Both the position numbers and the translations under genes were made by a program. From NCBI GenBank assembly GCA_041664265.1, contig JBAYLD010000001.1, forward strand, positions 134,358 through 198,357: 64,000 bases of DNA, in the 5' to 3' direction. The notes beneath the pieces are model-generated. The model worked only from the letters and a program-made list of their open reading frames with translations, made no database searches and was not told the origin of the DNA. Position 1 is the first letter of the stretch, and the number at the start of each line of letters is the position of its first letter. Below are positions 1-64,000 of the stretch, in pieces. Origin of the DNA: Minisyncoccota bacterium (lineage in GTDB: Bacteria; Patescibacteriota; Minisyncoccia; Phycocordibacterales; Phycocordibacteraceae).

Positions 1-7585: not shown

Positions 7586-8889
7586 TGTTGCAAAAGTGCG
7601 TTCAAAGAGCGCCCGGCAGAAGCGAGCGCCGCAGCGAGTGTCGAACGGCCGCTTATCACTCCTCCAATCATACTCGAGAAAACCACATCCGTGTCAGCAG
7701 GCAGTGGGGACAGCCATCCTTTTGCATAGAGGGCCTCGGCATAGGCAACCGCGGCCACTGGATCATCGGGCGCAACAGCGAGCCCATTTAACACGGTTGG
7801 CGCGAGCCCTGTCTCTGCGGCCGCAACAGCCTGCTCCTCTAGATTCGTGAGAAGCGCGGCGGCCTGATACGCTCCCGAAGCGTTTTTAGCGCCATTTGGG
7901 ATCATGAACGCATACACCAAGCCATACACACTCTTCGTCTCGGCAGTCGCCGGCTGCGGCAGAGGCGCGACACCGAAGGTGAGGTTCGGATTCGCCGCCG
8001 CGAAGAAACGTGCCTCAGAAGCATACCCGATATAGAGCGCGAGATCGCCTGCAAGAAATGCCTGTTGGGAGTCCGGCAAGGAGGCATTCCAGGTGTACGA
8101 GACTTTCGACGGATCGGCAAACTGCGTATAGAAGCCGAGCACCGCCTGTCCAACCGGCGCGCCGGCGCCGCCCGAAAGCTTCTCGCCTAAATCAGCAACG
8201 AGATCACCGCTGAATGAATATGAGGAGATTGGCGCGCCCGTTTGGAGGAAGAGTGTGGAGAGTATACCCCGCGCGTTGTGCACATTATCATAGGTGCCCA
8301 GTGCGATGAGTCCGCGCGTGATCTGCCGCGCAGGAGTGAGAACCGCAGTGCCCGGCACCAGGCCGGTCAACGCCTCCCAGGTCGCAGGCGGCCTCGCGAT
8401 GCCGTTTGAAGCGAGAAGGGAGCGATTTGAGAAGAGTACCAGCGGGTCGACAAGGAACGGTATGCCGTAGTAGCCGTCTGGAGCCGCGAAGAGCTCCCCC
8501 TCCCCAATGAAGGTGTTCGTAAAGGCGGCTGCGGAGAGGGTGCTGGACGGTATCGGCATAATGAACTTCGCGATTGCATGAAGCTCTTCCTGCGAAGCGA
8601 GCACGAGATCGGGTGCGGCTCCCGTCGCTATCGCCGCGGCGAGATCGTTCTGAAGCGTCGCAGAATCCTTTTGCACATACGATACGCTCTTAAGCGCCGT
8701 TGCGGACTTTGCGATTTCAACGAGAGCAGACTGCACACCCTCCTTCGGCAAGGTACCCCAGATAACGACCGCCCCGACCGCGTCTTCTTTGCTGCCATCA
8801 CTTGTGTATGTTGCGAAGACGAAGAGACCGATGAGCGCGGCGAGGCCGAACACGCCGAGTAAAACACCTTGGAAGAGAGAGATTTTCAT
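7582..8889 (-). CDS. ABC-transporter family-1 extracellular solute-binding protein (orphan)
   Basis: 435 aa. N-terminal TM anchor. VVIWGTLP, TGAAPDLVLASQEEL and YGIPFLVDPLVLFSNRSLL...PPATWEAL are typical of SBP_bac_1. No permease or ATPase nearby. Confidence 0.6.
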   Translation of the reverse strand: MKISLFQGVLLGVFGLAALIGLFVFATYTSDGSKEDAVGAVVIWGTLPKEGVQSALVEIAKSATALKSVSYVQKDSATLQNDLAAAIATGAAPDLVLASQEELHAIAKFIMPIPSSTLSAAAFTNTFIGEGELFAAPDGYYGIPFLVDPLVLFSNRSLLASNGIARPPATWEALTGLVPGTAVLTPARQITRGLIALGTYDNVHNARGILSTLFLQTGAPISSYSFSGDLVADLGEKLSGGAGAPVGQAVLGFYTQFADPSKVSYTWNASLPDSQQAFLAGDLALYIGYASEARFFAAANPNLTFGVAPLPQPATAETKSVYGLVYAFMIPNGAKNASGAYQAAALLTNLEEQAVAAAETGLAPTVLNGLAVAPDDPVAAVAYAEALYAKGWLSPLPADTDVVFSSMIGGVISGRSTLAAALASAGRSLNALLQQ

Positions 8890-8892
8890 AGA

Positions 8893-9432
8893 TTAAGGGG
8901 CAGTAAATAATATTCCATAATGATGCGGCCCCGCGCGGAATGATTTCACCTTATGGAAACCATTATTGATAAAAAGTTCCTCAGCCTCGTGCTCGGTCAC
9001 GATGTGCTCGGGTGAGGGGCCCATGCCGCCATAGCTGCCAGCCCAATCGATAAGCATGAGTTTGCCGCCCGGCTTCAGCACGCGCCGCACTTCCTCGAGG
9101 AGCCCGGGGCGATGCTCGATCTGGAAGAGCGTGTTCGCGAGTATGACGGCGTCGAGCGTCGCGTCACGCAGGTGCGTACCGCCTGACTTCTCGATATTGC
9201 CCCACACCGCGTCGATGACGCCGTGGTGCGCCGCGTGCATAGTGAGCTTCAAGTGCTTCAGCACATCCTCCTGCACATCAATCGCATACACCTTCCCACC
9301 GTTGCCTTCGACAATCGCGGCGGCCGCACGCGCATAGTGGCCGCTCCCGGTGCCGAAATCAGCAACCCTCATTCCCTCGCGGAGTCCGAGCTGAAGGACA
9401 GCATCTCTGGGAGAACTAAACTGCGCATTCAT
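8893..9432 (-). CDS. Class I SAM-dependent methyltransferase
   Basis: Start set at the internal Met (MNAQFSS...). The upstream part of the ORF-track frame (to 9729) is not protein-like. Motif I VADFGTGSGHY, motif LKPGGKLMLID. Confidence 0.65.
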   Translation of the reverse strand: MNAQFSSPRDAVLQLGLREGMRVADFGTGSGHYARAAAAIVEGNGGKVYAIDVQEDVLKHLKLTMHAAHHGVIDAVWGNIEKSGGTHLRDATLDAVILANTLFQIEHRPGLLEEVRRVLKPGGKLMLIDWAGSYGGMGPSPEHIVTEHEAEELFINNGFHKVKSFRAGPHHYGILFTAP

Positions 9433-9496
9433 GCATATAAAATACCACGTACGGCCCGCCGCGGACCGCACAATCAACATTCTCTTAAAGCAAACC

Positions 9497-10264
9497 TGTG
9501 GACACCGGGTGTCTACAAAAGATTTGCGAGTTAGTATGAGGAAATGGGGTACCGAGAAAACATGACGAACTCTTGTGTGCATGCATACAACCGTGGAGTA
9601 AAGAAAATGCCTATCTTCCGAGAAAAGAACGACCTGTTGCGCCTTTTTAATAGCCTGTACTACTTCAATACCACACAAACGATGCCAGAGAACTGGATCC
9701 GCGATGTTATTAGAGAAGGTGGAATGCAAAAATTAGTGTGGCCATCTATATGGGAACCACGCGAACCGCTAGTTTCAATTCTAGCATGCACTATAATGCC
9801 AAACCATTTCCATTTACTACTTAAAGAGAAAATCGCGGGCGGTATAAGTAAATTTATGCACCGCGTCAGTATGGGATATTCAAAATTCATCAACGAGAAA
9901 TATACCGAGAGTGGTAGTCTCTTCCAAGGCGCTTACAAGGCAAGGTGTATCGATGACGATGCAGATTTAAAAAATCTTGTTGCATATATCATGATAAAGA
10001 ATTCCTTCGAAACATACCCGGGAGGATTGGAGAAAGCGTACAAAGAATTTGACCAGGCTTACGACTACGCGCTTGACTACCCGTTAACCAGTCTTGCCGA
10101 ATACACAGGGAAAAGAAAGCCGGCACTATTAGATCACAATCTCCTACGAGAGTTATTTGAAGAACCAAAATCATTCAAGGAATTCGCTCGCGATTGTATG
10201 CAAAATCGCTTCGAGCAAATGAATGATTATAGTTTCGAGAAAGTGTAGACACCGGGTGTCTACA
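9497..10264 (+). mobile_element. IS200/IS605-family (RAYT-like) element 1, bounded by palindromic hairpins
   Basis: Left hairpin tgtggacaccgggtgtctaca (9497-9517) and right perfect palindrome tgtagacaccgggtgtctaca (10244-10264) flank a Y1 HuH transposase gene. Confidence 0.6.
9544..10248 (+). CDS. Y1 HuH transposase, IS200-like / REP-associated tyrosine transposase-like
   Basis: 234 aa. HuH motif MPNHFHLLL. Downstream Tyr region SGSLFQGAYKARCIDDDADLKNLVAYIMIKN resembles the RAYT WQRRYxxHxIRDE region. Confidence 0.65.
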   Translation: MGYRENMTNSCVHAYNRGVKKMPIFREKNDLLRLFNSLYYFNTTQTMPENWIRDVIREGGMQKLVWPSIWEPREPLVSILACTIMPNHFHLLLKEKIAGGISKFMHRVSMGYSKFINEKYTESGSLFQGAYKARCIDDDADLKNLVAYIMIKNSFETYPGGLEKAYKEFDQAYDYALDYPLTSLAEYTGKRKPALLDHNLLRELFEEPKSFKEFARDCMQNRFEQMNDYSFEKV

Positions 10265-10465
10265 CCTCACAAATATCCTTATCTTATACCGACCGGATGT
10301 GGATAAGAATATTGAGGGAAATAAAAAAGCCGCGAGAGACGGGAGTAATTGCCTTATCGCTTTCCTCCACTAACAACGTCCTCGCGGCTACTTCAGTGTC
10401 CACCAGGAGACTTACTCCCGGCAAAGAGCCGGGTCCGGCCGAACCCGAACTCTATTTACAAAATA

Positions 10466-12952
10466 TCACAGCGCGACCATCGAGGCGATAGAGTCGCCCT
10501 CGCGCATTTTCATGATACGGACACCCTGGGTCGCACGCGAGAGGAGCGAGATCTCGGCAACGGAAGTGCGGATCACCTGCCCTTTCTTAGAGACAACGAC
10601 GAGCTCTTCTTCAGCAAGATCGCCGACGCAGACACGCGCGCCGATGATCTCGCCTGTCTTCGGCGTCACCTCGGCCGTCTTGATGCCCGAGCCGCCGCGA
10701 CCCTGAACCTTGTATTCAGAAATCTTGGTGCGCTTGCCGTATCCCTTGCTCATAATGACCAAGAGAGAAGCGTCACGGGCCGCTGCAGAAACAACCTCCG
10801 CCGAGACCACCCGATCGCCCTTCCGGACAGCCATGCCGCGCACACCGCCAGCCGTACGGCCCATCTCGCGAACGTCTTCTGTATCAAATCGAATCGACTG
10901 CCCCTTTGCGGTAACGATAGAGACCGTGTCGCCCTCGGCCGCATGATGCGCTGAGACAAGCTTGTCGCCCTTTTTCAAATTAATCGCGATAATGCCCGAG
11001 CGGCGCACGTCGGAGAACGACTTCGCTGCGACCCGCTTCACCACCCCCTGCTCGGTCACAAAGACGACCGACGACGCATCGAGCGCCGCACCCTTGGGCA
11101 CCGGCAGTATCGAGGTAACCTTTTCATCGCCCGCGAGCGCGAGGAAGTTCATAATGCTCTTGCCCTTGGTTGCGCGCTTGCCCTCCGGGATCTCGTACAT
11201 TTTGAGCTGGTACGCCTTGCCGAAGTCGGTGAAGAAGAGTAGGTCGCTGTGCGCATTCGTCACCAAGAAGTGCGTTACGATGTCTTCTTCTTTGGTCGCG
11301 ATGTCCACCACGCCGACGCCGCCGCGCTTCTGCCGTCTGTATTCGTTCGGATTCGTTCGCTTCACATAGCCGCCCTGGGTGAGGAGCAGCATCGACTCTT
11401 CGTCTGGTACGAGATCCTCCGCAGAGATGTTCTGCACGCCGCCCTTCACGATTCTCGTGCGACGATCATCGCCATATTTCTCCGCGAGCCCTTCAAGCTC
11501 ACTCTTCACCACGGCGAGGATCTTTTTGGGCGATGAGAGAATCTCCTTCAGCTTCTTGATCAGCGCTTGCACTTCGGTGAGCTCGTCTTCGAGCTTCTTG
11601 CGTTCCAGCCCGGCGAGCTTGGAGAGGCGCATTTCGAGAATCGCTGCCGCTTGCAGCACCGAAAAGCCAAATTTCTTCTGGAGCGCGAGACTCGCCGAAG
11701 GCACATCGGCCGCTTTCTTAATTATCGCGATAACCTCGTCGATATGATCGAGCGCTTTACAGAGACCGAGGAGTATATGTTCGCGCGCTTCAGCCTGCCG
11801 CAAATCAAATTCGGTGCGACGCTTCACCACTTCTTGGCGATGGTGTACGAAATGCTCCAGCATTCCCGAGAGCGAGAGCATTTCTGGTACGCCATCAACC
11901 AACGCGAGCATGTTGTAGTGGAACGTGCTCTCGAGCTCGGTGTGCTTGTATAAAGCGTTCAAAACCGCCTGCGGATGCGCGGTGCCCTTAAGCTCAACCA
12001 CGACGCGGATATCGGTCGTAGATTCATCACGCAAGTCGCGGATACCCTCAAGCTTTTTCTCCTGCACCAGCTCGGCGATGCGTGCGATGAGCTCGCTCTT
12101 GTTTACGCGGTATGGGATGGAGGTGATGATGATGTGCGTATCCTTCTTCCCGTCATCCACAATCTCTGCCTCGCCGCGCACCACCACTGGTCCCTTGCCG
12201 CTGCCATAGACATGCTTGATATCTGTTTGATTAAACGCGACACCGCCCAAGGGGAAATCGGGACCCTTCACAAACTGGAGGAGGTCATCGGTCGTTGCGC
12301 CCGGATTGTCTATAGAATGGATAGCAGCAGCGACGACTTCACGAAGGTTGTGCGGCGGAATGTTGGTCGCCATCCCCACCGCGATGCCGAGCGTGCCGTT
12401 CAAGAGCAAATTCGGCAGTGCAGAAGGGAGCACACTCGGCTCGTCTCGCGTCGCGTCATAATTCGGGTTCCACGCGACGGTCTCCTTCTCGAGATCGGTA
12501 AGGAGCGCCTCGCCGATGCGCGACATCTTTGCTTCGGTATAACGCATCGCCGCTGGCGAGTCGCCGTCGATAGAGCCGAAGTTGCCCTGCCCTAACACAA
12601 GCGGGTAGCGATAGGAGAATTCCTGCGCCATCTTCGCCATAGAGTCATACACCGCAACATCACCGTGCGGATGATATTTGCCGAGCACATCGCCGACCAC
12701 GAGCGCCGATTTGCGGAACTTCGAGCTAGGACCGAGACCGAGGCCCTGCATCGCGTAGAGGATGCGGCGGTGTACCGGCTTCAACCCGTCGCGCACGTCT
12801 GGCAAAGCGCGGCTCGTGATGACCGACATCGCGTAGTCGAGATACGAGGTGCGCATCTCGGCCACGATCGGCTGATCAATGACATTCGCGGCGACTGATT
12901 GCCCCAAAGGGGCAACCGCGTTTCTATCCTTGTCATCTTTACTGCGCGCCAT
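10466..12952 (-). CDS. gyrA: DNA gyrase subunit A
   Basis: 828 aa. [33 protein letters not shown] and other GyrA N-terminal signatures. Long-hairpin terminator downstream at about 10320-10390. Confidence 0.95.
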
Positions 12953-12985
12953 ACAAGATATTTAAAAATTTAAGTATTCAAACAT

Positions 12986-13330
12986 TTAAAAAGGTATCGT
13001 TGTCTGCTCGGATTGCCTCCCTGAAGAGGTCGCGGGCGAGGTATCGACGATCTCGATGTGTGCGGGAGAATCAATATCAGAAAGGGCAGATGCGGCGCCG
13101 GCAAGCCCGGCAACATCGGCACTGGGACGGTCAACGTCGGCAGCGGGACGACCAGTACTGTCAGCAAAATTACTCCCCTGAATCGCGAATGCATCCGTAG
13201 AGAGCGAACCCGCGAGCCAGACGAATGCGACGAGCGCCGTGCCAAGTCCGGCAGTGGCAAACACGATCTGTTTGCGGACATGGTGCGGCTTCCCTTTTGC
13301 ATATTCAATATGTTCAAAAATGGTTTTCAT
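12986..13330 (-). CDS. Hypothetical small membrane protein
   Basis: 114 aa, one TM (IVFATAGLGTALVAFVWLAGSL). Preferred over the overlapping 12970..13317 frame. Confidence 0.3.
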   Translation of the reverse strand: MKTIFEHIEYAKGKPHHVRKQIVFATAGLGTALVAFVWLAGSLSTDAFAIQGSNFADSTGRPAADVDRPSADVAGLAGAASALSDIDSPAHIEIVDTSPATSSGRQSEQTTIPF

Positions 13331-13335
13331 GAGAA

Positions 13336-13977
13336 CTAGGGCGTTATCACCAGTATACTCCCGTCGCGACCGATGAGGTCTTTCTTCTTCAATGTGAGCT
13401 TATCAACGGTGTCGCTCCCGTTCCCCGCCTCCTTAAGGAAGGTCTCGAGCGCTTTCGCCTGCCCGATCCCGTCCCAATGCATCGGGATGATGATCTTCGG
13501 CTCGAGTGAGACGGCGAGCTCGTGCGCGGCGGCGGGCGAGAGCACACCCTCGCCTCCGATCGGAGCGAAGAGCACATCTATCTCGCCGATATTTTCGCGC
13601 GCTTCCTTTGAGAGCTCAGTGTCGGCGAGCGCGCCCAAGTGTACGAGCGTCATGTCTTCAAGTTCGACGCTGTAAATAGTGTTCACCGCCTCGTCTTGAC
13701 CCTTCGCGAGACCAAACTTGCTCTTGGAGAGGAATCCCTGGATAGTGACCCCCTGCCGCTCATATTCGCCGGGGCCGGTAATTGCAAAGGGCTTTTTGTC
13801 GCCATAGGTCACTTCTTCAATGCCATTCATGTCTGGGTGGTCGCGCGAGACGAGCGCAATGTCGGCGCCGAAGCGCACCGGCGACAATGACGCGCCCTTG
13901 GCTATCGGATCAAAGACAAGAGTCAAGTCACCGAAGGTGACTTTGAAGCACTGCCCGCCGTGATGGGTTATGACCAT
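13336..13977 (-). CDS. MBL-fold metallo-hydrolase (UPF0173-like)
   Basis: 213 aa. MVITHHGGQCF... and ...IIPMHWD are typical of beta-lactamase-fold hydrolases. Confidence 0.55.
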   Translation of the reverse strand: MVITHHGGQCFKVTFGDLTLVFDPIAKGASLSPVRFGADIALVSRDHPDMNGIEEVTYGDKKPFAITGPGEYERQGVTIQGFLSKSKFGLAKGQDEAVNTIYSVELEDMTLVHLGALADTELSKEARENIGEIDVLFAPIGGEGVLSPAAAHELAVSLEPKIIIPMHWDGIGQAKALETFLKEAGNGSDTVDKLTLKKKDLIGRDGSILVITP

Positions 13978-14044
13978 ATAGTGCCTCTATTTTAGCATAA
14001 ATCACCCTTATCCACAACGGGTTTTTAGGAGCCGTTGCGAAGAA

Positions 14045-14073
14045 AAGTGACTCTTGGTATATTTTAAGTGAAC
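14045..14073 (+). promoter_or_regulatory. Sigma70-like promoter candidate
   Basis: TTGCGA, 17-nt spacer, TATATT. Confidence 0.35.
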
Positions 14074-14135
14074 CACTGATCTTTCTATCGGCCAAGTGTT
14101 TGTTCCCTACCAATCCTTTAACCAGCACCCGCTTC

Positions 14136-14172
14136 TCTCCGGAGAGCGGGTGGCTTTTTATTTAATAAACCC
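14136..14172 (+). terminator. Rho-independent terminator closing a candidate ~90-nt transcript
   Basis: cacccgcttctctccggagagcgggtgg followed by cttttta. Confidence 0.4.
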
Positions 14173-14276
14173 CGTGCTATAGTCCACTCGTTGCGTGCAG
14201 AGAACTAGATTCTGGCTAACCCTTAGCGCCTCACGGCGCGAGCACCAGTTTCGAAAATCCGCACTGCTTTATATAT

Positions 14277-15401
14277 ATGTCTGAAGAGAAGTCTGGAGTG
14301 AAGGTCGCTCCGTTGCCGACCATACATCTTGAGAAGGGCCATCCGATGGAGGCTCTGATTGACGCTATCCCCACACCGCCATCAGCGAGCGATCTCGTCG
14401 AGGGCACTATCATCGCCATCAGCCGCGGACGCGTCTATGTCGACCTGCCGCCCTTTGGTACCGGCATCATCTATGGCCGCGAATATTTGAACGCCGCCGA
14501 CGTGTTGCGCAAGGCGAACCCAGGCGACACTATCAGCGCGAAGGTCATCGACCCGGCCGGCCGCGATGGCTATATCGAGCTCTCGCTCAAGGAGGCGCGT
14601 CAGGCAGCTATCTGGGGCGAAGCCGAGACCGCAATCCTCTCGCAGACGCCGTACTCGCTCGTGGTTGAAGAAGCGAACAAGGGCGGTCTCATTCTCTCTT
14701 GGCAGGGCATCCAAGGGTTCCTCCCCGCTTCGCAACTCTCCAAAGATCATTATCCGCGCGTGCCGGAAGGCGATAAGGAAAAGATCCTCGGCGAACTCAT
14801 GAATCTCGTCGGGCATCCGCTCTCGGTACGAATCATCACCGCCGACGCGAAGGAGGGCAAGCTGATCTTCTCCGAGCGCACCGGGAACGAGGCAGAAGAG
14901 AAGGCGTCACTCATCGACAAATACCAAGTCGGCGACACAGCAACAGGAGAAGTGACGGGAGTCGTCGACTTCGGCGTCTTTGTGAAGCTCGAGCAAGGAT
15001 TGGAGGGTCTCGCACACATCAGCGAGCTCGATTGGGGCCTCGTCGAAGATCCGCATGCGCTCTTTAATGTCGGTGATGCGGTGAAGGTCAAGATTATCGA
15101 GATTAAAGAGGGCAAGATCTCCCTCTCGATCAAGGCCTTGAAGGAGAATCCGTGGCACACCGCCGCCGATCGCTACAAGAAGGGCATGGAGGTGCCGGGC
15201 GTCATCATCAAGTACAACAAGCATGGCGCGCTCGCCTCGATCGAGGAGGGCGTGGCGGGCCTCGTGCATGTGAGCGAATTCGAATCGCCCGCGGCGCTCC
15301 GCGAGACCTTGGAACTCGGCAAGACATACCCCTTCACCATCGCCCTCTTTGAACCAAAGGAGCAGCGCATGACGTTGACGTATACCGGTAAGAAGAAGTA
15401 A
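14277..15401 (+). CDS. rpsA: 30S ribosomal protein S1
   Basis: 374 aa. Repeated S1-domain signatures (GTIIAISRGRVYVDL, GEVTGVVDFGVFVKL, ...). Confidence 0.75.
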   Translation: MSEEKSGVKVAPLPTIHLEKGHPMEALIDAIPTPPSASDLVEGTIIAISRGRVYVDLPPFGTGIIYGREYLNAADVLRKANPGDTISAKVIDPAGRDGYIELSLKEARQAAIWGEAETAILSQTPYSLVVEEANKGGLILSWQGIQGFLPASQLSKDHYPRVPEGDKEKILGELMNLVGHPLSVRIITADAKEGKLIFSERTGNEAEEKASLIDKYQVGDTATGEVTGVVDFGVFVKLEQGLEGLAHISELDWGLVEDPHALFNVGDAVKVKIIEIKEGKISLSIKALKENPWHTAADRYKKGMEVPGVIIKYNKHGALASIEEGVAGLVHVSEFESPAALRETLELGKTYPFTIALFEPKEQRMTLTYTGKKK

Positions 15402-15410
15402 AAAGACATT

Positions 15411-15447
15411 AAAAAAAACGCCCCCGTGAAAACGGGGGCGTTTTTTT
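15411..15447. terminator. Bidirectional rho-independent terminator (rpsA / pth convergent)
   Basis: aaaaaaaa cgcccccg tgaaaa cgggggcg ttttttt. Confidence 0.7.
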
Positions 15448-15448
15448 G

Positions 15449-16051
15449 TTATCGCGTGTTAGTGAACTGGGTCGCGGATTCAATACCTTCAGTCGCGAAG
15501 AGGCGCGCGGACTCGGCGACTTTTTTGAGGACTTTTTTGAGAGCTGCTTCTTCGCTCGGCTTCCACTTCCCGATTACATGCTTGATGACTTTTTCTTCCT
15601 TGTCCGCCGTAGCCTTGGCGAAGGCGGGACCGCTCTTTTTGGGAGAAATCCCGATTCTGATGCGTGCAAATTCTTTTGTCTTTATCGCACGCATAATGCT
15701 CTCGACGCCCTTGTGCCCGCCGCTCCCGCGGCCGAACACCATTTTTATCGTACCGAGCGGCAGATCGAGATCGTCGTGAACGACGAGTAGGCTCTTCGCC
15801 GCTTTGGGCGACTTTATGAACGCACTCACAGCCTTCCCCGAGAGATTCATCATCGTCTCGGGCAACACAAGGACCGCGCTCTCAGTGCCGATGGCGCCTT
15901 TCGTCACGAGCGCATTACTCGTTTTGTTAAAAACAAAGTCATCAAAGCCCTCCTGCTTTGCAAGAAGCTCCACCACGCTTCGCCCGGCGTTGTGCCGCGT
16001 CTTTTCATACTCCTTACCCGGGTTCCCGAGCCCTGCGATGACGAGTGTCAT
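15449..16051 (-). CDS. pth: Peptidyl-tRNA hydrolase
   Basis: 200 aa. VIAGLGNPGKEYEKTRHNAGR signature. Confidence 0.85.
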   Translation of the reverse strand: MTLVIAGLGNPGKEYEKTRHNAGRSVVELLAKQEGFDDFVFNKTSNALVTKGAIGTESAVLVLPETMMNLSGKAVSAFIKSPKAAKSLLVVHDDLDLPLGTIKMVFGRGSGGHKGVESIMRAIKTKEFARIRIGISPKKSGPAFAKATADKEEKVIKHVIGKWKPSEEAALKKVLKKVAESARLFATEGIESATQFTNTR

Positions 16052-16137
16052 GCACGTATGGTAGCAGAAAATTTACCCAACACTACATTTTTAGTGCTTG
16101 GGGTTGCACTCCACGAACACACGAGTACAATGCGTGT

Positions 16138-16725
16138 ATGCAAGATTCTTGGAAAGGTCTTCTGAAGGATCTTTTCACGCTCGCACTCCTTATCGTGGTC
16201 GTGGTGATCCCGATCCGCGTTTTTGTTATTTCCCCCTTTGTCGTTGACGGCGAATCGATGCATCCCACCTTCAAGAATCTTGATTACCTGATCATCGACG
16301 AATTTCTCTACAACTTCAAAGCGCCCGAACGCGGCGACGTGATCGTCTTCCGCTACCCCAGCGATCCTTCCCTCTTCTATATCAAGCGCATTATCGGCCT
16401 TCCTGGCGAGACGGTCTCGATCAACCGCGGCGTTGTCACTATCATCAAAAGCGACGGGAGCGAGCTCGCGCTTACCGAGCCATATATCGTAAACGAGGAT
16501 GCGACCTATACCAAAAATGTCTCGCTTGATTCTGAAGAATATTTTGTCATGGGCGATAATCGTCCCAACAGCTCCGACTCGCGCGTCTGGGGCTCCTTAC
16601 CCAAGGACAACATCATCGGCCGCGTCGACCTCCGACTCCTCCCGATTTCAAAAAGCGGCTTCTTCCCCGGCGCAGTGACATACGCACCTCTCACGCCAAG
16701 TTCAACCCTACCCGTGTCACCATGA
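16138..16725 (+). CDS. lepB: Signal peptidase I
   Basis: Start moved to the internal ATG (MQDSW); the ORF track starts at 16045 and overlaps pth. SPase I boxes: DGESMHPTF, GDVIVFRYP, YIKRIIGLPGETV, FVMGDNRPNSSDSRVWG. Confidence 0.8.
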   Translation: MQDSWKGLLKDLFTLALLIVVVVIPIRVFVISPFVVDGESMHPTFKNLDYLIIDEFLYNFKAPERGDVIVFRYPSDPSLFYIKRIIGLPGETVSINRGVVTIIKSDGSELALTEPYIVNEDATYTKNVSLDSEEYFVMGDNRPNSSDSRVWGSLPKDNIIGRVDLRLLPISKSGFFPGAVTYAPLTPSSTLPVSP

Positions 16726-16738
16726 CCCATTCAATTAC

Positions 16739-17914
16739 ATGCAGGGTCATAGCGAGCCTTATCGAACTATGATGCGCGAGGTCATTCCCGGAGAAGAACT
16801 CTTGAACAAATCGCACGCCATCGGCCAGTACTATGGTTTTGTCCCGCTCGCAACGCTCACCGGGCGAACACGCAGCATTGCGCGAGTGAAAACAAGCAAC
16901 CCCAGTGCCCCCGTCGACCTCGGAGAGGATCCTATCGCCAACACGGTAGCGAGCTTTTTAAAACAATGTCAGAACATAAACTGTGTACCTTCTCCGCGAC
17001 AACCGACCTTCATCTGGCACACGAACATCGCTCCAGGCCGCCCTGTGCATAAGAAAATGACGGTGCAGTTCCATGCGCTCGGCACAGATCGTGCAATCGC
17101 CGATGCGGTCGTTATCCGTGCACTCCTCGCACTCTCGCGCGACCTCTTCCGTACCGAGACTACCGTCCGTATTAATTCGATGGGCGACAAAGAGACCCGG
17201 GCGCGCTACGCGCGTGAACTTGGCGTCTTCTTTAAAAAACGTGCAAACACGCTCCCTGAAGAATGCCTCGAATGCGCCCGGCGCGATGTGCTTGAAGCAG
17301 CCGAGCTTGCGCTCGCGCGCGGCTGGGTGGATGACGTCCCTTCTCCGACCGACCATCTCTCGGACGCGAGCCGTAAGCGCTTCGAGGATTTGCTTGAATA
17401 TCTCGAGATGACCGAGACGCCCTATGAGCTCGCACGCACCCTGATCAGCCGCGGCAGCGCTTGGAGCGACATATGCTTCGAGATTATGGCGGGTGATCGG
17501 CGCGTCGCGTGGGGTTCGCGCTACACCGACCTCACGCGCCACTTCTTCCCCACTGCGCCCTTTAGCGCGACTGGTGCCGTACTCCAAGTAGCTGGCGAGG
17601 GCGCGATCGTCGAAAAAATACCATCGGTACGAGTGCGGTTCTCGTTCGTCCATATTGGTGATGAGGCGAAGAGGATATCTATTCGCCTGGCCGAGGACTT
17701 CAAGAAAGCGCGCATCCCCCTTACCCAAGACATCGGCGTCGAATCGTTGGCCGAGCAACTCCATCTCGCCGAACGGCGCGAGAGCCCCTACCTCCTCATC
17801 ATGGGCCGCAAAGAGGCACTCGAGGGCTCGGCGATCCTCCGCAACCGCCAAACGCAAGAAGAGACTATCCTCCCCCTCGCCGGCCTCATCGACCGCCTGA
17901 AGGCGTTTGCTTAA
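16739..17914 (+). CDS. Histidyl-tRNA synthetase-like class II aaRS paralog with degenerate catalytic motifs
   Basis: 391 aa. QFHALGTD (compare HisRS QFHQIGxE), WGSRYTDL (compare GGRYD), and a C-terminal HGTP anticodon-binding-like domain (PYLLIMGRKEALEGSAILRNRQTQEE). Motif 1 and motif 2 residues are poorly conserved. Confidence 0.45.
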   Translation: MQGHSEPYRTMMREVIPGEELLNKSHAIGQYYGFVPLATLTGRTRSIARVKTSNPSAPVDLGEDPIANTVASFLKQCQNINCVPSPRQPTFIWHTNIAPGRPVHKKMTVQFHALGTDRAIADAVVIRALLALSRDLFRTETTVRINSMGDKETRARYARELGVFFKKRANTLPEECLECARRDVLEAAELALARGWVDDVPSPTDHLSDASRKRFEDLLEYLEMTETPYELARTLISRGSAWSDICFEIMAGDRRVAWGSRYTDLTRHFFPTAPFSATGAVLQVAGEGAIVEKIPSVRVRFSFVHIGDEAKRISIRLAEDFKKARIPLTQDIGVESLAEQLHLAERRESPYLLIMGRKEALEGSAILRNRQTQEETILPLAGLIDRLKAFA

Positions 17915-18040
17915 CAGAACTGCGAGTCTGACTCGCAGTTCTCGTGACTTGGACATCCGATGTCCAATTTGGTACCCTACTCTCCGGACGCTATTTGCTA
18001 CAGAACTGCAGTTAAACCTAAAAGAAAGAGGAGGTGCATC

Positions 18041-18733
18041 ATGGCACGGAAGCTAGTCACGCAGTACGAGTTTGACATGTTGGGGGCGGCACTTAAACAG
18101 GAGGGGTGGCAAGTTGAATCCCAATATTCGGGAGACGATCCTGAGCCGATAATGCTCAACATTGTCGACTTTCGGCTCGTCCCCTTCGACACAGGGAGAG
18201 TGACCCTCTCTTTGACTCTCCAAGAGGAAGGAGACGGTTTTAAGGAGAAAATCGAAATGGAAGTCAAGAGGGTCTTTGCCGAGGGGAAACTCGGCATCAT
18301 CACTTGTGAAATGCGTCGATTCAGTATCGCGGTTCGAAATCTGCCAAAGCAGTATCGTCCGAACGCGCGTGCAGGATTCGGATATTGGCGCGTACTTGAA
18401 TCGAGAGACTTCGGCATTCGTTTCACACGGAGCAAGGCCGCTGCGCCGGGGTGGCCCCTATACAAGCACCTCCAGCACCACCAACATCCGACGTACGGAT
18501 TTGAGGAACATCAACGCCAGTATGGAAACGGTGAGAACCTGCTTCGAACCCCAGATCTAGCACAACCACGAGCACTGCAGGTCGGCGACAGGCTCGCGAC
18601 GGGAGAACAAGTACTTTCTCCTCCGAGGAGGGGGTACAACAGCTCCGTCCTGATTCATATCGGAGACAAAGAACATAGCTGTTGGATCAGCGTTGCACCT
18701 CGGCTTCCGATTGCCCTGACTCCCCGATTATAA
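18041..18733 (+). CDS. Hypothetical protein
   Basis: Start set at MARKLV after a strong SD aagaaagaGGAGGtg. No recognisable domain. Confidence 0.4.
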   Translation: MARKLVTQYEFDMLGAALKQEGWQVESQYSGDDPEPIMLNIVDFRLVPFDTGRVTLSLTLQEEGDGFKEKIEMEVKRVFAEGKLGIITCEMRRFSIAVRNLPKQYRPNARAGFGYWRVLESRDFGIRFTRSKAAAPGWPLYKHLQHHQHPTYGFEEHQRQYGNGENLLRTPDLAQPRALQVGDRLATGEQVLSPPRRGYNSSVLIHIGDKEHSCWISVAPRLPIALTPRL

Positions 18734-18735
18734 TC

Positions 18736-18782
18736 AAGCCCACGAAAAGCCCATATGCTTTTCGTGGGCTTTTCGTTTTTAA
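18736..18782 (+). terminator. Rho-independent terminator
   Basis: aagcccacgaaaagc ccat atgcttttcgtgggctt followed by ttcgttttt. Confidence 0.6.
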
Positions 18783-18807
18783 CATGGTGTGATAGAGTCT
18801 GATAATC

Positions 18808-19071
18808 ATGGCTGTAGCAGGAACACGAGTCGCCGTAGAGCGCGGGAAGAACGAGAGTTCAACCGCGCTTATTCGCCGCTTCACCCGCCGCGCGCAGGGC
18901 TTGGGTCTTGTGCGCGAGATGCGTGACCGCCGTTATTTCAAGCGAACAAAGTCGAAGAACGTCGGCTTGAAGCGTGCACTCATCAACAAGACCCGCCGCG
19001 AGAACTACAACGAGCTGGTGAAGCTCGGCAAAATAGACCCTGCGGCCAAGAAGGTGCGCGGCAAGCGCTAA
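18808..19071 (+). CDS. rpsU: 30S ribosomal protein S21-like
   Basis: 87 aa, very basic. ALIRRFTRRAQGLGLVREMRDRRYFKRTKSK parallels S21 [27 protein letters not shown]. Confidence 0.5.
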   Translation: MAVAGTRVAVERGKNESSTALIRRFTRRAQGLGLVREMRDRRYFKRTKSKNVGLKRALINKTRRENYNELVKLGKIDPAAKKVRGKR

Positions 19072-19078
19072 ACAAACA

Positions 19079-19558
19079 ATGGGCGTAAACATTAGAGACC
19101 TCACCCGCCAACATCTGAAAGTTTGGGCGGGTTTGCCATTTACAGAAGTGGCTGAAGAGGTATTGCCTGATTGGGACGTCTCGCTTGTCTTTGTAGGAGC
19201 CAAGCGGGCACAAGAATTAAATGAGAGGTTGCGCGGCAAAGACTACATTCCAAACGTCCTTTCTTACGCCCTTGGCGAGAAGTCGGGTGAGATTTTTATT
19301 TGCCCGAGCGAAGCCGCTAAACAAGCCCCCGAATTCCACCTAGCGCCTAGCGCTTATTGCCTGCTTTTGTTTATCCACGGATTGCTGCATATAAAAGGAT
19401 GGGCGCATAGTGCTACGATGGAGGCATGCGAACAAAAGCTCTTGGCACAATTTGCCAAGAGTGGCGCGCACACTTATCCTCATGCCACGACGCATAGCAA
19501 CCGGAATCGACATCGGCACGTACCAGATCAAGATGGTCGTCGTCGAGGAGCTCATTGA
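19079..19558 (+). CDS. ybeY: rRNA maturation endoribonuclease YbeY
   Basis: 159 aa. LLLFIHGLLHIKGWAHS...MEACE resembles the YbeY zinc-binding motif region. The 3' end overlaps the ftsA start. Confidence 0.65.
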   Translation: MGVNIRDLTRQHLKVWAGLPFTEVAEEVLPDWDVSLVFVGAKRAQELNERLRGKDYIPNVLSYALGEKSGEIFICPSEAAKQAPEFHLAPSAYCLLLFIHGLLHIKGWAHSATMEACEQKLLAQFAKSGAHTYPHATTHSNRNRHRHVPDQDGRRRGAH

Positions 19559-20642
19559 TAAACGCACCGGTGCGCGGCAATTGCGTATTCTCGGTACAGG
19601 ACTCGCCGAGTCAAAAGGTCTCCGACACGGCTATATCGTCGATAAAGAAGAGGTCTCCACGTGTATCCTCAAGGCGAAGCAGCAGGCCGAAGCGTCGGCG
19701 AAGGTGCCAATACGCGCTGGATTTCTCGCCATTGGCGGTATCTCGCTCGACGAAGCGCGCGCGACCGGTTCTGCGATCATTTCGCGCGCCGATCAGGAGA
19801 TAACCCTTCTCGACATCGAGAAGGCCGGGAAGGTGGCACGCGAGGCTGCGGCGCCCGGCTTCCTCAACCGACACGTCCTGCACAGTATCCCGCTCGAATA
19901 CCGCGTCGACGGCGCGAAGGTGCTTGGCGATCCGCTCGGTATGAAGGGTATCCGGCTCGAGGCCGATTATCTATTCGTCACATGCCTCGCCCAGCATGAG
20001 GAAGCGCTCTCAAAAGCGGTCGAGGATGCGGATATCGAGATCATCGACCAGATGGCCTCCCCGCTCGCGGGCTCGTATGTGCTTCTCGAGGGCGACCAGA
20101 AGATGAAGGGATGCATCCTCGCGAATATCGGCGCGGAGACAGTCTCCATCGTCGTGTACGACGAGGGCATCCCGGTGTCGGTCAAAGTGTTCCCCATGGG
20201 CTCGGGCCACATCACCGACGACATCGCACTCGGATTCCGCATCTCGCTCGAAGAGGCCGAGCGCGTGAAGCTCGGAAGGCTCTCGGGGCAGATGTACCCA
20301 AGAAAAAAAGTCGATGATCTTATCGGCAACCGGCTCACCGCCCTGTTCTCGCTCGTCGACAAGCATTTGAAGTCGCTCGGCCGCCGCGGCCCCTTGCCCG
20401 CCGGTATCATCATCTCGGGCGGCGGCGCCGGTATCAGCTCGGTGAGCGAAGCTGCAAAGGGATCGCTCAAGCTCCCTGCGCGCCTCGCGGAGCTTCGCCT
20501 CTCCGCCGATACAAAAATCCGCGACGCAACCTGGTCAGTCGCCTACGGTCTCGCGCTCTGGGGCCTCACCGGCGACACGAATGCGCCGAAAAAAAGCCTC
20601 AAGGCGTCAATAGGAAAGTTTTTCCGCCAGTTCCTTCCCTGA
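19482..20642 (+). CDS. ftsA: Cell division protein FtsA
   Basis: Start set at MPRRIATGIDIGT (actin-fold phosphate-1 motif GIDIGTYQIKMVVVE). Immediately upstream of ftsZ. Confidence 0.85.
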   Translation: MPRRIATGIDIGTYQIKMVVVEELIDKRTGARQLRILGTGLAESKGLRHGYIVDKEEVSTCILKAKQQAEASAKVPIRAGFLAIGGISLDEARATGSAIISRADQEITLLDIEKAGKVAREAAAPGFLNRHVLHSIPLEYRVDGAKVLGDPLGMKGIRLEADYLFVTCLAQHEEALSKAVEDADIEIIDQMASPLAGSYVLLEGDQKMKGCILANIGAETVSIVVYDEGIPVSVKVFPMGSGHITDDIALGFRISLEEAERVKLGRLSGQMYPRKKVDDLIGNRLTALFSLVDKHLKSLGRRGPLPAGIIISGGGAGISSVSEAAKGSLKLPARLAELRLSADTKIRDATWSVAYGLALWGLTGDTNAPKKSLKASIGKFFRQFLP

Positions 20643-20703
20643 ACGACAAAACAACGAGTCGCATCTTACTATTGTCAATATTTGCATACCGCGCGCTTCT
20701 GCT

Positions 20704-22005
20704 ATGATGGCCAGAAGCATTATTTTTATATCTATGTCAAAACGCATTGAACCGGAGATTGAGACATTCGCGAGGATTCGCGTGGTCGGGGTGGGCGGTT
20801 CGGGTAAAAATGCAGTGAATCACATGATCGATTCAAAGGTGCGCGGCGTTGAATTCATCGCGGTCAACTCCGATGCACAAGATCTCCACCGCTCGCTCGC
20901 CAAGCGAAAAATCCATATCGGGAAGAACCTCACGCGCGGCCTCGGCACAGGCATGAATCCCGAGCTCGGCAAGCGCGCCGCTGAAGAAACGCGCCAAGAG
21001 ATCCAGGAAGCGCTCTCGGGGAGCGACATGGTCTTTATCACCTGCGGCATGGGCGGCGGCACTGGTACCGGCTCCGCGCCAACCATCGCAAAGATAGCGA
21101 AGGAAGTCGGTGCGCTCGTCATCGCGGTGGTGACCAAGCCGTTTTCATTCGAAGGCGCGCAGCGCAAAGACATCGCCGAACGCGGTCTCGCCGAACTCAA
21201 GAAAGAAGTGGATGCGTTCATCGTGATCCCGAACGACAAGCTGCTCGCGATTGTCGATAAAAACACGTCGGCGAAAAATGCCTTCGCGCTCTGCGATGAG
21301 ATCTTGCGCCAGGCGGTCGAGGGCGTCTCCGACATCATCACGACACCCGGCGATATCAACACCGACTTCAACGACATCAAAGCGATCATGGAGGGCGCCG
21401 GCCCCGCTTTAATGGGCATCGGCATCGCCGAGGGCGACGAGCGCGCTCAAGAAGCGGCTCGCCAGGCGGTCAATTCTCCCCTTCTTGACGTCTCTATCAG
21501 CGGCGCCAAGGGCGTCCTTTTCGTGGTCGCCGGCTCCGACGACCTCGGCATCATGGAGGTACAGGAGGCCGCCAAGGTCATCAGCGAATCCGTCGATAAG
21601 AGCTCGAAGGTCATCTTCGGCATCATGCGCGACGAGAAGCTCAAGAAGGGACAGATCCGCATTATCGTCATCGCGACCGGCTTCCCTGAAGGCGCTTCTC
21701 ATGCCTCTTCGCCCGCGCTCGAGCGTTCGCTCTTCTCGATGCCAGCCGAACGGCATGAAGAAGAACGCGGTCGCATTTATCATGAGATCTTGAAGCGCTC
21801 CGAAAATACAGAAGACGAAAAATCGGCAAAGGGAAATGCAGGAAATACGAAGGACGAGCCCGTTTTGGATGAAACAATCATGGACATGAAAAACGAACCT
21901 CTTGTCACCGCCCAGCCCCACAAGCGTGAAGTCGCACCGATCGTCCCTGAAGACGATGAAGCGTGGGGCGCGATCCCAGCATTTTTGCGCCGCCATAAGA
22001 AATAA
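20704..22005 (+). CDS. ftsZ: Cell division protein FtsZ
   Basis: 433 aa. Tubulin signature GGGTGTG, VVGVGGSGKNAVNHM, VVTKPFSFEG. The start may be the internal Met at 20734. Confidence 0.9.
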   Translation: MMARSIIFISMSKRIEPEIETFARIRVVGVGGSGKNAVNHMIDSKVRGVEFIAVNSDAQDLHRSLAKRKIHIGKNLTRGLGTGMNPELGKRAAEETRQEIQEALSGSDMVFITCGMGGGTGTGSAPTIAKIAKEVGALVIAVVTKPFSFEGAQRKDIAERGLAELKKEVDAFIVIPNDKLLAIVDKNTSAKNAFALCDEILRQAVEGVSDIITTPGDINTDFNDIKAIMEGAGPALMGIGIAEGDERAQEAARQAVNSPLLDVSISGAKGVLFVVAGSDDLGIMEVQEAAKVISESVDKSSKVIFGIMRDEKLKKGQIRIIVIATGFPEGASHASSPALERSLFSMPAERHEEERGRIYHEILKRSENTEDEKSAKGNAGNTKDEPVLDETIMDMKNEPLVTAQPHKREVAPIVPEDDEAWGAIPAFLRRHKK

Positions 22006-22035
22006 AACCCCAAAGCTGGTTTTATTTCTTTCTCC

Positions 22036-22086
22036 CAGCACTCGCTCAGAAGAATGAAATAAGAATTTCATTCTTCGTTCGCTCGC
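22036..22086. repeat. ~51-nt palindromic intergenic element, copy A (in the trxB 5' leader)
   Basis: ccagcactcgctcag AAGAATGAAAT aag AATTTCATTCTT cgttcgctcg. About 85 percent identical to the reverse complement of copy B at 44894-44944. Confidence 0.5.
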
Positions 22087-22116
22087 TTGGTAGTAAGAAG
22101 TGATAGAATATAAAGA

Positions 22117-23052
22117 ATGAACGATTTGATAATCATCGGCGGGGGGCCGGCGGGAGTGGCGGCGGGTATATATGCCGCGCGGAAACAATTAAAAACTCTT
22201 TTAATAACTGAAGAGGTCGGTGGGCAGTCGGTTGTTTCAGACGGTATCGAGAACTGGATCGGTACACCGAGGGTGAGCGGCGCTGACCTCGCGAAGTCGC
22301 TCCGCGCGCATCTTGATGCCGTCAAAGGTGATTTTGTAACGCTCGCGCTCGGCGAGCGCGTCACCTCGCTTGAATCCCGCAGCGGTTTTACCGCCACAAC
22401 AGCATCGGGCAAAGCGTTCTCGGCAAAGGCCATACTGATCGCCTCGGGCGCCGGGCGCCGCAAACTGGATATTCCCGGAGCGGAGAAGTTTGAGAACAAG
22501 GGCGTGACCTACTGCGCCTCCTGCGACGGACTCCTCTTCGCGGGCCAAGATGTCGCAGTCGTCGGCGGCGGCAACGCGGGATTCGAGACCGCACTCCAGC
22601 TCCTCGCCTACGCAAAGTCGGTCACACTCATCCACCGCTATCCGGACTTCAAAGCCGACCCGATCACCGTCGAGAAGGCGCTCGCGCATCCGAACATGCG
22701 CGCGATCAAGAATGCCGAGCCAGTTGAAGTGGTGGGCGAGCAGTTTGTAACCGGTTTGAAATATAAAAACAAAGATTCCCTGGTCGGGCAGGATGGCGAG
22801 ATAAAAGAAATCGCCGTCTCCGGCATCTTCGTCGAAGCGGGCGTTATCCCGAACACGCAGTTCGCTGAAGGGCTTGTCGAGCTTGATACGGTGAAGCGTG
22901 TGAAGGCTGATCCGCGCAATCAGCGCACCACTATCGACGGCATATGGGCCGCAGGAGACTGTACTGATGAGTTGTACCACCAGAACAACATCGCCGCCGG
23001 CGACGGAGTGAAGGCACTCGAAGACATCTACCTCTGGATCAAGAAGCAGTAG
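22117..23052 (+). CDS. trxB: Thioredoxin-disulfide reductase
   Basis: 311 aa. FAD motif IIGGGPAGVAAGIYAAR, redox-active CASCDG, NAD(P) motif AVVGGGNAGFE. Confidence 0.85.
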   Translation: MNDLIIIGGGPAGVAAGIYAARKQLKTLLITEEVGGQSVVSDGIENWIGTPRVSGADLAKSLRAHLDAVKGDFVTLALGERVTSLESRSGFTATTASGKAFSAKAILIASGAGRRKLDIPGAEKFENKGVTYCASCDGLLFAGQDVAVVGGGNAGFETALQLLAYAKSVTLIHRYPDFKADPITVEKALAHPNMRAIKNAEPVEVVGEQFVTGLKYKNKDSLVGQDGEIKEIAVSGIFVEAGVIPNTQFAEGLVELDTVKRVKADPRNQRTTIDGIWAAGDCTDELYHQNNIAAGDGVKALEDIYLWIKKQ

Positions 23053-23061
23053 TTGGCTTTT

Positions 23062-23277
23062 TTATAAATCGATAAATTCTTCCGGCGAGTAACCAGTCTC
23101 CCGTAAAATCTGCCTCAGGAGCCCGGGACCGATGATGTCGTGCAGAGGCACACTCGTTGGCGGGCGGTTCTTATGCTCAAACCACACATGACTTCCCCGC
23201 TGGCGCACAAAACAATATCCGCCACGCTCAAGTTTTTTGATAACGTCCTTCCCCGAGAGCCGCGGGAGACGGGGCAT
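23062..23277 (-). CDS. hicA: HicA-family mRNA interferase toxin
   Basis: 71 aa. LSGKDVIKKLERGGYCFVRQRGSHVWFEH fits the HicA/YcfA pattern. Confidence 0.65.
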   Translation of the reverse strand: MPRLPRLSGKDVIKKLERGGYCFVRQRGSHVWFEHKNRPPTSVPLHDIIGPGLLRQILRETGYSPEEFIDL

Positions 23278-23278
23278 A

Positions 23279-23506
23279 TTAGGCCGCGATCAGATGGACA
23301 CTCACTTGAGTATCGTGATGCGATTCTTTTTCATCTTCGCTTTCAAGGCAAAGCTCTGTCGCCTCTTGTACATTTGCGAGTGCTTCCTCAATGGTTTTCC
23401 CTTGGCTATAACAACCCATAAGCGAGGGGTTAACTGCAACAAAGAAACCATCCTCGTCTCTCTCGACGACAATTGGGAACCAACGCTGATGGTCAAGCTG
23501 TTTCAT
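23279..23506 (-). CDS. hicB: HicB-family antitoxin (UPF0150-like)
   Basis: 75 aa. PIVVERDEDGFFVAVNPSLMGCYSQGKTIEEALANVQEATELCLE. Confidence 0.6.
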   Translation of the reverse strand: MKQLDHQRWFPIVVERDEDGFFVAVNPSLMGCYSQGKTIEEALANVQEATELCLESEDEKESHHDTQVSVHLIAA

Positions 23507-23637
23507 TGGTCTTTAGTATAGAGAAATTCTCACCGCGCCACAATCTTGACAAGGCATATAAGGTATGCTATCCTGCCTACAGAAGTTCTTCGATAGTAAT
23601 TCGCTCCTTAAGGAGCCCAGCGGAAGGAGGGTTGAAG

Positions 23638-24183
23638 ATGGGGATAGTGAAGTGGGTGCCAAATGCCTTGTCGGCATTTCGCGTTTTGGCCGCGATTCTC
23701 GTACTGTATTTTTCGGTTACGGGAGCGTGGGTGGCGGTGTTTGCTTTAATCATCTGCGGGTATCTGTCGGATCTTCTCGACGGGCCCATAGCCAGGCGAT
23801 TCAATGCCGAGTCGCCGCACGGAAAAGCTATCGACCTCACGGCTGATGTCGTGTTCGACGAGGCGATAGTCGGCGGGCTGGTAATGACGAATCAAGTCGG
23901 CGGATGGTTAGCGATACTTGCTGCCGCTGCGATCGTCATCATCAGATTGCCGGGATTCTTCAGTCAACGATGGATCTATTGGTTCGGAACGATCATGTTA
24001 CCAATCTGGAGCGTGTGTATGCTCTGGCTGGTCGGCATCTGCATTCGCGAGGCCTTCGGCTTCCGAGGATTGCAGATTGCATTGATCACGGCTATCCCGA
24101 CCGCTCTCATCGTCGCTTTCTTGAAAAGAGAGCGCATAACCCAGGACGTCAAAACGTTCTTAACAGCGTTTTTCTCGAAGTAA
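23638..24183 (+). CDS. CDP-alcohol phosphatidyltransferase (PgsA-like)
   Basis: Start set at MGIVKW after the SD ggaAGGAGGgttgaag; the ORF track starts at 23473 and overlaps hicB. Motif DLLDGPIARRFNAESPHGKAIDLTAD. Confidence 0.7.
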   Translation: MGIVKWVPNALSAFRVLAAILVLYFSVTGAWVAVFALIICGYLSDLLDGPIARRFNAESPHGKAIDLTADVVFDEAIVGGLVMTNQVGGWLAILAAAAIVIIRLPGFFSQRWIYWFGTIMLPIWSVCMLWLVGICIREAFGFRGLQIALITAIPTALIVAFLKRERITQDVKTFLTAFFSK

Positions 24184-24200
24184 CTGAAAGGAGGTTCGTT

Positions 24201-24422
24201 ATGGCAACGAGGATATTCGCAGGAATAATGGGCGCAGGACTCATGCTTATGGTTTTTGGCGGCCTGAGTGAAAATTGGGTACGAAGCCGAGAATCGGGGG
24301 GAGGGGTCATCAAGGCAATGCGCAAACACCCGTGGAGAACACTTGACGTCGCAGCGCGTTGCATAGTGGCCCTCGCTCTCGGATCTTCACTGATGCTATA
24401 TGCGATACTCGGGCATTTGTAA
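24201..24422 (+). CDS. Hypothetical small membrane protein
   Basis: 73 aa. SD gaAAGGAGGttcgtt then ATG. Two hydrophobic helices. Confidence 0.4.
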   Translation: MATRIFAGIMGAGLMLMVFGGLSENWVRSRESGGGVIKAMRKHPWRTLDVAARCIVALALGSSLMLYAILGHL

Positions 24423-24440
24423 TTCAAAGGCTGTAACGCC

Positions 24441-24479
24441 CAAAAACCCCGCGAGGAAACTCGCGGGGCTGTTGTTTTT
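24441..24479. terminator. Bidirectional rho-independent terminator
   Basis: caaaaa ccccgcgag gaaa ctcgcgggg ctgttgttttta. Confidence 0.65.
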
Positions 24480-25107
24480 ATACATTCGATTTTTGTTTCG
24501 CCTTTCGTTTTTTGATGATGAGATACGCAATGAGCAGTACGATAAGCGCTACGAGCACGACAGGGCCGAATTCGCTCATGAAGGCGAGGATAGGGCGATA
24601 ATTACTCCCAAAGAAGTAGCCTATGATTATGAAGATCCCGATGCCGGTAAAAACACCCGGGGTATTATAGAAGAAGAACTGCCGGTACGGCACGCCATAG
24701 ACGCCCGCTAAAAAGGGTGTAATCCACGAGAAGGGGCCGGCGAGGCGTGCAAAAAAGAGGCTCTTCGACCCGAATCGCTCAAAAAAAGCCTGCCCTTTCT
24801 GGTAGTTGGTATGGCTGAAGAAGCGCGCTTCTTTCCTGAACAGCCTCATCCCAAAATGCTTGCCGATGAAATAGCTTGAGTGGTCGCCCAGTATGCCCCC
24901 TGTGAAAAGAGCAAGAGCGACCAGCCAGATGTTGAGTATCCCCGCCCCCGCGAGGACGGCGCCCGGCAAAAAGAACATTTCTCCATAGATAAAGAAGCCG
25001 ATGCCGATGAGCGTCTCGAAGTACGAACCAAAAAAGAGCACCCCATATGCGAGGATCTGGTGTGCCTCGAGAAATGCGGTAACGGTTGCAATGGTAATTA
25101 TTGGCAT
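24478..25107 (-). CDS. DedA-family (SNARE-associated/TVP38) membrane protein
   Basis: 209 aa, multi-TM. GAVLAGAGILNIWLVALALFTGGILGDHSSYFIGKHFG is typical of DedA. Confidence 0.65.
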   Translation of the reverse strand: MPIITIATVTAFLEAHQILAYGVLFFGSYFETLIGIGFFIYGEMFFLPGAVLAGAGILNIWLVALALFTGGILGDHSSYFIGKHFGMRLFRKEARFFSHTNYQKGQAFFERFGSKSLFFARLAGPFSWITPFLAGVYGVPYRQFFFYNTPGVFTGIGIFIIIGYFFGSNYRPILAFMSEFGPVVLVALIVLLIAYLIIKKRKAKQKSNV

Positions 25108-26216
25108 AGGTATGTCGCGGATCTGCGAAGTAATTCAACAAAACCCGCGTACACCTCCTCGACGGTTATTTGGTCTATAAAGCCATTCTTCTTGGCGAAG
25201 AACATTTGATAGAGCCCGCGCCCGCGCGACTTATCAATAATCACATCTTTACTGCTCCACGGCAGGTAGAAGTGCGGCCCGGGCCCCAAGATCGTGAGGC
25301 TACGCGTATCTGCCAGGTGCGCCATGTTGGCCGGGCCGCTATCGACACCGATGAAATAGTCGCTCTCCCTCAAGGCCAGCAGGAGCTGCGGCAGATTTAT
25401 TTTGCCGATAAGAGAATAGACGGGAAATCCCAGTTTTGATGCAATGAGATTGTAGTCACCAGCATCCTCTTCCCCGCCAACAAAGATGAAGCGGAAATCG
25501 TCGAGCGACTGCAGTTTGTTCAGAAGCGCGGTCCACTTCTCGATATCCCATTTTTTCATTATCCAGCTCGCACCGGTGTGAATAATTACTTTCTTTTGCG
25601 CTGTCTGAAATGCCTCAAGGTGTTGGACGTCGGCGAGTTCGCTTTCTGTAAAATGCAGCGGTTCACCATAGGAGGATTTTTGTAACTTTCCGCCCAGCAT
25701 TTCAAAATTGAGCTCTATCCATTGCTTGGGAGGCTTCCGGTTGAGCAAACTGCCCCAGAGATGCAGTGCATATCCGCTGTACTCACGAAGGCCGGTGCGT
25801 ATGTTATTCGCGGCTATGGTACGTATGAGACGGAAGGCGTCCTTGCTGATCCTCATGACGAATACCGTGTCATACGCGTCAAAAACTTGTTCCGTATGCT
25901 CTGCTTCTTCACTACTCCGCCTATAGAGCGACTTGGCGACATACACCCGCCGCACGCCGCATATCTTCTCGGCCAACGGCTTCAAAGGCGGCGATACCAT
26001 CAGATCGACGGCGCCGCCTTCGTGGCGCTGTATATACTCCCGCATCGCTGGTATCGAAGCGGCGAACTCCCCGATGAGGCAGGTGTTCACGATTAGTACG
26101 CTGCCCGTTTTTTTGGCGCGGCTTTTTGTGAAAAAGCTGCTCACCACAAGCGCACAAAAGAGGGGGATTTCCTGGTAGAGATTGAGATAATCCCAGTTTG
26201 CTTTTCTTCCGTTCAT
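25098..26216 (-). CDS. Glycosyltransferase family 9 (heptosyltransferase-like)
   Basis: 372 aa. IIHTGASWIMKKWDIEKW, FIFVGGEED, IGVDSGPANMAHLA. Confidence 0.6.
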   Translation of the reverse strand: MNGRKANWDYLNLYQEIPLFCALVVSSFFTKSRAKKTGSVLIVNTCLIGEFAASIPAMREYIQRHEGGAVDLMVSPPLKPLAEKICGVRRVYVAKSLYRRSSEEAEHTEQVFDAYDTVFVMRISKDAFRLIRTIAANNIRTGLREYSGYALHLWGSLLNRKPPKQWIELNFEMLGGKLQKSSYGEPLHFTESELADVQHLEAFQTAQKKVIIHTGASWIMKKWDIEKWTALLNKLQSLDDFRFIFVGGEEDAGDYNLIASKLGFPVYSLIGKINLPQLLLALRESDYFIGVDSGPANMAHLADTRSLTILGPGPHFYLPWSSKDVIIDKSRGRGLYQMFFAKKNGFIDQITVEEVYAGFVELLRRSATYLCQ

Positions 26217-26256
26217 CGTCGTGGCGCGGGGGCGCAGATGAGGCTATACTAGCACA

Positions 26257-26955
26257 ATGCACCGACGATTTTTCTCTATTGTCGTCCCTGTCTATAACGA
26301 AGAGCGCATTATCGAGAAGGCCTTGGAGTATCTACTCTCTATAGAGTATCCGAAGGATCGCTACGAGATTATCGTCGTTGAGAATGGCTCGACCGACGCG
26401 ACGTTCGCATTAGCAAAGAAGCATGAGTCCAGAAATTGCCACGTGTGCCAATCAGAGAAGGGCGTCTCAAAGGCGCGCAACTTCGGTGCCACCCAATGCT
26501 CCCCGGATATGGAGTGGTGCATCTTCCTCGATGCTGATACTTTTTTGAAAAAAAACATCCTGAATGAAATAAGCGCGTATCTCGATGCCCATCCGGACGT
26601 CGCCTTCGGGACAACCACCGTATGGCTCGACGACGAAACATTCGCGGGCAGGTTCTGGTCACGCTACCTCAATAGCACCGACCGGCTGGTGAAGATCATG
26701 CACCGCGCGCATATCGTCCGACGCGACTTGATTGATAAGGTTAGCTATGACGAGGAGCTCGTCTCGGGCGAAGATATGAAGTACTCCCGGGCGCTCGCGA
26801 AATACGGGAAGTATTTCTTTATGCCCACCGACCAGGTCATCACCTCGGCGCGGCGCTTCAAGCAGAAGGGTTATCTCAAGATGTTCTTCATCAATATGCA
26901 GTCCGGGCTGCCGAAGCACCTGCTTAAGCGCTGCGGCTGGGAGGCTATTCGCTGA
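26257..26955 (+). CDS. Glycosyltransferase family 2
   Basis: 232 aa. FSIVVPVYNEERII...IIVVENGSTD...FLDADTF. Confidence 0.7.
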   Translation: MHRRFFSIVVPVYNEERIIEKALEYLLSIEYPKDRYEIIVVENGSTDATFALAKKHESRNCHVCQSEKGVSKARNFGATQCSPDMEWCIFLDADTFLKKNILNEISAYLDAHPDVAFGTTTVWLDDETFAGRFWSRYLNSTDRLVKIMHRAHIVRRDLIDKVSYDEELVSGEDMKYSRALAKYGKYFFMPTDQVITSARRFKQKGYLKMFFINMQSGLPKHLLKRCGWEAIR

Positions 26956-26958
26956 ATT

Positions 26959-29238
26959 TTATCTCCCTCCGCGTTGCAACACTTGTAGCGCCTGCCGGGC
27001 GCCACCATGGCGTGGGTTTACCGCGAGTGCCTTCTCCCACTCTTGCCGCGCGGCCGCAGAATCGCCCATCTGATACCGCAACAGGCCAAAATTGTAGTAG
27101 ACATCATCATAAAAAGGATTGATCAGGATTTCTTGCCGATATTCTTCTTCAGCTTCCGCCCATTCACCACGCGCCGCGTAGATCAAGCCGAGATTATTGT
27201 GCGCCATCGTCTCTTTGGGATTCAGCGCGAGCGCTCGCCGGCTGTACTCCTCAGCAAGCGAATAGTTCTGATCAAGATACTGCATCGCACCAAGATTCTT
27301 CTGCGCGAGCGGCGAGTGCGGAGAATGCGAAGCGGCGTTTTGCCAAAATACCAGCCGGTTAGCAAAAACATCTTGGTGTACGAAAGTGATGCCAAGATAG
27401 AGGAATACTATCGGGAGTGCCAGTAAGGACCGTTCGTAATGCATTGCATTAAAATACCAGCCCACGCGGCTTTCTGCGATAAAGATAAGCAGTCCAATGA
27501 TCGGCACGTAGAGGCGATGTTCGATAAAGTCCGCCGTGCCGGATATGTCGGGCCTCACGAACGAGGGCCAGAGGAAGAGGAGAAACCAGGCGAGACCAAA
27601 CAACATCATGCAATACGTATGTCGGGAGGTTTGTCTTTTGCGCACCTGCCAGAATACCACTGCAGTCATGAGCGCGATGGCGAGATACCCCCAAAGAAAC
27701 GTCGTGTCCTGCAATATCGGCAGGACGGAGAGATTGAAAGGGAAAAACACCTTCCCCAGAAGCGGCAATGTACCGGGGACGTTTTTTATAAATCCAAAAA
27801 CGATATCGCGCAGCGGCATCGCAAGCGCCTCGCCCATTATAAGGAGGCGGAGCGGGAAATAGAGCGCGAGCGAGAGCCCCCACCCCGCGCTAAGCTGCAA
27901 CAACGTCGACTTATTCATCGCACCGCGAATGAAAAGGTACCCGACGCAGAGGAACGGCAGAACGATCGCGGTCTCCTTCGTGAAAAGGGCCAGAGTAAAG
28001 AAGAATACAGACCATCGAAGCGCTTTTTGCTTCCCTTCTGCGTTCGTGCCTATAAAATCCAATAGGTAGATGAACGACGCTAAAACAAAAACCGCAAGCA
28101 AAGAATCGTTCCTTCCTGGTATCCAGGCCACTGCTTGAGTCAAAGCCGGATGCACGACGAACACAAGTCCTGCAAAAAGCGAGATGCGTTTTGAATATGT
28201 CAGCTTCGCAAAGAGTGCGTATACCAGGCACGCGGCAACGAGATGAATACCGACGTTCACGAGGTGGTAGAACAGCGGCATCGCCCCGTCGACAATCGCC
28301 TCGGGGATGAAGGAGATCGTGAGGAGTGGGCGGTAATAGAGCGTCGTGTCTTGCGCCGCGGCGAACACGCCATCGGCAAACGCACCGAAGAGGTACCAAA
28401 AGTCCTCGAGTGCAGCGAGGTTATCCAAGATGAGCACGTGATCATCCAGATAGGTGAAGCCGAAGAAAAATGATTTTGCATATAGCAGTACCCCCACGCC
28501 ACAAATGACTGCGTAGGCCGCATAGGTGCGTGCTGCGAGCCAGTGGCGCAAAGCGACACCCAGGGTTTGTAGGCCGTACTTGATGCTACGAGAGAAGTTA
28601 ATGCTGGAGGCCTCGGGGAAATAGCGCACCGGGACAGGAATCTCCCCAATGCGGTACTTCTCCTCAACTGCCTGGAACAACACTTGGGTATCGAATACAA
28701 AATCATCAGAGTTGCTTGAAAAATCAATCTGCGCCAGCACCTCGCGCGTATAGGCGCGCATGCCGGTGTGCCATTCTGAAAGGTCATATCCGCTGGCGAG
28801 ATTCTCTATGAACGTCAGGAATCGATTTGCGTAATATTTATATGCTGGCATACCTCCCGCGAGCGTCTCTCCCCTGCTCCTTATCCTTGAGCCAAGAACG
28901 ATGTCAAAATAGCCATCTCGGATCAAACCGACAAAATGAGGTATGAGCTTCGGGTCATATTGGTAGTCGGGATGAAGCATGACGACAATATCGGCACCGT
29001 GCGCAAGCGCTGCCTCGTAGCAGGTCTTCTGATTGGCGCCGTAGCCCCTATTCTTGTCGTGGGTGATGACCGTGAGAGCGAGCGATTCTGCCACGCGTAT
29101 CGTCTCGTCGTGGGAGCCGTCATCGACGAGGATGATTTCATCAACGAATTCTTTTGGTATATCTGCGACCGTCTTCTCGAGTGTCTTTGCCGCGTTGTAC
29201 GCGGGAAGCACGACAATGACCTTCGGTTTTTCATCCAT
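26959..29238 (-). CDS. GT2 glycosyltransferase fused to a polytopic membrane domain and C-terminal TPR repeats
   Basis: Start set at [10 protein letters not shown]; the ORF-track N-terminus up to 29361 overlaps tRNA-Ser. N-terminal GT2 domain ([15 protein letters not shown]...[11 protein letters not shown]), more than 10 TM helices, then TPR-like repeats ([32 protein letters not shown]). Confidence 0.6.
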
Positions 29239-29244
29239 AGACTG

Positions 29245-29331
29245 CGGAGGCGGGAGGATTCGAACCCCCGATGCCCTTTCGGACATACTAGTTTTCGAAA
29301 CTAGCGCGATCGACCACTCTGCCACGCCTCC
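29245..29331 (-). tRNA. tRNA-Ser (anticodon CGA)
   Basis: Reverse complement GGAGGCGTGGCAGAGTGGTCGATCGCGCTAGTTTCGAAAACTAG...GGGGGTTCGAATCCTCCCGCCTCCG. Long variable arm, anticodon loop TTCGAAA. Confidence 0.85.
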
Positions 29332-29381
29332 GGTACTGGCCATCCTAGCATTTCGAGGCAAAAATGATAAGGTTTATGCGA

Positions 29382-29453
29382 GGCCCTATCGTCTAACGGT
29401 TAGGACGCCGGCTTTTCAAGCCGATAACCGGGGTTCGATTCCCCGTAGGGCTA
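29382..29453 (+). tRNA. tRNA-Glu (anticodon TTC)
   Basis: GGCCCTATCGTCTAACGGTTAGGACGCCGGCTTTTCAAGCCGATAACCGGGGTTCGATTCCCCGTAGGGCTA. D-arm and loop closely match bacterial tRNA-Glu. Confidence 0.8.
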
Positions 29454-29483
29454 CAAATTGAAATTGTGGTATAGTCTACTTAC

Positions 29484-29557
29484 GCGCGCTTAGCTCAGTT
29501 GGTTAGAGCGTCTCATTGACGTTGAGAAGGTCGGGGATTCGAATTCCTCAGCGCGCA
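29484..29557 (+). tRNA. tRNA-Val (anticodon GAC)
   Basis: GCGCGCTTAGCTCAGTTGGTTAGAGCGTCTCATTGACGTTGAGAAGGTCGGGGATTCGAATTCCTCAGCGCGCA. Confidence 0.88.
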
Positions 29558-29558
29558 C

Positions 29559-30395
29559 ATGAAATCAAAAAAATACAACCCTCGCGCCAAGCGGCGTCCT
29601 AGCCGGGCAAGTGCGCCTCGGCATGACAAATCTTTTGCAGGAGGAAAAGAGAAGGTCTACATCTATGGCAAGCACGCGCTCATGGAGGCCCTGCGTAATG
29701 CGCCGAAGGTGATTCGAAAGGTATTCCTCGCACCCGACTTAAAAGATGCCGAGCTGCGCGCCCTCTTAACAAAAAACGCCATCCCTACTGCTGAACTTGC
29801 TTCAGGCAAGGGCAAAGAGCTCGTGGGCAAAGACACAGTGCACCAGGGCGTCATCGCGGTCATGAACCCTGCTGCCCTACTTATGTCGTTCGATGATTTT
29901 TTGGCTGACCCTTCGCTTTGCTCAGGGTCCGCTAAAACTGCAGTAGCAGTTTTAGCGGAGATGCAGGATCCGCACAATGTCGGTGCGGTCATCCGCTCGG
30001 CCGCCGCCTTCGGCCTCTCGGCCGTCCTCATCCCCGAGCACCATCAGGCGGGCATCACGGGCGCCGTCGTGAAGAGCTCCGCCGGCATGGCCTTCCGTAT
30101 CCCGCTCGTCTCGATCGGCAACGTGAACAATGCGCTCAAGGCTCTGAAAGATAAGGGCTTCTGGATCTACGGCCTCGCAATGGATGGTAAAACGGCTCTC
30201 GGCGCAGAGGCGTTCGATGCACCGACCGCATTCGTCATCGGCAACGAGGGCGCCGGGATCCGCGAGAAGACGCTCATCGCTTGCGACGTCACGCTCGCGA
30301 TCCCCATGCACGCGCGCACCGAATCGCTCAACGCTGCTGCCTCGGCAGCCATCGTCTTCTACGAGTGGTCGAGCAAGCACCCAGAGGCGTTATGA
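29559..30395 (+). CDS. rlmB: TrmH/SpoU-family rRNA 2'-O-methyltransferase (RlmB-like)
   Basis: 278 aa. DPHNVGAVIRSAAAFG, FVIGNEGAGI, LAIPMHARTESLNAAASAAIVFYE. Confidence 0.7.
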   Translation: MKSKKYNPRAKRRPSRASAPRHDKSFAGGKEKVYIYGKHALMEALRNAPKVIRKVFLAPDLKDAELRALLTKNAIPTAELASGKGKELVGKDTVHQGVIAVMNPAALLMSFDDFLADPSLCSGSAKTAVAVLAEMQDPHNVGAVIRSAAAFGLSAVLIPEHHQAGITGAVVKSSAGMAFRIPLVSIGNVNNALKALKDKGFWIYGLAMDGKTALGAEAFDAPTAFVIGNEGAGIREKTLIACDVTLAIPMHARTESLNAAASAAIVFYEWSSKHPEAL

Positions 30396-31255
30396 GTGAA
30401 AAGGAGATTGTAGTGCTCTACCATGGCGGCTGCCCCGACGGCTTCAGCGGCGCCTATGCCGCGTGGAAGAAATTCGGCGATACAGCAGAATATATCCCAT
30501 TAAAACTACATGCCCGGCCGGTCCCTGAAGGACTCGCGGGCAGGCGGTTATTTTTCATTGATTTCACCTATCCGCAGGACATCATGGACGAGATCGTGAG
30601 GACCGCCGCATCGGTCACCGTTCTCGACCATCATCGAGGCATACAAGAAGTGGTTGAACGCATGCCCGAACATGTCTTTGACGAGAAGCGGTCCGGTGCG
30701 ACCATCGCGTGGAGCTACTTCCATCCGGACACTCCTGTTCCCGTTCTGCTGAGATACGTCGAGGATGGCGATCGGTACGTCTTCCAGCTCCCGGATTCTC
30801 GCGCAGTGCTCGCCTATGCCTATACACAAAAATTTACGTTTGAAGCATGGGACCAGTTGGTACAAGAGTTTGAAGATGAAAAGACGCGTGCGACATTGCT
30901 GGAGAAAGGAAAAGTGTATGCAGAGCATTTTGCCATTCTGGTCGGGCAGATCGCCAACAAAGCAAAGCTTGTGTCGTTTGAAGGCTTCACGTGCCCCCTC
31001 GTCTCTGCTGCGGACATGTTCACTTCTGATGTGGGGAATCGGCTCGCACAAGAGCGCCCGCCGCTCGGCATCGTGGTCAACTTCCGCGAGGATGTCCTCC
31101 ATGTGTCGCTCCGGAGCACTCCCGACCTGGATGTCTCGATCATCGCGCAGAAGTATGGCGGCAATGGCCACCCGCAAGCCGCCGCATTCAATGTCGCCTG
31201 GGGTTGCCCGCTCCCTTGGACCGTTTTAGAGGAACATGAGAATCCTTGCCGTTGA
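30392..31255 (+). CDS. DHH-family phosphoesterase (NrnA-like)
   Basis: Start at MSEKEIVVLYHGGCPDGF, ATGA overlap with rlmB. DHH motif VLDHHRG. Confidence 0.55.
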   Translation: MSEKEIVVLYHGGCPDGFSGAYAAWKKFGDTAEYIPLKLHARPVPEGLAGRRLFFIDFTYPQDIMDEIVRTAASVTVLDHHRGIQEVVERMPEHVFDEKRSGATIAWSYFHPDTPVPVLLRYVEDGDRYVFQLPDSRAVLAYAYTQKFTFEAWDQLVQEFEDEKTRATLLEKGKVYAEHFAILVGQIANKAKLVSFEGFTCPLVSAADMFTSDVGNRLAQERPPLGIVVNFREDVLHVSLRSTPDLDVSIIAQKYGGNGHPQAAAFNVAWGCPLPWTVLEEHENPCR

Positions 31256-32534
31256 AACCTCTTGTGACGAGACTGCCATCGCGATTCTTGAATGCAGTGG
31301 CGACCCCTCGGCAGGACTCGGGACAAGTGAAAACGCGACCTGTACCGTGCTCGGGAACGCGCTCCTCTCGCAGATAGACCTGCACAAGCAGTATGGCGGC
31401 GTCTTCCCCGCGCTCGCCAAACGTGAGCATGCGAAGAATCTCGTGCCGATCCTCGAAGCGGCACTTGAGGAGGCGGAGTGTGTTCGGAAAGGAAAACAGA
31501 TGATATCTGATGGGCTGTTGGCCGAAGTTGAGGCTATGTTGGCGCGTGAGCCCGGCCTTACCGAAGCCTTTTTCGCTTTTGTCTCTGAATGCGAACCGCC
31601 AGCGATCGACGCGATTGCGGTTACCGCGGGTCCCGGACTTGAGCCCGCGCTCTGGGTCGGCATCAACTTCGCGAAGGCGCTCGCTCTCGTATGGCAGAAG
31701 CCGCTCGTCGCAGTGAATCATATGGAGGGACATATTCTCGCTGCCATCGCGCAAAGAACACAAGGAGACACCTCGCCTTCGCGAGGAGTCACCTTGCGCA
31801 AATCCGAAACAGAAAAATTAGAAATTAAAAATGTACAATTTCCAATACTCGCACTGCTGATATCCGGCGGACATACCCAACTTGTGCTGATGAAAAAATG
31901 GCTTGAGTATGAGCTCGTCGGCGAGACGCGCGACGATGCCGTCGGCGAGGCCTTCGATAAGGTCGCGCGCATGCTCGCGCTCCCCTATCCGGGCGGGCCA
32001 GAGATCTCGCGCCTCGCTGAAGAAGTCAGACAGGAATGTCAGGACATCGGAAGTCCCACATCAGATGTGGGACTTCCGATGTCCCACACATGGGCGAAAC
32101 TGCCGCGGCCGATGATTAACGAAAATAGCTGCGACTTCTCATTTGCAGGATTGAAAACCGCGGTGTTGAACCTTTTGAAAAAGGTCCCCGATATCCGCGA
32201 CGAAGACAAGAAGCATATCGCCCACGAGTTCGAAAACGCCGTCACTGACGTATTGTGGAAGAAGACTGCGCGTGCGCTCAAAGAGACGGGAGCCAAGACG
32301 CTCGTCATCGGCGGCGGCGTCTCGGCGAATACTCATATCAAACGCACCTTCCGAGAAAACATCGCTCAAGAATTCGGGAATATCGATCTTCGCATACCGA
32401 AGGCGAGCCTCTCGACCGACAACGCCATCATGATCGGGCTCGCCGGCTACTATCGCGCCTTACGCGAAGAAGTTGTCCAACCTTCCGACGAACTCAAAGC
32501 AAACGGTAATCTCTCTCTCGCAAAAAAGCCCTGA
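31236..32534 (+). CDS. tsaD: tRNA N6-adenosine threonylcarbamoyltransferase TsaD (Kae1/Gcp), carrying in-frame insertions
   Basis: 432 aa. MRILAVETSCDETAIAIL, HMEGHILAA, VIGGGVSANTHIKR. It is about 90 aa longer than typical TsaD. The insertions coincide with palindromic repeats at 31763-31794 and 32042-32084. Confidence 0.85.
   Translation: MRILAVETSCDETAIAILECSGDPSAGLGTSENATCTVLGNALLSQIDLHKQYGGVFPALAKREHAKNLVPILEAALEEAECVRKGKQMISDGLLAEVEAMLAREPGLTEAFFAFVSECEPPAIDAIAVTAGPGLEPALWVGINFAKALALVWQKPLVAVNHMEGHILAAIAQRTQGDTSPSRGVTLRKSETEKLEIKNVQFPILALLISGGHTQLVLMKKWLEYELVGETRDDAVGEAFDKVARMLALPYPGGPEISRLAEEVRQECQDIGSPTSDVGLPMSHTWAKLPRPMINENSCDFSFAGLKTAVLNLLKKVPDIRDEDKKHIAHEFENAVTDVLWKKTARALKETGAKTLVIGGGVSANTHIKRTFRENIAQEFGNIDLRIPKASLSTDNAIMIGLAGYYRALREEVVQPSDELKANGNLSLAKKP
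32042..32084. repeat. 43-nt perfect palindrome inside the tsaD coding sequence
   Basis: ggacatcggaagtcccacatc a gatgtgggacttccgatgtcc. Both strands encode DIGSPTSDVGLPMS. Confidence 0.8.
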
Positions 32535-32551
32535 TCTGCTATATTTTCAAC

Positions 32552-34624
32552 ATGGATGAGAAGTTTTTAAAGCCCTACGATGCCGCTGCGACCGAGCCGC
32601 GGATATATGAAGAATGGGAGCAAAGCGGCTTTTTCAACCCGGACAACTTGCCCACCGAACTCCTTTTGCAGACCGAAGGTAAAGCCTACACCATCGTCAT
32701 GCCGCCGCCAAACTCGAACGGTGATCTTCATGCCGGTCACGCGCTATTCATAACGATCGAAGATATCCTTACTCGCTTCAAACGCATGCAGGGCTACCGA
32801 GCACTGTGGATACCGGGTGCTGATCACGCTGGATTCGAGACCCAAGTTGTCTACGAAAAAAAGCTCGAAAAAGAAGGCCGCTCGCGTTTCAGTATGGACC
32901 CAGGGGAGCTCTACAAGGAGATCCTTGCTTTCACCCTTGAGAATAAGAAAAAAATGGAGAAACAGGTCCGTGCTCTCGGCGCATCTTGCGACTGGTCGCG
33001 CGAGAAATTCACACTCGATCCGGACGTTGTCGAGAACGTGCAGAAAACGTTCGTGAAGATGTTTGACGATGGCCTCATCTATCGCGGTCAGCGTACAGTG
33101 AATTGGTGCCCGAAACATCAGACATCTCTTTCAGATGTGGAAACAGATTCTGTCGAAGAAAACACGCCGTTCTATACGTTTAAATACGGGCCTTTCAATA
33201 TCGGCACTGTGCGTCCGGAAACAAAATTCGGTGACAAATATGTCGTTATGCACCCAAATGACGCGCGCTATAAGAGCTGGAAGCATGGACAGACGCTCGA
33301 AGTTGAATGGATCAATGGCCCCATTACAGCAACGGTCATTAAGGATAGCGCTGTCGACATGGAATTCGGCACCGGCGTAATGACTATTACGCCATGGCAC
33401 TCGCAGGTGGACTTTGAGATCGCACAACGGCACGGGCTTGAGATGGAACAGATTATTGACTGGCGCGGCAGGCTCCTCCCTATCGCCGGAGAATTCGCCG
33501 GCATGAAAATAGCCGAGGCGCGTGCAAAGGTTGTCGAAAGACTCGCTGCAAAAGGCCTCTTAATCTCAACGGATGAAAAGTATCAGAACGTCGTAAAGCG
33601 TTGCTATAAATGCGCGACAATGATAGAGCCTCAGGTTAAAGACCAATGGTTCGTGAAGATGGCGTCCTTAGGAAATATGGCCATAACTGCAGTCAACAAG
33701 GGCGCGGTGAGATTCATCCCGAATAATTATGAAAAGATATTCCGTTATTGGATGGAAAACACGCTCGACTGGAACATCAGCCGCCAGATAGTCTGGGGCA
33801 TTCCGATTCCTGCGTGGGAAAAAAACGGGGAGTGGAAAGCCAGTCTCGAGTCCCCAGGTGACGGTTGGACAAAAGACGTGGATACGTTCGATACGTGGTT
33901 TTCTTCTGGCCAATGGCCGTTACTCACGACCGGGTACCCGGACGGAAAAGATTTTAGTACCTACTATCCAACCGACGTGATGGAAACCGGTCATGATCTC
34001 ATTTTCAAATGGGTACCGCGTATGGTCATCTTCGGACTTTATCTCTCAGATCAACCGCCCTTCCATACGGTATATCTTCACGGCCTGGTAAACGATGCGA
34101 ATGGCAAGAAAATGAGCAAGTCGAAAGGTAACGTCGTCTCACCGCTCTCTCTCACCGAGAAGTACGGCACGGATGCGCTCCGCATGGCGCTCATTGTCGG
34201 TAATACGGCAGGGACAGATCTAGCGCTTCGTGAGGATAAAGTGAAGGGCTACAAGCACTTCGCGAATAAGCTCTGGAACATTGCACGATTTGTGCTTTCG
34301 CAGGAACGCACAGGAGAGATCAAGAGGGATCTAAAATCTGAATTCGATGCGCTTGCAGTCGAAATTTCTGAAGATATTGAAGAATTTCGTATCTACATGG
34401 CTGCAGAGAAGCTTTATCACTATCTTTGGCATCGTTTTGCAGATGAAATCATCGAAGAAAGCAAAGGCAAGGTCGAATACAGCGCGACGCTTTACTACAT
34501 CTTAGAGAATTCGCTCAAGCTCCTCCACCCCTTCATGCCCTTCGTCACCGAAGAGATTTATCAGTCGCTACCCACAAAAGACTCTCAATTCCTCATGATC
34601 GCGCGCTGGCCAGTGGTAGAATAG
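32552..34624 (+). CDS. valS: Valyl-tRNA synthetase (short form lacking the C-terminal coiled-coil)
   Basis: 690 aa. HIGH-type PPPNSNGDLHAGHA and KMSKSKGNVV. The editing-domain region is present. Confidence 0.88.
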   Translation: MDEKFLKPYDAAATEPRIYEEWEQSGFFNPDNLPTELLLQTEGKAYTIVMPPPNSNGDLHAGHALFITIEDILTRFKRMQGYRALWIPGADHAGFETQVVYEKKLEKEGRSRFSMDPGELYKEILAFTLENKKKMEKQVRALGASCDWSREKFTLDPDVVENVQKTFVKMFDDGLIYRGQRTVNWCPKHQTSLSDVETDSVEENTPFYTFKYGPFNIGTVRPETKFGDKYVVMHPNDARYKSWKHGQTLEVEWINGPITATVIKDSAVDMEFGTGVMTITPWHSQVDFEIAQRHGLEMEQIIDWRGRLLPIAGEFAGMKIAEARAKVVERLAAKGLLISTDEKYQNVVKRCYKCATMIEPQVKDQWFVKMASLGNMAITAVNKGAVRFIPNNYEKIFRYWMENTLDWNISRQIVWGIPIPAWEKNGEWKASLESPGDGWTKDVDTFDTWFSSGQWPLLTTGYPDGKDFSTYYPTDVMETGHDLIFKWVPRMVIFGLYLSDQPPFHTVYLHGLVNDANGKKMSKSKGNVVSPLSLTEKYGTDALRMALIVGNTAGTDLALREDKVKGYKHFANKLWNIARFVLSQERTGEIKRDLKSEFDALAVEISEDIEEFRIYMAAEKLYHYLWHRFADEIIEESKGKVEYSATLYYILENSLKLLHPFMPFVTEEIYQSLPTKDSQFLMIARWPVVE

Positions 34625-34628
34625 ACGG

Positions 34629-35324
34629 GTGACCCTCCCCATTCTCGGCTATGCGTTTCTCGGCGGCCTCCTGCCCTCGTTCGTCTGGCTCTACTTTCTC
34701 CTCAAGGAGGATGCGCGCCATCCAGAGCCGAAGTCGCTCATCGCGCTCACCTTCATAGCTGGCATGCTGGCAGTGCCGCTCGCACTCCCGCTCGAACAAT
34801 ATGCAAAGACCCATCTTACCGGGGATTTTTCCGTCTTTACCACATGGGCGCTCATCGAAGAAACATTAAAATACGCCATGGCAGCTGCCTTCATCCTCTG
34901 GCGCAAGGCGGTCGACGAGGCACCCGATTATGTCATCTACCTGATCACCGTCGCGCTCGGCTTCGCTGCCGCAGAGAACATACTCTTCCTCATCACTCCG
35001 CTCATGGACGGAAATATCGCCCATAGCATATTCACAGGCGACGTGCGTTTCCTCGGTTCATCGCTCCTGCACGTGGTCGCATCCGCCGCGATCGGCTTCT
35101 CGATCGCCTTTTCCATGAAAAGCCGTCCGGCTGTTCGCGTAGCGGCAACAGGACTGGGACTTATCCTCGCCGTCGTGTTGCACACTGCCTTTAACATGCT
35201 TATTATTAGCCAAGGTACTTCGACCACGCTTGCCGCATTCTTTCTTGTCTGGATGATTGCCGTCGTCTTCTTCGCAGCGTTTGAAGTACTGAAATATTTC
35301 CAGTATCGTACCCTATCTTATTAA
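34629..35324 (+). CDS. PrsW-family intramembrane protease-like protein
   Basis: 231 aa, multi-TM. EExxK (ALIEETLKY), FxxxEN (FAAAENILF) and HxxxxxxxG-like (LLHVVASAAIGF) motifs. Confidence 0.5.
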   Translation: MTLPILGYAFLGGLLPSFVWLYFLLKEDARHPEPKSLIALTFIAGMLAVPLALPLEQYAKTHLTGDFSVFTTWALIEETLKYAMAAAFILWRKAVDEAPDYVIYLITVALGFAAAENILFLITPLMDGNIAHSIFTGDVRFLGSSLLHVVASAAIGFSIAFSMKSRPAVRVAATGLGLILAVVLHTAFNMLIISQGTSTTLAAFFLVWMIAVVFFAAFEVLKYFQYRTLSY

Positions 35325-35336
35325 CACTTTTGAACT

Positions 35337-35834
35337 ATGGCCCTGAAGCATTCATTTTTCGAACGCCTTTCTGGCAGCCCCTCGGTTGGCGACACGTTTG
35401 ATTCGTTCGATGAGGATCTACCGACCACGACCATACCCGCGCACAAAGAGTCGCGTGCCCATGCGGCCCGCCCGGCGCCGCTCGATGACGATGCTCTAGG
35501 GAGCGAAGGCCAGCTCCCAGTCGATGTGCACCAGACCGAGAGCGATATCATCATCCGCGCTTTCGTTGCGGGAGTACGTCCCGATGAGCTCAACATTTCG
35601 ATAAGCCGCGACATGGTAGAGATCGCTGGTTCGCGCATGGAGCGCGAACAGACCTCTGGCCCCGACTATTTCACCCGGGAGCTCTTCTGGGGTTCGTTCT
35701 CGCGGGCGATCATGCTCCCTCAAGAGATCGATGTCGAGGCCTCCTCGGCGAGCGCCAAGGACGGTCTCCTCACTATCATTCTCCCCAAACTCGATAAGGC
35801 GAAGCAGACGAAGCTGAAGGTGAAGTCGGGCTAG
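35337..35834 (+). CDS. Hsp20/alpha-crystallin family small heat-shock protein
   Basis: 165 aa. QLPVDVHQTESDIIIRAFVAGV...FSRAIMLPQEIDVE...DGLLTIILPK. Confidence 0.8.
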   Translation: MALKHSFFERLSGSPSVGDTFDSFDEDLPTTTIPAHKESRAHAARPAPLDDDALGSEGQLPVDVHQTESDIIIRAFVAGVRPDELNISISRDMVEIAGSRMEREQTSGPDYFTRELFWGSFSRAIMLPQEIDVEASSASAKDGLLTIILPKLDKAKQTKLKVKSG

Positions 35835-36907
35835 GGCAACACAATCACTTTTTGCGGCGGTTCGACCGCCACGATCTCAACTATAAACGGCAAGCGCGCG
35901 ATGCGGCGGCCATCGACCGTCTCCACGACAACACGCCACTTCCCCGACTGGCGTATCGGTACGGTAGAATAGCCGCGATACCCGCCATCGCGGCCGCCCA
36001 CGATCTGATACGCGATCACCGATTTTGTTACCCACTCTTTCTCTACCGAGTCATACCACTGCCAGCGGTGCACGATGGTCGTGGTTAATTTTGTCGGCGC
36101 AAAGACAGAACTGTAGGCGAATAATGATCCTCCCGGCACGACATGCCGCGTCGGCGTAAAGCCGAGATACCTGACCCGCCAAGGATCCGGCTCGCTCCGG
36201 GCCATATAGGCGCCCGGCACCCGCGACACCGAATGATACACGCCAGCCGGTCCTGATGAGAGCGGCAGCGGCGGGAGTATATTAGTGAAGTAGGACGCGG
36301 TAAAGACGATAAAGACGCCGAGGGCGCCCGCACGGATGCGCCAGACATCGGCAAGGAAGCGTTCTCGCCCAAGCACACGCAGGAGCGCGGTAAAGAGAGC
36401 AAACACACCTATCGCCATGAGGCCGCTTAAAAGAAAGGTCCCTGTCCCGAGTGTCTTGGTATATATCGGCACTGCGAAAATGGCATACGAATAGAGTGCG
36501 AAGAAGAAGAGCACGCTCGTGAAGACGATCTGCTCATGAGATCGGTAGAAGTATTCGTTCCCGAGAAATACAAGCAAAAGGATAAGAAGGAACGGCCATG
36601 ACACGCTCACATCTGCCGATCTGCCATAGAAAACGACAAAGCCGCTCCAGAAACCCCCGAAGGTGAATTGCGTTATAAGCGGGACGATAGAACGCCACCG
36701 TGAACTTGCCTTCTCGTGAGATTCCATCCAGTGATGCAGCGGGATGGTGATGAAGCAAATGGCTGTATACGCCGCAAAGACTATTTGCGTCTGCCAGAGA
36801 TCAATGCGCTCAAAGAACACGGTATCCGCAATGAATCCCGCAACTACCGCAAAGGCAGAAAGGTGTTTTTCATACTTTTGCACCCACCCAGAGATCTTCT
36901 GCTGCAT
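35831..36907 (-). CDS. Hypothetical polytopic membrane protein with a C-terminal soluble domain
   Basis: Start set at MQQKISG; the ORF-track N-terminus overlaps tRNA-Phe. About 8 TM helices. Confidence 0.4.
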   Translation of the reverse strand: MQQKISGWVQKYEKHLSAFAVVAGFIADTVFFERIDLWQTQIVFAAYTAICFITIPLHHWMESHEKASSRWRSIVPLITQFTFGGFWSGFVVFYGRSADVSVSWPFLLILLLVFLGNEYFYRSHEQIVFTSVLFFFALYSYAIFAVPIYTKTLGTGTFLLSGLMAIGVFALFTALLRVLGRERFLADVWRIRAGALGVFIVFTASYFTNILPPLPLSSGPAGVYHSVSRVPGAYMARSEPDPWRVRYLGFTPTRHVVPGGSLFAYSSVFAPTKLTTTIVHRWQWYDSVEKEWVTKSVIAYQIVGGRDGGYRGYSTVPIRQSGKWRVVVETVDGRRIARLPFIVEIVAVEPPQKVIVLP

Positions 36908-36912
36908 AGCGG

Positions 36913-36985
36913 TGCTTGGACCCGGGCTCGAACCGGGGACCCCTTCCTCTTCAGGGAAGTGCTCTACCAACTGAGCTATCCAAGC
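36913..36985 (-). tRNA. tRNA-Phe (anticodon GAA)
   Basis: Reverse complement GCTTGGATAGCTCAGTTGGTAGAGCACTTCCCTGAAGAGGAAGGGGTCCCCGGTTCGAGCCCGGGTCCAAGCA. Confidence 0.88.
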
Positions 36986-37081
36986 GAGTGAGCGAACAAT
37001 AGGAAACATACCATGTTTTCTATTTTGAGCGAACGAGCTTGAGAAAAGCGTGCGAGCAACGCTTATCCAAGCATTGAGAGC

Positions 37082-37384
37082 CTATTGCTCTTCTGTATAG
37101 GAGTCTATCAGCTTTTGTATATCAGTGGAAGTTGGGAGGCCGAGGAAGCCGGAAGTGGTTGTGGTAGACACGCCAGAAAGCTCCGAGATCTTATCGATAG
37201 TCGGCGCTAAGTATTCTTTATACAGATAGAGCGGCAGAGCGAGCACGACAACCCAGATGATAATCGTGCTGAGGAAACTCAACCATTGGCTCCGGCGGAC
37301 CGCGCGCAACATGCGATGATTATCCTTCGCGAGCGCGTGTGTCTCTTCAAGCAGATCTCGCAATTCTGGGTCCATAGAAGGCAT
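37082..37384 (-). CDS. Hypothetical small membrane protein
   Basis: 100 aa, one TM. Last gene of the two-component-system operon. Confidence 0.35.
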   Translation of the reverse strand: MPSMDPELRDLLEETHALAKDNHRMLRAVRRSQWLSFLSTIIIWVVVLALPLYLYKEYLAPTIDKISELSGVSTTTTSGFLGLPTSTDIQKLIDSYTEEQ

Positions 37385-37776
37385 TAGTCTATGTGGAGGA
37401 GAGCCTTCACTTTGCTGCTAATTTCATCAGGGTTGAAATACGCTTTGACGAGATAGTCATTGGCGCCCAGGGTGCGCGCCTTCGCGACATCTTCATCTTG
37501 CCCCAGATTCGTCAGCATAATGACCGGGACCTTTGCCACACGCTCGTTCGTATGAGCACGGATCTTCTCCAACACTCCAAATCCATCAATATTGGGCAGA
37601 ATGATGTCTAGGAGGACAATGTCCGGCATCTCCTCTTCGACTTTTTTTAACGCCTCTTCCCCATCAAGCGCTACGACAACGTTGAAACCCTCTTTCGTGA
37701 GCTTCATTGAACAGATTTCCCGCAGCATCTGCTCATCTTCGACTAACAACACTTTCTTGTTCCCTGTATCCGGCAT
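37384..37776 (-). CDS. Response regulator receiver domain protein (CheY-like, stand-alone)
   Basis: 130 aa. KKVLLVEDEQMLREI...DIVLLDIILPNIDGFGVLEKIR...VIMLTNLGQDEDV...GANDYLVK. Confidence 0.8.
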   Translation of the reverse strand: MPDTGNKKVLLVEDEQMLREICSMKLTKEGFNVVVALDGEEALKKVEEEMPDIVLLDIILPNIDGFGVLEKIRAHTNERVAKVPVIMLTNLGQDEDVAKARTLGANDYLVKAYFNPDEISSKVKALLHID

Positions 37777-37797
37777 ACGGTATGTCTGATATACCGA

Positions 37798-38625
37798 TTA
37801 CCCTTGCTGCAACGGTTGTGGCGTGGCCGCCACGACAGGCTCGTCCTGCCCAAACAAAGTGATACCCGAGGCGAGCGTCAAGAAGCCTAACAAGGTGAGG
37901 ATATCCGCCACTAAGAATTGCACCGATGTCTGTGCGACATCATGAAGCGGGCCGCCGGCGGTGGTGATAATAAAACCGACACTTATCACAATTGAACGAA
38001 TAAGAGCCATCCGGTTATGGCGCGACTTAATAGCATTCCAGATGAACATGACTACGGCGACACCCCAGCTCAAAAGTACGATGATCGGGATAAGTTTGCC
38101 GACCAAGGGATCGGCATTAAAGAAGGTGATCCCGGTCGCGCTCTCATAGACAGGGTGATTTGGCTTGATGATATTTATATAGGTGATACCGAGGCCGAAA
38201 AGGCTTATGAGAGACGCAGCATAATATTTAACCTTTTTCCCCGGGAACGAGAGCTCCAGAGGGACCATAAGTGAGAAGGCCAAACTGAGGTAGAGGAACA
38301 CGTGACCAACGATGTACCCCCAATTCATTACTATGGGAAACAGCGCTGCATCGATGTAGAGGATGACATGCGACAACCCCATAATGAGCTGGAAGATGCC
38401 GACCGTCACGAAGAAATACATGAAGTAAGCTTTTGCAGGGCTGGTGGCCTGCTTCGTGGCCAGATCACGCCACAGCTTACCGCCGATCAATATCAAGATG
38501 ATGCTGTCAATCGTGTGGACGAAGCCCGTCAGCGGAAAAACGACAACCTTCTGGAGCGGCAAGGCGAGGAGATAAAAGAGCGAGACGGCCAAAAACGTCA
38601 AGATATAGGTGGTTATTTGTTTCAT
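37798..38625 (-). CDS. Hypothetical polytopic membrane protein
   Basis: 275 aa, about 8 TM helices. Sits between the histidine kinase and response regulator genes. Confidence 0.4.
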   Translation of the reverse strand: MKQITTYILTFLAVSLFYLLALPLQKVVVFPLTGFVHTIDSIILILIGGKLWRDLATKQATSPAKAYFMYFFVTVGIFQLIMGLSHVILYIDAALFPIVMNWGYIVGHVFLYLSLAFSLMVPLELSFPGKKVKYYAASLISLFGLGITYINIIKPNHPVYESATGITFFNADPLVGKLIPIIVLLSWGVAVVMFIWNAIKSRHNRMALIRSIVISVGFIITTAGGPLHDVAQTSVQFLVADILTLLGFLTLASGITLFGQDEPVVAATPQPLQQG

Positions 38626-38698
38626 AGGGTGCTTATATTATACACGTCCGCAGGCGGGGGGAGGCAGTAAGGGTGTGTACAGAGCAGCTACACAGCTA

Positions 38699-39922
38699 TC
38701 AGAGCGTTTGGAAAAAATCTTCAAACGTAAGCTCTTTTGTCGGGAGCATTCCTTCTTCTATCGGGATGGTGAAGTGGAAGGTGGAACCGACGTTCTCTTC
38801 GGATTCCACGCTAATTTCTCCGCCGTGGTTCAGAATGATATTTTTAGTGATGAACAAGCCGAGGCCTGAACCTTCGGTCTGCTGTTTAACCGCGTTCTCA
38901 CCCCGAAAGAACTTCGTAAAGATGCGGTCCATGTTGGCCTTCGGTATGCCGATCCCCTGGTCAGAGATACGCACCTCCAGGAAATGCTCTTTGTGCCGCG
39001 CAACGCTGATGGTAATATGGCCACCCCGCTTTGAATATTTAATGGCGTTGCCTAAGAGATTATCCATCGCCAATTTAATTTTTTCTTTATCGAGCTTGAC
39101 CTTTGGTATGTCGGGCTCTGGATTGAAGAGGACCTCTATAGTATGCTCCTTTGCCAACAGGGAATTAGTCGCGATTGAGTCGGCGATTATTTCTGTGATG
39201 TTGCTCTGCGTAAAGGTGTATCCGAACTTCCCTTCTTCAACTTTAGCCGCGTTTAACAGATCGCCGACGAGCAGGATGATGCGATCATTCGATTCGCTCC
39301 CTCTCTGGAGCATATCTTGCTGCTCTTTCGTCACGATACCCAAATCCCCTTTTTTAACCGTATCAATCGCCCATTTGATGGCGGTGAGCGGCGTCCGCAA
39401 CTGATGCGCGGCAATCGAGATGAATTCGCTTTTCAAGTGGGATATCATTTCAAATCTCTTGCGGTTTTCTTCGAACTCTTGCCGGGTGGTGTCTAGAGAA
39501 TCGCTTAACTGGGCAATCTCTTTTAAAGAATTGTCTGTTGCCGCTATTTTTGTGGTCAAGTCGCCCTTCCCCAGCCGATCGACGCTGGCGATGATCTCGT
39601 TAAATGGATCAAAAAATGACCTCGTGATACGGCGAAACGCGAACGTATAAAAAAGAAATGTGGCCACGAGCGAGAGGATAACGTCGACACCAACCTTCTG
39701 GATGAAAACCATTTGAGCACCACTATCGTATGTATCTTGATACAAAACGTATGCCAACCCGAAAATAGACGCGATATTAATTAATACCAACGGGAGGATG
39801 GTAACCAACGGAAATATATATTTGAGAGAGACCTTCTCGTCAGGCGGCATACGCACATCATACCAGTAAAAAAATCGAGCGACCGCTGGTTGTTTACCAT
39901 TGGCTGCCCGTGTCCTGCTCAC
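38699..39922 (-). CDS. Sensor histidine kinase
   Basis: 407 aa. Two TM helices, HAMP-like region, HisKA (ISIAAHQLRTPLTAIKWAIDTV), HATPase_c (LLGNAIKYSKRGGHITISV, DQGIGIP, GSGLGLFITKNIILNHGGEISVESE). Confidence 0.8.
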   Translation of the reverse strand: MSRTRAANGKQPAVARFFYWYDVRMPPDEKVSLKYIFPLVTILPLVLINIASIFGLAYVLYQDTYDSGAQMVFIQKVGVDVILSLVATFLFYTFAFRRITRSFFDPFNEIIASVDRLGKGDLTTKIAATDNSLKEIAQLSDSLDTTRQEFEENRKRFEMISHLKSEFISIAAHQLRTPLTAIKWAIDTVKKGDLGIVTKEQQDMLQRGSESNDRIILLVGDLLNAAKVEEGKFGYTFTQSNITEIIADSIATNSLLAKEHTIEVLFNPEPDIPKVKLDKEKIKLAMDNLLGNAIKYSKRGGHITISVARHKEHFLEVRISDQGIGIPKANMDRIFTKFFRGENAVKQQTEGSGLGLFITKNIILNHGGEISVESEENVGSTFHFTIPIEEGMLPTKELTFEDFFQTL

Positions 39923-40260
39923 TGAATCGAGAATTTGTACACCACACGGGGGCTAAAGATCGCCTTCTCATACCCGCCGGCCTTCGCATGTGCAACTCTT
40001 TTACTCCATGCCCTTTTCGCCTCTGCGATTGCAGAGTCTTCGGTAGTGGCGTCCAAAGGAACTTCCAGTTCACTTCCACCACAAGAGACAAAAAGTCCCG
40101 ACAAGTACCTCTGCGTGTACACCAAGTACCACCTTCCCTTCGACGAGCTCGCTGCTTCTCCGGCACTCGTAATCTGCCCCGTTAAACAAGAAGCACAGGG
40201 ATATCTTCCTGCCTCGCTCTCAATTATCCCAGTATCTTTACAATTCGGGCACATTTCCAC
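39919..40260 (-). CDS. Hypothetical zinc-ribbon (CxxC...CxxC) protein
   Basis: 113 aa. MEMCPNCKDTG...PCASC. Good SD (GGGAGGTGgaa) before the ATG. Confidence 0.4.
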   Translation of the reverse strand: MEMCPNCKDTGIIESEAGRYPCASCLTGQITSAGEAASSSKGRWYLVYTQRYLSGLFVSCGGSELEVPLDATTEDSAIAEAKRAWSKRVAHAKAGGYEKAIFSPRVVYKFSIQ

Positions 40261-40321
40261 CTCCCTCTGCTGAATTTTTTGAAGCTTCCGTCTGCGATAG
40301 TACCATTTTTATATAAGAAGC

Positions 40322-40396
40322 CAAATACGTTTGGTGCCCCCTCCAGGAGTCGAACCTGAATCAGCTCGTTAGGAGTGAGCCGTTCTATCCATTGAA
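40322..40396 (-). tRNA. tRNA-Arg (anticodon CCT), CCA encoded
   Basis: Reverse complement GCCCTCTTAGTTCAATGGATAGAACGGCTCACTCCTAACGAGCTGATTCAGGTTCGACTCCTGGAGGGGGCACCA. The anticodon stem has one mismatch. Confidence 0.7.
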
Positions 40397-40432
40397 CTAA
40401 GAGGGCTATCGGAAGGTCAGACCTTCCAAAAA

Positions 40433-40675
40433 CTACGCGGCGATGCCGAGAGAAGAGGCGAGCCTCTCTCGATCAAAGCCGATGATCATGTCAGAACCGA
40501 CGAATATGACCGGCACGCCCATCTGGCCGGACTTCTGTATCATCTCTTGGCGCTTCTCGAGATCGTGCGCCACATCATATTCAGTATACGCAACGCCCTT
40601 CTCCTTCAAGAATTCTTTTGCGATCTGGCAGAAGTGGCAGGTCGGGGTGCTGTAGATGATGACGTTTTTGTCCAT
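40433..40675 (-). CDS. Glutaredoxin/NrdH-like redoxin
   Basis: 80 aa. YSTPTCHFCQIAKEFL, GVPVIFVG. Confidence 0.75.
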   Translation of the reverse strand: MDKNVIIYSTPTCHFCQIAKEFLKEKGVAYTEYDVAHDLEKRQEMIQKSGQMGVPVIFVGSDMIIGFDRERLASSLGIAA

Positions 40676-40703
40676 ATTGTTTCGTTAGTATGATGAGTAT
40701 AGC

Positions 40704-40725
40704 ACTTTGTGCGGAATGGGAGAAC
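40704..40725. repeat. Partial direct repeat of the tRNA-Gly 3' end (att-like scar)
   Basis: ctttgtgcggaatgggagaa repeats the 3' 16 nt of tRNA-Gly plus flank (40871-40890) 166 bp away. Confidence 0.55.
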
Positions 40726-40875
40726 CGGCGATTACACCTTTCGGTCACGCATAATTTCTTGCTAGAAATTTGCGCGACCCCGCCTCAGCGCCGTCGCGCT
40801 TCCGGCCTTCGATTCTCCACGCAGGATGCCCCGCATCCTGCTCATCCCGCCCAAAATCTCGCAAGCTCGCTTTTG

Positions 40876-40946
40876 TGCGGAATGGGAGAATCGAACTCCC
40901 GCCTACTGCTTGGGAAGCAGTCGTCCTACCACTAAACCAATTCCGC
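40876..40946 (-). tRNA. tRNA-Gly (anticodon CCC)
   Basis: Reverse complement GCGGAATTGGTTTAGTGGTAGGACGACTGCTTCCCAAGCAGTAGGCGGGAGTTCGATTCTCCCATTCCGCA. Confidence 0.85.
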
Positions 40947-41011
40947 TTGTTTTTGAATGTACCTTGTCTCACGCTATAGCGTAAATTAAGGTACATGAGA
41001 TTCGCAACACA

Positions 41012-41374
41012 TCAAAACCAGCTCAGTACCTTCTGCCACCACGACGGCGCCGCAGTCGAGGTTGCCGTGGCGGGTGGTACCACTACGATAACCTCTTCTC
41101 CCGGGCGCGCAACCCCGAAGGTGGTCCGGATGGACGCGTCCTGGCCGCGCTCCGTGGCGAGCATCGCGAGATTGTCTTCGAGGACCACCTTGCGTTCCTC
41201 AAGAGCCTGATACCGGCGTTTCGCATTGTTCGCCTCTCTAACCGCCACCTGTGCCTTCCCCGCGAGTCCCCAGATGAGCAAGAGGAGCCAAAAGATGACC
41301 AGCAGGAGAAACCCGATCACAATGCCTTGCCGCAGTTGTTTCGCGCGCATGGGTGTCAGTATAACGCAAAACAA
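41012..41374 (-). CDS. FtsB/DivIC-like septum formation initiator (TM plus coiled-coil)
   Basis: 120 aa. One TM (IVIGFLLLVIFWLLLLIWGLAG) followed by a heptad-like region. Confidence 0.35.
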   Translation of the reverse strand: MFCVILTPMRAKQLRQGIVIGFLLLVIFWLLLLIWGLAGKAQVAVREANNAKRRYQALEERKVVLEDNLAMLATERGQDASIRTTFGVARPGEEVIVVVPPATATSTAAPSWWQKVLSWF

Positions 41375-41391
41375 GGTTCACTCTTGTTTTG

Positions 41392-43182
41392 CTAGCGGTC
41401 ACTATTTCTTACCATCTTCATGAATACCTCTTCGGGAATGTTCACTTTCCCCCGCCCGTGCTCAAGCAACTTCTTCTTGCCGCGCTTCTGCTTATCCAAG
41501 AGCTTGTTCTTGCGCGTCACATCGCCGCCGTAGAGATAGCCCGTCACATCCTTGCGCATCGCAGAGAGCGACCGCGAGGCGATAATGCGGCCTCCGGCCC
41601 GCGCCTGGATTTTAGTAACGAAAAGCTGTTTCGGCAAATTACCATGGAGCTTCTCTACCATCTTCTCCGCCTCTTCCTGTAAGCGCCGACGCGCGACCAC
41701 ACGCGCGAACGCCGGAACCGGCTCATCGGCGACGAGGATATCAAGCCGCACCACATCCGCTAGCCGCTCATTCATAATTTCATATGAAAGCGAGGCATAG
41801 CCCGAAGAAATGCTCTTCAATGTGTCAAAGAAGCCGCGCATAAGCTCGCGAAGTGGCATCTCCACTGACATCTCAATGCGGCCGTCCTGATACGTCTCGG
41901 TAGCAAGCGTGTGCGCCTCATGCTCGTGGAGCAGCTGGATAAGCGCACTGACCGAATCAGCGGGTGTAATGATGATGACCTTCGCCCACGGCTCTTCGAT
42001 TTTTACAATCTCGCCATGCTCGGGGAATTTTGCAGGCGTATAGATGACCTCACGCGCACCGTTCGTGGTTGTAACGACATATGAAATGGTCGGAATAGTA
42101 ACAACAAGAGATAGCTTGAATTCGCGCTTCAAGCGCTCGGTGACGATCTCAAGATGGAGAAGTCCCAAAAAACCGCAGCGAAATCCCCTTCCCAATACGC
42201 CCGACGATTCTTCTTCAAAGGAGAGCGAGGAGTCAGAGAGCCGCAATCGCTCAAGCGATTGCCGCAAGAGCGGCAGATCATCCTGGCTCTCCGGGTACAC
42301 TGAGGCCCAGACGACCGGGCGTGGGCGCTCATAGCCCGCGAGCGCTGCAAGCGATCCTCCTACTTTCCCAATAGTATCGCCGACGCCGACAATGCCCGGT
42401 TCTTTGATACCCGTCACAATATAGCCAATTTCGCCCGCAGAGAGAGAGTCCGCCGGTGTCTCCTCCGGAGTGAAGATGCCGACCTCAAGCGCAGTAAAAT
42501 TTTTCCCGGCAGCATGGAAGGTGAGCGGTTGCCCTTTTTTGAACGTACCATCAAAAACACGCAGATACACCGCAACGCCGCGGTGCGTTGAATACGAAAA
42601 ATCAAAGATAAGCCCGCGCGCTTCATCTGCGGTCGCACCTTTCGGCGGAGGGACTTTACGCACGATCTCCTCAAGCAGCTCATCAACGCCCACACCGGTC
42701 TTTCCCGACACTCCAAGCACTTCATCGGGAGAGAGGGAGAGGAGTTGTGCGAGCTCAGTGCGCACCTCGTCGACGCGCGCCGCCGGAGAATCAATTTTTG
42801 AAATAACCGGTATAATCGTGCACCCCTGCGCCCTGGCCGCCGCGAGCGTCGTGAGCGTCTGTGCCTGCACGCCTTGTGTCGAGTCAACGAGGAGCAACAC
42901 CCCCTCAACCGCTTTTAGTGCGCGAGAGACTTCATAGGAGAAGTCGATGTGTCCGGGCGTGTCTATCAGATTTAAAATATAATCGCCATACACCATTCGA
43001 ACGGGCTGCATTTTTATCGTGATGCCACGCTCGCGTTCGAGATCCATGCGGTCAAGCACTTGGTCGCGCATCTTGCGCTCGGGGATGGCCCCGGTTCGCT
43101 CGAGCATGCGGTCGGCAAGGGTAGACTTGCCGTGGTCGACATGGGCAATGATAGAAAAATTACGAAGATGTTCGAGGTTCAC
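41392..43182 (-). CDS. lepA: Elongation factor 4
   Basis: 596 aa. NFSIIAHVDHGKSTLADR, DTPGHIDF, and LepA C-terminal domain. Confidence 0.95.
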   Translation of the reverse strand: MNLEHLRNFSIIAHVDHGKSTLADRMLERTGAIPERKMRDQVLDRMDLERERGITIKMQPVRMVYGDYILNLIDTPGHIDFSYEVSRALKAVEGVLLLVDSTQGVQAQTLTTLAAARAQGCTIIPVISKIDSPAARVDEVRTELAQLLSLSPDEVLGVSGKTGVGVDELLEEIVRKVPPPKGATADEARGLIFDFSYSTHRGVAVYLRVFDGTFKKGQPLTFHAAGKNFTALEVGIFTPEETPADSLSAGEIGYIVTGIKEPGIVGVGDTIGKVGGSLAALAGYERPRPVVWASVYPESQDDLPLLRQSLERLRLSDSSLSFEEESSGVLGRGFRCGFLGLLHLEIVTERLKREFKLSLVVTIPTISYVVTTTNGAREVIYTPAKFPEHGEIVKIEEPWAKVIIITPADSVSALIQLLHEHEAHTLATETYQDGRIEMSVEMPLRELMRGFFDTLKSISSGYASLSYEIMNERLADVVRLDILVADEPVPAFARVVARRRLQEEAEKMVEKLHGNLPKQLFVTKIQARAGGRIIASRSLSAMRKDVTGYLYGGDVTRKNKLLDKQKRGKKKLLEHGRGKVNIPEEVFMKMVRNSDR

Positions 43183-44861
43183 GGTTGTATCAGTTCTTCG
43201 GCAGAAGGAGTAAGTATCTCGGAACGTCCACTGCGGAGATGGAGGAGCTTGCTCAGGGCGTCCAGCATCATGCGAAATTCTACATTCCCGATAAGGTAAA
43301 GCGCGAGTGCTGCGGCGGCAAGGCCGACTGTCCCGGCAAAAAATCCCTGTGCAAAGACGGAGACCAGGGTCGTGAGGGGCGCGATGCCGCCCTCAAACGC
43401 GAGCGTGACGTACGCGGCGGCTCCGCCCACAAGTGCGGCAACGCATCCGTCAAAGAACGGTCGCGCGAGCATACGTGCGAGACCCTGAGAAACGCCCCGA
43501 AGCGACAACAAAGAGAGTATGGCGAGAAATACTTGGCCGAGCGTCGCTGCGAGCGCCAGGAGCAGTATTGTCGACCCTTGCACGTCACTCACGCGCAAGA
43601 GAGCCGCGAGCGAGGCAGGCAACCTCTCGATCGGCATCGAGAGGAACGTTACCGCAAGAGACACAGTGAGAAGCGCAGCTGCAAATTGATATAGAAACGG
43701 CCGCCATGACTGGCGTACCGCATAGAGCGCGCGCGAGAAGAGGAGCACGAGCCCTTGCGCGACGAGCCCGACGGCAAGGATCGCCAAAAGAGCGGCGGTG
43801 AGGCGTGTCGCATCCCAATCGAAGGCGCCCGTGCCGAGAATCACGCGCACGATATGCGCCCGCAAAATCGCAATAAGCCCGAGAGACACGATCGACCAGA
43901 GGATAATGTGCCGAGCGCTCGCCGAGAGGATGTGGGTGAATTCAGCACGCCGCTCCAAAGCTGATGCCTCGGAGAGTGCCGGGAACGCCGCGATAGCATA
44001 CGAGGAGCCAATGAGCGCGAGCGGTACTGCCTCGAGATTGCTAGCGAAGGTGAAGACAGAGACCGAACCCGTGCCGATCCTCGAGGCGAAAGCGGTTAGT
44101 ATGAGCGCCGTAATCGAGCCCATGCCGAGTGCGAGAGAGCGCGGCACAGAATCCCGTATGACCGGCATCATGAGGGCATAGCTGGGGAGGCGGAAGGAGG
44201 GGATGACCTTGGCATCTGTAATGACCGGAATATTGACGGCTAAGTAAGCAACTGCGCCGATGACAACGCCGATGCCGATACCCGGCAAGCCCCACTGCGG
44301 ATAGAACACGACCGCGCCCAGGATAATGCCGAGGTTATAGAGGACCGGCGAAAATGCGAAGAGCATAAAGCGCCGATGCACCTGTGTCACGCTCCCTAGG
44401 ACACCTGAAAGCCCCAGGAGGATGGGCTGCACGAGTAGAATGCGCGCCAGCAACACGAATTCAGCATGCTGCGGAGAAGCAACGAAGTTCGGATACAGAA
44501 ATGCGAGGAATTGCGGCATGAAGAATGCGAGCACAATACAGAGCAGGCTGCCCAAGCCGAAGAGGAACGTCGCCGATTCAGAGAGGAGCCGGCGCGTCGC
44601 TTCCCTATCCATCCCCGTTATGCGCGGGATGATGACGTATGCGCTCACGAGCGAGGAGACGAGCGCAAAAACGAGATCCGGCACGCGAAACGCCGCGTAG
44701 TAGAGATCGAGCACCTCTCCCGCGCCAAATGAGTGTGCAAACGCTCGGTCGCGAAGAAGCGCGAGAACCTGTGACGCAAGCGTCAGGCCGGCGAGCAAAT
44801 ACGCGGCCTGATGCAGGCCGCGTATTGGTGCCGCGATGCGTTTAAGAATCTGCCGAACCAT
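43179..44861 (-). CDS. murJ: Lipid II flippase MurJ (MviN family)
   Basis: 560 aa, 14-TM pattern. N-terminal LLRDRAFAHSFGAGEVLDLYYAAFRVPD is typical of MurJ. Confidence 0.8.
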   Translation of the reverse strand: MVRQILKRIAAPIRGLHQAAYLLAGLTLASQVLALLRDRAFAHSFGAGEVLDLYYAAFRVPDLVFALVSSLVSAYVIIPRITGMDREATRRLLSESATFLFGLGSLLCIVLAFFMPQFLAFLYPNFVASPQHAEFVLLARILLVQPILLGLSGVLGSVTQVHRRFMLFAFSPVLYNLGIILGAVVFYPQWGLPGIGIGVVIGAVAYLAVNIPVITDAKVIPSFRLPSYALMMPVIRDSVPRSLALGMGSITALILTAFASRIGTGSVSVFTFASNLEAVPLALIGSSYAIAAFPALSEASALERRAEFTHILSASARHIILWSIVSLGLIAILRAHIVRVILGTGAFDWDATRLTAALLAILAVGLVAQGLVLLFSRALYAVRQSWRPFLYQFAAALLTVSLAVTFLSMPIERLPASLAALLRVSDVQGSTILLLALAATLGQVFLAILSLLSLRGVSQGLARMLARPFFDGCVAALVGGAAAYVTLAFEGGIAPLTTLVSVFAQGFFAGTVGLAAAALALYLIGNVEFRMMLDALSKLLHLRSGRSEILTPSAEELIQP

Positions 44862-44893
44862 CTTTCTATTTTACTCTAATTTCCACTGCTCGG

Positions 44894-44944
44894 CGAGTGA
44901 ACAAAGAATGAAATTCCTATGTCATTCTTTTGAACAAGCACTGG
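44894..44944. repeat. ~51-nt palindromic intergenic element, copy B (in the murJ 5' leader)
   Basis: cgagtgaacaAAGAATGAAATtcctatgTCATTCTTttgaacaagcactgg. Inverted relative to copy A. Confidence 0.5.
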
Positions 44945-44963
44945 CAGAAAGCCAGCTTCTGGC

Positions 44964-47333
44964 TTATTGGTTCACTGGCGCCGCAGGCGCCGAGAGGAGA
45001 TTCGCGGGGAAGGGATCCCTGCCTGCCGCAAGCGCAGTCAGCTGTGTGGCGACCGCTTGGGCGTTCTCGCTCGACATGTCTGCGATTGCTTGCATCTCTG
45101 CGAGCGCGTCTCGCATGTTGCCTTGTTTCGCGTACACCGCGGAGAGGAAGTAGCGTGCGTTCGCGAATTGCGGATTCGCGGCGACCGCTGCGCCGAGTGC
45201 GGCGGCAGCATTCTGGAGATCGTTCCGTGCCGCAGAGAGGATACCGACCTGGAAGAGGATGTCCGGATTGTTTGGCGCGAAGTAGGCGGCGGCAAGAGCG
45301 GCAGCGAGCGCACCTTCGACGTTACCCTCTTGCACCTCAAGCTGCGAGAGGAGGAAGATAGCAGCGGTGTAGTCCTGTTTGAGCGCGATGGCGGACTTTA
45401 AATTATCCATAGCCGCTTTGTTGTCCTTATTCGCGATATCGAGCTGCGCGATGATATACGGAATTTGAGGATTGGTGGGATTCAGCTCTTTTGCCTTGCC
45501 GTAGGCGGTCTTCGCACTATCGTACGCGCCGGTAACGCCGAGCGGTACCGCTTGCGCATAGAGGTTCCCGAGTGCAAGCCAGCCTTGATAATCGGAGGGA
45601 GCGAGGTTGGTCGAGGTCAGGGCGGCATTAATGCCCGTTGAAAGCGAATCTTGGAACGCCTTTTGCGCCGCCGCGGCAGGCATCGTCGATGAGGAAACTA
45701 TCTGTCCGAGGCGCGCTCGAGAGATGCCCGCCCGCATCTGGTAGGCAGCCGCTGAAGGCGCAAAAGAGATTGAACTCTGTGCCGACTGTTCGGCCGTATC
45801 GAGATCTCCGATGGAGAACGCCGTACCCGCCTCCGCGAGCGCCGCCGTAGCGATGCCACGCCCAACGAGCGCATATGCGGTAACAACCGATGCGAGCAGA
45901 AGGAGCGTGAGAGAAAACACGATAACGAAACCGAGCCGAGGGCTCCGTGAGAATATGATGCCCCATTGCTTCCCCTGTGCGGCAAAGCGCATCGTCGACA
46001 CGAACAGACCCGTGAAGACGAAGGCGAGAACGAGCGGGACGGCGCCAGGCAGGCTGAAGATCGCGATACTGAAGAGATACAGCGCCGAGACGAATGAGAG
46101 TATCGCAACATATCGGACAAAAGGATCCTGTGGCGCGCGCAGGATCATCATGCGCAAGCCGAACACGACAAACGCGGCAAGAAACACGATCCATGCGAGA
46201 ACTCCAACAATGCCGGTTGTCACGAACGAAGTCGGGACGAAACCGATACCCGAGGTGAAGTCTACGTTCCAAAACACGCTTGAGTTAAGCGACACATCGC
46301 GATGTTTCAGCCATTCGATTCCGAAGGTGCCGGGACCCGTGCCGAAGACCGGTGCGGATGAATACGCATTACGCGCAACCGAGAGCGTCGACTGCCACGA
46401 GGGGCTGACTGAGAGTACGTTTACGTTGAGCGCATTTGCCAAGGCTCCGCCGAGTGTCCCCCCGATGACAAAGAAGAGCGAGATAGCAAGAACAACGAGC
46501 GGCAAGACGAGGGAGTGATTCGCCTCGCCAGATTCAAGCGGTGTCTCATCGATGCTGTTTATGTCGTCAAAATCAGCATCAGCATTTTTCGATCCGCGTT
46601 GCATAACCGCCTCAACAAAGAGGCCGAGGGAGACGAGTGCCAACAGTATCCAGACGAGCCCGATATTGGCAACAGCGAGCAAGACAAGCGCTCCGACACC
46701 ACAAAGGACGAGAGCCCGGTGTGCACGCTGCGGGAGATCGAGGAACCGGAGCGTAATGAGAACACCAGCGACACCAAGCCCGAGCACGAAGGCAAGGTCT
46801 TGGAACGAACCGAGGAGAGAGAACTCCGGTGAGATGTTCGGCGAAAATTGCCCAACGATAACAATAAGCGCTTGCAGGGCAGTAACCACGCCGAATATCC
46901 ATGCACCAGCATGCAGAAATGAACGGTACTGGTCAGGACGGCGCATAACAAGAGCGGCCAAAGTACCGAGAAATGCCGCGATAAGCATGAAGCCCAGTGT
47001 GTCCGGCTCGAGCGCGAGGCCCCAGAGGGCGCTCGAGAACGACACACCCGAGAATGTCGACGAGAGCAGATACGCAACCGCCGGCAACCAGAAGGCCCCT
47101 ACGAGCAAGAATGGCGGGAGAATAATATTGCCCCGCGAGAGGCGCGCGAGGATGTACAGCGCGAGTGTGATGAGCGCACCTGCAGCGAGCAAGAAGACCT
47201 TGGTCGTTGCAATCGAGATAGCTGAAGATGGGATAAAGGCGAACACGGCGAACACGAGTGTCGCGATAAGCGCCCACATGCTTATAACCTCGAGTGAACG
47301 ACGCGGCACGATTGATGATTGTTGTGGAAACAT
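44964..47333 (-). CDS. O-antigen-ligase-like polytopic membrane protein with C-terminal TPR repeats
   Basis: 789 aa. More than 12 TM helices with a Wzy_C-like loop region. The C-terminal ~280 aa form TPR repeats (DYQGWLALGNLYAQA..., ALAAAYFAPNNPDILFQVGIL...). Confidence 0.5.
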   Translation of the reverse strand: MFPQQSSIVPRRSLEVISMWALIATLVFAVFAFIPSSAISIATTKVFLLAAGALITLALYILARLSRGNIILPPFLLVGAFWLPAVAYLLSSTFSGVSFSSALWGLALEPDTLGFMLIAAFLGTLAALVMRRPDQYRSFLHAGAWIFGVVTALQALIVIVGQFSPNISPEFSLLGSFQDLAFVLGLGVAGVLITLRFLDLPQRAHRALVLCGVGALVLLAVANIGLVWILLALVSLGLFVEAVMQRGSKNADADFDDINSIDETPLESGEANHSLVLPLVVLAISLFFVIGGTLGGALANALNVNVLSVSPSWQSTLSVARNAYSSAPVFGTGPGTFGIEWLKHRDVSLNSSVFWNVDFTSGIGFVPTSFVTTGIVGVLAWIVFLAAFVVFGLRMMILRAPQDPFVRYVAILSFVSALYLFSIAIFSLPGAVPLVLAFVFTGLFVSTMRFAAQGKQWGIIFSRSPRLGFVIVFSLTLLLLASVVTAYALVGRGIATAALAEAGTAFSIGDLDTAEQSAQSSISFAPSAAAYQMRAGISRARLGQIVSSSTMPAAAAQKAFQDSLSTGINAALTSTNLAPSDYQGWLALGNLYAQAVPLGVTGAYDSAKTAYGKAKELNPTNPQIPYIIAQLDIANKDNKAAMDNLKSAIALKQDYTAAIFLLSQLEVQEGNVEGALAAALAAAYFAPNNPDILFQVGILSAARNDLQNAAAALGAAVAANPQFANARYFLSAVYAKQGNMRDALAEMQAIADMSSENAQAVATQLTALAAGRDPFPANLLSAPAAPVNQ

Positions 47334-47420
47334 AAAAATAAGTGCTGGTGATGCTATTCAGTGATAATACTGTCTAGTATACCGCCTCACCCAGTCGCTC
47401 AAGCCTCTATCCCCACATTT

Positions 47421-48231
47421 CCGTAAGGTGTCCGTAAGGTGTCACCTTACGGAATCAATAAAACGCTAGAAACCGTAAGGTGTCACCTTACGGAACATGC
47501 TACTATTACCGAATATGACAAAGAGAGACGTCCCGTTTGCTGTCGGGGAGTGGTACCACTGTTATAATCGTGGCATTGAGAAGCGTATCGTATTTGAAGA
47601 TATTCGAGATTATCACCGCTTCCTTGAGCTCCTTTATTTGGCGAATGATGAGTTTCCTCTCCGGCGTGACGATATCGGCCTATATAAATTTGAAGAGATA
47701 TTAAAGGTTCCTCGCGGCAAGAAATTAGTCGCTATTGGAGCATTCTGCTTGATGCCAAACCACTTCCACTTAGTTTTGAAAGAGGTTGTGGATGGAGGCA
47801 TTACCGCATTTATGCGGAAAATCGGGACGGCATATGCTCTGTATTTTAATGCACGGCACGGACGGACGGGAAACCTGTTCCTCAAGCCGTTTCGATCCCG
47901 CCATGTATCTACCGATCGCTACTTTCAGCACCTTATCAATTATGTGCACTGTAACCCAGCGGCGCTCTCTGAACCCGAGTGGAAAACCAGCCATGTTGTG
48001 GACCCTCAGTTCTTGGGAGAACAAATCGCCGCATACCCGTATTCAAGTCTTGGTACCCATGCGGGCGCACACACGCCGACCAGCGCTATCCTAGACGCGG
48101 AGGTGTTCTCTCTAGCGCGTACGGTTCAAATACAAAAGATGCTACAGGAAGCGCGACAGTATTATGCTGATTCCGACCTTTCCCTTCCGTAAGGTGTCAC
48201 CTTACATCTGCTGTAAGGTGACACCTTACGG
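47421..48231 (+). mobile_element. IS200/IS605-family (RAYT-like) element 2, with hairpin doublets at both ends
   Basis: Perfect palindrome ccgtaaggtgtcaccttacgg at 47432-47452 and 47473-47493 (left). Related hairpins at 48187-48205 and 48213-48231 (right). These differ from the element 1 hairpins. Confidence 0.65.
47497..48192 (+). CDS. Y1 HuH transposase, IS200-like / RAYT-like (paralog of 9544..10248)
   Basis: 231 aa. YHCYNRG, HuH MPNHFHLVL, Tyr region GNLFLKPFRSRHVSTDRYFQHLINYVHCNP. Confidence 0.65.
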   Translation: MLLLPNMTKRDVPFAVGEWYHCYNRGIEKRIVFEDIRDYHRFLELLYLANDEFPLRRDDIGLYKFEEILKVPRGKKLVAIGAFCLMPNHFHLVLKEVVDGGITAFMRKIGTAYALYFNARHGRTGNLFLKPFRSRHVSTDRYFQHLINYVHCNPAALSEPEWKTSHVVDPQFLGEQIAAYPYSSLGTHAGAHTPTSAILDAEVFSLARTVQIQKMLQEARQYYADSDLSLP

Positions 48232-48248
48232 AATGTGGTATAATAAGC

Positions 48249-48592
48249 GCGGACCGGGCTAAGCGATCGCTGGCGGCGTAACGCGCCGACTAGAGGAAAG
48301 TCCGAACATGCGCTCGCTGCAAGGTGAGCAAGAAAGGTAGCGGGTAACGCCCGTCGTCCGTGAGGATAGAGGTGACCACAGTGACGCCAAAACCGAGAGG
48401 TGAAGGGTTCCCTTCGGGGAATAATCTCGCCGCAAGACGAGGGTGCAACGAACAAATCCTTACCCGCATGCAAGGCCGTGTCCCGAGTCCGCCAACTGGT
48501 GGACGAGGGAAGTGCCGCTTGATCCTGAGAGCAATCGAAGGGCTAGATAAATGATCGCTCACGACAGAATTCGGCTTATCGGCCCGGTCCAC
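48249..48592 (+). ncRNA. rnpB: RNase P RNA, bacterial type A
   Basis: P1 pairing: 5' GGACCGGGC with 3' GCCCGGTCC. Conserved GAGGAAAGTCCGAACA (P4 5' strand), GGTAACGCCCG, and 3' region GGCTAGATAAATGATCGCTCACGACAGAATTCGGCTTATCGG, which closely matches E. coli M1 RNA GCCUAGAUGAAUGACUGUCCACGACAGAACCCGGCUUAUCGG. Confidence 0.85.
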
Positions 48593-48597
48593 ATACA

Positions 48598-48632
48598 TGC
48601 AAAAACCCGCGCTCCTGCGCGGGTTTTTGCTC
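48598..48632. terminator. Bidirectional terminator between rnpB and the DGR RT gene
   Basis: gcaaaaa cccgcgc tcct gcgcggg tttttgc. Confidence 0.65.
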
Positions 48633-48633
48633 C

Positions 48634-49623
48634 CTACTTACTGACCGGAATTAATTTTGAAAGTTTATGCGCATTACCATGCCTCAACATACCGCGATAC
48701 GATGAGACGTTTCCCTCGCTCGGGTTCCCACTCACCGCTTTCAGCATCCGCCGCTTCGTGCTCGTGCGCAAAACGCGATGATCGGAGAAATGCACCCAGC
48801 CGAGGAAATCAACGCCCGAGGCGAATGTTTTGATGAAAACCTTGTCCGGATGGAGATCAAGCTTTAGCCGATCACGCAAGAATGCTCCTATAGGCTGGAG
48901 GACGTTACACAGATATGATCGGTCACGCGAAAGAATAACAAAATCATCGGAATAGCGGATATAATGGCGTGCTTTTAATTTGTGCTTCACGAACTGATCA
49001 AACTCATTCATATAGATATTCACGAGAAGTTGGCTCGTAAGATTCCCAAGCGGCAAACCCTTACCAAGACCGGTTGAATGAAAACTCTCAATTATGTTTT
49101 GCAGCAAGGCTATAATTCGTTCATCAGGAATATGCCTCCGTAAGATTTCGAGCAATATTTGCTGATCAATGGATGCAAAAAACTTTCTGATGTCACACTT
49201 AAGCACCCATGCGGTCCTCGCGTGGTTTTTACTCTCCTGACATGCATATCGCCTGAAGGCATTCATTGCGCGATGAGTCCCCTTCTCTAGCCGACAAGAG
49301 TATGAGTCGGTGATAAACGTGCTGTTGAAAACCGGATACAAAATTCTGTAGATAGCATGGTGCACCAACCGGTCGCGTACGCTCGCTTTATGTATGTCGC
49401 GCGGTTTTGGATCGCTGATCTTGAAATGGGTATACGAGCCATGTCGGTATGCACCTGAGACAAGATCCGAATGGAGTGTAAAAATATTCCGTACGAGATC
49501 GTATTCGAACGCCTGCACGTCTTTCTTTTTCTGCTTGCCGTGTAAGAACTCTTTCCATGCGTCGAGCAGGTTGTTGGTAGAAATGATATTGTCGTAGGAA
49601 TGGGAGTCACCGATTCTACTCAT
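48634..49623 (-). CDS. Diversity-generating retroelement reverse transcriptase
   Basis: The ORF runs to 49749; the likely start is MSRIGDSH at 49623. RT motifs LKCDIRKFFASID and YIRYSDDFVIL. The DGR-diagnostic motif GLPLGNLTSQLLVNIYMNEFDQFVKH ([ILV]GxxxSQ) is close to Bordetella bRT. No maturase or endonuclease domain. Confidence 0.85.
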   Translation of the reverse strand: MSRIGDSHSYDNIISTNNLLDAWKEFLHGKQKKKDVQAFEYDLVRNIFTLHSDLVSGAYRHGSYTHFKISDPKPRDIHKASVRDRLVHHAIYRILYPVFNSTFITDSYSCRLEKGTHRAMNAFRRYACQESKNHARTAWVLKCDIRKFFASIDQQILLEILRRHIPDERIIALLQNIIESFHSTGLGKGLPLGNLTSQLLVNIYMNEFDQFVKHKLKARHYIRYSDDFVILSRDRSYLCNVLQPIGAFLRDRLKLDLHPDKVFIKTFASGVDFLGWVHFSDHRVLRTSTKRRMLKAVSGNPSEGNVSSYRGMLRHGNAHKLSKLIPVSK

Positions 49624-50031
49624 ACCCTTGAACGTACCCCCCCCCGGACGATTCCGCAAGAAAAACTCGTGGCGGTCGTGTTGAAACTGAAAGAGACATA
49701 CCTTGCGTGGCAGATGGCGCTCCCACATGTCGCAAAAGCTCGACGGCAAACAATAGCCGCGCGCATTGACGGGGCACTTCTCGACACACTTGAATACGCA
49801 TTTCGAGCCGAATATCTCTCGGGACTGCTGAAAATTAAAGCAATCGAGGTATCAATCGAGAGACTCGATGTAGCCAAATTCTTTTTGCTGGTCGGATGGG
49901 AAAGCGATGCCATTACGAACGATCAGCATCTCCGTATAACGGGGCTTCTCATTGAGGCGAGCAAAATGCTCGTTGGTTGGAAGGCATATCTTGAAAAGAA
50001 AACTCCCGCGGATGAGGGCGGGAGAAAGTAA
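49600..50031 (+). CDS. Avd-like (accessory variability determinant, 23S rRNA IVS four-helix-bundle family) protein
   Basis: 143 aa from the ATG; an alternative GTG start at 49669 gives 120 aa. Basic helical protein. LKETYLAWQMALPHVAKARR and C-terminal ITGLLIEASKMLVGWKAYL resemble Avd motifs. It is divergent from the RT gene and antisense to the TR-RT spacer. Confidence 0.5.
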   Translation: MGVTDSTHTLERTPPRTIPQEKLVAVVLKLKETYLAWQMALPHVAKARRQTIAARIDGALLDTLEYAFRAEYLSGLLKIKAIEVSIERLDVAKFFLLVGWESDAITNDQHLRITGLLIEASKMLVGWKAYLEKKTPADEGGRK

Positions 50032-50037
50032 GACCTG

Positions 50038-50145
50038 TTTCGGACGAGAAGGCGATTGTCGGCGTTCCAGCGATTGCCGTTGTCGAGGCTGTTGACGTTC
50101 GCGTTCCAACCGCGCCCATCGCGGTTGACGTTGCCAACCGAGACG
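50038..50145 (-). repeat. DGR template repeat (TR)
   Basis: 108-nt match to the VR. In minus-strand sense it carries AAC/AAT codons (G N V N R D G R G W N A N V N S L D N G N R W N A D N R L L V R) at every variable position. Confidence 0.85.
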
Positions 50146-50354
50146 CTTCGTACTGCACACCATCCATGACACCTACGACGGCCACTGTCTTTCGAATACT
50201 CTCCAGACTGAATCTTGTTTGGGACATTACAGCCCGCCAGTGTGCGGCACCAACTTGTATTTCTTTTTTCGGGTGTTTCTTACCCGGAACCTCGCCACCT
50301 CAAGTCAAGCGTACTGCTTAGCCGGAAATGCCAGCGTGTTCGGATAAAAGTATA

Positions 50355-50382
50355 CCCCACACTTGAGTGATCGAGTGTGGGG
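50355..50382. repeat. GC-rich hairpin downstream of the VR (DGR homing-associated hairpin candidate)
   Basis: ccccacac ttgagtgatcga gtgtgggg. Located about 55-80 nt 3' of the VR end on the coding (minus) strand. Confidence 0.5.
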
Positions 50383-50415
50383 TACTACTGAAATTCAGAA
50401 TACAGAGACCAAGTG

Positions 50416-51120
50416 TCAGAGTTTCTGAGTGTCCAAGTTGCGGACGAGAAGGCGATAGTCGGCGCTCCAGCGATAGCCGCGGCCGAGGCTGCGGACGCCC
50501 GCGCCCCAACCGCGCCCATCGCGGCTGACGTAGCCGACCGAGACGGGATTCTTTGGATTTCCGGTCTCAATGAAGAAGAAATTCCCATACCCGTCGGTAC
50601 GCATCCCGGTCTCCTCACTTTTCTCGGTCTTCTCGACCATTTCTTCTGCCTCCGCAAGAGTCATGGTGTGACCTTGCTTGATGAGGTACTCACCGATAGT
50701 CGCGACATCCGTGTTTGTGTCGATACCGATGATACCGAGAACGGCAACGGCGGCCTCAATGAATGTCCACTCTCGCGAGGGAGCCAGGGTTGTAATGGTG
50801 CAGGCATCGGCGTTCGGCTGATCGGCAGGGAGCCAATTGTCGAAGTCGCTGTCGCGATACGTCCACCGCGAACCTGTGAAGCATTTCTTCGTTTTCTTTT
50901 CCTTAATCGCGGCGAGGCTAGTCGTTGCGCTTACGGAGAATAACGGATCGTGTTTCGCCGGCGGTACAGGCACGCTTTCCTTTTTCACAAACGGCTCTTC
51001 ACGACGAAGAAAGCGTTTTGCCTCCTCCTCGCTAATCGAACCGTTGTGAAGCTTTGTGACGAAATCCAGTGTGATACCGAAACGATCGCTCGCTTGGGTT
51101 CCCGAGCATGTTTCTAACAT
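50416..51120 (-). CDS. DGR target (variable) protein with a C-type-lectin/FGE-like C-terminal VR
   Basis: 234 aa. C-terminus ...GYVSRDGRGWGAGVRSLGRGYRWSADYRLLVRN is encoded by the VR and follows the RGGxW...R...N..R..GFR-like pattern of CLec-fold DGR targets. No signal peptide detected. Confidence 0.7.
   Translation of the reverse strand: MLETCSGTQASDRFGITLDFVTKLHNGSISEEEAKRFLRREEPFVKKESVPVPPAKHDPLFSVSATTSLAAIKEKKTKKCFTGSRWTYRDSDFDNWLPADQPNADACTITTLAPSREWTFIEAAVAVLGIIGIDTNTDVATIGEYLIKQGHTMTLAEAEEMVEKTEKSEETGMRTDGYGNFFFIETGNPKNPVSVGYVSRDGRGWGAGVRSLGRGYRWSADYRLLVRNLDTQKL
50438..50545 (-). repeat. DGR variable repeat (VR) at the 3' end of the target gene
   Basis: 17 TR/VR mismatches: 16 (15 in-repeat plus one at the 3' junction) are at TR adenines (minus strand) and 1 is a synonymous non-A change (gtt/gtc). 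The invariant 3' block cgccttctcgtccg is IMH-like. Confidence 0.85.
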
Positions 51121-51275
51121 AGTCAGTCTCCTTTCTTTGATTGAGGTTGCCCGTGCCGGTTAGCACGCGCGAAGCCCTATATCTGCAACAGAATCAAAGT
51201 GCTTCTGGTCGTATTATACGCATACTCTTAACGATTCGTCAAGGGGTACACAGGAAGCGCTTCTCGCAAGGCGCA

Positions 51276-53654
51276 CTATACAATCTCGCAGGTGCCGCCG
51301 GCGCAGGCGAGTTCTCGCTTCATATCCGATTCATCCTGCCGCTCATACGCAATAAGCTTAGAATAATCCACCCTCGGGAATCGGGTCATGCGCGCTTCAT
51401 ATTCTTCTTTCGTAATTGCCTCATAGGGCGCGAGGCGATACACGTGGTTGGCGCGCGGGAGGAACGAGAGCCCGCCGATAATCTCCCAATTCTTTTGTAT
51501 CCAATCAACGACACCGATCCATTCATCTTCGCTCACCGAGATGGTCGCCGAAGGGTTGTGTTCGGTGAAGTTCACTTTCACCCTCTTCCAGTACTCGAGC
51601 TGTTCGAGCGCCGAGAGGTCATCCTTGAATCGCGCCTCTTTAGAATGGTCGGGCGCCTTGACCGGGAACTCGAACACGAAGGTATTCGCCTCCTCCATCG
51701 ACTGCCCCACTTCTGGATAGTAGGGTACACCCTGATCGCGCATCAGCTTAAAGAGCGAGTCAGTCGCACTAATGCGGACGCGACGAATGTAGTAGGGCGC
51801 GTGACGCGGATGGATGCCCGAGGCGCAGTTGAAGGTCTGCGAGACCGTACCCGAGGGTTTGACCGCCGTCACCGAAAGCGAGCGCTCGATACTGAAGCGT
51901 TTTGCGTAGGTCACATTCGTCTTCACTGCCATATCGCGCACCTTGCGCATCACCTCTGGTTGTCGGGCGGCCGGCGAGTCCCACTGCCCAGTGATCGAGA
52001 CGCCGAGGAGACGCTCTGCACGGCAATGGTCAGTCCACTCTTTCGAAATGTAGCCAAATTTTGTGAGGGTCGACTGATAGGTGCCGAGGATCGCCGCGAG
52101 GCGCGCCTTGCGAAGGAGCGAGGCCTCCGTGTCCGGCGCACGCGCGATGATTTCCGAAAGATTACAAAATTGCTTCGATTGCAAGATAATCTCGGCGCAT
52201 GGGTTGGCGCCGATCGAGCCGCGAACAACACCGTCCTCGCCGATAAAGCCAACCTTCTTGAAGTGCTCGACGCGACGCTTCGGCATCGTGACCGCGAGCG
52301 AACCGCGGTTGAAGATGCCCCGCTCCCCGGAACCGCTCTTCATAAGCGCGACCCATTCGTCCATCAGCTCGGCATTGGTCGGCTGCATCTCGTAGACGGC
52401 AGAATTGTTCGCCACCGAGCGGTGCGGATCGGTCATATAGAATTGGCCCTTCTTGGCGTCGCGCATCTCGATATCATCAAGGTCAGAGAGCGAGATCATC
52501 GCGGTACGGCGGACGCCACCGGCGACCACGCATTCACCTATCTTACAGATGATGTCATGCGCATCAATAGTGCGGAGGCGGCGACCCTGGCGTGCGAGGA
52601 CGCGCTCCCGTGCAAAAGCGAGTAACGAACGCAGCGGCTCAGGGCCGCTCGCCTTCCCCCCCATCGTCTTCAAGCGCGCACCCGCAGGGCGCACCTTAGC
52701 GAAGTCGAAATTGACGTCCTTCCCGGCATACCAGGTCTGGAGGCCAAAGGTGAGCGCATCGCACCATCCCTCCTTCGAATCGGCGACGACGTGGGTCGGC
52801 AACTTCTGCCCTTTTTGCTTCATAATCTGCGGGAGCTGTTCGATGTTCTGACTCTCAACTGCGAAGCCGACGCCGCAACCCTGCATCGAGAGATACATGA
52901 TCTCGGCGAAGTCCTCGAGCTTCACGGGCGCGGTGAAGGTGCAGTTATAGGCACAGGTGTTGCAGCGGCGCGCCGCCTCGCCCGAAAATTGCATAAGGCG
53001 CATCGAAGGCATCACCTCCTGCTTCAAGATACCCATGCGCACCTCGGCATACTCTTTTTCAGTCAATTTGTTGCCGAGATTTTCGCGCATGAAGCTCACG
53101 TAGCGATCGACCGTCTCTACCCAGGTCTCGCGCCGACCCTCTTCGGGGATCCATTTTGCATACGTGCGCAGATAAACGAACTCACCAAGCGCATTGCCTG
53201 CAAAATACTTTTTGCTCTCTGCGGCAAGCTCGCGCACCCGCTCGGGAATCTCGACATGCGCTGCGCGTAGCTGTGCGCGCTTGTCGCGATAGAGGATGTA
53301 CGCCTTTGCCGTTTTCACATAATCATTGAGGATGAGATACTTCTCGACCGAGTCTTGCATGCCCTCGACCGTCGGGAGGAAGCCCTTATACTTCTTCGCG
53401 AATCGCCCAAGCTCGCCAGCCACCTGATGCGCTACAAGCACTGCATCATCTTGGCTGCCCTCTTCTGCTGCGGCCATCGCCTTCCAGATGGCGGCGGCAA
53501 TCTTATCAAAATCAAACGATACCAGCCGCCCATCTCGCTTCTCGACTTGCGGGATCATCTCACGATACCGTTGCGTCTCTTTTGAGATCGGCGCCTCCGC
53601 TGCGCGCGCGACCTTCGGGTGAACAGCAACGGAAACAGGGGCGGTTTTTGGCAT
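51276..53654 (-). CDS. nrdJ: Class II (adenosylcobalamin-dependent) ribonucleotide reductase with N-terminal ATP-cone
   Basis: 792 aa. ATP-cone (VEKRDGRLVSFDFDKIAAAIWKA), FCNLSEI, GGVRRTAMISLSDLDD, finger-loop region. Confidence 0.85.
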   Translation of the reverse strand: MPKTAPVSVAVHPKVARAAEAPISKETQRYREMIPQVEKRDGRLVSFDFDKIAAAIWKAMAAAEEGSQDDAVLVAHQVAGELGRFAKKYKGFLPTVEGMQDSVEKYLILNDYVKTAKAYILYRDKRAQLRAAHVEIPERVRELAAESKKYFAGNALGEFVYLRTYAKWIPEEGRRETWVETVDRYVSFMRENLGNKLTEKEYAEVRMGILKQEVMPSMRLMQFSGEAARRCNTCAYNCTFTAPVKLEDFAEIMYLSMQGCGVGFAVESQNIEQLPQIMKQKGQKLPTHVVADSKEGWCDALTFGLQTWYAGKDVNFDFAKVRPAGARLKTMGGKASGPEPLRSLLAFARERVLARQGRRLRTIDAHDIICKIGECVVAGGVRRTAMISLSDLDDIEMRDAKKGQFYMTDPHRSVANNSAVYEMQPTNAELMDEWVALMKSGSGERGIFNRGSLAVTMPKRRVEHFKKVGFIGEDGVVRGSIGANPCAEIILQSKQFCNLSEIIARAPDTEASLLRKARLAAILGTYQSTLTKFGYISKEWTDHCRAERLLGVSITGQWDSPAARQPEVMRKVRDMAVKTNVTYAKRFSIERSLSVTAVKPSGTVSQTFNCASGIHPRHAPYYIRRVRISATDSLFKLMRDQGVPYYPEVGQSMEEANTFVFEFPVKAPDHSKEARFKDDLSALEQLEYWKRVKVNFTEHNPSATISVSEDEWIGVVDWIQKNWEIIGGLSFLPRANHVYRLAPYEAITKEEYEARMTRFPRVDYSKLIAYERQDESDMKRELACAGGTCEIV

Positions 53655-53743
53655 GAACGGCAGACAGTTAAGCTAATAGCATGGCACACTCTCCATTAGC
53701 ATTAGTGTACTCCTGCGTTTGTAAAAATGCGCTGTGGACAGTG

Positions 53744-54226
53744 CTACTCTGAAACGCGCTTGAAATTTTTCAACACGAGCGGTGTGCCCTGCTCAATGTT
53801 CTGCGAGCGCGCAAATCCCGCAGCAGTCTCAAGGACATATCGCGCCGGCGCCGATGGGTAAAAGACATTTGGATAGGTGGACGTCGCGACGTCTTCCTTA
53901 ACGGACACGACGTTCCCGTCAGAATCAAGCCAGAAGATGTCGATCGGCACGAGCATATCCTTCATCCATATGCCGTAATAGTCATCTTCTATAAAGACGA
54001 ACAGCATCCCATAGTTGCTTGGGAGGCTTTCTCGGCCCCCCAGACCCTTCTCTCGTGCGGTTGTCGTTGTTGCATACTCAAGCTTCAAGGACACCCCGCC
54101 AAACTCTGCGGTTGGCCTCTCTGACGCCGCCGGCTCCGCCGGCGGCGTTGATGTCCTATAGACAAAAAATATCGCCCCGCTCACCGCAACAGCTATGAGA
54201 AACACTCCATACAAATACCGCATCAT
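53744..54226 (-). CDS. DUF192-family (COG1430) protein, N-terminal TM anchor
   Basis: 160 aa. LKLEYATTTTAREKGLGGRESLPSNYGMLFVF...LVPIDIFWLDSDGNVV is typical of DUF192. Confidence 0.55.
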   Translation of the reverse strand: MMRYLYGVFLIAVAVSGAIFFVYRTSTPPAEPAASERPTAEFGGVSLKLEYATTTTAREKGLGGRESLPSNYGMLFVFIEDDYYGIWMKDMLVPIDIFWLDSDGNVVSVKEDVATSTYPNVFYPSAPARYVLETAAGFARSQNIEQGTPLVLKNFKRVSE

Positions 54227-54249
54227 ACCCTCGATGTATCACGACAACA

Positions 54250-55482
54250 TTAGTCCTTGATCCGGCCGCGGAGTTTTTCTGCGGTGAGAATTCGCTCGAT
54301 GGCGAGAATGTAGGCAGATTGGCGGAGTGTAATCGCCCCCACCCGTTCCTCATAGAGATGGCAGACACGGTCCCACGTATCCCACATCTTCTTTACAAGC
54401 AACTTGCGGAGGTATTCTTCTTCAAGAATCTGCCCCGTTCGGTTCTGTGCCCATTCAAAGTAGCTCACGATGACCCCGCCTGAGTTCGCCACAATATCAG
54501 GAATGACCATTATCTCGTTCTTCGCTAAGATACCATCAGCCTCATAGGTAATCGGACCATTCGCGAGCTCGATGATATGGCTCGCTTTAATCTTTGCCGC
54601 ATTATCTTTGGTGATCTGATTCTCGAGTGCCGCGAGGACTAGGATGTCGGTCGGTAACTCCAACAGTTCGGCATTGGTGATCTTCTTACCGGAGGTATAT
54701 TCGCCGACCTGCTGACAGTTCTTTTTTAGCGCGATGAGCGCTGGGATATCTAGCCCAGCTTCGTCATAAATCCCGCCCTTACTATCAGAAACAGCGACGA
54801 TCTTGAAACCGTCTTCGTATAGCTTCTGGGTCATGAAGAGTCCGGCATTGCCGAACCCTTGGACAACTACTCGTAAATTCTCGCGGCCCGTTAAAAAAGT
54901 GTCGACCATCTTCTTCGCGATCAGATACCCGCCTTGAGCGGTCGCATCGCCACGCATCGCGATACCGCCGAGCTCGACCGGCTTCCCTGTGATCATCCCC
55001 GGCTCATGATGTTCAACCCGCTTCTCGAATTCATCGAGCATCCAAGACATAATCTGACCGTCGGTGTAGACATCGGGGGCCGGAATATCCTTGTCCTGCC
55101 CGAGGTAGCGGCAAAATGCATCAACATATTTTCGGCTCACCTCTTCAAGTTCCGCCCTATCAGCCGCCTTTGGGTCGAAGGCGACACCGCCCTTGGCGCC
55201 GCCATATGGGATGCCCGCCAACGAATTCTTCAACGCCATCCAGAAGGCAAGCGACTTCACTTCGTCTTCATTCACGTCTGGATGGAAGCGGATACCGCCC
55301 TTGCCGGGGCCAAGCGCCCGGTTATAAATAATCCGCCACGCGGGATACCGCTTCCCTTTGACGCTTAATTCAGAATAGTTAACCTGCACCGGGTCAAGGA
55401 GCACCGCCATGTCGGCGTCGCTAATATGCTCTATCCCCTGCACATCCTTCAAACGCTTCAGGTTATCTTCAGAAATGCTCAT
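54250..55482 (-). CDS. gdhA: Glutamate dehydrogenase (Glu/Leu/Phe/Val dehydrogenase family)
   Basis: 410 aa. KGGIRFHPDVNEDEVKSLAFWMALKNSLAGIPYGGAKGG catalytic signature, and C-terminal NAD(P)-binding GFGNAG. Confidence 0.85.
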   Translation of the reverse strand: MSISEDNLKRLKDVQGIEHISDADMAVLLDPVQVNYSELSVKGKRYPAWRIIYNRALGPGKGGIRFHPDVNEDEVKSLAFWMALKNSLAGIPYGGAKGGVAFDPKAADRAELEEVSRKYVDAFCRYLGQDKDIPAPDVYTDGQIMSWMLDEFEKRVEHHEPGMITGKPVELGGIAMRGDATAQGGYLIAKKMVDTFLTGRENLRVVVQGFGNAGLFMTQKLYEDGFKIVAVSDSKGGIYDEAGLDIPALIALKKNCQQVGEYTSGKKITNAELLELPTDILVLAALENQITKDNAAKIKASHIIELANGPITYEADGILAKNEIMVIPDIVANSGGVIVSYFEWAQNRTGQILEEEYLRKLLVKKMWDTWDRVCHLYEERVGAITLRQSAYILAIERILTAEKLRGRIKD

Positions 55483-55580
55483 GTTCTGTGTCTGTTATTA
55501 CGCGTGTAACACGCCCCATCTTTCAAAGTATATACCAAAATAGAGAAAGGCGCGGATGGTGGCATCCGCGCCTTTTGGGA

Positions 55581-56009
55581 TCATATCCCGATTCTCGGGG
55601 CGTTCATGTATTCTTTTTCCCTCCTTCGCCTTTCGGTATACGAGGGCTTCACGAGAGCCACCGGGGAACCCAAGTAACAGATCACCCGTCCTTTCTTCCT
55701 GCACCCATCAGTGGAGCAGGCTCCATATCTTGCCCCTCGACATCCGTTCCTTTTCCGGGATCCGAGTACAGTCACCTCTGTGCGACAGACTTCACATCGA
55801 ATCTCGGAACTTTCTACTTCTTGATAAGACACCTCCTTCCCTTTTTCAGAACACTCCTTATTTGTGCAGCTAGCGTACACGGCCTTTCTCAACTTTTCTG
55901 TTTTCTCGCGAGCCCCGTGTACGTCAACCTTGTGCCCGCAGACCCTACAATGCTCAACGAGCTCTTTCATACACTGTTCCAAAAACCCTTTCTTCGCTTT
56001 GGTACTCAC
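55581..56009 (-). CDS. Hypothetical Cys-rich (zinc-ribbon-like) protein, GTG start
   Basis: 142 aa with several CxxC pairs (CRVCGHK, CEVCRTE, ...). Weak RBS. Could be non-coding. Confidence 0.25.
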   Translation of the reverse strand: MSTKAKKGFLEQCMKELVEHCRVCGHKVDVHGAREKTEKLRKAVYASCTNKECSEKGKEVSYQEVESSEIRCEVCRTEVTVLGSRKRNGCRGARYGACSTDGCRKKGRVICYLGSPVALVKPSYTERRRREKEYMNAPRIGI

Positions 56010-56064
56010 CCCCTTTCAAAGACCAGCTCTTTGTACTCTGGTTCTGCCGAGACTATACCATGGG

Positions 56065-56151
56065 CGGAGGCGGAGAGATTCGAACTCTCGAGACCCTTTC
56101 GAGCCTGCCGCCTTTCCAAGGCGGTGGAATAAACCGCTATCCGACGCCTCC
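56065..56151 (-). tRNA. tRNA-Ser (anticodon GGA)
   Basis: Reverse complement GGAGGCGTCGGATAGCGGTTTATTCCACCGCCTTGGAAAGGCGGCAGGCTCGAAAGGGTCTCGAGAGTTCGAATCTCTCCGCCTCCG. Long variable arm. Confidence 0.85.
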
Positions 56152-56181
56152 GTTCGTTCTGTTATAGCAGAAAAAACAAGA

Positions 56182-57093
56182 TTATGCCTGCGGGGCGAGG
56201 AGTGCTTTGATGCGATCGGGGATGGGCGGGTGGGTCGAAAACAATTTTCCCATCCAACCAGAACTACCCTTCCCGCCAGAGGCGGATGCGCCAAAAGGAT
56301 CGCCGATGAAGAGGTGCGCGGTCGCGAGGTTCGCCGAGCGCATCGGCGCGGTGTAGCTGCCTAATTTTTCTAGTGCTGAGGCGAGCCCTTCGGGGTAGCG
56401 GGTGAGCAACGCGCTTGAAGCATCAGCGAGGAACTCTCTCCGGCGCGAAATCGCGAGTTGGATCAGCTTCGCGGCTAAAGGAGCAAGAATGATTCCGACG
56501 ATCGCCAGAACCACAAAGAGCGCGTTCCCCTTCCCGCTGTCATCGCGCCGGCCCCCGCCCCAAAACGACATGCGCAGAAATATATCCGCGACGAGCGCGA
56601 TGAATCCAGCAAGTACGACGGCAACCGTCATAAGCAGAATATCGTTGTTCTTGATGTGCGAGAGCTCGTGGGCGATGACACCCTCAAGCTCGCTCCGACT
56701 CATCATCGCGAGCAGGCCGGTCGTCGCGGCTACGACCGCGTGTGCCTCGTCGCGACCAGTCGCGAAGGCGTTGGGCGCCGGATCGTCAACCACGTACAGC
56801 TTCGGCATCGGCAACCCCGCGGTCATGGCGAGATTCTCGGTGACCGTATAGAAGTCGAAGAACTCCTGCCGTGACGCTGGTCGTGCGTGATTCAGCGAGA
56901 GCACGAGCCTGTCGCTCGACCAATAGGCGTAGAAGTTAGTCGCGATAGCGATGGCTGCTGCTATAACTATGATAGCTGGGTCGCCGTAGTACCACGAGAT
57001 CGCATAGCCGACCGCCATAACGACGACCACGAACCCGAGCACCAGCGCCCATGTCCGGCGGATATTACTTGCACGCTGTTGATAGAGATCCAT
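56182..57093 (-). CDS. htpX: Protease HtpX (M48 family)
   Basis: 303 aa. HExxH as HELSHIKNND, four TM helices. Confidence 0.8.
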   Translation of the reverse strand: MDLYQQRASNIRRTWALVLGFVVVVMAVGYAISWYYGDPAIIVIAAAIAIATNFYAYWSSDRLVLSLNHARPASRQEFFDFYTVTENLAMTAGLPMPKLYVVDDPAPNAFATGRDEAHAVVAATTGLLAMMSRSELEGVIAHELSHIKNNDILLMTVAVVLAGFIALVADIFLRMSFWGGGRRDDSGKGNALFVVLAIVGIILAPLAAKLIQLAISRRREFLADASSALLTRYPEGLASALEKLGSYTAPMRSANLATAHLFIGDPFGASASGGKGSSGWMGKLFSTHPPIPDRIKALLAPQA

Positions 57094-57137
57094 ATAGTTG
57101 TGTCAAACACTCGGTGTTTGACAGATTCAGTATCGAA

Positions 57138-57716
57138 CTAGAATTGCACTTTGACCGGTTCGTTAGCTGCTTTATCTGACTCTGCAAGCTCGAAGAGATC
57201 CATCAGAGAGAAGCCGAATAGAGAGGCGATGATGTTGCCCGGGAATGACTGGATCGTGGTGTTGAGCGCCATCACGGTCGTGTTATAGAAGCGACGCGCG
57301 GCCTGGATCTTGTCTTCGGTATCGCCGAGCTCTTGCTGGAGCTGGAGGAAGTTCTGATTCGCTTTCAAATCCGGATACGCTTCTGAGACGGCAAAGAGCG
57401 TTTTTAAGGCGCCCGAGAGCTGATTCTCGGCCTGTACCTTGTCGGCAGTGCTGCCCGGCATCGAACTCGATGCCCCCATCGCAGCCGCACGCGCCTTGGT
57501 CACATTCTCAAACGCGCTTGATTCGTGTGCGGCATAACCCTTGACGGTCTCAACAAGATTCGGGATAAGGTCATAGCGGCGCTTCAACTGCACGGCGATA
57601 TCAGCCCATGCCTCCTTCGCGCGGTTGGTAAGCAACACGAGACGGTTAAAGGCGAACACGACCCAAAGCACGATTATGGCAACAAGAGCGAGAAGCACAA
57701 TGGTGGTGGTAGACAT
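57138..57716 (-). CDS. lemA: LemA-family protein
   Basis: Start set at MSTTTIVLL. AWADIAVQLKRRYDLIPNLVETVKGYAAHE is typical of LemA. Classic htpX-lemA pairing. Confidence 0.75.
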   Translation of the reverse strand: MSTTTIVLLALVAIIVLWVVFAFNRLVLLTNRAKEAWADIAVQLKRRYDLIPNLVETVKGYAAHESSAFENVTKARAAAMGASSSMPGSTADKVQAENQLSGALKTLFAVSEAYPDLKANQNFLQLQQELGDTEDKIQAARRFYNTTVMALNTTIQSFPGNIIASLFGFSLMDLFELAESDKAANEPVKVQF

Positions 57717-57738
57717 ATCTAGAAGTATACTACAAAAA

Positions 57739-59925
57739 ATGAACATGGAAGACACTCTCGAGAAGCACTTCACGCGGCTTAAGCCGGAGCAGAAGCGGGC
57801 GCTGCATAAGCTAAAAGTTCGCACGATACGCGACCTGCTCTATCACTTCCCCGCTCGCTATGAATCAGCCGGCCAGACAGTGACTATTGCCGGTATTTCA
57901 GCGGGTGCCGAGGTGACGCTTTACGGCACCATCAGGAAGCCCGATGTGCGGAAGACGTGGAAGAGCCGCCGCCCGATCGCCGAGGCGTGGCTCGAGGACG
58001 CTTCGGGCAAGATCAAGATGATGTGGTTCTCTCAGCCCTACATCGCCAAGACGCTCCATGACGGTATGGTGGTGAAGGTGAGCGGGAAGGTAGCGGGAGA
58101 AGGCACCAAGATCTATTTGGCAAATCCAGCGATTGATAAGTCACCTATCGCGCCTGATGCGGCAATTGACTCGCTCTTCACGAGCCGAGGAGACACCTCG
58201 CAGCGAGGAGTCACCTCAGCTCTGTATCCGATTTATCCCGAGAGCCAAGGTGTCTCCTCGCTCTGGTTCTTGCACGCGGTGAAGAAAATATTTGAGACGG
58301 GAGTGCACGAAGGCATTGAGGACCCAATCCCGCCTGAGATCCTTGCACGCTACAATTTGCCATCGCTCTCTGCCGCACTCGTGTTTATACACGCACCGAA
58401 GAAGCTTTCTGATGCCGCGGCGGCGCGCAAGCGCTTCGCCTTTGAAGAAATCTTCGCGCTTCAAATACGAATGCAACAAAATCGGCAATGTCGCAGTGAG
58501 GAGAGAGCCCTGGCAGTAAACGTGGACATAGCGGCGAGACGCCGCGTCAACGACTTCATCGCCTCGTTCCCCTTCCCCGCCACGGCCGCACAGACGCAGG
58601 CGATCGAAGCAATCGTCGCCGACTTCGAGAAATCAAACCCCATGTTGCGACTCCTCGAGGGCGACGTGGGCAGCGGTAAAACTGCCGTCGCCGCCGCGAC
58701 CGCTTATTTGGTGGCGACATCACTACCTCGCGGGCGGATCGCCGGCACACTCCAAGTCGCGTATCTCTGCCCCACCGAGATCCTCGCCAAACAGCACTTC
58801 TCTACCTTCGTCTCATATTTTAAAGACCACCCCATCCCAATCGGCCTTATCACCGGGAGCGAATGCCGCAAGTTCCCTTCTCGCGTGCGGTATGAAGAAT
58901 CCGCCAAGCTCTCGAAGGCGGCGTTTAAGAAGATGGTGGCGAATGGCGAGATCCCGATCGTCATCGGCACGCACGCGCTCATCGAGAAGTCGCTCGCCTT
59001 TAAATATTTTGCCTATGCGATCGTCGACGAACAGCATCGCTTCGGCACGGCGCACCGACAGAAGCTCGTTATGAAAGGTGATGTGGCCCCTCATTTACTC
59101 TCTATGACCGCGACGCCGATCCCGCGCACGCTCGCGCTCGCGCTCTATGGCGACCTTGATCTCACACTCCTCGACGAGATGCCGGTGGGTAGGAAAAAGG
59201 TCATTACCGAGGTACTGGGCTCAAAAGAGCGCGAACGCGCCTACGAGCGCGTTCGCGCCGAACTCGCCCTCGGCCACCAGGCGTATGTGATCTGCCCCCG
59301 AATAGACGAGCCTGACCCGGCCAAAGAGCTCGCGCTCCAAACCAAATCGGTAAAGGCCGAAGCGGCACGGCTCCAAAAAGAGGTCTTCCCTGAAGCAGTT
59401 ATAGACATCCTACACAGCAAGATGACGCCAAAAGAGAAGGAGGACGTGATGAAAGAATTTGAGAATGGAAAAATAAATATCCTCGTTGCAACGTCTGTAG
59501 TAGAAGTGGGTGTGAACGTCGCGAACGCGACCGTGATCCTTATTGAGGGCGCCGAACGATTCGGGCTCGCCCAGCTGCATCAGCTCCGCGGGCGAGTGAT
59601 CCGCTCGATCCATCAGTCCTACTGCTTCGCCCTGCCCGAGTCGAGCGGCGAGACCACGCGCGAGCGAATGAAAGCGTTTATGCAGGCGAAAAACGGCTTC
59701 GAGCTCGCCGAATATGACCTCGCGCTCCGTGGTGCGGGCGAGCTCGCGGGCGGCAAGCAGTGGGGTGTCTCTGACATCGCGATGGAGGCGTTAAAGAATA
59801 TTAAATTGGTCGAAGCCGCTCGCACCGAGGCGGCGACCCTCGTCGCCGCCGATCCCGACCTTAAAAACCACCCCGCCCTCTCCGCTCGCGCCGCCACGGC
59901 GGATAAAGAGATGCATTTAGAGTAA
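57739..59925 (+). CDS. recG: ATP-dependent DNA helicase RecG, carrying an in-frame palindromic-repeat insertion
   Basis: Start set at MNMEDTL. Walker A GDVGSGKTAV, DEQHRFG, wedge/OB N-terminal domain. The 79-nt inverted-repeat element at 58185-58263 encodes SRGDTSQRGVTSALYPIYPESQGVSS. Confidence 0.85.
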   Translation: MNMEDTLEKHFTRLKPEQKRALHKLKVRTIRDLLYHFPARYESAGQTVTIAGISAGAEVTLYGTIRKPDVRKTWKSRRPIAEAWLEDASGKIKMMWFSQPYIAKTLHDGMVVKVSGKVAGEGTKIYLANPAIDKSPIAPDAAIDSLFTSRGDTSQRGVTSALYPIYPESQGVSSLWFLHAVKKIFETGVHEGIEDPIPPEILARYNLPSLSAALVFIHAPKKLSDAAAARKRFAFEEIFALQIRMQQNRQCRSEERALAVNVDIAARRRVNDFIASFPFPATAAQTQAIEAIVADFEKSNPMLRLLEGDVGSGKTAVAAATAYLVATSLPRGRIAGTLQVAYLCPTEILAKQHFSTFVSYFKDHPIPIGLITGSECRKFPSRVRYEESAKLSKAAFKKMVANGEIPIVIGTHALIEKSLAFKYFAYAIVDEQHRFGTAHRQKLVMKGDVAPHLLSMTATPIPRTLALALYGDLDLTLLDEMPVGRKKVITEVLGSKERERAYERVRAELALGHQAYVICPRIDEPDPAKELALQTKSVKAEAARLQKEVFPEAVIDILHSKMTPKEKEDVMKEFENGKINILVATSVVEVGVNVANATVILIEGAERFGLAQLHQLRGRVIRSIHQSYCFALPESSGETTRERMKAFMQAKNGFELAEYDLALRGAGELAGGKQWGVSDIAMEALKNIKLVEAARTEAATLVAADPDLKNHPALSARAATADKEMHLE
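58185..58263. repeat. Intragenic palindromic repeat in recG (GGAGACACCTCGC family)
   Basis: ccgaggagacacctcgcagcgaggagtcacctc...ccaaggtgtctcctcgctc. 12-14 bp terminal inverted repeats. The core is shared with tsaD 31763-31794 (aggagacacctcgccttcgcgaggagtcacct). Confidence 0.6.
59869..59918 (+). repeat. 50-bp perfect direct repeat, copy 1 (3' end of recG)
   Basis: caccccgccctctccgctcgcgccgccacggcggataaagagatgcattt. Identical copy at 60464-60513. Confidence 0.9.
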
Positions 59926-59949
59926 TGGTGTAGAATTAAAGAAAGTCTT

Positions 59950-60411
59950 ATGAAAAACTATCCGAAAATAAATATAGGCATTGGTGGCGTTATCCTTCGC
60001 GGCAAGTCAAAAATCCTTCTGACTAAACGGAAAACTGACCCGTCGGTTTGGACAATTCCAAGCGGCTATATGGAGAAAGATGAAAATATATTTGAAACAA
60101 TCATAAGAGAGGCGAAGGAGGAAACAAATATTGTCATAAAACCACGAGGTGTTGTTGGAGTACGGCAGCGAATTACCGAAAAAGAAGGAAATAACTTTTG
60201 GATACTTACAATCGCTGATTACAAATCTGGGAAAGTCACGCCGGACAATTCTGAAATTTTAGAAACGCAATTCATACCATTATCAAAGGCTTTACAAGAA
60301 AAAATAACACCTGTGACCAAATACATACTAAAAATGCTATTAAAAAATAAACTGCAGATTCTTCTGCCGCAAAAAAGTCTTGATCAGAAACAGTATAGGC
60401 TTTTTTCTTAG
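59950..60411 (+). CDS. Nudix hydrolase (on an AT-rich inserted cassette)
   Basis: 153 aa. Nudix box GYMEKDENIFETIIREAKEETNI. Local base composition is clearly more AT-rich than the surroundings. Confidence 0.75.
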   Translation: MKNYPKINIGIGGVILRGKSKILLTKRKTDPSVWTIPSGYMEKDENIFETIIREAKEETNIVIKPRGVVGVRQRITEKEGNNFWILTIADYKSGKVTPDNSEILETQFIPLSKALQEKITPVTKYILKMLLKNKLQILLPQKSLDQKQYRLFS

Positions 60412-60463
60412 AGTTAAGCTCTCATAAATATGAAAAGCAGAAGCAGGAGAAGTTTACCACATT

Positions 60464-60513
60464 CACCCCGCCCTCTCCGCTCGCGCCGCCACGGCGGATA
60501 AAGAGATGCATTT
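60464..60513 (+). repeat. 50-bp perfect direct repeat, copy 2 (recreates a recG-like 3' end, ...EMHLE stop)
   Basis: Identical to 59869-59918, followed by ggaataa. Confidence 0.9.
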
Positions 60514-60545
60514 GGAATAAATATGGACTTACGATGTCCATAACT

Positions 60546-60620
60546 TGGTACGCCCAGAGGGACTCGAACCCCCAACCAATCGCGTATAAGGCGACTGCTC
60601 TACCATTGAGCTATGGGCGT
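60546..60620 (-). tRNA. tRNA-Ile (anticodon TAT), CCA encoded
   Basis: Reverse complement ACGCCCATAGCTCAATGGTAGAGCAGTCGCCTTATACGCGATTGGTTGGGGGTTCGAGTCCCTCTGGGCGTACCA. Anticodon loop CTTATAC. A1-U72 acceptor pair. Confidence 0.75.
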
Positions 60621-60633
60621 GTGCAGCACGTGC

Positions 60634-62559
60634 TTATACTACCGCAATTTGGTCTTCTTCGCGCTTTTTGGGGATGATGCCGTGGGCGATGAGGATCTTC
60701 TCGAAGCCAGCGCGCTCGACGGTCTCCTTCTCGATGAGCTCTTTGGCGATGGCGTCGAGCGCGTCGCGATGCTCACTGATAACCTTCTTCGCGCGCGCCT
60801 TCGCCTCCTCAATAATGCGCGCAACCTCTGAATCGATCTCGGCAGCGACATGGTCAGAGTACGGCTCGTTCCCGAGTTGACGATCGCCAAACGCGATCGG
60901 CCCCAACTTCTCGCTCATGCCATAGCGGATCACCATATCGCGCGCGATCGCTGTGATGACCATAAGATCATTAGAAGGACCGGTCGTGACATCGTTGAAG
61001 AGCATCTCCTCCGCGACATAGCCACCCAAGGTCGCCGCAATATCATCAAGAAACTGCTTCTTTGAGAACAATTTTTTGTCTTCAAAGGGGAGTTTGAGCG
61101 TATAGCCAGCCGCGCGCCCGCGGCTGATGATGGAGATCTTGTGCACCGGATCGGCATGCTCGAGTATCGAGGAGACAAGCGCGTGGCCGGCTTCATGATA
61201 CGCCGTGAGCTCCTTCTCCTTCTTTGAGAGCAAGTGGCTCTTGCGTTCGGGCCCGAGCATCACCTTCTCGATGGAGCGGATCAGGTCATATTGGGTTATT
61301 TCTGTCCGACTCTCGCGCGCAGCGAGAATCGCACCCTCGTTCATGAGGCTGTAGAGCTCGGCGCCTGAGAAGCCGGGCGTTCGCTCGGCGACAACAGCGA
61401 GGCTCACATCAGGACCCAAGGGCTTCTTGCGCGCGTGGATCTGCAATATTTCTTCGCGATCGCGCCGGTCGGGTAAGTCGATAGTCACGCGCCGGTCGAA
61501 GCGCCCCGGCCGCAAGAGCGCGGAGTCAAGCACATCGGGCCGGTTCGTCGCCGCCATGACCACAACCTTTTCGTGGGGTTCAAAGCCGTCCATCTCGACA
61601 AGAATCTGGTTGAGCGTCTGTTCGCGCTCGTCGTTGCCGCCGCCCATCCCCGAGCCGCGCACGCGACCAACCGCATCGATCTCATCGATAAAGATGATCG
61701 CGGGCGCGGCCTTCTTCGCCATTTGGAAGAGGTCGCGCACGCGCGAAGCACCGACCCCGACGAACATCTCGACGAACTCGGAGCCCGAAATAGAAAAAAA
61801 CGGCACTCCAGCCTCGCCCGCGACCGCGCGCGCGAGGAGGGTCTTCCCTGTCCCAGGCGCGCCCATGAGAATGATGCCCTTGGGGATACGCGCGCCGATA
61901 TCGAGAAACTTCTTTGGGTTCTTGAGGAAGTCGACGATCTCAAGCAACTCCTCCTTTGCTTCGCGCGCACCCGCAACATCGGCAAAGGTCACGCGCTGCG
62001 TCACGTCGGCCGGATCGATAACGCGCGCCTTCGACTGCCCGAAGGTGAATGCCTGCATACCCGCGCCCCGTACCTGCCGTGAGAGGAACCAGAAGAGAAA
62101 TGCGACGAACAAGAGCATCAAGACGGTCGGGCCGAGCGTCACGAGCCAGAATTCAAGCCCCGATTGGCCCTGGATCGTGATAGCGACTTTGGCGAGTTCT
62201 GTGGGCGTCACGCCATACGTCGCCAGGGTTTCGGGGAGACCGGCGGAGGGATCCTTGCGCGAGGACTTTACCGATCCATCGACATACGTGAGGTTAAGAG
62301 AATCACCGCTCACGGTAATCGAGCTCACCTTCCCCAAGACGACATCGGCAGCGACAGCCGAGAGCGGGATCTCGTCCGTCGGCTGGACGAAGCTCGCCAC
62401 CAGCGAGTATGCGCTCATCAAGAAAAGGAATATGAGGATCGTCGTTGTGAGATTGCCAAAGAAGGATGGGCCGCCAATAATGCGGCGCCAGCCGCGGCGC
62501 CCCTTCGGGGGCATCGCGGTTTTTCTGATCTTCGGTTTTTTTGCTGGTGCTGGTGCCAT
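60634..62559 (-). CDS. ftsH: ATP-dependent zinc metalloprotease FtsH
   Basis: Walker [22 protein letters not shown] region, HEAGHAL zinc motif. Start moved to MAPAPAKK (62559) because the ORF-track N-terminus (to 62646) overlaps the tmRNA 3' end. Confidence 0.9.
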
Positions 62560-62584
62560 ACAGAGCACTATACCTTGTTTTTTG

Positions 62585-62981
62585 TGGAGGTGTCGAGAGT
62601 CGAACTCGAGTCCGAATCCATCAATGAAAGCGAGTCTACGACGCATAGTCAGCGTTAATTTTAGGGCAGGATGCGAAGAACGCAGACGAAACCATTCCTG
62701 CCCGATCCCTTATTTAGACGCGCCGGGCGGGAGGCCGGGCATCGATCCTACAGAATATTCCGCCCCTGCCTCCGGCTGTAAGAACCCGAGAGGAGAGACG
62801 TCGCTAGGCGAGCGGTTAGGCTGCGTAGGCGAACGCGAAGTCACGCGCACCGAAGTACGGAGACTTCACGCTTGCAAGAGTGTTCTTGGCAAGTTTGGTT
62901 GCTTGTTGGATGTAAGTGTCATACAAGCTTGCACTGCGTCGCACGTCTTTCAAAGTACAGACCGTCAAAGCCGGTCACCCC
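62585..62981 (-). ncRNA. ssrA: tmRNA (transfer-messenger RNA)
   Basis: Minus-strand 5' GGGGGTGACCGGCTTTGACGG (E. coli GGGGCUGAUUCUGGAUUCGACGG). 3' GGATTCGGACTCGAGTTCGACTCTCGACACCTCCA tRNA-like T-arm and acceptor. Candidate tag ORF ...GCG CGT GAC TTC GCG TTC GCC TAC GCA GCC TAA ([10 protein letters not shown]). Directly downstream of smpB. Confidence 0.8.
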
Positions 62982-63031
62982 CTGTCAATTGATACGCACG
63001 AATGCCTACAAACTGACAGTGATTGATCGAA

Positions 63032-63475
63032 TCATCGGGTTTTCAAAACGCGTTCTGCTTCGCGCGCCGCATCACGCTTCTTCAGGTCTTCGCGCTTATC
63101 CGCTTTGCCCTTGCCGCGGACGATCGCGATGCGCGCCTTCACAAACCTGCCTGCAGTATACACTTCAAGTGGGATAATTGTCAAGCCCTTCTTCGCCTCG
63201 GCATCGGCGAGGAGTGCGATTTCTTTTTTGTTGAGCAGGAGGCGCCGCGCCCGCTCGGGGTCATATCCTTTCTGTATATTCGCCGCCTGATAGGGCGGGA
63301 TGGTCATGCCGACGATAAACGCCTCGCCGCCGCGCACCACCACACGCGCGCCATCGAGCGAGCCGAGCTTGTTGCGGAGTGCCTTTACTTCTTGCCCAGA
63401 CAGCTCGATCCCCGCCGCAAAACTCTCAAGCGGCGCGAATTTAAGGGTGGCTTTTTTGTATTCAATCAGGACCAT
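63032..63475 (-). CDS. smpB: SsrA-binding protein
   Basis: 147 aa. IELSGQEVKALRNK, GMTIPPY, LLLNKKEI, and a C-terminal basic tail. Confidence 0.9.
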   Translation of the reverse strand: MVLIEYKKATLKFAPLESFAAGIELSGQEVKALRNKLGSLDGARVVVRGGEAFIVGMTIPPYQAANIQKGYDPERARRLLLNKKEIALLADAEAKKGLTIIPLEVYTAGRFVKARIAIVRGKGKADKREDLKKRDAAREAERVLKTR

Positions 63476-63597
63476 ATTTGACAGTATACTCTACGTTGCA
63501 TTTCATTGACATTCTTGTTATTCTCCGTCCGGATAGTCAGCCCAGTGGGGGCTACAAATAACGCACATTTCGTTAGACGGAAGGGGGTGAAAAACCG

Positions 63598-63927
63598 ATG
63601 GATAGTAAAATCAGAATAATTTCCATGCCGCCGGGACAAGCTCCGGAAGAAGTGCGACGGGAGTGGATAGGAGCAGTAATGCCGCTCTTATCCAAACAAA
63701 ATACTCTGGGCTTTGAAAGCGGCGTTTTGGGAGGAGAGCCGGACATCCGAAACATAGGCGGGTATCGGGTTGACCCTGACGAGGCGATTTGTGCTCTCGT
63801 AGAGAAAAACACCAAAGCTTCCAACGCCGCGGCTCAGTGGTGGATCCACTGGCGTGAAAATACGCCATGGGGACAGTGTTGCAACGCTCTTGTCTTCAAC
63901 AAAGAAGTTTGCGAGGTCATTCCTTGA
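63598..63927 (+). CDS. Hypothetical protein
   Basis: 109 aa. SD gaaGGGGGTGaaaaaccg before the ATG. No recognisable domain. Confidence 0.35.
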   Translation: MDSKIRIISMPPGQAPEEVRREWIGAVMPLLSKQNTLGFESGVLGGEPDIRNIGGYRVDPDEAICALVEKNTKASNAAAQWWIHWRENTPWGQCCNALVFNKEVCEVIP

Positions 63928-64000
63928 ACATTGGACGGAGCCGGCACCCTACGGGGATGCCGGCTTCTTCTCTTTTTATCTACGGGATTTGGCGCGGTCG

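Follow-up and report, generated by a model that had tools for sequence, protein, structure and literature searches.

How does a DGR make and prime its template RNA when the accessory gene avd lies antisense within the interval between the TR and the reverse transcriptase (RT) gene? To our knowledge, all mechanistic understanding of DGR priming comes from the Bordetella RNA, in which the functional RNA lies 3' of the TR. The locus described here, part of a 64,000-nucleotide stretch of DNA from a Minisyncoccota bacterium (the window), has avd on the opposite strand at just that place. An earlier note on this DNA had called the layout non-canonical and proposed either dual use of the sequence or a different priming arrangement. 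The gene layout is not new: it is already on record as the one that most CPR DGRs have, and so is no discovery. What may interest DGR specialists is the RNA anatomy behind it. The reading that we moderately favor is that of a CPR DGR of architecture B3 whose TR RNA would be self-contained and terminator-ended, with RT and avd expressed from signals of their own.

Cassette layout and strands

Read along the minus strand, the cassette runs target(VR) - TR - (avd, plus strand) - RT, the order given in the earlier note. The target gene (50416-51120, minus strand, 234 aa) carries the VR (50437-50545) near its C-terminal end, 21 nt ahead of the stop codon, and is preceded by a promoter-like TTGACG-18-TATAAT (51242-51213). 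A spacer of 291 nt, previously put at 290, separates the VR from the TR (50037-50145, minus strand), with which it forms direct repeat D1. Only 5 nt lie between the avd stop at 50031 and the TR; the gap of 6 nt noted before is off by one. In related loci the TR begins 4-36 nt beyond that stop. The avd gene occupies 49669-50031 on the plus strand (120 aa from GTG 49669) and stands head-to-head with RT (48634-49623, minus strand, 329 aa from ATG 49623) across a 45-nt intergenic region (49624-49668), exactly the distance formerly estimated between the two starts. This divergent region contains a run of nine C (49637-49645; G9 on the RT strand). TR and RT, on one strand, are 414 nt apart.

That RT, TR and VR share the minus strand, as had been proposed, is borne out by both the protein and the repeats. 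The RT matches Pfam RVT_1 (E=1e-22) and an NCBIfam model of group-II-intron-type RTs (E=6e-42, under that model's cut-off). LGNLTSQ, a putative DGR RT motif, is seen in its translation, and the RTs of 22 genome loci and 80 metagenome loci share 58-75% identity with the protein. The TR and VR, each 109 nt long, are 85% identical; since 15 of their 16 mismatches fall at TR adenines in the minus-strand reading, both repeats are sense on that strand. The GC-rich, IMH-like stretch at the 3' end of the repeat, CGCCTTCTCGTCCG, is identical in TR and VR. A-biased TR/VR pairs recur in 18 genome loci, and the A-to-N differences are consistent with past mutagenic retrohoming. The target protein matched no Pfam or NCBIfam family; its homologues occupy the equivalent position in related loci.

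Order and orientation are repeated in all 22 genome loci that include the RT side, and the divergent RT/avd arrangement in all 62 metagenome loci with enough DNA, giving 84 of 84 related loci. The genome loci, 23 of 23, derive from Patescibacteria or uncultured candidate-phylum MAGs, two of which are given only as 'bacterium isolate'; the groups represented include Kaiserbacteria, Paceibacteria, Adlerbacteria and 'Saccharibacteria'. A close relative, MFLS01000009, is found among RIFCSP Kaiserbacteria contigs. No HRDC, MSL or CH1-type gene is present in the cassette, the ORFs lying between target and RT matching no family. Such a layout is already catalogued as architecture B3, 'TR-(avd)-RT' with parentheses denoting the reverse strand, which makes up 90% of 126 CPR DGRs (Wu et al., Nucleic Acids Res 2018, PMC5758913); the assignment here follows their definition of order and orientation. 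The layout is thus usual in CPR and non-canonical only relative to the Bordetella prototype. By its structural features, the locus belongs among the ordinary chromosomal DGRs of CPR/Patescibacteria type.

The avd gene and its product

The plus-strand ORF (49600-50031) encodes 143 aa from ATG 49600, and the JGI gene call (P0001) is the identical protein (100%) started at GTG 49669, 120 aa. Because the length of the poly-C run varies, only 4 of 22 related loci have ATG 49600 in the avd frame, close to the chance level, and the 143-aa version was rejected. The Val codon at 49669 also varies across loci (GTG, GTC or GTT), so GTG 49669 is a tentative start.

The product has 76 homologues (50-100% identity, E down to 1e-69), and in the family alignment its amino acids are conserved while synonymous sites diverge. 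An HMM comparison returned alignments over nearly the whole length of both Avd profiles, at scores under the curated thresholds: 17.1 bits against a cut-off of 40 for Pfam bAvd (PF22296; E=0.008) and 24.5 bits against a cut-off of 80 for NCBIfam DivGenRetAVD (NF033474; E=2.6e-5). Among family members, 27 of 40 match bAvd at E<=0.01, the best at 8.7e-8. When PDB sequences were searched with the Avd-family profile, Bordetella Avd was not found and a single chance match appeared (E=0.86); homology to Bordetella Avd rests on the fold and the family HMMs. The AF2 model (pLDDT 91.4) comprises four main helices and a one-turn helix at 23-26. Foldseek superimposes it on Bordetella Avd 4dwl with TM 0.80/0.89, rmsd 1.8 A, probability 1.0 and E ~4e-3. 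Its best PDB matches are 2rld, 2gsc and 4dwl (TM range 0.77-0.91), and the DGR RNP entries 8ub7 and 8ube are also matched. Sequence identity to 2rld, 2gsc and 4dwl is only 6-17%, which together with the sub-threshold family scores marks this clade as a divergent branch.

The most conserved part of the product is residues 96-110, and the last ~12 codons encode a variable tail of low model confidence. A better candidate on the minus strand was also sought, and the minus-strand ORFs of the region gave no Pfam match. Family, fold and locus evidence thus uphold the claim that the sole Avd-like ORF is a plus-strand one lying between TR and RT. This avd is a genuine protein gene under selection and a distant member of the Avd four-helix-bundle family.

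Structured RNA on the TR strand

Abutting the 5' side of the TR is a structured RNA domain of ~196 nt (50146-50341, minus strand), made of blocks conserved across 19 loci. Its RNAalifold consensus fold has 36 pairs, 19 of them with compensatory changes; 97.2% are paired, compared with 36-44% when the alignment is slid, and none of 500 shuffles reaches 97.2%. Four helices can be read on the minus strand: P1 (50341-50287), P2 (50250-50239 pairing with 50161-50150, 12 bp), P3 (50235-50222) and P4 (50208-50205 pairing with 50190-50187). Helix P2 ends 4 nt before the TR, and the partner of its TR-adjacent segment lies ~90 nt further upstream; both sides have changed in 8 of its pairs in the first set of loci and in 10 in independent loci. 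A covariance model of the domain, R1, was run on 59 loci outside its building set; 57 contain a single match, which lies on the TR strand. For these independent loci, in an alignment fitted to R1, 95.4% are paired versus 34-54% for slid alignments, and compensatory changes are seen at 33 of the 36 pairs. The domain had no match in Rfam 15 at E<=1, and a scan of 49550-50450 gave nothing at the gathering threshold nor at E<=1.

On the 3' side, a 12-nt linker leads from the TR to a GC-rich hairpin (50024-50003) followed by UUUUCUUUUC at 50002-49993. The whole element (49993-50024, minus strand) is antisense to the last ~12 avd codons. Its seven pairs (six GC) and 8-nt loop, followed by TTTTCTTTTC, were terminator-like in a pattern scan. 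The hairpin was scored in 22 of 24 first-set loci, the remaining two (L014 and L020) being read by eye, and a U-tract lies directly 3' of it in every first-set locus, again by eye in those two. It is also present in 52 of 62 metagenome loci. Across loci, stems of 7-13 bp and loops of 3-12 nt vary freely in sequence, and in nearly all loci at least four U directly follow the stem. In more distant loci the U-tract is often only 4-5 U long before a G or C, so termination may be partial, with read-through into antisense avd and RT possible. RNAalifold over the TR 3' side and 115 nt of avd antisense found the hairpin as the only conserved structure. Its cells are 95.8% paired versus 29-68% when slid, a value reached by 0 of 500 shuffles, and six of its seven pairs show compensatory changes. 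The hairpin is assigned to the minus strand because its U-G pairs work only there.

The coding sequence across from the hairpin carries a matching signature. Across avd and RT the identity of synonymous codons is ~0.39-0.43, rising to 0.71-0.74 only in the last avd codons (first set). Among 63 sequences it is fixed at 0.89 for E109, 1.00 for K111 and 0.88 for T112, versus a baseline of 0.39, and codons 100-108 score 0.28-0.53 versus 0.39 overall. The remaining ~100 codons diverge at synonymous sites to the baseline level, and their antisense strand has no conserved structure. The earlier idea of a TR-RT spacer RNA that is the antisense of avd, and hence of dual use, thus holds over the last ~12 codons, where the hairpin covaries, and fails for the rest of the gene. 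What is observed on the TR strand, in order, is a covarying structured domain of ~196 nt, the 109-nt TR, the 12-nt linker and a covarying hairpin with its U-tract.

Two further regions carry putative expression signals. Between the target gene and the 5' domain, a hairpin and TATACT (50349-50384, minus strand) lie 3' of the VR and the target stop. The hairpin is inverted repeat I1 (50384-50353), with 14-nt arms that are 93% complementary; its 3' arm overlaps TATACT (50354-50349), and the conserved RNA block starts 7 nt past this box. The I1 stem sequence differs among loci and GGTAYAAT/TATAMT is kept. I1 could be either the target-gene terminator, corresponding to the post-IMH hairpin of DGRs, or an element preceding a -10-like box for the TR RNA, and TATACT would in the latter case be a candidate promoter -10.

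In the RT/avd intergenic region, the minus strand of the window holds a promoter-like TTGCGG-N17-TACGTT-N7-ATG upstream of RT. Of 89 related loci, 82 carry a run of at least five G on the RT strand (usually 9-10 long, with extremes of 5 and 12), and only 24 have the strict TTGCGG/TACGTT-type pattern. A poly-G within the promoter spacer and a leaderless RT mRNA would tentatively fit the window and its close relatives. On the plus strand, a putative extended -10 TGATAT for avd sits within RT codons 12-14, which are invariant in the first set of loci. A TGATAY motif occurs in only 34 of 66 metagenome loci; TGATAT may tentatively be taken as the avd promoter -10.

The template RNA and known DGR systems

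With a structured domain upstream of the TR, the TR RNA is probably self-contained and ~350 nt long. The favored reading takes its RNA ends, terminator activity and promoters from sequence prediction: the TR RNA would be free-standing and non-coding, running roughly from 50341 to 49995. Its 5' end would lie just past the TATACT box and its 3' end at the hairpin and U-tract, which would act as an intrinsic terminator. Positioning RT-Avd and delimiting the cDNA would fall to RNA elements of the 5' domain, with P2 as a candidate stop for cDNA synthesis. RT and avd would each have expression signals of their own around the poly-G/C intergenic region, and RT need not share the TR transcript through antisense avd.

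A stronger form of this reading is that the template RNA of B3-type CPR DGRs is permuted relative to that of Bordetella, a ~350-nt ncRNA with a protein-binding and cDNA-bounding domain at its 5' end and a hairpin and U-tract, antisense to avd, at its 3' end, which would imply unlike priming. We hold this tentatively, as a serious possibility at somewhat less than even chances. If true, it would account for the presence of avd between TR and RT on the opposite strand. The different priming arrangement that had been envisaged fares accordingly: an RNA organized unlike that of Bordetella is plausible, and it would involve structured RNA upstream of the TR rather than the arrangement first pictured.

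Searches for a primer and its partners gave the following. A Bordetella-like duplex between upstream GGAUGG and spacer CCANCC, the antisense of avd Gly-Trp codons, was considered and rejected, as its variable position shows no covariation; in the window itself it leaves an A-A mismatch, and the GGAUGG segment belongs to helix P2. The U-tract UUUUCUUUU could form eight base pairs with GAAAAAAGAAA, a conserved sequence within the 5' domain; this pairing is unsupported, as the variants in L013 and L021 lack compensation and there is no cis-specific signal. When all windows of the 5' domain were compared with the TR 3' end for a primer strand, the best z was only 3.4, at 14 of 46 loci. Neither a primer:template duplex nor cis-specific complementarity of the 5' domain to the TR 3' end or the U-tract was found, and no covarying complement to the TR 3' end emerged, including in the downstream spacer.

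The hairpin and U-tract resemble an intrinsic terminator. A rather unlikely alternative, though the best of the rivals, is that they are instead an Avd-binding element or a stabilizer of the convergent avd mRNA, the TR RNA ending elsewhere. The hairpin occupies the position of the Bordetella Avd-binding stem-loop (Sp 3-33), of which it would be the positional counterpart and, by position only, a candidate Avd site; moreover, the C that is kept inside UUUUCUUUU suggests that a specific sequence, and not just a run of U, is recognized, and U-tracts are short in the more distant loci. The free variation of stems and loops, however, is typical of terminators and unlike a specifically recognized stem-loop, U residues follow straight after the stem in nearly all loci, and there is no constrained RNA downstream. 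Nor does the avd strand have a U-run 3' of the hairpin, which therefore cannot terminate avd.

Less probable still is a Bordetella-like operon RNA in which one transcript spans TR and RT and the ~414-nt spacer works as an Sp RNA, the whole avd antisense being dual-coded. This spacer would carry the primer strand, thumb ring and RT-binding stem-loop, with the hairpin serving only for Avd binding. The comparative record speaks for it: apart from a short upstream avd strand, the Bordetella elements are all confined to the 140 nt that follow the TR. Stem-loops shortly after the TR are reported in 207 of 278 Avd-containing DGRs, including those of CPR, along with upstream/downstream duplexes (Handa et al.). 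Bordetella-like elements have also been inferred within 100 nt downstream of the TR for many DGRs, CPR included (Handa et al.), which counts against the model preferred here. Residues 96-110 of Avd, being the most conserved part of the protein, could hide RNA constraint, and an independent RT promoter is not robustly conserved. On the other side, synonymous sites beyond the last ~12 avd codons are at baseline, RNAalifold finds no conserved structure past the hairpin, and the U-tract directly follows the hairpin in all first-set loci. Through the covarying P2, the segment just upstream of the TR has its partner in the 5' domain rather than in downstream sequence, and the GGAUGG:CCANCC candidate does not covary.

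Finally, it is highly improbable that the plus-strand ORF is a chance ORF or an unrelated small protein in a DGR without accessory protein (architecture A): sub-threshold Pfam and NCBIfam scores and the unproductive PDB sequence search would suit that view, and they are outweighed by 76 homologues at 50-100% identity with a conserved protein and diverging synonymous sites, bAvd matches in 27 of 40 members down to 8.7e-8, a confident four-helix bundle whose top PDB matches are Avd-fold proteins including Bordetella Avd, and an ORF that adjoins the DGR RT in 84 of 84 loci.

The locus and its proposed self-contained, terminator-ended TR RNA can be set against several known systems. The closest relatives in gene layout are the B3 DGRs (PMC5758913), which share the core order and orientation, the lack of other accessory genes and the CPR host range, with no gene-layout difference from the present locus; transcription units and RNA elements of B3 are not described in the text of Wu et al. 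2018. In the present clade, the sequence past the TR is constrained for only ~45 nt, up to a terminator-like end, and a ~196-nt covarying domain precedes the TR. If this 5' domain carries the RT/Avd-docking and cDNA-stop roles, nature's most abundant DGR class would use a differently organized template RNA. If the permuted arrangement is real, the domain would moreover be a new structured RNA class, present in hundreds of metagenomic loci and without a match in Rfam 15. The predicted RNA boundaries, ~50341 to 49995, would make the permuted model directly testable by reconstitution.

At the level of the protein fold, the avd product shares its four-helix bundle with 2rld (BT_0352, deposited as 'S23 ribosomal protein family') and 2gsc (Xcc0516). 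The DGR of Bordetella phage BPP-1, of architecture B1, places the elements that position RT-Avd and bound the cDNA in a 140-nt spacer downstream of the TR (Handa et al., PMC6182149; bioRxiv 10.1101/2023.10.23.563531). Both systems have an RT with an Avd four-helix bundle, A-specific TR-to-VR differences, and a TR and VR that share the same GC-rich sequence at their 3' ends. Both also have a stem-loop a few nucleotides past the TR (Avd-binding in Bordetella) and a duplex abutting the TR on its 5' side (the cDNA-stop duplex in Bordetella). Unlike in BPP-1, avd is here on the opposite strand and downstream of the TR, and from ~45 nt past the TR onward nothing indicates a conserved structured spacer of 140 nt: no conserved structure was found in the region corresponding to the Bordetella elements at 45-140 nt (primer strand, stop-duplex strand, thumb ring and RT-binding stem-loop). 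The TR-adjacent duplex, P2, consists entirely of upstream sequence, whereas that of Bordetella joins upstream and downstream strands; likewise, a ~196-nt structured domain precedes the TR here, whereas Bordetella needs only ~20 nt of upstream RNA. Bordetella cis-primes from spacer A56, and no corresponding priming site is identifiable in the present locus.

A precedent for a stand-alone template RNA comes from Trichodesmium erythraeum, in which the TR is a discrete, abundant ncRNA of 265 nt with its own transcription start (Pfreundt et al. 2014, PMC4143802). That TR differs in lying downstream of the RT and in serving 12 targets. Its RNA is nonetheless of the type proposed here, established by experiment there and predicted from sequence in the CPR locus.

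Cassette layout and identity of the Avd-like gene

Read on the minus strand, the cassette begins with a target gene of 234 amino acids (50416-51120, called as an ORF) that contains the VR (50437-50545). A 291-nt interval separates the VR from the TR (50037-50145), and the RT gene lies beyond (48634-49623, ATG at 49623; Pfam RVT_1, E=1e-22). The TR and VR, detected as direct repeats of each other, span 109 nt with 16 mismatches, 15 of which fall at TR adenines read on the minus strand. Such A-biased mismatches are the DGR signature, and they fix the minus strand as the sense strand. As flagged in the earlier note, an Avd-like ORF of 143 amino acids lies between the TR and the RT on the plus strand (49600-50031); the JGI gene call for an identical protein starts at GTG 49669 and gives 120 amino acids. 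The gap between this GTG and the RT start is 45 nt, matching the earlier estimate, and the stop codon is 5 nt, not 6, from the TR. With position, strand and distances as measured, the original observation is correct.

The ORF scores below the family cut-offs with near-whole profiles aligned, at 17.1 bits against Pfam bAvd (E=0.008, cut-off 40) and 24.5 bits against NCBIfam DivGenRetAVD (E=2.6e-5, cut-off 80). From the ORF alone, the profile evidence reads as weak but consistent. Its 76 homologues are 50-100% identical to it, and bAvd is matched by 27 of the 40 that were aligned (best 8.7e-8). A confident AlphaFold model built on an alignment of homologues (pLDDT 91.4) shows four main helices, with one further turn of helix at 23-26. 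In the PDB it is closest to the four-helix-bundle proteins 2rld and 2gsc and to Bordetella Avd 4dwl (TM 0.80/0.89, rmsd 1.8 A for the last), and cryo-EM entries of DGR RNPs are also among its structural matches. A search of PDB sequences with the Avd-family profile found nothing, so the ORF family is a divergent branch of Avd. Rival candidates were sought on the minus strand, where the ORFs of the region match no family. Neither outcome that the earlier note named as refuting, a lack of Avd homology or a better candidate on the minus strand, was observed, and the assignment of the ORF as Avd is supported.

With each species represented by one genome, a scan returned 23 loci, all from Patescibacteria/CPR genomes. 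The RT diverges from avd, with TR and target next on the RT strand, in every genome locus that includes the RT side; 18 of these carry an A-biased TR/VR pair beginning 4-36 nt past the avd stop. Metagenomes were scanned separately with the RT as seed, giving more than 562 relatives, and Avd adjoins the RT on the opposite strand in all 62 kept loci with enough DNA. Wu et al. 2018 (PMC5758913) named this architecture B3, 'TR-(avd)-RT', where parentheses denote the reverse strand, and noted that a single transcription unit is not enough for some DGRs. The layout, which had been called non-canonical, is therefore ordinary for this kind of organism, and the antisense-avd headline is a rediscovery of the standard CPR cassette. 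The locus is one more B3 member, and its layout is known.

The antisense strand of avd and the hairpin after the TR

A structured, functional antisense RNA would be expected to constrain synonymous sites in avd. Along avd, the synonymous codon identity of 24 loci stays at 0.33-0.45, rising to 0.71-0.74 in the last 15 codons. Across 63 sequences it is 0.39 over codons 1-100, and the excess is limited to E109 (0.89), K111 (1.00), T112 (0.88) and P113 (0.65). The RT gene gives an avd-like baseline, 0.43 overall and 0.27-0.65 in 10-codon windows. On the minus strand, RNAalifold over the TR 3' end and 115 nt of avd antisense yields essentially one conserved structure, the hairpin right after the TR, besides which there is only a 2-bp helix upstream of the TR. 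The proposed dual use of the spacer thus holds for approximately 40 nt, the hairpin and U-tract; the remainder stays at the synonymous baseline, with no further conserved structure in the 115 nt folded, and neither measure gives a sign of a Bordetella-like spacer beyond this overlap. By these sequence comparisons, the antisense of avd is mostly not functional RNA.

The GC-rich hairpin (50024-50003, minus strand) was found by RNAalifold and pattern scan. The U-tract UUUUCUUUUC lies directly 3' of it (50002-49993, minus strand), and the pattern scan labelled the two terminator-like. Both were scored in 22 of the 24 loci of the first set and recognized by eye in the other two (L014 and L020), with stem and loop sequences varying freely; by our own criteria, the hairpin is present in 52 of 62 metagenome loci. 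Its pairing covaries: 95.8% of cells are paired versus 29-68% when slid, none of 500 shuffles is as high, six of the seven pairs have compensatory changes, and the frequent U-G pairs are workable on the minus strand only. The U-tract is antisense to the conserved Avd residues E-K-K-T and the stem to the variable, low-confidence C-terminal tail, and the avd stop codon shifts relative to the stem between loci. The hairpin occupies the position of the Bordetella Avd-binding stem-loop Sp 3-33. In 207 of 278 Avd-containing DGRs, CPR ones among them, Handa et al. reported a stem-loop of this kind shortly after the TR. The hairpin could plausibly serve both as terminator and as Avd-binding site.

A structured RNA upstream of the TR

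The earlier note raised dual use of the TR-RT spacer or a different priming arrangement; the conserved structured RNA is instead on the other side of the TR. The target-TR interval is the cassette's most conserved non-coding sequence. RNAalifold folds the stretch that runs from GAACACGCUGGCAU (50341) up to the TR into 36 predicted pairs, of which 19 carry compensatory changes; paired cells make up 97.2%, versus 36-44% when slid, and none of 500 shuffles is as high. A covariance model built from 18 loci was run on 59 loci outside the model set and matches 57 of them, each time at a single site and on the TR/RT strand (E 1e-43 to 1e-6). In an alignment fitted to the model, those loci have 95.4% of cells paired (34-54% when slid) and compensatory changes at 33 of the 36 pairs. 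Rfam 15 has no match to this domain at E<=1, and the domain is possibly a DGR-associated structured RNA not described before.

The domain (50146-50341, minus strand) spans approximately 196 nt next to the TR and comprises four covarying helices, P1-P4, rather than loose spacer. P2 pairs 50161-50150, 12 nt that end 4 nt before the TR, with 50250-50239. Loci L001 and L012 share an insertion of approximately 58 nt (GAGCGAC...TTAGAAAAATGAAG...) between P3 and P4, at columns 141-198 of the RNAalifold alignment, pointing to either an additional, optional hairpin or a small mobile insertion.

The domain starts 7 nt past a conserved TATAMT box, which follows the target-gene hairpin. This hairpin (50349-50384, minus strand) lies past the VR and the target stop; its stem varies from locus to locus and its 3' arm overlaps the box. 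It may act at once as target-gene terminator, DGR post-IMH hairpin and promoter region of the TR RNA.

Expression, genomic surroundings and known systems

Expression of RT and avd would come from the 45-nt divergent region with its conserved G/C homopolymer, and read-through from the TR into the RT is possible. Promoter readings of this region fit the window and its close relatives, not the wider set. The homopolymer (49637-49645, C9 on the plus and G9 on the minus strand) recurs at this position in 82 of 89 related loci, mostly 9-10 nt long (range 5-12). Its length sets whether the conserved upstream ATG (49600) is in the avd frame, and alters how far apart the two halves of a promoter-like TTGCNN...TANNNT pair stand upstream of the RT. 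The run may act as a phase-variable switch or in ribosome binding, or may be mere homopolymer assembly noise. Nearby (49582-49602), RT codons His8, Asn12, Ile13 and Ile14 are each one fixed codon in the 15 closest loci (baseline synonymous identity 0.43); on the plus strand they read TGATAT...ATG, resembling an extended -10 box placed 7-10 nt ahead of an ATG. Just 34 of the 66 more distant loci share the motif.

A bacterial class A RNase P RNA (48251-48594, plus strand; 114.5 bits, gathering score 100) lies on the other strand from the RT, 40 nt past its stop codon, placing the DGR among core housekeeping RNA genes. The wider surroundings resemble a cellular chromosome and not a phage, with a tmRNA gene (62582-62982), a B12-dependent (class II) ribonucleotide reductase with ATP-cone (51276-53654) and a DUF192 gene (53744-54226), all on the minus strand, and nine tRNA genes. 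An IS200-like Y1 transposase ORF (47497-48192, plus strand; Pfam Y1_Tnp, E=2.8e-5) is overlapped, then followed, by two near-identical 15-nt palindromes (TAAGGTGTCACCTTA ... TAAGGTGACACCTTA, 48183-48232), an arrangement recalling REP elements paired with a RayT-type transposase.

Downstream of the TR, no counterpart of the Bordetella-type primer strand, cDNA stop, thumb ring or RT-binding stem-loop is detectable; these elements would therefore have to sit in the 5' domain, where a search for the cDNA primer strand found none. The Bordetella 'stop' duplex likewise abuts the TR, but its partner strand is the downstream spacer, whereas that of P2 is upstream. Set against Wu et al., Handa et al. 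and the Trichodesmium study, the RNA anatomy may be new. The TR RNA predicted here is probably self-contained, at approximately 350 nt, running from the 5' structured domain through the TR and the 3' hairpin to the U-tract. The Trichodesmium TR (PMC4143802), made as a separate 265-nt ncRNA from a start site of its own, provides a precedent for such a stand-alone TR RNA.

Follow-up and report, generated by a model that had tools for sequence, protein, structure and literature searches.

The convergent gap between recG and tRNA-Ile(UAU)/ftsH is a clade-wide, recurrent landing site for foreign genes, because at least 11 related species hold different genes there with the same repeat. In the uncultured Kaiserbacteria-like (CPR) bacterium studied here, the gap contains a Nudix cassette, a non-autonomous, horizontally acquired gene that lies between two copies of the recG tail. 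The reading that we prefer, at a probability of about 45%, is that the cassette entered through a crossover within the conserved tail of recG, catalyzed by the host's homology-guided recombination. All coordinates refer to the window, which is the whole 64,000-nucleotide (64-kb) stretch of DNA that was analyzed.

Two recG tails flank an AT-rich Nudix gene

The recG gene (57739..59925, plus strand) encodes 728 amino acids as called in public assemblies; its longest ORF starts at 57625. The product has RecG_wedge, DEAD, Helicase_C, and RecG_dom3_C Pfam domains, and orthologs were found in 80 genomes. The first-pass annotation reported that 50 nt of the recG 3′ end recur identically, and a search of the 64-kb window with this 50-mer returned exactly two occurrences, at 59869-59918 and 60464-60513. 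No such match is expected by chance (0/100 shuffled sequences matched). The in-register match reaches both stop codons (59869-59925 and 60464-60520) to give a 57-nt repeat with 55/57 identical positions. The two mismatches (TTA GAG TAA versus TTG GAA TAA) are both synonymous and lie within the final 7 nt, after 50 identical bases. Copy 1 (59869..59925, plus strand) is in frame with recG and forms its translated tail (HPALSARAATADKEMHLE-stop). Copy 2 (60464..60520, plus strand) is a displaced, untranslated recG tail that is contiguous with the native downstream sequence. It had been expected to read ...ADKEMHLE-stop as well, which its synonymous mismatches permit, but its frame is shut by a TGA 29 codons upstream that was read directly from the sequence. 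Among relatives, recG ends in TTGGAATAA in 13/74 cases, making it one of the two commonest endings, and in TTAGAGTAA in 2/74. No other repeats of the recG-tail type were found in the 64-kb window, and an exact 29-mer of the repeat had no match in the metagenome collection.

Once the match is extended to 57 nt, the segment between the copies (59926..60463, plus strand) measures 538 nt instead of the 545 bp originally given. It is foreign DNA, AT-rich and with its nearest homologs in other contexts. The marked AT-richness noted earlier was confirmed: GC content is about 0.36 (∼36%) versus a mean of 54% for the 64-kb window and a comparison range of 0.54-0.58. Measured in 200-nt steps, GC falls from 0.62-0.66 at the recG 3′ end to 0.34-0.40 over 59900-60400 and rises to 0.58-0.60 in ftsH, and the lowest 500-nt bin of the entire window is 60001-60500. 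Nucleotide homology to the Nudix loci of other genomes is limited to 59930-60435.

The sole credible ORF between the repeats (59950..60411, plus strand) encodes a 153-aa Nudix hydrolase with a PF00293 match over aa 9-127 (E = 6e-17). The Nudix box (60064-60132, plus strand, aa 39-61; GYMEKDENIFETIIREAKEETNI, read from the translation) matches GX5EX7REUXEEXGU except for N60 in place of the consensus G. The description of a single 153-aa Nudix gene therefore stands, but because of N60 its box is near-canonical and not canonical. The protein thus has both the fold domain and, bar N60, the box of the Nudix hydrolase superfamily. It belongs to a family of 153-aa homologs. Every NCBIfam equivalog scored far below its cut-off against it, so that no specific subfamily was assigned, and its best PDB matches are generic Nudix proteins (E about 1e-8). 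The closest homologs (78-89% aa identity) occur in other CPR genomes in four or five other genomic contexts, where they adjoin trpS, tsaE, or pilB. No repeats of ≥11 nt bracket the homologs in these contexts, and the recG-tail motif is absent from loci L200-L202. Because the Nudix gene also travels without the recG tail, the repeat belongs to the recG site and not to the Nudix gene.

About 20 nt of cassette sequence precede the Nudix start codon. The first four bases of the cassette, TGGT, are the same four that begin the minus-strand tRNA-Ile. No inverted repeats were found at the insert borders. A consensus promoter scan of the cassette found no promoter for the Nudix gene. The hexamer TAGAAT at 59931-59936, noticed by eye only, is a candidate Nudix promoter.

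The tRNA-Ile said to follow the cassette directly is located at 60546..60620 (UAU anticodon; ARAGORN; Rfam tRNA, 72.7 bits), but it is on the minus strand behind a terminator hairpin and its 3′ end faces the cassette. This terminator-like hairpin (60522..60542, minus strand) for tRNA-Ile lies in the 25-nt stretch between copy 2 and the tRNA. It is followed on the minus strand by TTTATTCC, a T-run complementary to the last bases of copy 2. On the right, ftsH (60634..62559, minus strand; public gene call; Pfam AAA and Peptidase_M41) forms the conserved border of the hot spot, and its start is limited by the tmRNA at 62582-62982. A LAGLIDADG identity for the HTH_23 protein beside the tRNA was rejected for lack of Pfam support.

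The first-pass annotation raised an assembly artefact as a concern, and the source is indeed a metagenome assembly in which repeats may mislead assemblers. A chimeric join or collapsed repeat is nonetheless exceedingly improbable. JGI contig Ga0376277_0001050 (123 kb; JGI 3300037810) and ENA MEGAHIT contig k141_973442 (213 kb; from the runs behind ENA ERZ27249449) are products of independent pipelines and are 100% identical to the window, base for base, over >6 kb that spans recG, both repeats, the Nudix gene, the tRNA, and ftsH. The two copies also differ at two positions, and the same architecture is present in 11 other genomes. Exact-protein look-ups with RecG, FtsH, and the Nudix protein returned only contigs with the same arrangement, with no same-species empty site on record.

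The recG tail is a reused insertion site

The gene order recG, tRNA-Ile(UAU), ftsH is constant in 62 related genomes, where the gaps between these genes range from 0 to 4.8 kb and contain mostly unique cargo. Across 80 species, the gap cargo consists almost entirely of singletons, and the accessory genes received at the site include Nudix hydrolases, toxin-antitoxin pairs, methyltransferases, and membrane proteins. The expectation that relatives would have recG followed directly by the tRNA was borne out in eight species with empty sites, which consist of the recG stop, 1-47 nt, tRNA-Ile, up to 30 nt, and the ftsH stop. A second recG tail is present 0.37-1.8 kb downstream of the first in 12 independent loci (the window, L002, L007, L012, L032, L034, L056, L075, L103, L134, L138, and L147) with a different cargo in each. 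These cargos include the Nudix gene, another Nudix gene with a class II aldolase, a ParE-like toxin pair, a DUF805 protein, and unknowns. The insertion site inferred from the window alone is thus both specific and reused, in 11 further lineages.

In all cases copy 2 ends at the stop codon and is followed by empty-site-like sequence, which is the tRNA in either orientation, a tRNA promoter, or a terminator. Repeat lengths form a continuous series (12, 15, 15, 16, 20, 31, 39-45, 50, 57, and 77 nt). All 12 loci have at least the last 12-15 nt in common (ATGCAYTTRGARTAR), and no other coding stretch of recG is so well conserved; the last 15 nt have a mean identity of 81% over 61 species versus 51-74% for the rest of the 3′ 300 nt. 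For the ftsH tail, identity is 30-45%, and no ftsH-tail copies were found at related loci. In ∼1 Mb of related loci screened for direct repeats with a first copy ending at the stop of a long ORF, recG tails alone were recovered.

The paired tails are diverged functional alleles. Mismatches between them in the last 15 nt are distributed 1/1/9 over the three codon positions; of the codon differences, 11 are synonymous and none is non-synonymous (p = 0.0014). Because the differences in these 15 nt are all synonymous, each tail evolved in a separate genome as a functional gene end. Further upstream in the paired tails, mismatches show a weak bias toward third positions (13/9/18; p = 0.08). Copy 2 of L012 shares 96% identity with the functional recG tails of L127 and L186 and 83% with the tail of L012 itself. 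The idea that a target duplication restores the recG end holds insofar as the end is preserved, but the repeat consists of two diverged recG-tail alleles and not of a host target copied in place.

Mode of insertion

The 57-nt repeat may represent two recG-tail alleles united by one recombination event, in which the chromosome crossed over within the conserved tail with incoming DNA whose cargo lay beside a recG tail of its own. The outcome would be additive, arising from either a Campbell-type single crossover or a one-sided homologous join. The present recG end would then be the incoming tail (copy 1, TTA GAG TAA), with recG kept intact and the cargo placed after copy 1. The resident tail (copy 2, TTG GAA TAA) would have been displaced while still joined to its native terminator hairpin and tRNA. 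The anchor for host recombination would have been the recG tail, the one well-conserved element on this border. The empty-site junction expected without the cassette is ...GATGCATTT[A/G]GA[G/A]TAA-ATATGGACTTACG, and the expected junction of a 595-bp circle with one tail is ...GAAGTTTACCACATT-[one tail]-TGGTGTAGAATTAAAG. Several observations sit less easily with this model. The 12-16 nt of the shortest repeats are too short for RecA, so later erosion or an illegitimate junction would be needed. The model also calls for a donor with the Nudix gene directly behind recG, and no such genome was found. The 50 identical bases followed by clustered mismatches resemble a defined crossover point and suit a site-specific enzyme equally, and the weak third-position bias upstream of the last 15 nt is what would be expected if the copy 2 arm were a non-coding attP arm. 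The relatives are all about 75-86% identical at the nucleotide level, a distance at which sliding-window nearest-neighbor mapping of recombination tracts in recG and ftsH was uninformative.

Site-specific recombination by an unlinked recombinase is the other reading with a substantial, if smaller than even, chance of being correct. The recG tail, possibly with the adjacent tRNA 3′ end, would serve as attB, the copies would be attL and attR, and the cassette would be a tiny recombinase-less integrative element, or a remnant of a larger one, whose attP mimicked the recG tail. The site is strictly the recG tail in 12 lineages with a right boundary exactly at the stop codon, and in every pair the crossover could have fallen within ATGCAT or immediately to its left, some 15 nt ahead of the stop. 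The L134 repeat runs across the stop codon into about 11 nt at the 3′ end of the tRNA (23/26 nt), which resembles an att site centered on the junction. A Pfam screen of 30 gap ORFs of relatives detected one large serine recombinase, in L023, plus weak Y1 transposase matches. The L023 enzyme (539 aa; Resolvase, Recombinase, and Zn-ribbon), a gene type found at an insert end in L023 only, lies at the end of a 4.8-kb AT-richer island that precisely fills the space from the recG stop to the tRNA 3′ end. Weaker recombinase homologs lie a few kb from recG in six other loci, and there is a precedent in the 540-aa CcrB-family serine recombinase associated with ssrA 3′-end repeats in Dehalococcoides (PMC3146451). 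The first-pass annotation took the arrangement as the signature of site-specific insertion, a conclusion that we do not consider established. Recombinases are absent from all 12 repeat-flanked cargos, versus sixteen Dehalococcoides islands with an integration module (PMC3146451), and the L023 island, the only recombinase-bearing one at the recG junction, lacks the repeat. Repeat lengths of 12-77 nt do not suggest a single att size, and 50 identical bases in a non-coding arm far exceed the needs of a recombinase. Neither a conserved arm past the stop codon nor a shared motif or inverted repeat at the cargo ends was found, and no tandem arrays with three tails were seen. Within the 64-kb window, a tblastn search with the L023 recombinase gave no match and a Pfam screen of 30 ORFs detected no serine or tyrosine recombinase. 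In IMG/VR, a degenerate recG-tail pattern found no mimic on viral contigs and the L023 recombinase had no viral relatives. Ten larger ORFs of metagenome loci were read by eye only, several such loci being chance pattern matches in unrelated bacteria. The earlier description of a single-gene cargo with no integrase was accurate, and the suggestion that it is a remnant or a cassette mobilized in trans fits the absence of a recombinase in the cassette. A site-specific integrase accounts for the data no better than homology-guided recombination at the unusually conserved recG tail, and we judge the host's homology-guided recombination after DNA uptake a more likely catalyst than a dedicated recombinase.

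The incoming DNA could instead have been the tRNA side of the locus, a reading that we consider unlikely. The Nudix gene would already have been behind recG when a donor fragment from an empty site, comprising a partial recG tail, the terminator, tRNA-Ile, and ftsH, replaced the tRNA region through a homologous right end in tRNA/ftsH and an illegitimate left end downstream of the Nudix gene. Close relatives have at least five tRNA-Ile(UAU) alleles with differing acceptor stems and in both orientations, so replacement of the tRNA region is frequent. The empty-site-like sequence that always lies downstream of copy 2 is also consistent with this sequence of events, as is L012, where copy 2 heads a module that L127 lacks and the cargo between the copies is common to L094 and L127 at background divergence. 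The strong AT-richness of the Nudix gene suggests that it was recently acquired in its own right, and its position 4 nt after the stop codon is left unexplained; with the relatives compared here, a tRNA-side replacement is inseparable from the preferred homology-guided crossover. Direct repeats around an insert, together with the IS200/RAYT-like genes in the window, would also fit a target site duplicated in place, whether by a transposase or at a staggered break, or a tandem duplication whose second copy later decayed. Because each copy formerly served as a functional gene end, duplication in place is effectively excluded, and we rate it as highly improbable. Synonymous differences in the last 15 nt of every pair are unlike the neutral decay of a non-coding copy, and copy 2 of L012 is closer to the functional tails of other species than to its own partner. 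Duplications made by transposases are far shorter than 57 nt, the insert has neither terminal inverted repeats nor end hairpins, and to our knowledge Y1 transposases make no target duplications. A transposon, IS, or MITE was rejected on the absence of a border inverted repeat, the 57-nt repeat length, and the allelic nature of the tails.

Relation to known elements

The recG-tail cassette is a new example of a known pattern, represented by psiSCC, CIMEs, and ssrA islands, in an understudied phylum. Like the psiSCC and CIME types, it has repeats that flank foreign DNA with one copy forming the 3′ end of the target gene, empty sites in relatives, and a foreign composition; the cognate recombinase of those types was not found in the cassette, in the 11 other cargos, or, by tblastn with the L023 enzyme and the Pfam screen of 30 ORFs, in the 64-kb window. 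SCCmec and the recombinase-less psiSCC reside at the 3′ end of rlmH (orfX) in staphylococci. SCC elements have fixed 15-18 bp repeats, are many kb long, and mostly carry the recombinase CcrAB/C. The recG cassettes share with them a protein-gene end including the stop codon as the target, flanking direct repeats, an intact gene, and some cassettes without a recombinase, but have repeats of 12-77 nt, cargos of 0.4-1.8 kb, and no linked recombinase. With CIMEs they share attL/attR-like repeats at a gene 3′ end and the lack of integration or transfer genes. CIMEs, in contrast, are decayed ICEs/IMEs found beside functional relatives that encode a tyrosine integrase, whereas at the recG site neither a parent element nor tandem accretion is seen in any of the 12 loci.

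Neisseria minimal mobile elements and homology-facilitated illegitimate recombination in transformable bacteria create hot spots via recombination in flanking core genes. The recG site resembles these in having different small cargos between the same conserved genes, no mobility genes, and one conserved anchor, but such exchanges normally leave no duplicated gene end. The recG scar would take either a single crossover with a circular molecule or a second junction formed illegitimately. Integron cassettes are likewise single-gene, recombinase-less, about 0.5-1 kb long, and inserted at one site. The recG cassette differs in having a gene tail at its flanks, no intI/attI nearby, and no attC-like hairpin; the fold of 60400-60550 was no better than that of shuffled sequences (z = −0.88), with no attC-like or other structure. 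An integron cassette was rejected on this missing hairpin and the absence of a tyrosine recombinase among the 30 Pfam-screened window ORFs. Classical tRNA/tmRNA 3′-end islands, which Williams reportedly described in 2002, have an integrase. As in these islands, an identity block from the crossover to the gene end restores the gene and the displaced copy marks the far border, but recG is a protein gene, the adjacent tRNA is not duplicated in the window, and no integrase is present.

Dehalococcoides ssrA islands, for which a parallel to SCC has also been drawn, are associated with a 540-aa CcrB-family serine recombinase and 20-bp repeats of the ssrA 3′ end, and occur in tandem (PMC3146451). Some of these islands have no integration genes, and sixteen carry an integration module (PMC3146451). 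Low GC, a single-copy conserved gene with a 3′-end direct repeat, varied cargo in many lineages, and a recombinase of ∼540 aa like that of L023 connect the two systems. The ssrA islands differ in their RNA-gene target, constant 20-bp repeat, tandem arrays, and sixteen integration modules.

It is possible, though doubtful, that Kaiserbacteria-like CPR have an undescribed cassette system in which recombinase-less cassettes of 0.4-1.8 kb with a replacement recG tail home to the last 15-60 nt of recG and are moved in trans by an unlinked recombinase, for example an L023-like large serine recombinase. Such a system would be an SCC- or integron-like gene-capture platform built on a protein-gene stop codon. 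The genomes of CPR/Patescibacteria are tiny and densely packed, and their routes of gene gain are little known. We know of no compact gene-capture system described in the phylum, and a recombinase acting on the recG tail, if one turns up, would make the locus such a system. If host recombination is responsible, a conserved gene end of 15-60 nt can act as a portable homology anchor for additive gene transfer. In either case, recG-ftsH is a defined, reused landing site for single accessory genes, and the second recG tail is a readable scar that provides a simple marker of recent gene gain in metagenome-assembled genomes. Should such organisms become tractable, the recG site would also be a natural choice to consider as a neutral insertion site.

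Partial duplicates of the tRNA, the other conserved element, are also present at the recG-ftsH locus. Compared by eye with what we take to be the E. coli dif sequence, the recG tail matches at 5-8 of 11 positions per arm.

The recG tail is duplicated around an AT-rich Nudix gene

As the first-pass annotation had described, the window contains exactly two copies of a perfect 50-mer direct repeat (CACCCC...GCATTT), at 59869–59918 and 60464–60513; chance predicts none. The in-register match reaches both stop codons and spans 57 nt, 55 of them identical. Copy 1 (59869–59925) is the translated end of recG and finishes TTA GAG TAA; copy 2 (60464–60520) is untranslated and finishes TTG GAA TAA. Both mismatches are synonymous, so the second copy would also read as the recG end, as claimed. 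No further repeats of the recG-tail type were found in the 64 kb. The 538 nt between the copies are also AT-rich as claimed (~36% GC compared with 58–66% in the recG 3′ end and a window mean of 54%), and the region forms the lowest-GC 500-nt bin in the window. The sole credible ORF between the copies is a Nudix hydrolase gene at 59950–60411 (153 aa, Pfam E = 6e-17). Its Nudix box, previously called canonical, fits the consensus except for N60 in place of G, and the protein matched no specific Nudix subfamily.

Downstream of copy 2 are a terminator-like 25-nt hairpin, tRNA-Ile(UAU) (60546–60620) and, beyond it, ftsH, all on the minus strand. The hairpin at 60522–60551, between copy 2 and the tRNA, carries TTTATTCC on the minus strand and resembles a tRNA terminator; its T-run is complementary to the end of copy 2 and may aid in keeping those bases. 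The longest ftsH ORF runs in its 5′ part into a genuine tmRNA (62582–62982; Rfam, 96.8 bits), so the true ftsH start lies near 62559, matching public gene calls. Two independent public assemblies, from JGI (123-kb contig) and ENA MEGAHIT (213-kb contig), are base-for-base identical across the region, and the assembly artefact proposed as a refutation is thus very unlikely.

The Nudix gene is foreign, as had been proposed, and travels on its own. Homologues with 78–89% amino acid identity occupy differing contexts in other genomes: in the tsaE–pilB interval, between tsaE and an octopine-dehydrogenase-like gene, adjoining trpS, and, at related locus L200, 4 nt past the stop of a putative pilB-type ATPase gene (by eye). 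These homologues are also AT-rich (34–38% GC in genomes of 46–50%), and more distant ones (~60% identity) occur in Patescibacteria of 32–40% GC. At the nucleotide level, homology is confined to 59930–60435 of the window, which comprises the gene, ~20 nt upstream and at most 24 nt downstream. None of those copies has flanking repeats, so the repeat is a property of the recG site and not of the Nudix gene.

The gap behind recG is an insertion hot spot

The RecG relatives belong to Candidatus Kaiserbacteria/Paceibacterota genomes of the CPR. Order and spacing were compared in the 62 species-level genomes showing recG, tRNA-Ile(UAU) and ftsH; the order is kept in all of them and the spacing is variable. 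The recG-to-tRNA distance ranges from -1 to 4778 nt and the tRNA-to-ftsH distance from -1 to 4197 nt. The expectation that recG would be directly followed by the tRNA in related genomes was borne out in eight species with an essentially empty site; in 28 genomes more than 300 nt separate the two genes. Almost all gap ORFs are singletons, and those recognized by Pfam are accessory (methyltransferases, a UDG-like protein, N-formylglutamate amidohydrolase, a histidine-kinase fragment, DUF805, a toxin-antitoxin pair and Nudix proteins). The convergent recG–ftsH gap is an insertion hot spot.

A second recG tail was found downstream of the first at eleven further loci in related genomes. Its length is 12 nt in L002, 15 nt in L075 and L134, 16 nt in L007 (perhaps ~30 nt counting diverged bases), 20 nt in L056, 31 nt in L034, 40 nt and exact in L147, ~40 nt in L138, ~45 nt in L103, ~50 nt in L032, and 77 nt at 83% identity in L012. 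The cargo between the tails (0.37–1.8 kb) is different at each locus. The left boundary of the second tails varies, copy 2 ends with a stop codon in every case, and it is followed by empty-site-like sequence, namely a terminator, the tRNA promoter or the tRNA itself on either strand. At most other filled sites no tail remnant was visible. Over ~1 Mb of sequence from relatives, no direct repeats other than recG tails had a first copy finishing at a long-ORF stop, and duplication of the ftsH tail was never found.

The paired tails are alleles of recG

In the last 15 nt of the paired tails, mismatches are distributed 1/1/9 by codon position, and codon differences are 11 synonymous and 0 non-synonymous (p = 0.0014), in line with the earlier claim that the gene end is preserved. 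Upstream of these 15 nt there is a weak bias (13/9/18, p = 0.08). In-place decay of a non-coding copy would not produce all-synonymous differences. The copies are alleles: each tail served as a working gene end, in a different genome, before the two were joined. The copy 2 ending in the window, TTGGAATAA, is one of the two commonest among relatives (13 of 74), and the copy 1 ending, TTAGAGTAA, is rare (2 of 74). Copy 2 of L012 shares 96% identity with the functional tails at loci L127 and L186 and 83% with its own partner. The L012 cargo (Nudix and class II aldolase) is common to L094 and L127 at background divergence, and L127 has neither a second tail nor the module behind it. The translated recG tail of L012 (3951–4025) has an anomalous 65% identity to its closest relative, L094, compared with 84–87% in the flanks.

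Host recombination as the slightly favored route

Both serious explanations have the chromosome crossing over, within the recG tail, with incoming DNA that bore a recG tail of its own. The incoming tail would now complete recG, and the resident tail would have been displaced together with its native downstream sequence. The favored catalyst is homology-guided recombination by the host, to which we assign a probability of roughly 0.45. A dedicated recombinase acting in trans, as in the pattern of psiSCC, CIMEs and ssrA islands, is somewhat less probable. Strict site specificity, a boundary at the stop codon, the fit of all pairs to a crossover near ATGCAT and the L134 repeat, which is centered on the recG/tRNA junction and extends over ~11 nt of the tRNA 3′ end, argue for the enzyme, as does a 539-aa large serine recombinase that ends a 4.8-kb island filling precisely the interval from the recG stop to the tRNA-Ile 3′ end in locus L023. 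This island (6503–11355) is AT-richer, and its recombinase ORF runs 42 nt into tRNA-Ile. However, it has no direct repeats, repeat lengths vary continuously, neither a conserved arm nor a cargo-end motif is present, no serine or tyrosine recombinase was found in the window by tblastn with the L023 enzyme or by Pfam among 30 window ORFs, and none of the 12 tail-flanked cargos (window plus eleven loci) encodes one, which extends the earlier report of no integrase. Identity of the non-coding arm (50 nt in the window, 40 nt in L147) also far exceeds the need of an enzyme.

These same negative findings favor host recombination, as do partial tRNA duplicates at the recG locus. The recG tail is moreover the one well-conserved stretch at the border: across species, identity is 81% in its last 15 nt, compared with 51–74% in the remainder of the 3′-terminal 300 nt of recG and 30–45% in the ftsH tail. 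Against this route, RecA could not use repeats as short as the shortest ones, and a donor with the Nudix gene already behind recG is required. No such donor was found, and none of 80 relatives carries that gene at the recG site. The closest relative has only ~80% nucleotide identity, so recombination tracts are unmappable. It is improbable that the incoming DNA was instead the tRNA-side module. In-place duplication and transposase-type target duplication are rejected on the basis of the allelic tails, the 57-nt length and absent terminal structures. The remaining probability falls to rejected or other routes. The original reading holds in its main lines: the DNA is foreign, the site is specific and reusable, recG retains an intact end, and no integrase is present. 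Its enzymatic mechanism is one candidate.

The architecture matches that of elements that lack a recombinase and are flanked by copies of a gene's 3′ end, such as psiSCC at rlmH and the CIMEs remaining from ICESt1/3-type elements (PMC5704250). The same kind of boundary is seen in Dehalococcoides ssrA islands, which have 20-bp repeats and an associated 540-aa CcrB-family serine recombinase (PMC3146451). The recG cassettes differ in their target, very small cargos, variable repeat length and lack of a parent element in 12 cases. They belong to the known pattern and are not a new kind. An integron cassette is ruled out (no attC, no intI), as is a transposon. The structure is ordinary to a mobile-element specialist; what is noteworthy is that it recurs in a CPR clade with no linked recombinase at all.

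tRNA-Ile(UAU) exchange and other elements

Across the L001–L080 recG–ftsH gaps, tRNA-Ile(UAU) occupies the same position in either orientation, with 23 genomes having it on the plus and 39 on the minus strand. Close relatives carry five or more alleles that differ in their acceptor stems, which suggests exchange of the tRNA gene itself. A complete tRNA-Ile(UAU) is nested in the anticodon loop of a second, now split, tRNA-Ile gene in L031 (9124–9349) and L030 (~5313–5523), and also in L024, L039, L057 and L072; the nested gene has a conserved ~25-nt leader (CGGGCGAGGA..GAGAGAAATA). A conserved HTH_23-domain protein (217–255 aa) adjoins the tRNA-Ile 5′ side in 31 loci (e.g., L002, 7014–7742). 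It has a LAGLIDADG-like motif by eye (LLIAGLFLYWGEGGK); its identity as a homing endonuclease is not confirmed by Pfam. In L032 (8691–8718) and L134 (4058–4068), pieces of the tRNA-Ile 3′ end adjoin recG tail copies. In L032 the 28-nt piece after copy 2 is followed by a second cargo and then the intact tRNA. The arrangement points to separate insertion events at the 3′ end of the tRNA. The L001 gap behind recG (8279–9938) holds a RAYT-like ORF (9264–9893) and five or six intergenic copies of the palindrome ACAAGGGGCACCCTTGT.

Two AT-rich IS200/RAYT-like Y1 transposase genes lie in the window at 9498–10267 and 47473–48231, and a different palindrome brackets each: 9544–10248 (Pfam Y1_Tnp, E = 2.5e-9; GACACCGGGTGTC), which accounts for the second-lowest-GC zone, and 47497–48192 (E = 2.8e-5; CCGTAAGGTGTCACCTTACGG). 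A diversity-generating retroelement at 48634–51120 comprises a reverse transcriptase (PF00078, 48634–49749, minus strand), a template repeat (50037–50145) and a variable repeat (50437–50545) within the 3′ end of the minus-strand ORF 50416–51120; its core mismatches are all at template adenines on the minus strand. Four copies of a 50-nt segment (64–84% identity) lie within neighboring ORFs at 4981–6709. One of these ORFs, 5550–6461, has a T4SS pilin-like domain, and the group is therefore probably a set of paralogous small membrane proteins.
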